The notes under the pieces: model-generated | The model's input: the letters and a program-made list of their open reading frames with translations, nothing else | What the model was told of the DNA's origin: nothing | Databases searched by the model: none | From: Nanopusillaceae archaeon | GTDB taxonomy: Archaea; Nanobdellota; Nanobdellia; Nanobdellales; Nanobdellaceae | Direction: 5' to 3' | Length of the DNA stretch: 21,519 nt | Assembly: GCA_038833255.1 (NCBI GenBank) | Contig: JAWBIX010000004.1 | Location: forward strand, 1 to 21,519 | Shown: positions 1 through 21,519 of the stretch, in pieces | Layout of the letters: each line of letters opens with the position of its first letter | Position numbering within the stretch: position 1 is the stretch's first letter | Program-made: the position numbers and the translations under genes

Positions 1-102
1 ACCATTTTCAATAATTATTTTAACATTTTTTTCTAAGTTTTCATTTATTCGTTTATCTAATTCATTATACATAAACAAATGGGAATGGACATCTATAATC
101 AT
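1..102 (-). CDS. 5' end of a gene running off the left edge. The N-terminus MIIDVHSHLFMYNELDKRINENLEKNVKIIIENG suggests a TatD/amidohydrolase-type metal-dependent hydrolase.
   Basis: Hand translation of the minus strand gives an ATG at 102..100 that stays open to position 1 (34 codons). 'DVHSHL' at residues 4-9 resembles the first HxH metal-binding motif of TatD/amidohydrolase folds. It is too short to appear in the supplied ORF track. Confidence 0.4.
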   Translation of the reverse strand, partial: MIIDVHSHLFMYNELDKRINENLEKNVKIIIENG

Positions 103-107
103 CAATT

Positions 108-115
108 TTTATATA
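108..115 (+). promoter_or_regulatory. Candidate archaeal TATA box (TTTATATA) for rfcS, implying a leaderless or near-leaderless mRNA
   Basis: TTTATATA at 108..115 is centred about 26 nt upstream of the rfcS ATG at 137. That is the usual TATA-to-TSS spacing in archaea. There is no obvious Shine-Dalgarno sequence in between. Confidence 0.35.
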
Positions 116-136
116 TCTGTAAATTAAAATATATTT

Positions 137-1099
137 ATGACTTATGAAATATGGACGGAAAAATATAGGCCACGTAGATTATCTGAAATTAAAGGACAAG
201 ATGAAATAATAAAACATCTAAGAGCTTTTGTAGAACAAAAAAATCTTCCACATCTACTATTTTCTGGTCCCCCGGGTGTTGGAAAAACTACTGCAGCTTT
301 AGCTTTAGCTAGAGAATTATATGGTGATGAACAGTGGAGAACAAATTTCTTAGAATTAAATGCTTCTGATGAAAGAGGAATAGATGTAATCAGAGAAAAA
401 GTAAAAGAATTTGCAAAAACAAAACCAATAGGAGACGTTCCATTTAAAATAATATTTTTAGATGAAGCAGATGCTATGACTAGAGACGCTCAACAAGCAT
501 TAAGAAGAATAATGGAACAATATGCTGGAATTACGAGATTTATTTTATCTTGCAATTACTCATCAAAAATTATAGAACCCATACAATCAAGAACAGTGGT
601 ATTTAGATTTAAACCTCTCTCTAAGGAAGCAGTTTTTGATATATTAAAAAATATTGCTGAAAGAGAAAAATTAATTATTGATGAAGAAGCTCTAGAGGCT
701 TTATATTATATATCTGAAGGAGACATGAGAAGAGCAATTAATATATTACAAGCAGCAGCAATTTATAATAAAAACATAACAGCAGATATGATTTATGAAG
801 TTGCCTCCGTTGCAAAACCAAAAGAATTACAAGAAATTTTGAATCTTGCTTATTTAGGAAGATTTGCTGAAGCTAGAGAAAAAATGATAGACTTGATGAT
901 AAAATATGGTTTGGCTGGAGAAGATTTAGTAAAATTGTTGTCTAAAGAAGTTATGAATTTAAATTTAGAAGATAAGGAAAAATTAGAAATTCTTTATTAT
1001 CTTGGAGAGATAGAGTTTAGATTAATGGAGGGAGGAAATCCAATGGTGCAGCTCGGCGCTTTTCTAGCTTATTTGGGATTAAAAGGAATTAAAAAGTAA
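137..1099 (+). CDS. rfcS: Replication factor C small subunit (clamp loader)
   Basis: N-terminal 'WTEKYRP' RFC box, Walker A 'GPPGVGKTT', Walker B 'FLDEADAM' and arginine-finger box 'QSRTVVFRF' (SRC motif with C->T). The 320-aa length is typical. No intein. Confidence 0.95.
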
Positions 1100-1506
1100 T
1101 GGATATAACGAAAATTCCTAAATTTTTAATTTGGATAGCAATTTTTGTCTTTAGTGTTTTTGTTTTATATTTATTATATAACTTTCTAGCTTATAGATTT
1201 TCAAAACCATATGAAAAATACATATTTGTAGATTGCTTTTATAGTAATGAGACTTCTATCGTAATACTTACCGCAAAAGACAATGTAAAGAATATTGTTA
1301 TTTATGATATAAATTTGCAAAATAAATGTGAAATAGCAAATCTGTATAAAGATTCTATGGATGTATGTAAGATTAGTAATGTTAAGACAGGAGGAAAAGT
1401 ATTTGTCAAAATAAATTTTGAAGTAAATAATAAAACATATTCTGCAGTATCTGAATGTAAAATTGAGGAAAGGAAAAGCATATTAGATTGGTTATTTAGC
1501 AAATAA
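1099..1506 (+). CDS. Small N-terminally anchored membrane protein of unknown function, with four Cys in the predicted ectodomain
   Basis: The 135-codon ORF exactly fills the rfcS-rfcL gap and has TAATG stop/start overlaps at both ends (1097-1101 and 1504-1508). It has one hydrophobic helix, 'FLIWIAIFVFSVFVLYLLYNFLAY'. The rest is beta-rich and polar, with C46, C77, C90 and C120. Confidence 0.6.
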   Translation: MDITKIPKFLIWIAIFVFSVFVLYLLYNFLAYRFSKPYEKYIFVDCFYSNETSIVILTAKDNVKNIVIYDINLQNKCEIANLYKDSMDVCKISNVKTGGKVFVKINFEVNNKTYSAVSECKIEERKSILDWLFSK

Positions 1507-2729
1507 TGAACATTCTGTGGATAAAAAAATATGCTCCGAAAAATTCTTATGAAATTATAAATCAAACAGAGGCCATTAATGAAATAAAAGAATTTATTTT
1601 AAAGCAACAAAGGGATAAAAAAGCTTTGTTACTGTATGGTCCACCAGGTACTGGAAAAACTAGCTCTGTATATGCAATAGCAAATGAATTAAATTATGAA
1701 GTCATTGAAGTAAATGCCTCAGATGTAAGAACCGCTAGAGCAATTCATGCTCGTTTAGATGAGGCTATAAAAGGAAAAACATTTTTTTATAAAGGAAGAG
1801 TTATACTAATCGATGAAATTGATGGATTAGCTGGATTTTATGACAGGGGAGGAATAGGAGCGATAATAAATATTATAGAAGAATCCAAATGGCCAGTAAT
1901 TCTTATAGCAAATGACCCGTGGGATCCTAAATTTAAAAAATTAAGAGATATGTGCAAATTAGTAGAATTTAAAAAATTATCTATGACAGATATATTCAAG
2001 GCTCTTAAGAGAATTTCTTTAGCAGAAAAATTAGATATAGATGACGAGGTACTAAAAACATTAGCACAGAGAGCGCAAGGAGATTTAAGAAGCGCAATAA
2101 ATGACTTGCAAACATTGGCAAATCTTAGAAAAAGAATTTCAATGAGCGATATTGCAATATTGGGTTATAGAGATAGAGAAATTCAAATATTTCAGGCTCT
2201 TGGACAATTTTTCAAATCATCTACTTTAAATTCTGCAAGAACAGCATTTATTAATGTAGATATGGATCCTGAAGAGATAGAAGCCTGGATAGAAGAAAAC
2301 ATATCTAATGAATATGAAAAAATAGAGGAAATATTTGAAGCTTATGATTGGATGAGTAAAGCAAGGATATTTTATGGGAGAATTTATATAAGACAGTATT
2401 GGGATCTTTTGAAATATTATACAACAATAATGTATGGAGGGGTTGCATTAGCTAAGAAACAACCCTATAAGAAGTTTACTAAATATAGGATGCCAACACT
2501 ATTTAGAAGATTATCTAAAAGTAAAGAAGCTAGAGAAAAAATGGAAAATATCATTAAAGATTTAAAGAAAAAATTACATACGTCAACAAAGAGAATTAGA
2601 GAAGTGTATATAAATATTGTTTATTCTCTTTTAAAAATAAATGAAAAAGTGGCTAGAGAGTATTTGAAATCTTTTGGATTGAAAGAAGAAGAAATAGATT
2701 ATATAATAGAGACTATTAAGAACTTATGA
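1506..2729 (+). CDS. rfcL: Replication factor C large subunit
   Basis: 'WIKKYAP' RFC box, Walker A 'GPPGTGKTS', Walker B 'LIDEIDGL' and sensor region 'GDLRSAINDLQ'. It lies in the same operon as rfcS. At 407 aa it is short for the family. Confidence 0.9.
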   Translation: MNILWIKKYAPKNSYEIINQTEAINEIKEFILKQQRDKKALLLYGPPGTGKTSSVYAIANELNYEVIEVNASDVRTARAIHARLDEAIKGKTFFYKGRVILIDEIDGLAGFYDRGGIGAIINIIEESKWPVILIANDPWDPKFKKLRDMCKLVEFKKLSMTDIFKALKRISLAEKLDIDDEVLKTLAQRAQGDLRSAINDLQTLANLRKRISMSDIAILGYRDREIQIFQALGQFFKSSTLNSARTAFINVDMDPEEIEAWIEENISNEYEKIEEIFEAYDWMSKARIFYGRIYIRQYWDLLKYYTTIMYGGVALAKKQPYKKFTKYRMPTLFRRLSKSKEAREKMENIIKDLKKKLHTSTKRIREVYINIVYSLLKINEKVAREYLKSFGLKEEEIDYIIETIKNL

Positions 2730-3196
2730 AATTAGTTAATAAGCAACAACTTTTGCAAATATTAAGGGAAATTTCAAAGGAATACGGCATTGAAGAAATA
2801 AATCTAGATGATTTTATTTTTTTGTTAAATAAAGAAGGAAAGATTTTTTTAGTATATAAAGATTTAGAGAAAATAATAGATAGAATAAAATTTAACAATT
2901 GTGGTTTGTATATCATGAAAATTGAAAAAAATAAAATAAGATTTAGTATTGAAGGTTCTCAAATATTTGGTCCTTTGGCAAAAAAAAGAGTTCTAGAATT
3001 AGATTTGAAAAAAATATTTTGTATTTCTAATGAAATGAAAAAAATCTTCTTAGATATAGATAATGGGTTTTATATTCTTAGAGATGGAAATAATTTTGCA
3101 GGAACAATTTTAGTAAAAAATAAGGAAGTAAAAGATTATATTCCAAAAGAAAGGAAAATTTATGGGGAAAGTTGCATGAATGATGGTAGTATTTGA
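2726..3196 (+). CDS. Hypothetical protein, tentatively a NIP7-like / PUA-type small RNA-binding fold
   Basis: 156 aa, with its start overlapping the rfcL stop (ATGA at 2726-2729). The layout resembles archaeal Nip7-type proteins from memory: an N-terminal alpha/beta half, 'GLYIMKIEKNKIRFSIEG', then a C-terminal 'FYILRDGNNFAGTILVKNKEVKDYIPKERK'. No diagnostic motif, so the functional label is weak. Confidence 0.5.
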   Translation: MKLVNKQQLLQILREISKEYGIEEINLDDFIFLLNKEGKIFLVYKDLEKIIDRIKFNNCGLYIMKIEKNKIRFSIEGSQIFGPLAKKRVLELDLKKIFCISNEMKKIFLDIDNGFYILRDGNNFAGTILVKNKEVKDYIPKERKIYGESCMNDGSI

Positions 3197-4809
3197 CCAA
3201 AGAAGATATTAGTTATTATATATATTCCTGTAGCAATCCAAATTAATAACGCAAAATCTATAAAAATACCAAGCTTTGATCCACCATCTATGTTTTTTAA
3301 AGTTAAAGCAATCATAAATGCCTGAAATATAACTAATAAATTTATAATTTCTTCTAAAATCCTAATATCTATTTCTATTTCAAATAAAGGGATTCCGAAC
3401 ATCCCTCCGATTTCTGTAGATATTAATGTAGAAAGACTCTCAAATAACGTTTTCATCATTGCTGTTATAAAAATAGTAACAAATAATACTGCGGAAAAAG
3501 CAAGAAACCCTCCATATAAAAAGCCCCTTGCCCCAGATATAAATTGTATTTTAAAACTTCTAAGTTCTAAAACTTTTAATAGAACGTCATATAGTTTTTT
3601 ACTAGCTTCTTCTACTTCTCCACCATATTCTAACATTTTATAAAATGGAGTTACAATTTTTGATATCAAATTACTTCCAATTTCTGTTATAAAATAATAC
3701 CAAGATTCTTTGTAATTTCTCGTTATAATGATTCTATTATAAAGATTATTTACATCTTCATTAAGTTCTCCGAAATCATGAATTTTAGCACTTTCTAAAA
3801 TTTTAACTTGATTTGTTCCAAAGACACTAGATAAGCTAATCATTGTATTGTAAAAACTGGAAAATTTTTCTTCTTTTTTCTTAATTAACTTTTCTAATGA
3901 ATTAAATCTGTAACTTACATACATTAGAGGTAGAATAGAAATAGAAAAGCATATTAAAGTATTCTGAAATATTCTGTAAGTTAAGGAAAAAATTAAAATA
4001 GAAATAGATAACAAAATGGCAAATAAATTTCTCAATTTGGAATATTCATTTGGCTTTTCTTTATACGGAACCCAAAGCGAATCTTCGAGTATAAAATATT
4101 TTGATAAAAAGTAAAGCACAGCATTTGCAGAAATAAATGTTACTGTAAAATATATAAATATAGTAAATATGTTAATTTCCATTAACATTGGTAATATTAA
4201 AATAATTACAAATGCAAACGCTAGGGAAGACATTATAGAGACACCAATTTCTTGTAATAATCTTACATTTTCTAGCCCCTTTCTATATCTAACATCAAAG
4301 TTTTCTAATATCTTTTTATGTTCTCTTTCTAAGAAAGAAGGAAGATCTTCTCCAGTTTCTAAAGCTGTTGCTAATCTCTCAAGAAATCCTTTAAATTCGC
4401 AATTTACAATATATGGCAAGAGATATCTTATTGCTTCTGGAAACGTAAAGTTGTATTTTTCGAATACATAAATTAGTCTTTTTATTACTTTAGAAATTTC
4501 AGGATATTCCTGTGATTCGGCTAAAATCTGAAAAAAACGCTTTATATTTGTTGTTGTAAAAGAAATAGAATAAGCATATGTTAGGAAATACTGTAAATCT
4601 TTGTCTAAAGAATATTTTATTTTATAATAACTTACTAAAATTATTTGAACTACAAATATTATATAAATAGAGATTAGAATAATGAATAACTCTATAGAAG
4701 CGTTTGGAAAAAGATAAGTAAAAAGTGTTAGAAAAAATAAGAAAGTTATAGATAATGTTAAAATTTTCTTGTAGGAATCTTTTGCTATATATGAAAGATA
4801 TTCTAACAT
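3160..4809 (-). CDS. FlaJ/TadC-like polytopic membrane protein (type IV filament platform protein with two T2SS-F-type repeats)
   Basis: 549 aa, which is FlaJ-sized, with two cytoplasmic helical modules each followed by TM helices. The first module includes 'FPEAIRYLLPYIVNCEFKGFLERLATALETGEDLPSFLEREHKKILENF'. The second includes 'ESWYYFITEIGSNLISKIVTPFYKMLEYGGEVEEASKKLYDVLLKVLELR'. Its 3' end overlaps the convergent ORF 2726..3196 by 37 nt. Confidence 0.65.
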   Translation of the reverse strand: MLEYLSYIAKDSYKKILTLSITFLFFLTLFTYLFPNASIELFIILISIYIIFVVQIILVSYYKIKYSLDKDLQYFLTYAYSISFTTTNIKRFFQILAESQEYPEISKVIKRLIYVFEKYNFTFPEAIRYLLPYIVNCEFKGFLERLATALETGEDLPSFLEREHKKILENFDVRYRKGLENVRLLQEIGVSIMSSLAFAFVIILILPMLMEINIFTIFIYFTVTFISANAVLYFLSKYFILEDSLWVPYKEKPNEYSKLRNLFAILLSISILIFSLTYRIFQNTLICFSISILPLMYVSYRFNSLEKLIKKKEEKFSSFYNTMISLSSVFGTNQVKILESAKIHDFGELNEDVNNLYNRIIITRNYKESWYYFITEIGSNLISKIVTPFYKMLEYGGEVEEASKKLYDVLLKVLELRSFKIQFISGARGFLYGGFLAFSAVLFVTIFITAMMKTLFESLSTLISTEIGGMFGIPLFEIEIDIRILEEIINLLVIFQAFMIALTLKNIDGGSKLGIFIDFALLIWIATGIYIITNIFFGQILPSFMQLSP

Positions 4810-4873
4810 AATATCTAAAGAATATTTTTGCTAAATTAAAATTTTAATAATTTTGTTTATATATCAAATATCC

Positions 4874-5704
4874 ATGACTATTAGAAGTCATGTTTACGAT
4901 ATCAATGGAAATATAATAAAAAGTATAGACTTGCCTCCACACTTTGAAGAAGAGATAAGACCAGATTTATTAAGAAAAGCAGTTTATGCTATATGGTCAA
5001 ATAGCAGACAACCATATGGAGCTTATGAATATGCTGGTTTAGAAGCTGCAGCATGGACAAGTAAAAGAAGAAGAAGCTATAGAACTTCGTATGGTTTTGG
5101 AATTTCTAGAGTTCCAAGATCTATAATTGCTGGAAGATGGGGTTATGCTTTCGCTTGGATAGCTAGAATAGTTCCAAACGTTGTTAAAGGAAGAAAAGCT
5201 CATCCTCCAAAATCAGAAAAAAATTGGAAAGTAAAGATAAACAAAAAAGAAAAAAGAAAAGCAATAAGGTCGGCAATAGCAGCAACCATTGTTGAAGATT
5301 TAATTAAAAAAAGATATAGAAAACTATATGAATATTTAAAGGACACTATAAAAACATTTGGATTACCCCTCATAATATCAGATATAGAAAATATTAAAAA
5401 AGCAAAAGAATTGAGAAAAATAATTTCTAACTTTAATTTAGAAAAAGCATTTGAATATATTAATAATTCAAAAAGAAATAGATCTGGAAAAGGAAAAAGA
5501 AGAGGAAGGAGAATAAAAAAGCATAGAGGATTTTTGTTAGTTGTGTCTGCAAATTCCAATCTTTCGAGATATAAGATAGATGGATTGGAAATAGAAAATG
5601 TTAATAGATTAGATGCTGAAAAACTAGCTCCGGGTGGCATTCCTGGAAGATTCGTAATTTGGAGCGAAAAGGCTATAGAGGAATTAAGGGAACTATACTT
5701 ATGA
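4874..5704 (+). CDS. rpl4: 50S ribosomal protein uL4 (L4e/L1e type)
   Basis: '[18 protein letters not shown]', 'RQPYG', '[11 protein letters not shown]' and the basic loop '[11 protein letters not shown]' are typical archaeal uL4 features. The track start at 4853 is a TTG, so I prefer the in-frame ATG at 4874 (MTIRSHVYD...). Confidence 0.9.
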
Positions 5705-5958
5705 TGAATAACATAATAATTCGTGCTTTAGTCACAGAGAAAACAATAAGATTAGCAGAAAAAGAAAATAAAATAACATTTATAGTTAATAGAAATAGTA
5801 ATAAAAAACAAATAAAGGAAGCTGTTGAAAAGATTTTTAATGTAAAAGTTGAAAAAGTTAATACTCTAATTCTTCCAAATGGAGAGAAGAAAGCCTATGT
5901 TAAGCTACATAAAGATTATAAGGCTACAGATATACTTTCAAAACTTGGTTTAATGTAA
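5701..5958 (+). CDS. rpl23: 50S ribosomal protein uL23
   Basis: '[52 protein letters not shown]...KKAYVKL' is a canonical uL23. The likely start is the ATG at 5701, which overlaps the uL4 TGA (ATGA). The track's 5659 start would run 46 nt inside uL4. Confidence 0.9.
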
Positions 5959-5959
5959 A

Positions 5960-6715
5960 ATGGGGGGAAATACTCTGCTTCAACAAAGAAGAGGGAAAGG
6001 AAAGCCAGCATACAAAATTCCAAATCATTTTACAAAATATGAATTAAAATTTAGATATTTAGATGAAATAGAGATGAATAAAAAATTGAAAGGAGTTATA
6101 GTTGATATAATAAAAGATAAAATACACTATGCTCCTATTATGATAGTAAAATATGAAGATGGATCTATTGTTTATTTACCTGCAGTTGAAGGAGTATATG
6201 TTGGAAAAGAAGTTTACTGTGGTGTGGAAGCCCCAATAGAAGTTGGTAATGTATTACCCTTAAAAGCAATACCAGAAGGTACGCAAATTTGTATGGTAGA
6301 AATAAACCCCGGAGACGGTGGTAAGATTGCAAGAGCATCTGGAACTTCAGCAATATTAGTTCAAAAGACAGAAAAAGAAGCAATAATAAAATTACCTTCT
6401 GGAAAGACAAAATCCGTGAGTTTAAATTGTAGAGCATTAATCGGAGTTGTTGCTGGCGGAGGAAGAACAGATAAACCTTTTGTGAAAGCTGGAATAAAAT
6501 ATTATTATGTTAAATCACATCACAAATATTGGCCAGTTTCTGCGGCAGTTGCAAGAAATATTGCAGATCATCCATTTGGAGGGAAACATAGAAGAAATAA
6601 AGGTGGAATTACCCCACTTCCAAAACACGGATATCCAATTAAATATGGTCATTTTGGATCTAGAAAAACAGGAAGAGGAAAGAAAGGCATAGTAAGAGGT
6701 ACTAAAAAAGAATAA
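5960..6715 (+). CDS. rpl2: 50S ribosomal protein uL2
   Basis: 'QRRGKGKPAYK', 'GGGRTDKPFVKAG', 'WP...DHPFGG' and the 'SRKTGRGKK' C-terminus match archaeal uL2. The gene starts 1 nt after the uL23 stop. Confidence 0.95.
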   Translation: MGGNTLLQQRRGKGKPAYKIPNHFTKYELKFRYLDEIEMNKKLKGVIVDIIKDKIHYAPIMIVKYEDGSIVYLPAVEGVYVGKEVYCGVEAPIEVGNVLPLKAIPEGTQICMVEINPGDGGKIARASGTSAILVQKTEKEAIIKLPSGKTKSVSLNCRALIGVVAGGGRTDKPFVKAGIKYYYVKSHHKYWPVSAAVARNIADHPFGGKHRRNKGGITPLPKHGYPIKYGHFGSRKTGRGKKGIVRGTKKE

Positions 6716-6716
6716 A

Positions 6717-7325
6717 ATGGAGTGGCTCATTCCTCTTGAAGAATATATAAAAGCAGGTGTACATATTGGAACAAGAATAAAAACAAAAGATATGAGAAAA
6801 TATATAGCTAGAGTAAGAAGTGACGGATTAGCAATAATAGACATAACTAAAACAGATGAAAAGATAAGAATACTAACTAGATTTTTATCTCGCTATGATC
6901 CAGAAGAAATTTTAGTAGTTGGAAGAAGAGAAACGGCTAGAAAGCCACTAATTATGTTAAATAAATATACTAGAATATTATCTTATCCTGGAAGATATCC
7001 TCCAGGAATGTTAACTAATGTAAGTTTGGAAAACTTTAAAGATGTAGAGATTGTTATAGTAACAGATCCTATACTTGATAAAAATGCTCTTTTAGATGCA
7101 TTTAGAACTGGAAAGATTATTGTTGGGTTAGTAGATACAAATAATACTTTAAAATACATTGATTTCGCAATTCCATGTAATAATAGAGGTGCAAAATCTT
7201 TAGCTCTAATTTATTATTTAATTGCTAGAGAATACTTAAGAAATAGAGGAATAATTCCGAAGAAAGGGGATTTAGGAGTAAATTACCTTGCTTTTGCAGA
7301 AACCGAAATAGAAGAAGAAATATGA
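6717..7325 (+). CDS. rps2: 30S ribosomal protein uS2
   Basis: 'LEEYIKAGVHIGTR', 'IIDITKTDEKIR', 'ILVVGRRETARKP', 'VIVTDPILDKNALLDA' and 'IVGLVDTNN...IDFAIPCNNRGAKSLALIYYLIAREYL' follow the uS2/SA pattern. Confidence 0.9.
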   Translation: MEWLIPLEEYIKAGVHIGTRIKTKDMRKYIARVRSDGLAIIDITKTDEKIRILTRFLSRYDPEEILVVGRRETARKPLIMLNKYTRILSYPGRYPPGMLTNVSLENFKDVEIVIVTDPILDKNALLDAFRTGKIIVGLVDTNNTLKYIDFAIPCNNRGAKSLALIYYLIAREYLRNRGIIPKKGDLGVNYLAFAETEIEEEI

Positions 7326-7357
7326 TATTTATAAGTTCTGAAATATAAAAATATTTT

Positions 7358-7648
7358 ATGATAAGTTTCTTTAAAAAATTCTTAAGTAAAAAAAAGAGCG
7401 AAACCTTAAATAGGGAATCTTATACCTTACCGGAATTTTCTAAGATATCGCAAAGTGAGAAAACATCATTTGATAAATATTATGAAAGAAATTATGAGAA
7501 AGAAGAGGAAATAGATAGTTTAAGATATCAAATTCAAATAATAAATAGCAAATTAGATACTTTATTGGCAAAAATTGACAATATAACTATAAAAATTAAT
7601 TATCTAGAAAATCTAATTAATTCAATATTATATTATTATAAAAGATAA
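7358..7648 (+). CDS. Small coiled-coil protein with a basic N-terminal tag, function unknown
   Basis: 96 aa. The N-terminus is 'MISFFKKFLSKKKSE'. The C-terminal half, 'EEEIDSLRYQIQIINSKLDTLLAKIDNITIKINYLENLINS', has a heptad-like I/L spacing. A TATA-like 'TTTATAAG' lies about 26 nt upstream. Confidence 0.55.
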   Translation: MISFFKKFLSKKKSETLNRESYTLPEFSKISQSEKTSFDKYYERNYEKEEEIDSLRYQIQIINSKLDTLLAKIDNITIKINYLENLINSILYYYKR

Positions 7649-7653
7649 ATATT

Positions 7654-8412
7654 ATGTTTGATCTTGAAAGCTTTTTAGGCTCTATAACAAAATCTGGTGG
7701 ATATACAGTAACAAATACTTTTTTCTATTCTTTTTTATATATCCTTGCTTTTTTATTACTTTATTTTTTAACGAAAAGCAAAAAGATTATCATAGATAAA
7801 TATTTTAATTTAAACTTTATTCTATCATTTTCAATAATCGTTTTAATTAGAGTATCTATGGATTTAAATTGGATAAGAGAAATTTTTATATTTTACACAC
7901 CGTATATGCAAATATTAGTTCTATCTCTTTTTTCAGCAACTTTATTGTATAGTGAGAAAAGAAAAGAGTTGTTCTATTTTTATTTGATTTTGACAATAAT
8001 AACAATAGCACTTTTTATAAGAAAAATTCCGAATATCATTATATTTTCATCAATTATACTAATAATAGGAATGATAATGTTTATATTTTACAAAGAGAAA
8101 AAACAAAATTATTATCTTTTACCAATTCTTTCCCAAATTTTGGATGGAGTTTACGGAAATATAGGTATTCTTGTTTTTGGTTATAGTCCAAAGCATGTTA
8201 TGCATAAATTTATATTAAATTATTTCGGAATAGAACAAGGAGTTTTAATGTTTCTTTTTTTGAAGTTTTTTATTTTAATTTTAACAATCTTTATAATCGA
8301 AAAATATATAAAAGACGATCTTTTAAAGGAAATTCTCTATTTAGGTTTGTTTTATGTTGGATATAATGCCGGCTTAAGAAATTCTTTATTACTAGCTTTT
8401 AATGAAATATAA
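7654..8412 (+). CDS. Polytopic membrane protein, possibly of the archaeal DUF63-like family
   Basis: 252 aa with about 7 hydrophobic helices. 'GGYTVTNTFFYSFLY' near the N-terminus and 'ILDGVYGNIGILVFGYSPKHVM' recall DUF63-type archaeal membrane proteins (from memory, unverified). There is no GxGD motif, so it is not a prepilin peptidase. Confidence 0.6.
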   Translation: MFDLESFLGSITKSGGYTVTNTFFYSFLYILAFLLLYFLTKSKKIIIDKYFNLNFILSFSIIVLIRVSMDLNWIREIFIFYTPYMQILVLSLFSATLLYSEKRKELFYFYLILTIITIALFIRKIPNIIIFSSIILIIGMIMFIFYKEKKQNYYLLPILSQILDGVYGNIGILVFGYSPKHVMHKFILNYFGIEQGVLMFLFLKFFILILTIFIIEKYIKDDLLKEILYLGLFYVGYNAGLRNSLLLAFNEI

Positions 8413-9100
8413 AGAAATTTGGAAAGTTTATAACAAAGTATTTGATATCACAACTTTAAATGTTCTTGAAGAATTAAAAAACGATGGTTTTATATTAGAA
8501 GATCTAGAGCTTATATCAGAAGGAAAAGAAGCTATTGTTTGTAGATCTGGAGATAAGGCAATAAAAATTTATAAAGTTCTAAATATTAGCTATAAAAATC
8601 AATTAAGATATTTGGAAGCGGATCCGAGAATAAGGTCTTTTCCTAAAACCAGAGTCGGAATTATTTATACTTGGGTAAAAAAGGAATTTAAAAATTTGAG
8701 AAGAATGTTTAAAAGCTTAGTAAGTGTACCAATGCCCTATGTTTATAAAAAAAATGTTTTAGTTATGGAATTTATTGGTGAGAAGGATCCAGCTCCAATT
8801 TTGAATGACGTAATAGATGAAATTGAGGATAAAGAAAAGGTTTTTGATGATATAATAAAAGAATACAAAAAAATTGTTCATAGAGCAAAATTAGTTCATG
8901 GAGATTTTTCAAGTTTTAATATAATGTACTTTAAAAACAAAATATATATAATTGATGTATCTCAAGCCATTCCAATAAATTCTCCCGCAGCCCAAGAAAT
9001 GTTGGACAATGACATAAAAAAAATATATTTAATTGGAAAAAAATTGGGTTTAAATGTAGATATAAATATGATTAAAGAAACAATTCTTAATAGATTTTAA
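8402..9100 (+). CDS. rio1: RIO-type serine protein kinase (Rio1-like, no N-terminal wHTH)
   Basis: P-loop-like 'ISEGKEAIVCRS', ATP-binding Lys in 'AIKIYKV', catalytic loop 'LVHGDFSSFNIM' and metal-binding 'IIDVSQAI'. It overlaps the upstream gene by 11 nt. Confidence 0.85.
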   Translation: MKYKEIWKVYNKVFDITTLNVLEELKNDGFILEDLELISEGKEAIVCRSGDKAIKIYKVLNISYKNQLRYLEADPRIRSFPKTRVGIIYTWVKKEFKNLRRMFKSLVSVPMPYVYKKNVLVMEFIGEKDPAPILNDVIDEIEDKEKVFDDIIKEYKKIVHRAKLVHGDFSSFNIMYFKNKIYIIDVSQAIPINSPAAQEMLDNDIKKIYLIGKKLGLNVDINMIKETILNRF

Positions 9101-9115
9101 GATATTAAAAAAGTA

Positions 9116-10198
9116 ATGGATGTTAAACTTTTAGAATTAAGGACTTTAATAGAATCTCTTGAAAAAATAGAAGGAAGAGGAACGCAACTAATTTCATACT
9201 ATATTCCTGCAGGTTACGATATAGCAAAAGTTTTAGAACATTTAAATTACGAATATTCTACTTCTCAAAATATAAAAGATAAACATACAAGAAAAAATGT
9301 TGGAGATGCTTTAGCAAAGATAATTAACTATTTAAAAGGACTTAAAAAATTACCAGAAAACGGATTAGTTATCTTTTGCGGAAATATTGGAGATTATGGA
9401 GAAAGCGATATAAAATTATGGGCTATAGAACCACCAGAACCACTTCAAATAAGATTGTATAGATGTGATTCAAAATTTGTATTGGATCCATTGAAAGAAT
9501 ATTTAGAACCAAAGCAGGTATATGGTTTAGTAGTTTTAGATAGAGGCGAGGCAACAATAGGATTGTTAAAAGGGAATAGAATAATAGTTTTAGAAAACAA
9601 AGATTCGTGGGTTCCTGGAAAATTTAGAGATGGAGGACAATCAGCTTTAAGATTCCAAAGAATAATAGAACAAGAAGTACACGAATGGCTAAAATATATT
9701 GGAGAAAAAATAAAAGAACATTTTGATAAATATAAGGATAAATTAGTAGGTTTTTTGATTGGAGGTCCAGGCCCATTAAAGGAAAAATTTGTTCAGGGGG
9801 AGTATATGCCTTATTATTTTAAAGATAAAATATTGGCTGTTGTGGATACAGGGTATAGTAATGAATATGGATTAAAAGAAATGGTAGAGAAGGCAAAAGA
9901 AGTATTGGAAAAAACAGAATATATAAAAGAGATAAATATTGTAAAAGAATTTTTTACAAGATTAAGTAAAGGACTAAATACTGTAGTGTATGGAGAGGAA
10001 GATGTAAAAAAGGCAATAGAGTTTGGGGCTGTAGAAAAAATTTTAATTTCTGAGAAATTTAAGGATAAGATTTCAGAATATTTAGAATTAGCAAAAAAAA
10101 TAAATGCAGAAATAGAATTAATATCCCTGGATCATCCCGAAGGAGAACAATTTTCAAATTTTGGAATAGCCGCACTTCTAAGATTTCCTATTTATTAA
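9116..10198 (+). CDS. prf1: Peptide chain release factor aRF1
   Basis: GGQ at residues 173-175 ('FRDGGQSALRFQR'), YxCxxxF box 'LYRCDSKF', and the NIKS-loop position reading 'SQNIKDKHTRKNV'. 360 aa. Confidence 0.9.
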   Translation: MDVKLLELRTLIESLEKIEGRGTQLISYYIPAGYDIAKVLEHLNYEYSTSQNIKDKHTRKNVGDALAKIINYLKGLKKLPENGLVIFCGNIGDYGESDIKLWAIEPPEPLQIRLYRCDSKFVLDPLKEYLEPKQVYGLVVLDRGEATIGLLKGNRIIVLENKDSWVPGKFRDGGQSALRFQRIIEQEVHEWLKYIGEKIKEHFDKYKDKLVGFLIGGPGPLKEKFVQGEYMPYYFKDKILAVVDTGYSNEYGLKEMVEKAKEVLEKTEYIKEINIVKEFFTRLSKGLNTVVYGEEDVKKAIEFGAVEKILISEKFKDKISEYLELAKKINAEIELISLDHPEGEQFSNFGIAALLRFPIY

Positions 10199-10200
10199 AA

Positions 10201-11460
10201 ATGTTTGAGGATATATTAGATAAAATAAGACCTAAAAAAGATGAAAGAGAAAAAGTGTATGAAATAATAAATGAGTTTATAGAACTTTTAGAAACAGAAG
10301 GTTTAGAAATCTTTTTAGGAGGATCTTTTGCTAAAGATACATGGCTATCTGGAGATTATGATGTAGATTTGTTTATTTTATTTGAAAAAGAAGATCAAAA
10401 AATGTCTAATATAATAGAAGAAGTTTTAATGAAAAAAAAATTAGATTATCAAAGAATTAAGGGATCAAGAGACTATTTTAGAGTAGTCTATAAAGGAATA
10501 AATTTTGAACTAGTTCCTATTCTAAAAATAAAAAGTATAAGCGAAGCAAAAAATATAACAGATCTATCGCCCTTTCATGTAGATTATATATTGAAAAAAA
10601 TAAAAAATACAAATTTAAACGATGAGATAAGGTTATTAAAAGCATTTATGAAAGCAAAACATCTTTACGGAGCAGAGTCCTATATGCGCGGATTTTCAGG
10701 ATATGTTTGTGAGCTGTTAATAATTTATTATAAAAGTTTCTATAATCTTATAAGAAATGCGGTATTATGGAAACCCAAAGTTTTTATAGATCTTGAAAAT
10801 TATTATTCAGGATTAGAAGAAGCAATTAAAATTTTAGGAAAAGACAAAACGAGATCTCCTCTTATTTTAATAGATCCAACAAATAAATATAGAAATGCGG
10901 CTTCGGCATTGTCTATGAAAAAATTTGCAGAATTTATCTATTATTCAAAGCTTCTTTTAAACGATTTAGAGGAAAATAGAGAAATAAATAAACATTTTTT
11001 AAAGGAAACAGAGATAAATTTAAATGAATATATCAATAGGGCAAAAGAATATAATACTAATTTATTATATCTTGAAATTTGGGGAAAAGGAAATAGTAAA
11101 GATATAAGAAATTCTAAGGCATTAAAAGCATTGAAAAAAATAATAAAGAAACTTAAGGAACACAATTTTTTCATTTTAAGTAAAAAAATATTTTTCCAAG
11201 AAGAAAAGACTATAGCAATATTATACGTATTTCCAAAAGAATTACCAAAATATGAAATAAAGAAAGGACCGTATGTTTGGAATAACAAAAATTTTGATAG
11301 TTTTTTTGAAAAACATAAAAATGAAGAAATATTAATAGAAGAAGACGGAAGAATATCTGCTATTACAAAAAGAAAATACTCTTCTATAGATTCTCTATTA
11401 AAAGATATAGAAGAAACCCTATTAGATAGTATAGATAAAATTTATTATAAATTATATTAA
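10201..11460 (+). CDS. cca: CCA-adding enzyme (class I archaeal tRNA nucleotidyltransferase)
   Basis: Pol-beta nucleotidyltransferase signature 'LGGSFAKDTWLSGDYDVDLFILF', then 'DLSPFHVDYI' and 'AESYMRGFSGYVCELLIIYY', typical of archaeal CCA enzymes. Confidence 0.9.
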   Translation: MFEDILDKIRPKKDEREKVYEIINEFIELLETEGLEIFLGGSFAKDTWLSGDYDVDLFILFEKEDQKMSNIIEEVLMKKKLDYQRIKGSRDYFRVVYKGINFELVPILKIKSISEAKNITDLSPFHVDYILKKIKNTNLNDEIRLLKAFMKAKHLYGAESYMRGFSGYVCELLIIYYKSFYNLIRNAVLWKPKVFIDLENYYSGLEEAIKILGKDKTRSPLILIDPTNKYRNAASALSMKKFAEFIYYSKLLLNDLEENREINKHFLKETEINLNEYINRAKEYNTNLLYLEIWGKGNSKDIRNSKALKALKKIIKKLKEHNFFILSKKIFFQEEKTIAILYVFPKELPKYEIKKGPYVWNNKNFDSFFEKHKNEEILIEEDGRISAITKRKYSSIDSLLKDIEETLLDSIDKIYYKLY

Positions 11461-12162
11461 ATGGGAAAAGTATCTACAGGGATTCTACCTATTGATAAGT
11501 TGTTAGATGGGGGTTTAGACGACGATGTAATAACTGCAATATACGGTCCTTCTGCCTCAGGTAAAACGAATATAGCTCTTATAACTACGATAAATTCTGT
11601 ATTATCTGGAAAGAAAGCAATATTTATTGATACAGAGGGAGGAGTATCATTTGAAAGGATTAGACAAATATCTAAAGATAATTTTGAATTTATCTTAAAA
11701 AATATCATATTTTTTAGGCCAATTAATTTTCAAGAGCAAAAAAGAGATATTTTTCAATTATATAAATATGTAAAGGAAAGAAGCGTAGAAGTCGGTTTAA
11801 TTGTTATAGATTCTATATCTATGCTATATAGGTTAGAAAGAGGGGATCAGGAAGTAAGAGAAGTAAATATTGAATTAGCAAAACAACTACAAATTCTTTC
11901 AGAAATATCTAGACGATATAATATTCCAGTACTAGTAACTAATCAAGTTTATTCTCCTTTTAATGATAAGGATAGAGTAGAAATAGTTGGAGGAGACTTA
12001 ATAAAATATTGGTCCAAATGTTTAATAGAACTTAAAATTCTTCAAAATGGAGCAAGAATGGCAATATTAAGAAAACATAGATATCTTCCAGAAAATAAAT
12101 ATGTAAAATTTAAAATAGTTGAGGAAGGAATTATTGAATATATTGAAGAAGAACAATTATAA
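11461..12162 (+). CDS. radB: RadB-type recombinase paralogue (RadA/Rad51 core only)
   Basis: 'STGILPIDKLLDGGL', Walker A 'GPSASGKTN' and Walker B 'LIVIDSIS'. At 233 aa it has no N-terminal HhH domain, which points to RadB rather than RadA. Confidence 0.8.
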   Translation: MGKVSTGILPIDKLLDGGLDDDVITAIYGPSASGKTNIALITTINSVLSGKKAIFIDTEGGVSFERIRQISKDNFEFILKNIIFFRPINFQEQKRDIFQLYKYVKERSVEVGLIVIDSISMLYRLERGDQEVREVNIELAKQLQILSEISRRYNIPVLVTNQVYSPFNDKDRVEIVGGDLIKYWSKCLIELKILQNGARMAILRKHRYLPENKYVKFKIVEEGIIEYIEEEQL

Positions 12163-12552
12163 GAATTTTTTTACTATTTTGGCTGCTTCTTCTTCTGTTA
12201 ATTTATGAGTTTCCCAATAAAAAACTTTTTCTTTTCCATATCTGGGAATAATATGTATATGCAAATGTTCTATTTCTTGTTGAGCAATTTTTCCGCAATT
12301 ATTAATAATGTTATAATCCTTTGATACTTTTTCCTCAAACACTTTTAAAAAATTTATAAAACTTTTAAAAAATAATTCTCTTTCATTTTCAGGAATTTCT
12401 GTTAATCTAGTATAGTGTTTTTTTGGTATAAATAGCGTATGCCCTTCTGAGATAGGGTTTATATCTAAAAAAGCAACGGAGAAGGAGTCTTCATACAAAA
12501 TATAAGATTTTATTTCTTTATTAGCTATTTTACAAAAAATACAAGAATTCAT
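12157..12552 (-). CDS. HIT-family (histidine triad) nucleotide hydrolase/transferase
   Basis: 'CIFCKI' N-terminus and the histidine triad 'HLHIHIIPR'. 131 aa. Its stop shares the palindrome TTATAA (12157-12162) with the convergent radB stop. Confidence 0.9.
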   Translation of the reverse strand: MNSCIFCKIANKEIKSYILYEDSFSVAFLDINPISEGHTLFIPKKHYTRLTEIPENERELFFKSFINFLKVFEEKVSKDYNIINNCGKIAQQEIEHLHIHIIPRYGKEKVFYWETHKLTEEEAAKIVKKFL

Positions 12553-13052
12553 TGCTTGGCCTTTATTTTCTTTATTTTGCTAACCTCTTCTAATAATTCT
12601 AGTAATCTTTTCTTTAGTTCAATAATTTCTTCCTTTTTATGGTTTTCTTTTTCTATTAACAATTCTCCACATTCTCTACAATGAAAATTATTTTCAAAAG
12701 CAAGATCAAAATCATATATCGCTTTACAATTAACGCAGAAATATATTCTATCTGGTAACGTTTCTAAAATTTTATCTATATTTTTGATTTCATTTTCAAC
12801 CAATATTTTATATATTTCATCAATACTTTTTATCTTAGTTTTCCATTTAAAATCATATTTACCATCTTTTAAAATTATAGTTCCTAAAGGTACTACTATT
12901 CCCAAATCTTCAAGTTTATATAGAACTTTTCTTATCTCATTTTCTTTAATCTTGGTTTGCTTTTTAATTAATCTTTCAGAAAACTCTTCATTATTTGCTA
13001 TTATATCTATTATTGTCTTTGTTTCAGGTTGTAATAGCCATGACATAATCAT
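12549..13052 (-). CDS. tfe: Transcription factor E, alpha subunit (TFIIE-alpha homologue)
   Basis: An N-terminal winged-helix-like region is followed by the zinc ribbon 'YFCVNCKAIYDFDLAFENNFHCRECGELL' (CxxC-x17-CxxC). This matches the TFE pattern Y-x-C-x2-C...F-x-C-x2-CG-x-L. The stop overlaps the HIT start (ATGA on the minus strand). The start may be 13052 or the second ATG at 13046. Confidence 0.8.
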   Translation of the reverse strand: MIMSWLLQPETKTIIDIIANNEEFSERLIKKQTKIKENEIRKVLYKLEDLGIVVPLGTIILKDGKYDFKWKTKIKSIDEIYKILVENEIKNIDKILETLPDRIYFCVNCKAIYDFDLAFENNFHCRECGELLIEKENHKKEEIIELKKRLLELLEEVSKIKKIKAKQ

Positions 13053-13068
13053 ATATAAAAGTTTCTGG

Positions 13069-13078
13069 TATTTTTAAA
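13069..13078 (-). promoter_or_regulatory. Candidate TATA box (TTTAAAAATA on the minus strand) for tfe
   Basis: The element is centred about 21-27 nt upstream of the two candidate tfe ATGs (13052 / 13046), consistent with a leaderless transcript. A second TATA-like run, 'TTTTATATAT', abuts the ATG and is too close to serve it. Confidence 0.3.
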
Positions 13079-13172
13079 CATTGTTGTTTTTCATAATGTT
13101 AAACAATAGTAATATAACGTTAAAAGAAAGATTTTAAAAATTAACATTATATTAAACTTGCTTAACATAGAG

Positions 13173-13901
13173 TTAAACAAATATATATCTAGATAAATTA
13201 TTTTTAATTTTTTCACATAGTTTATTTATTTCAAAATTTTTTAAGTTAGCAATATATTCATACAGTTCTTTTAATTTATTTGGATGTAAAATTAAAGATC
13301 TATAGTTATACGGGCCATCAGATTCTGTTAAAATATTATTAATATTAGATTTCTCTAGTACTTTTTTTTGTTTTTCTTGAATAAGACAAGCAATATTTAT
13401 TCCAACAAAATAGTCAACAGAAAATATTTCATTTAATAAATCTTCAGGTCCTGTATACCAATGAAAATATGCTTTTTTTATATCATACTTTATTAAATAA
13501 TCAAAAACTTCTCTCCAAGCACCAACAGAGTGTAAATTAACAGAAAGGTTATACTCTTTGGCATATTTTAAAAAAAATTCAAAGATTTCTTTTTGTTTAT
13601 CAATAGTATTTGGGCAAAATTTTTTATCTAATCCAACTTCTCCAATAATCTTAATATTTTCTTTTTTAAATAAATTTTTAAAAGCTTCTAAATCTTCTTT
13701 TTTTGTTTCTTCCGCTTTCCAAGGATGTATACCTACAGCCGGAATTACATTTTCATATATTAACGACATTTTAATATTTTTTAAAGAAGTATCAAGATTT
13801 TCAGCTACAGAAACAAGGATAATTTTATTATTTCTTAAAATGGATCTTATCTCAGAATCGGAAAATTCATATAGATGAACATGTGAATCTACAAAAATCA
13901 T
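13173..13901 (-). CDS. tatD: TatD-family metal-dependent hydrolase / nuclease
   Basis: All family boxes are readable: 'VDSHVHL', 'IGEVGLDKKF', 'VNLHSVGA', 'FHWYTGP' and 'TESDGPY'. Confidence 0.85.
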   Translation of the reverse strand: MIFVDSHVHLYEFSDSEIRSILRNNKIILVSVAENLDTSLKNIKMSLIYENVIPAVGIHPWKAEETKKEDLEAFKNLFKKENIKIIGEVGLDKKFCPNTIDKQKEIFEFFLKYAKEYNLSVNLHSVGAWREVFDYLIKYDIKKAYFHWYTGPEDLLNEIFSVDYFVGINIACLIQEKQKKVLEKSNINNILTESDGPYNYRSLILHPNKLKELYEYIANLKNFEINKLCEKIKNNLSRYIFV

Positions 13902-13904
13902 TAT

Positions 13905-14255
13905 TTAGATAGATACCTCTCTGTATCCTATATAATCACAATTTGTATTTAAAATAATTTCTATTTTCCCTTTTTCTATACACGGATTATTCTCACCATT
14001 AACAAAACATGAGAAGTCCCTATACACCCAATAAACACCAGTTATTGTATCTTTATCAGATAAACAAACATTTTCTATAGTAAAATTAAAATTGTTTTTA
14101 ACATATTCACATAGAGCAATACAAAGATTTTTAGCATAATTTATTTCTCGAAAATCTATTTTATAATGTTCTTCTTTTTCATAAAATCTTGGAAAAATAA
14201 TTAACAGAGAAAAAATAGCTAAAACTAATATTAAAAATGCTAAACTTTTATTCAT
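13905..14255 (-). CDS. Small N-terminally anchored, Cys-rich extracytoplasmic protein, function unknown
   Basis: 116 aa. 'MNKSLAFLILVLAIFSLLIIF' is a short basic N-terminus followed by one hydrophobic helix. The polar beta-rich domain that follows has six Cys (C45, C49, C64, C83, C92, C106). It lies 3 nt upstream of tatD and 8 nt downstream of the 210-aa coiled-coil gene. Confidence 0.6.
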   Translation of the reverse strand: MNKSLAFLILVLAIFSLLIIFPRFYEKEEHYKIDFREINYAKNLCIALCEYVKNNFNFTIENVCLSDKDTITGVYWVYRDFSCFVNGENNPCIEKGKIEIILNTNCDYIGYREVSI

Positions 14256-14263
14256 AAATACGT

Positions 14264-14896
14264 CTATACTCTTTTTAACTGATCTCTGAGTTGTTTTATC
14301 TCTTCTATAGTTTCTTTTAACTCCTTAGTTGATTCGGATATAGCAGGAACCATTGTCCTTATTAATCTATGTAAAGCTTCTACTTCTACTGTAGCTTCTC
14401 TTATTCCTTTATCATATTCATCTATCTTTTTTGCTAATATCTCATACATTCCATTCATTCTAGTTTCAATATCTTTTAGTTTTTCATTTATTTTTGAAAT
14501 TTCTATTTCTAATTTTTCTTTCCAAATTTTAATTTCAGAAAGTTGAGTGTCAACATGAGTTAATTTGTCCTTTAAAATATCTTCAACTATACCTTGTATA
14601 TAAGATTCCCAATCGTAACTGTAATCTGTACTGTAATCTGTATGTTTTTCTGGTCGATTAGAGGTAAAATATGTTTCCTCAAATTTCTTTGTATCTTCAT
14701 AAATATTCTGGAATGGCGGTTTTACATATGGCTCTGGATAGTCTAATTTTTCTTGTAATGTGGGATGAAAATACGCCGGTTGGTTGTATTCTAAATTTCT
14801 GGATAAAATGCTCTGTTCAAAGCCCGGGTATTGGTTATAATTTTCTAATCTTTCCTCTTTATTTTCTTTTTTTTTGAACTTAAACAAGTCTATCAT
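14264..14896 (-). CDS. Three-part protein of unknown function: basic N-terminal tag, Tyr/Pro-rich low-complexity linker, C-terminal coiled coil
   Basis: 210 aa. It starts 'MIDLFKFKKKENKEE'. Residues about 20-105 are rich in Y, P, E and Q ('YNQYPGFEQ...YNQPAYFHP...DYPEPYVKPPFQNIY...TDYSTDYSYDWESY'). Residues about 105-210 are heptad-like ('EIKIWKEKLEIEISKINEKLKDIETRMNGMYEILAKKIDEY...'). It is the only gene in the window ending in TAG. Confidence 0.6.
   Translation of the reverse strand: MIDLFKFKKKENKEERLENYNQYPGFEQSILSRNLEYNQPAYFHPTLQEKLDYPEPYVKPPFQNIYEDTKKFEETYFTSNRPEKHTDYSTDYSYDWESYIQGIVEDILKDKLTHVDTQLSEIKIWKEKLEIEISKINEKLKDIETRMNGMYEILAKKIDEYDKGIREATVEVEALHRLIRTMVPAISESTKELKETIEEIKQLRDQLKRV
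14618..14641. repeat. Perfect tandem duplication of a 12-nt unit (ACTGTAATCTGT x2) inside the 210-aa gene
   Basis: Read directly: 14618-14629 equals 14630-14641. On the minus strand it encodes TDYS-TDYS within 'HTDYSTDYSYDW'. Confidence 0.9.
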
Positions 14897-14921
14897 AGAA
14901 AAATATTATGTATTCGGAAAT

Positions 14922-15293
14922 TTATATATTTTTACTTTTTGCAGTATTTTTTTCTTTAAGAATTTCTTTTATCTTTTTTTCTATTAATCTTTCTGCTTCT
15001 TTCTTTGTTAGGTAAGAGAAAGGATCTATGATATCTATGTATTTTTCTATTGCTTTTACTCTTTCTATCGGGGCAAATAAAGATAACTGATCGACTATTG
15101 CCTTTATTTTTATATTAATAGCAGAAATTTGATTTTTTATATTTGAAATTTCATTAGATAGCTCATTTATTTTATTTTCAATAATTTTTAGTTTATTTTC
15201 ATTAGTATTTTTTACAGAATCTACAATATTTTCAATTATAGATAAACGATTTTCGATAACTTTCACTTTTTTATCTATGTTAGGGTCTATCAT
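14922..15293 (-). CDS. Coiled-coil protein of unknown function
   Basis: 123 aa. It has long heptad-like I/L/N repeats ('VIENRLSIIENIVDSVKNTNENKLKIIENKINELSNEISNIKNQISAINIKIKAIVDQLS'), then 'IDIIDPFSYLTKKEAERLIEKKIKEILKEK'. It is the first gene of the arm divergent from the ATPase. Confidence 0.6.
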   Translation of the reverse strand: MIDPNIDKKVKVIENRLSIIENIVDSVKNTNENKLKIIENKINELSNEISNIKNQISAINIKIKAIVDQLSLFAPIERVKAIEKYIDIIDPFSYLTKKEAERLIEKKIKEILKEKNTAKSKNI

Positions 15294-15350
15294 AAAAATA
15301 CTAGAAATTTTTTGATAAATAAAAATTTTATATCAAATAGGCAGACTATG

Positions 15351-15360
15351 TTTTTATATG
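15351..15360 (+). promoter_or_regulatory. Candidate TATA box (TTTTTATATG) for the FlaI-like ATPase gene
   Basis: The element ends 24 nt before the ATG at 15385 (first base of the ATG 25 nt from the element's last base), inside the 91-nt divergent intergenic region. A TATA-like run for the opposite gene (plus-strand ATAAATAAAAAT, about 15316-15327) lies about 25-33 nt from the minus-strand ATG at 15293. Confidence 0.35.
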
Positions 15361-15384
15361 CAAAAACAATAATAAAGTAATATT

Positions 15385-17610
15385 ATGGAAACTTTGCCAT
15401 ATTCTATAGAAATAGAAGGAAATGATAGAATACTAAAAATTGATGCTCAAAAGTATCCTTATCTTGCTACAATTGAAGAGGATCCAGAGATAATGGGTTT
15501 TGTTATTTCAAGAATTATAGAAGATCCCAGAATTACATCTATAGAAATAGAGCAAGAAGAAGTGATATCATATCATGGTTCTTCTGTTGATTATTTGAAA
15601 GAATTTGTAGAACTTTATTTAAAATTTAGAGACGTTATTCCGAAATATTATGGATTTCTTGTTAAATCTACTCCATTCTATTTTGAATATCAAAAAGCAA
15701 TTAAATTAATCGAAAAAGAATTTATTAAGCATCCAATTAAAGTGTATGTTGATCTTAAAAGATTATTAAGAAAACTAAACGTAATATCTAGAAAAAATCA
15801 GGAATTGTCTGGCTTTTCTAAACCATTGATAGAGCTTTTATCTTTTTTTGTGACAGAATTTGAAAAGTCTAAAGTATATAAAATAATTAAAGATTTTTTA
15901 GTAGGCTATAGGGGACAAAGAGATATATACAAGAGATTATTTATTGCAGATATAAAACCAAAATTTGTTTTTTTAAAACAAATATTTAAAATAGATCCCG
16001 ATGCGGAGATAATAGAAAGTTATAAGTTAGATAAAGATACGGAAGTTATTATATTTAAAAAAAGAGATGAAGCATTTTACAGATACTATATATACCCTTC
16101 AGAATATAAATTAACATCTGACGAAATCTCTATGTTAAATCAGGCTAGGGAAATTTTAATGAAATATCAACCCAGTGCTTCAGATTATCTTTATCCAGAA
16201 AAACTTAGAGATATTTATGAAAAAATATCTGAAAATATTTTGTTAAATTTAATAAAAGATAAAAATATTTCTAAAGACAGATTAGAGTTGTTAAGAAATA
16301 TACTAATAAGATATACTATTGGATTTGGAATAATAGAAAAGTTAGCTTTAGACGAAAGAATAATTGATATCTACGTAAACCCTCCAGCAGGAATAACGCC
16401 AATTACATTGTTACATGTAGATTATGATCTTTGTGTTACAAACATAATACCTACAAAACGAGAGTTAGAATCTTGGGCAACTAAATTAAGATTATTATCT
16501 GGAAGACCTTTTGATGAGGCAAATCCAATAATTGATACAGAAGTAGAATTTAATGGAATAAGATTAAGAGTAGCAGGAGTAACAAGACCACTTAGCTCTC
16601 ATGGGCTTTCTTATGTATTTAGAAGACATAGAGAAAGACCATGGACTTTACCATTATTTATTCTAAATAAAATGATATCTCCAATTGCTGCTGCATTTCT
16701 ATCTTTTTTAGTTTATAATGGTAGAACAATTTTAATTGCAGGTACTAGAGGAAGCGGTAAGACTTCACTATTGACTTCTTTACTATTGGAACTTCCAAGA
16801 AAGGTAAGAATAATTACTATAGAAGATACTTTAGAGATTCCAGTTATGTATTTAAAAAGATTGGGATATGATGTTTTGTCTTTAAAAGTTAAAAGTCCAT
16901 TTTCATTGCAATCTTCAGAATTAGATGCAGAAAGTGGAGTGAGAGCATCTTTGAGATTGGGAGATTCTGCTATAGTTCTAGGTGAAGTAAGATCAAGAGA
17001 AGCACAAGTTTTATACGAAGCTATGAGAGTTGGAGCTTTATCTAATGCAGTTTTAGGTACAATACATGCAGAAAGTCCATATGGAGTATTTGATAGGGTT
17101 GTAAATGATTTAGGAACACCAAAAACATCATTTAAAGCTACAGATATAATAGTAATAGTAAATCCTATTAAAAGTCCATCAGGATTAAGAAAATATAGAA
17201 GAGTTTTGAGAATAACAGAAGTAAGAAAACATTGGAGTGAAGATCCTTTAAAAGAAAGAGGTTTTGTGGATTTAATGATTTATGATCCAGAAAAAGATGA
17301 ATTACAAATGACTAAAGATCTTATAAATGGAGATTCTGATATTTTAAAATCTATAGCATCTAGAACAAAATTTTTGTCAAAATCTTGGGAAAGACTTTGG
17401 AATATGATAGAAATTTTAGCAGAAATTAAAAAAAGTCTTGTAGAGTTTTCATTAAATTCTGGAAGGTTAGATCTTTTAGAAGCAGATTTTGTTGTTATCT
17501 CTAATGAAAAGACATACTCTCTAATTGACGAAAGCATAAATAGATTTGGAGAAATAGATAAGGAGTATATAATAAATGGATACAAAAAATGGTTGAGAGA
17601 AAAGATATAA
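15385..17610 (+). CDS. FlaI/GspE/VirB11-superfamily type IV filament / secretion ATPase with a long N-terminal region
   Basis: Walker A 'GTRGSGKTS' (codon 453 at 16741), Asp box 'RIITIEDTLEI', Walker B 'AIVLGEVRSREA' and His box 'LGTIHAES'. At 741 aa it is clearly longer than characterised FlaI proteins, which are roughly 510-550 aa from memory. Confidence 0.9.
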   Translation: METLPYSIEIEGNDRILKIDAQKYPYLATIEEDPEIMGFVISRIIEDPRITSIEIEQEEVISYHGSSVDYLKEFVELYLKFRDVIPKYYGFLVKSTPFYFEYQKAIKLIEKEFIKHPIKVYVDLKRLLRKLNVISRKNQELSGFSKPLIELLSFFVTEFEKSKVYKIIKDFLVGYRGQRDIYKRLFIADIKPKFVFLKQIFKIDPDAEIIESYKLDKDTEVIIFKKRDEAFYRYYIYPSEYKLTSDEISMLNQAREILMKYQPSASDYLYPEKLRDIYEKISENILLNLIKDKNISKDRLELLRNILIRYTIGFGIIEKLALDERIIDIYVNPPAGITPITLLHVDYDLCVTNIIPTKRELESWATKLRLLSGRPFDEANPIIDTEVEFNGIRLRVAGVTRPLSSHGLSYVFRRHRERPWTLPLFILNKMISPIAAAFLSFLVYNGRTILIAGTRGSGKTSLLTSLLLELPRKVRIITIEDTLEIPVMYLKRLGYDVLSLKVKSPFSLQSSELDAESGVRASLRLGDSAIVLGEVRSREAQVLYEAMRVGALSNAVLGTIHAESPYGVFDRVVNDLGTPKTSFKATDIIVIVNPIKSPSGLRKYRRVLRITEVRKHWSEDPLKERGFVDLMIYDPEKDELQMTKDLINGDSDILKSIASRTKFLSKSWERLWNMIEILAEIKKSLVEFSLNSGRLDLLEADFVVISNEKTYSLIDESINRFGEIDKEYIINGYKKWLREKI

Positions 17611-19607
17611 AGGATTATTTAAATATTGACATAGAAAAAGAATTAGAATTATATAAAGACCTATACTTCGGTAGTTTACTAAAACTTTACGAATCTATAT
17701 GTATAAAAATACATCGTTTTTTTAAGATATATTCTGGTGATAAAAATAAAATTCAGCAATTTGAATTAGTTAGAAAATCTCTTAATTTAAAAATAAACTA
17801 TCATCATATTTACGCATTTCAACTATTTTTTTTGATTTTATCTATTTTATTTTCATTTTTAATTTTATTTTTATTTGGTGATTTATTAATTTTAATTATA
17901 TTATTAATCTTTTCAATTCTTTTTTCATATTTTTTGGGAGAATATCCTTTTCTCCTTTATAAATCAACCAAAAATAAGAAGAGATCACAATTAATTTCTT
18001 TTTTGCTTTTTCTCGCTTTAAAAATGAGAGAAAGCCCAAATTTAGAAAAAGCTCTATTATTTTCAGTTAGATACACACCACCTCCGTTAAAACTGGATAT
18101 ACTTGTTTTATTAAAAGATATAATTAATAAAACATATCTTTCAGCTGCTGATGCTTTGGATAAATATTCAAAATTATGGGAAGATGAAGCACCGTTTTTT
18201 TCTACAGGTATACAGCTTTTAATTTCTTCTATTTATGAACCGGATCCTATAGAGCGAGAAAAGTTAGTAGATAGGGCACTAGAGGAATCTTTGGATTTAC
18301 TATTAAGTCATATGGAAGTTAATATAAGAGAGTTAAAGGGAGTAATAGATCTTATATCTGTTTTTGGAATTACATTTCCGACATTACTATTAACTATTTT
18401 CCCTTTAGCTTCTGTTTTTCTAGCAGAAGTATTTTCTCCAGTAATATTGTTTATTTTAGTAAATATAGTTATCCCAGTATTTGTTTTTGTTTCAATAAAA
18501 GGATTAATAGAGAACAAAATGTTTAGTATATTTTCTAAAGGAACAATTTATTATTATTTGCATTTAAAAGAAAGAGAAAAAACAATGATTAATTTAAAGG
18601 CTCTAGCAATTTCTATAGGAGCAGTTATTATATTTCTTTATCTGATATTTCATTTTATATTTGATTTTTTATCTAATTTCGTTTTGTTCAATATTATTTT
18701 GGTGGGGATATTTGTATTTAGTGTAGGATTAGGAATAGTTATTTATCATTTTATTTATTATTTTGCATTTAAAGATCTAGACATCGATTTAAGTAAAATA
18801 GAAAAAGATATTTCCTCTTTCTCTTTTACGCTAGGAAATGTTTTGATGAACAATATACCTATAGAAGAGGCAATTATTAAAATAAGAGATAGATTTAAGG
18901 GAAAACCTATAGAAAATTTTTTGAAAGAGATATACAAAAATCTTAGACTTGGAATTCCACTAAAAGTGGCAATATTTGATAAAAATATAGGTGTTTTAAA
19001 AAAATATCCTTCAGCATATTTAGAGGCAGTTATGGAATTATTAATAGAAAGTTCAGCTGTTTCTCCTAAAAATTGTGGAAAAACTGCAATTTTTATAGCC
19101 AAATATTTTAAATATGTAGAGAAAGTAAAGCGAAGGTTGTTAGATTTAACAGCAGAATCTATTTCTCAAATAAAAATTATATCTAGATTAGTTGGACCAG
19201 CAATTTTAGCAGTTGTTATCGCAGTTGCAATACTCTCTCTTTATATTTTGCACGGTCTTGGAATAATTATAAGAAATATAAAATTATATATGGAGACACC
19301 AACAGATTTTAACGAATATATAAGTTATGCAATAATAGACATTTTTAGTTTATTTTCATCTTCAGAAAATCTTACGCCACAGAGATTGTATATAATAGTT
19401 GGGTTTTTTAATATAACAATGACATATCTTTCTGTTTTGATTTTATCTATTGTAGAATATGAAGACGATAAAATAAAAAAATACAAATTAATTTATAGTT
19501 ATTTATTTAGATCCGTTTTACTATTTTTAATATTTTCATTATTAAGTATTATATTTTTGTGGAATTTAGTAGGTCCTCTATTTAGTGAATTTGCATATCT
19601 TTTTTAA
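17589..19607 (+). CDS. Divergent FlaJ/TadC-like polytopic membrane protein, the putative platform partner of the ATPase
   Basis: 672 aa, with its start overlapping the ATPase gene by 22 nt. Two helical cytoplasmic modules are each followed by TM helices. The first includes 'SQLISFLLFLALKMRESPNLEKALLFSVRY...LKDIINKTYLSAADALDKYSKLWEDEAPFF'. The second includes 'FSFTLGNVLMNNIPIEEAIIKIRDRFKGKPIENFLKEIYKNLRLGIPLKVAI...YPSAYLEAVMELLIESSAVSPKN'. The gene order ATPase then membrane protein matches flaI-flaJ / tadA-tadBC. Confidence 0.6.
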   Translation: MVERKDIKDYLNIDIEKELELYKDLYFGSLLKLYESICIKIHRFFKIYSGDKNKIQQFELVRKSLNLKINYHHIYAFQLFFLILSILFSFLILFLFGDLLILIILLIFSILFSYFLGEYPFLLYKSTKNKKRSQLISFLLFLALKMRESPNLEKALLFSVRYTPPPLKLDILVLLKDIINKTYLSAADALDKYSKLWEDEAPFFSTGIQLLISSIYEPDPIEREKLVDRALEESLDLLLSHMEVNIRELKGVIDLISVFGITFPTLLLTIFPLASVFLAEVFSPVILFILVNIVIPVFVFVSIKGLIENKMFSIFSKGTIYYYLHLKEREKTMINLKALAISIGAVIIFLYLIFHFIFDFLSNFVLFNIILVGIFVFSVGLGIVIYHFIYYFAFKDLDIDLSKIEKDISSFSFTLGNVLMNNIPIEEAIIKIRDRFKGKPIENFLKEIYKNLRLGIPLKVAIFDKNIGVLKKYPSAYLEAVMELLIESSAVSPKNCGKTAIFIAKYFKYVEKVKRRLLDLTAESISQIKIISRLVGPAILAVVIAVAILSLYILHGLGIIIRNIKLYMETPTDFNEYISYAIIDIFSLFSSSENLTPQRLYIIVGFFNITMTYLSVLILSIVEYEDDKIKKYKLIYSYLFRSVLLFLIFSLLSIIFLWNLVGPLFSEFAYLF

Positions 19608-20241
19608 TTAAATCAATAGTAAGAGCATTTATTTTTCTTTCTAAAATGTCATCAATAATTCTAGGACATGCTATAATTATCCAAAAATCTATGTATGGAA
19701 AATTGACTAATTTATCTAAATCAATATTATCTCCTATAAAAAGGTAAATTTTTTTATCTTTAAATTTTTTTAATACGAATTTTAAGGAATTATAATCATA
19801 TTGACCTGGTTTTATTGAGATAATAACACCAATATTGTTTGAATTTTTTAAATTCTCCATTAAATATATTACTCTTGTAAAATATTTTCTATACTCGTCT
19901 TTTGGAATAATATTTATTTCCCCATTCACAGGATTGTATACAATTACTTCTTTTTTTAATTTTCTTATGATTTCTAACGCATGAAATTTCCCATCTCCAA
20001 CTAATAAAATTTTGTCTGTTGGTAAATCAGCGTTTTTAATATTACATCCTAAAATATAAAGAGAATTTTTATAGAAGACCTCATATCCTCTTCTTTTCAA
20101 TTCTGAAATAATTTTTTTAGTAATATCTAAATATTGTACTAAACAAACTATTCCAATCTTTTTTGGTAAAACATTTAATAATTTATCAAAGTTTTTTAAT
20201 TCGCTTATTTTTATTTTAATAGGAATAAAAACAATATCCAT
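19582..20241 (-). CDS. dph2: Diphthamide biosynthesis radical-SAM enzyme Dph2 (2-(3-amino-3-carboxypropyl)histidine synthase), a short form lacking the N-terminal domain
   Basis: 'YILGCN', 'LLVGDGKFHAL', 'IGVIISIKPGQ' and 'IIIACPRI' match the domain 2 and 3 signatures of archaeal Dph2. It is only 219 aa, against about 330-340 aa for characterised archaeal Dph2 (from memory). An in-frame stop 8 codons upstream of the ATG rules out a longer ORF. Confidence 0.75.
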   Translation of the reverse strand: MDIVFIPIKIKISELKNFDKLLNVLPKKIGIVCLVQYLDITKKIISELKRRGYEVFYKNSLYILGCNIKNADLPTDKILLVGDGKFHALEIIRKLKKEVIVYNPVNGEINIIPKDEYRKYFTRVIYLMENLKNSNNIGVIISIKPGQYDYNSLKFVLKKFKDKKIYLFIGDNIDLDKLVNFPYIDFWIIIACPRIIDDILERKINALTIDLIKKDMQIH

Positions 20242-20277
20242 AAAAGATATATTATTAAAAAGTTAATTAAGAATATA

Positions 20278-21423
20278 ATGATTGACCCTGTTACTGCTAA
20301 AAGATTAGCAGAAAGAATGAAAATACTTTATGGTAAATCAATTCAACTTAAAGAAGATTTATATGGTTTCACTCCCCCATCAAACTTAATTACGGAAAAA
20401 AAGTACCCAGTAGTTTCCCTAGGAATTTTATTTTCGGAATTAGAGGATATAGAGTTTTATGATAATCCTCTTTTTTGGGCATCGAATGAAATAAGTATAG
20501 AGAAGATTATACAATATAGAAGTAGTTTAGTAAATGCTAAGAGAGATGTTCCAGTAAATTTACCAAGAAAAAACGATAAATTATATGAAAGAATAGTTGA
20601 GGCATCTTTATCTGTGAGAGCAGTTAATTTAGAGGTAAAACTTAAAAAGATTCTAGAAGCCAAATTTATACCTAAAATATCATCATATTATGGGTTTGTT
20701 GGAAAATTAGATAATATTAAAATTATTGATAACCCCAAAATACCTAATAAAGTAGAAAACGTAATTAGAGATATCAAAGCAGAAAATGCAATATATTATC
20801 TATACAAAAGTGGTTTTTCAGATTATTATCTATCTAGATTATTCTCTTTAGGATTGTTTGGATTAAAAACAAACAAAAAAATAGTACCAAGCAAGTGGTC
20901 TATAACAGCAGTTCAAAGTATTATAGAGAAAAAAATATTGAAAGAACATTATGATAAACTTAAGAAGATAAATGAATACTTTTTATTTAATTATAAATTC
21001 TATGGAAATTGTTTTTATGGTATTCTAATGCCTGGCAATGGAAAAGTTGAGCTCATTGAAGCTATTTTGCCAGGATCTGCTTATAGTGTTAATAATCAAT
21101 TAATAATTGGTAGAGATGAAGAATCTGGAGGATATTTTTCTTTAAAATTATCTTTTGCTGAATATATGAGAGATACCAAAATCATAGGAAATTTGATAGT
21201 ATTTAGAATAATTACAGAAGAATATAAAATACCTCTAGGTGTATGGGTTGTTAGAGAAGGAACAAAAAAGATGTTTATGAATAAAATAGGATCATTTGAT
21301 AATTTTAGAGAAGCACTATCCTTTTTAAATTCTAAAATTCAAAAGAGACATAATTTAAGTGTGTACAAACTTCTAAGATACAGTAAGATATATAGACAAA
21401 AAAGCATATTATCATTTATTTAA
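20278..21423 (+). CDS. Nre-family archaeal DNA repair protein (NreA/NreB-like) with a C-terminal PIP box
   Basis: 'LYGFTPPSNLITEKKYPVVSLGIL' and 'KKIVPSKWSITAVQS' match the conserved Nre N-terminal boxes (sPPSvFVG..YP.V..GP and vPTRWSITAVD, from memory). The extreme C-terminus 'QKSILSFI' fits the PIP consensus Qxx[ILM]xx[FY][FYLI]. Confidence 0.75.
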   Translation: MIDPVTAKRLAERMKILYGKSIQLKEDLYGFTPPSNLITEKKYPVVSLGILFSELEDIEFYDNPLFWASNEISIEKIIQYRSSLVNAKRDVPVNLPRKNDKLYERIVEASLSVRAVNLEVKLKKILEAKFIPKISSYYGFVGKLDNIKIIDNPKIPNKVENVIRDIKAENAIYYLYKSGFSDYYLSRLFSLGLFGLKTNKKIVPSKWSITAVQSIIEKKILKEHYDKLKKINEYFLFNYKFYGNCFYGILMPGNGKVELIEAILPGSAYSVNNQLIIGRDEESGGYFSLKLSFAEYMRDTKIIGNLIVFRIITEEYKIPLGVWVVREGTKKMFMNKIGSFDNFREALSFLNSKIQKRHNLSVYKLLRYSKIYRQKSILSFI

Positions 21424-21519
21424 GTTTTTGTATAATTTTGTTATTCTATCTCCATAATAATGTATAGTTTGTATAACTTTGCCTTTTTGAATTTTATTTA
21501 TATCCTCAGAATCTAAAAG
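21412..21519 (-). CDS. Possible 3' end of a gene entering from the right edge (C-terminus ...LLDSEDINKIQKGKVIQTIHYYGDRITKLYKNLNK)
   Basis: Hand translation of the minus strand shows a frame open from 21519 to a TGA at 21414..21412 (35 codons). It overlaps the Nre 3' end by 12 nt. I recognise no motif, and support rests only on openness in AT-rich DNA and the window's gene density. Confidence 0.3.
   Translation of the reverse strand, partial: LLDSEDINKIQKGKVIQTIHYYGDRITKLYKNLNK

Follow-up and report, generated by a model that had tools for sequence, protein, structure and literature searches.

A divergently arranged locus in the genome of a Nanopusillaceae archaeon (~26% GC) probably encodes part of a machine for assembling type IV filaments (TFF/T4P-like), namely its cytoplasmic-membrane core; this reading best explains the locus as a whole. 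Within the window, by which we mean the whole stretch of 21,519 nucleotides analysed here, this core consists of a secretion ATPase and a polytopic platform protein whose genes overlap, while two soluble coiled-coil proteins are encoded on the opposite strand. The motor lineage itself is already known; what appears to be new is the pair of conserved coiled-coil partners, which is absent from the closest halobacterial relative. The features considered are the following:

13173-13901, minus strand: TatD, open reading frame confirmed
13905-14255, minus strand: 116-aa N-anchored six-Cys protein, open reading frame confirmed
14264-14896, minus strand: 210-aa soluble coiled-coil protein (CClong), open reading frame confirmed
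14922-15293, minus strand: 123-aa soluble coiled-coil protein (CCshort), open reading frame confirmed
15294-15384: AT-rich divergent intergenic region of 91 nt, putative site of two back-to-back archaeal promoters
15385-17610, plus strand: 741-aa T2SSE superfamily secretion ATPase, assigned by Pfam T2SSE and the catalytic boxes
17589-19607, plus strand: 672-aa polytopic, divergent T2SSF/PilC/TadC platform, assigned by family transitivity, structural model and internal repeat
3160-4809: full-length ArlJ, separate from the 672-aa platform, profile match 6e-82

The six open reading frames of the locus, the gaps of 3, 8 and 25 nt between them, the 91-nt spacer and the 22-nt overlap of ATPase and platform genes were all reproduced from the coordinates as the preliminary description had given them. 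The overlap is kept at ~24-25 nt in Nanobdella, Nanoclepta and Nst1. Within the spacer, a TATA-like TTTTTATAT lies ~29 nt 5' of the ATG of the ATPase gene; towards CCshort, an A/T-rich stretch, also TATA-like, is about equally far from the start of that gene. In Nanobdella, Nst1 and other Nanopusillus the spacer is shorter (38-50 nt), and these divergent spacers have the core AAA(T/C)T(A/T)T(T/A)ATAT in common.

A secretion ATPase with a conserved N-terminal extension

By profile match and motif content, the 741-aa protein is a T2SSE superfamily secretion ATPase. It matches Pfam T2SSE (PF00437) over residues 365-591 with 71.1 bits (gathering score 24.9; E=9e-20), and its four boxes read GTRGSGKTS (Walker A, 453-461), IEDTLE (Asp box, 479-484), GEVRS (Walker B, 533-537) and GTIHAES (His box, 558-564). 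More specifically, G453, K459, S461, E480, D481, E484, G533, E534, R536, T559 and H561 are invariant in an alignment of nine family members, which bears out the earlier description of a FlaI/GspE-type ATPase with intact motifs. Full-length relatives were found in at least 562 species genomes.

Among NCBIfam models, FlaI scores best (1.3e-37, 130 bits, against an equivalog cutoff of 550), with TadA at 2e-31. Searched against the PDB, the ATPase family profile ranks Archaeoglobus fulgidus GspE (afGspE, 2OAP, 6e-38) above CpaF (4e-29) and FlaI (1e-20), so that afGspE (2OAP/2OAQ) and the Tad motor CpaF (8RKD, 9E24) are the best-scoring solved relatives. The two alignments cover the N2 domain and the catalytic domain (208-631 for afGspE and 284-617 for CpaF, in profile positions), and neither has anything that corresponds to the first ~200 residues of the window ATPase. 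An N-terminal extension of roughly 200-280 aa is conserved in the family outside the coverage of the solved homologs. Both core proteins are over-long, as had been claimed, with 741 aa compared to 511-513 aa in afGspE and FlaI, and 672 aa compared to 549 aa in ArlJ of the same genome. The Tad system differs from the locus in its platform, a TadB and TadC pair in place of a single 672-aa protein, and neither a Flp-type pilin nor a TadV peptidase is encoded at the window locus.

A very divergent platform protein

The 672-aa protein, with ~8 transmembrane segments, is a very divergent T2SSF platform; this assignment comes from transitive matches within its family, from an AlphaFold model and from a repeat within the sequence. 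Its own match to Pfam T2SSF (PF00482) is sub-threshold, with 18 bits against a cutoff of 25.2 and a single matching stretch (413-544). The Pfam search returned no T2SSF match for the Woesearchaeota platform orthologs, and the platform family profile found no T2SSF entry in the PDB. Individually, 11 of 26 platform homologs match T2SSF (best 1.1e-15), a Haloterrigena "secretion system protein" matches the platform family HMM at 2e-38, and the NCBI name for an identical 672-aa protein is T2SS F family protein.

The AF2 model of the platform (pLDDT 81.6) was compared by Foldseek with the cytoplasmic N-domains of EpsF, OutF and PilC, which it resembles with probabilities of 0.90-0.99, target-normalised TM values of 0.58-0.72 and an rmsd of ~3-5 Å; the top-ranked entry, the PilC chain of 3JC8, is a weak match (probability 0.57, rmsd 19 Å). 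Profiles of the N- and C-terminal halves align in register over 115 columns in hhalign (E=4e-4, at a probability of only 34%). The two FlaJ/TadC-like repeats proposed earlier are therefore not demonstrable by Pfam on the window protein, where 18 bits fall on one stretch, but they gain moderate support from the 11 T2SSF-matching homologs, the AlphaFold model and the alignment of the two halves.

A conserved module extending to Woesearchaeota

The module lineage is near-ubiquitous in Nanoarchaeota sensu lato, including Nanopusillaceae, Nanobdella and Woesearchaeota. The platform gene lies directly downstream of the ATPase gene in 69 of 72 loci, and in an unbiased clustering of locus neighbours the ATPase, platform and coiled-coil families rank top, with the CCshort family as cluster 2 (55 loci). 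Of 64 loci, 52 have CCshort upstream of the ATPase in divergent orientation and 50 have CClong upstream. Across Nanoarchaeota and Woesearchaeota, both genes lie next to the ATPase/platform pair in this divergent orientation in 50 of the 64 loci; the arrangement, whose conservation in related genomes the preliminary description had proposed as a check, thus reaches well beyond the family of the window. Three 5-TM paralogs and a small RHH regulator are frequent further members of the conserved gene set.

Conserved gene order could also arise if the coiled-coil, 116-aa and TatD genes were unrelated neighbours, for example cell-division or chromosome-associated coiled coils sharing the locus by conserved order only. 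Several observations fit such a history: the entire 15-20 kb region is syntenic in Nanopusillaceae, Nanobdella and Nst1, housekeeping genes included, so that adjacency is uninformative within these lineages; the coiled-coil proteins have no diagnostic domain; and at 14 of the 64 loci no coiled-coil genes were detectable within 7 kb. However, Woesearchaeota loci at 44-46% ATPase identity have kept the coiled-coil genes with all housekeeping flanks changed, a persistence that makes this explanation very unlikely for the set as a whole and marks the coiled-coil genes as genuine partners of the ATPase/platform pair, as had been suggested. For TatD and the 116-aa gene it is probably right or undecided. 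Their linkage does not extend past Nanopusillaceae and Nanobdella, two groups in which the surrounding genes are syntenic throughout, and elsewhere TatD is not linked (cluster 13, 10 loci, mixed strands).

Two coiled-coil partner families

No transmembrane segment was predicted in either CCshort or CClong. CCshort carries a conserved C-terminal motif, YI(D/N)..(D/E)P..(F/Y).TK.E.E..IE.K, and has homologs in Woesearchaeota at 1e-9 to 1e-11; searches of Pfam, NCBIfam and the PDB returned no specific family. CClong combines a disordered N-terminal half rich in Y, E, P and K with a conserved coiled-coil C-terminal half bearing the motifs WKEK...EYD...ALHRLI...P. Its family counts 1162 members at E<=0.01, among which the 120 listed show no Pfam domain beyond sporadic single matches, and the names attached to members are only "hypothetical" or unrelated automatic ones. 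The profiles of CClong and CCshort align over 70 columns (hhalign, E=7.7e-4), which suggests that CClong is possibly a paralog of CCshort.

The preliminary description had likened these proteins to archaellum accessories of the FlaC/D/E or FlaX type, a comparison that did not hold up. FlaC_arch matches the window coiled-coil proteins at E=0.033-0.11; in the CCshort family it is matched by two of six members at E>=0.033, amid 30-60 equally weak generic coiled-coil families, and it is not present among the recurrent matches of CClong. These values lie at the noise level of generic coiled coils. Both partner families seem to be undescribed and to fall outside every known family.

Placement among known type IV filament systems

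Assigned indirectly through its Nst1 ortholog, the module is a nanoarchaeal Clade-4 lineage beside subclade 4F. The ortholog of the window ATPase in Nst1 is Nst1_443. Because the spacing of the Nst1 locus tags 088, 227, 260 and 443 (139, 33, 183) tracks that of gi 254, 391, 424 and 604 (137, 33, 180), Nst1_443 can be equated with gi 490715604 of Clade 4. In the published classification, N. equitans gi 41615211 is the branch partner of this entry, whose sister is the 4F group of Thermoplasmatales and halobacteria (Makarova, Koonin & Albers 2016, PMC4858521). The same authors reported that cognate nanoarchaeal pilins could not be found and that the prepilin peptidase is absent in two nanoarchaea. 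The preliminary description had called the apparatus a candidate uncharacterised one, but its lineage was already catalogued as the nanoarchaeal Clade-4 branch beside 4F, and its missing pilins were noted (PMC4858521). Subsystem 4F is also treated in a preprint by Sivabalasarma & Albers (2026).

The remark on unfound nanoarchaeal pilins agrees with the window. Furthermore, the ATPase of a 4F-like Haloterrigena pair matches the DPANN profile at 3.7e-90, its platform being the 2e-38 match given above, and halobacterial and DPANN ATPases share 42% identity over the catalytic core. The surroundings differ. Halobacterial 4F loci encode PilA-family pilins (arCOG02981, arCOG10216) and the aspartate-rich arCOG07564, often with S-layer-like or CetZ neighbours, whereas the DPANN module has two soluble coiled-coil proteins and often three 5-TM paralogs instead, together with a longer ATPase (~750 aa compared to ~620-650 aa). 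Judged by pilins and by comparison of the DPANN profiles with a halobacterial locus, the 4F accessory set is not recognisable at the window locus: no class III protein was found in the window, and the DPANN coiled-coil, 116-aa six-Cys and TM-triplet profiles gave only E>0.1 against the neighbours of the Haloterrigena pair.

Separateness from the archaellum

The archaellum resembles the locus in its secretion ATPase, polytopic platform, cytoplasmic coiled-coil accessories and small N-anchored extracellular protein, and one might suppose the pair to be ArlI/ArlJ of a scattered arl set, with the coiled coils as divergent ArlC/D/E or ArlX. Terrestrial Nanoarchaeota do have archaella with non-clustered arl genes, in source records orthologs are labelled "FlaI" and the label "archaellum component FlaC" is given to some CCshort members, and the best NCBIfam match of the ATPase is FlaI (1.3e-37). 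However, the window encodes a separate full-length ArlJ, and for this reason the ATPase/platform pair is not the archaellum motor. This ArlJ (6e-82) has no significant pairwise similarity to the 672-aa platform, and the ATPase falls far short of the FlaI equivalog cutoff (130 versus 550 bits), so an ArlI/ArlJ identity was rejected.

Other comparisons lead the same way. The ATPase family profile places afGspE and CpaF 9-17 orders of magnitude ahead of FlaI; Nst1 possesses four further FlaI-family ATPases and has a distinct Clade-3 ArlI, whereas the window ATPase ortholog sits in Clade 4; and N. equitans, which lacks an archaellum, yet has the branch partner of the module ATPase. At the window locus ArlH is absent, ArlJ is encoded apart and the coiled coils are not FlaC/D/E/X, their FlaC_arch matches being at noise level. 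Finally, the Woesearchaeota loci have pilins downstream, while archaellin and FlaF/G/H are absent from the recurrent gene clusters. Taken with the genuine points in its favour, an archaellar identity of the module is extremely improbable.

Filament subunits in orthologous loci

In ~14 Woesearchaeota loci, 1-6 genes with class III signals (K/R-G↓hydrophobic) lie on the same strand 2-7 kb past the platform gene. These prepilin arrays following the platform make it very probable that a type IV filament is what the module family builds. Pilins are encoded nearby in only ~20% of loci, and in the window and the 10 kb beyond it FlaH, an A24 peptidase and any canonical protein with a class III signal are missing. 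The earlier statement that filament subunit, FlaH and peptidase are missing thus stands for this locus, but as regards the filament subunit it is misleading for the family, given the class III prepilin arrays of the orthologous loci.

These absences could alternatively mean that a T4P-derived machine was repurposed at the host contact without forming a filament, serving protein or lipid transfer, membrane remodelling or cytoplasmic bridges. Besides the lack of canonical pilin and peptidase in the window and 10 kb beyond, this idea draws on the prepilin peptidase reported missing from two nanoarchaea (PMC4858521), on the degenerate class III motif throughout the 116-aa family and on the position of the module among housekeeping genes and its retention in very reduced genomes. 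A pilin-less archaeal precedent exists in subsystem 4D of Pyrobaculum and Thermoproteus, where an ATPase and platform occur without a recognisable nearby pilin and are described as a remnant with a possibly repurposed function. However, 4D belongs to another clade, is confined to Thermoproteales and has TFIIB and RNA polymerase neighbours, and the sister-lineage orthologs of the window module, unlike 4D, do have pilin arrays. Bona fide prepilins at the Woesearchaeota loci, catalytic and platform features as fully conserved as in filament-assembling relatives, the frequent encoding of archaeal pilins apart from their motor, and the presence in Nanobdella of at least two kinds of filament, along with several genes for archaellin-like or pilin-like proteins, all weigh against a filament-less machine, which we regard as unlikely.

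The 116-aa protein and a possible uncleaved subunit

The 116-aa protein has a single transmembrane helix within residues 1-27, and C45, C49, C64, C83, C92, C106 and W76 are invariant in its family. This family is rare (six representative clusters among 1.84 billion proteins), occurs only at Nanopusillaceae and Nanobdella loci and has no match in Pfam or NCBIfam. The model (pLDDT 77) shows one helix besides the transmembrane helix, and a small sheet; nothing in the PDB matched it with a probability >0.1, neither FlaF/FlaG nor a pilin, and the idea of a FlaF/FlaG-like accessory finds no backing in the predicted fold.

The N-terminus is basic and continues into a hydrophobic helix. At position -1 of a class III site, the window protein has Ser (MNKS↓LAFL), and the other twelve distinct aligned family members likewise lack Gly or Ala; a possible KA↓F site is seen in one ortholog only (L008, Nanopusillaceae). 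The family has its six-Cys spacing and an A-x3-C-x3-C motif in common with a Woesearchaeota class III family (cluster 19). The two align by hhalign at P=0.0012, over 18 columns only, at this motif, and an ectodomain-only profile scores above 197 of 200 column shuffles. These likenesses suggest that the 116-aa protein may be a degenerate, uncleaved pilin.

Building on this, the machine of Nanoarchaeales might work independently of a prepilin peptidase: an uncleaved, disulfide-stapled 116-aa pseudopilin would form a short membrane-anchored host-contact structure, with the coiled-coil pair organising assembly on the ATPase N-terminal domain. We consider this specific scenario quite unlikely. If true, the machine would be a dedicated DPANN host-attachment or bridge-forming device and not an ordinary adhesive pilus.

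Discussion

For the type IV filament core that we favour, the following mechanism can be proposed. A hexameric T2SSE ATPase (741 aa), translationally coupled to a double-T2SSF platform (672 aa), would hydrolyse ATP to draw subunits with an N-terminal anchor out of the membrane and assemble them into a polymer. The two soluble coiled-coil proteins are probably paralogs; expressed from the presumed divergent promoter, they would serve as lineage-specific cytoplasmic accessories that may dock on the N-terminal extension of the ATPase as a scaffold or regulator, a role analogous, not homologous, to that of ArlX/ArlCDE or arCOG07564. In Woesearchaeota, the substrates would be the ordinary class III prepilins encoded downstream. 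In the Nanopusillaceae genome, they could be encoded elsewhere, or the 116-aa six-Cys protein could take their place without a cleavage site. Filament formation in the Nanopusillaceae archaeon is what we would expect from its orthologs, and the likely role of such a structure would be attachment to a host or surface, not swimming.

The analysis defines a conserved set made up of ATPase, platform and two coiled-coil proteins, often with the 5-TM triplet and the RHH regulator, and with prepilin arrays in some lineages. It thereby extends the arCOG-based TFF classification, in which these accessory families are not described. Should the 116-aa protein derive from a pilin and stay uncleaved, this would help to explain the reported lack of a prepilin peptidase in nanoarchaea. 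The module also occurs in the cultured Nanopusillus, Nanobdella, Nanoclepta and Nst1 lineages and is therefore experimentally testable. As one of few surface-apparatus candidates kept across a whole DPANN phylum, it bears on the means by which DPANN archaea adhere to their hosts and draw nourishment from them; filaments and bridges have been seen at the contact sites.

Architecture of the locus

The locus lies in the AT-rich genome of a Nanopusillaceae archaeon (window GC 23-32%). Proteins encoded in the window are 85-100% identical to Nanopusillaceae MAG proteins, and an identical locus is present in GCA_038891875.1, contig JAWAUN010000002.1. Every ORF of the preliminary description was recovered where it had been placed, and its gaps of 3, 8 and 25 nt, its 91-nt divergent spacer and its 22-nt ATPase/platform overlap match the ORF coordinates. 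Its observations hold, and its interpretation is supported in part. The genes are:

13173-13901 (-), TatD
13905-14255 (-), 116-aa six-cysteine protein
14264-14896 (-), CClong, 210-aa coiled-coil protein
14922-15293 (-), CCshort, 123-aa coiled-coil protein
15385-17610 (+), ATPase, 741 aa
17589-19607 (+), platform, 672 aa
19582-20241 (-), short Dph2-like protein, 219 aa

The Dph2-like protein corresponds to positions 64-270 of 302 of Pfam Diphthamide_syn. Its gene is convergent with the platform gene, the 3' ends overlapping by 26 nt, and the same arrangement is seen in Nanobdella, Nanoclepta and Nst1. The window contains no tRNA genes or Rfam matches.

A conserved ATPase coupled to a divergent platform

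The core of the module is a conserved secretion ATPase with intact catalytic boxes and, translationally coupled to it, a platform of the double-T2SSF type. As proposed, the 741-aa protein belongs to the T2SSE ATPases (Pfam 9e-20); all four motifs (Walker A, Asp, Walker B and His boxes) are unchanged throughout the family. Its family profile places afGspE (2OAP) first at 6e-38, followed by the Tad motor CpaF (4e-29) and FlaI (1e-20), and the protein scores 130 bits against the NCBIfam FlaI equivalog, for which the cutoff is 550. One ortholog (P0025, 917 aa) carries an intein (precomputed PF14890) and is 64% identical to the window ATPase over 39% of the query.

For the 672-aa protein, described as a platform with two repeats, Pfam alone gives no support, whereas homolog matches, fold and internal repeat do. 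T2SSF scores 18 bits, below the cutoff of 25.2, the Woesearchaeota orthologs show no T2SSF match, and a sequence search of the PDB with the family profile recovered no T2SSF. In contrast, 11 of 26 platform homologs match T2SSF individually (best 1.1e-15), and the N-terminal half aligns with the C-terminal half at E=4e-4 over 115 columns. The AlphaFold model (pLDDT 81.6, pTM 0.77) resembles the cytoplasmic domains of EpsF, OutF and PilC, with probabilities of 0.90-0.99 and target-normalised TM-scores of 0.58-0.72; the top-ranked hit of the fold search is the PilC chain of 3JC8, but it is weak (probability 0.57). In NCBI the identical protein is annotated as T2SS F family. With the family matches, the model and the half-to-half alignment, the T2SS-F-type repeats have moderate support, and the objection foreseen in the preliminary description for their absence does not apply.

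Two coiled-coil proteins are inherited with the motor

With each GTDB species represented by one genome, a scan with the ATPase alignment recovered relatives from at least 562 genomes. The best 80 of these ATPase loci are all from Nanoarchaeota or Woesearchaeota MAGs. Several module contigs are titled 'uncultured Methanosarcinales archaeon' (loci L019-L025, L035, L039, L040 and others) and one 'Armatimonadota bacterium' (L080), probably because the source assemblies carry placeholder taxonomy or were mis-binned.

In Nanobdella, Nanoclepta and Nst1 the entire region is syntenic, housekeeping genes included, and adjacency there is therefore uninformative about functional linkage. In the Woesearchaeota loci, ATPase identity is 44-46% and every housekeeping flank is different, yet CCshort and CClong homologs still lie divergently upstream of the ATPase/platform pair. 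Components were counted with local HMMs run on the best loci of the scan.

Table. Conservation of module components around the ATPase gene.
Component; position; loci
Platform; directly downstream of ATPase; 69/72
CCshort and CClong together; divergently upstream; 50/64
Three 5-TM paralogs in tandem; beyond the coiled-coil genes; 33/54
116-aa family; adjoins CClong; 6 loci, Nanopusillaceae and Nanobdella only

Unbiased clustering of all locus genes ranked the same components highest, with the ATPase in 85 loci, the platform in 79, CCshort in 55, CClong in 51 and the 5-TM triplet in 41; any other gene family occurs in at most 22. Since the divergent linkage survives changed flanks and both families rank at the top of the clustering, CCshort and CClong are true partners of the motor: two soluble proteins co-inherited with the motor pair, their genes starting at a presumed divergent promoter region. 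The 116-aa gene is an addition specific to its lineage. TatD, listed with the left arm, stays linked only in regions of complete synteny and was rejected as a component.

Neither coiled-coil protein has a TM segment, and both match generic coiled-coil profiles only, with no Pfam, NCBIfam or PDB family. An assignment to the archaellum accessories (FlaC/D/E, FlaX) found no backing, as profile searches stayed at noise level: FlaC_arch is matched by two of six CCshort members at E>=0.033, beside dozens of equally weak coiled-coil families, and FliJ, prefoldin and SMC-like assignments gave the same sub-threshold signal. At E<=0.01, CClong has 1162 family members, which share no consistent domain or functional name. 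Aligned with hhalign, CCshort and CClong match in register through a common A-L-x3-I...P motif (E=7.7e-4, 70 columns), and a distant paralogous relationship between them is possible.

CClong differs between lineages in its N-terminal half, which has been swapped (window 14264-14896(-) versus locus L004 5940-6539(-)). In Woesearchaeota it is a UBA/HTH-like domain of ~45 aa with weak Raf1_HTH and UBA_DHX29 matches, and in Nanopusillaceae, Nanobdella and Nanoclepta a Y/E/P/Q/N-rich low-complexity region.

The triplet consists of three tandem paralogs of ~190 aa with five TM helices each and the N-terminal motif ..DV.LPFLLVFT.VFAIL.KT...; it lies past CCshort and CClong in 41 Woesearchaeota loci (L004 3936-5876, L005 5126-6798, L068 4143-5826 and 38 further loci). 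No known family, whether in Pfam, NCBIfam or elsewhere, matches the paralogs, and the window lacks them. Furthermore, in 12 Woesearchaeota loci (among them L006 7774-7950, L015 6817-6966 and L022 3877-4026) a ~50-aa RHH-like (CopG-type) gene with the motif KKPISATID...YRNKSHLIE abuts or overlaps the ATPase gene start. The product may be a dedicated regulator; the window's 91-nt spacer holds no counterpart.

Filament subunits and the six-cysteine protein

The reported lack of a filament subunit was borne out, as a FlaFind-style scan of the window gave no canonical class III protein; the adjoining 10 kb hold housekeeping genes only. In ~14 Woesearchaeota loci, the platform gene is followed on its own strand by one to six genes whose products have N-termini of textbook class III type, such as MNKKG/AELSFNVIIVAILVILVLVV and MEKRG/QSLPLNVIVIAIIVVVVLVV. 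The arrays (among them L081 11531-13907; L048 8356-11199; L059 13266-16217; L068 11581-14665) include Flp-like ORFs (50-80 aa), Cys-rich proteins (105-155 aa) and larger ones (230-340 aa). The prepilin genes thus link the machine family to type IV pilins. The main alternative, in which the machine no longer assembles filaments in Nanopusillaceae and has taken on another role, we regard as unlikely.

A candidate subunit is the 116-aa protein, with a single TM helix at its N terminus and six cysteines conserved without exception; in 1.84 billion proteins its family forms just six representative clusters. Its layout is that of one prepilin family from the Woesearchaeota arrays, 'cluster 19' (105-155 aa), in which an A-x3-C-x3-C motif follows the hydrophobic helix by ~25 residues and five of eight members have six cysteines, spaced [4, 15-18, 19-30, 7-21, 5-13]; the spacing in the 116-aa family is [4, 12-16, 19-27, 6-18, 12-18]. 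Profile-profile comparison aligned exactly the A-x3-C-x3-C motif (P=0.0012, 18 columns), and with the ectodomain only the score exceeded 197 of 200 column shuffles. Two observations speak against a pilin. Position -1 in this family is neither Gly nor Ala, and the model (pLDDT 77), which shows a TM helix, a linker, a helix with C45 and C49 and then a small sheet, has no significant match in the PDB. A canonical prepilin was rejected, the relaxed KS/LAFL match not being conserved in orthologs; model and fold search lend no support to a FlaF/FlaG-like identity, which was rejected. The 116-aa protein may plausibly be a degenerate, uncleaved pilin derivative, a reading we rate somewhat below even odds.

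Elsewhere in the window, a 135-aa N-anchored protein with four cysteines and no family (1099-1506(+)) shows a weak match to the bindosome pilin-like BasA (E=0.0045). Its gene has the RFC small-subunit gene (137-1099) on one side and the RFC large-subunit gene (1506-2729) on the other, and shares boundary bases with both.

Relationship to archaella and archaeal type IV filaments

The window encodes a stand-alone, full-length ArlJ/FlaJ of 549 aa (3160-4809(-); NCBIfam NF004704 6e-82, model positions 21-554 of 555; Pfam T2SSF 8e-9), separate from the module's platform. The two show no significant similarity (hhalign E=0.069 over 35 columns only). The arlJ gene lies between RFC-associated genes and rpl4 without an adjacent ArlI, ArlH or archaellin gene; the annotated Nst1 FlaJ is likewise 549 aa. 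This lone ArlJ fits the scattered arl genes reported for terrestrial Nanoarchaeota. Given these genes, the separate ArlJ, the missed FlaI equivalog and the higher ranks of afGspE and CpaF, the module is not the archaellum motor.

In Nst1 the module spans Nst1_442 to Nst1_446, and Podar et al. (2013) list further FlaI paralogs, Nst1_088, 227 and 260. The spacing of locus tags 088, 227, 260 and 443 (139, 33, 183) tracks that of four gi numbers in Makarova et al. (2016, PMC4858521; 137, 33, 180), which points to Nst1_443, the ATPase ortholog, being gi 490715604. That protein falls with N. equitans gi 41615211 in a Clade-4 nanoarchaeal branch, sister to Thermoplasmatales plus halobacterial subclade 4F (Makarova et al. 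2016, PMC4858521). The same paper reports no cognate pilins for the nanoarchaeal systems. Consistent with a Clade-4 placement beside 4F, a plasmid-encoded ATPase and platform of Haloterrigena turkmenica match the DPANN profiles at 3.7e-90 and 2e-38, the ATPase with 42% identity over the catalytic core. This pair (L088 5227-10094, pHTUR04) is the closest non-DPANN relative and is flanked by acidic proteins of 175 and 154 aa with N-terminal hydrophobic helices, an AAA ATPase, a DEAD-box helicase and ParA. These acidic, N-anchored neighbours resemble none of CCshort, CClong, the 5-TM triplet and the 116-aa protein; as the Haloterrigena locus gave no signal, homology of the coiled-coil proteins to halobacterial 4F neighbours was rejected. 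The motor core appears to belong to a catalogued but uncharacterised archaeal TFF lineage.

Neither Makarova et al. (2016) nor the 2026 TFF preprint (Sivabalasarma & Albers) describes coiled-coil partners of DPANN systems, full-text search of the open-access literature found no paper on CCshort/CClong, and papers on Nanopusillus, Nanobdella and a DPANN co-culture do not mention the module.

We propose that the ATPase hexamer would drive the platform, so that N-anchored subunits are pulled from the membrane and polymerised. The CCshort/CClong pair could sit on the conserved extra domain at the ATPase N terminus and serve in the cytoplasm as scaffold or regulator, and the product of the machine may serve attachment to a host or surface. 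What appears new here is the DPANN-specific accessory set, together with a possible pilin that lacks a cleavage site.
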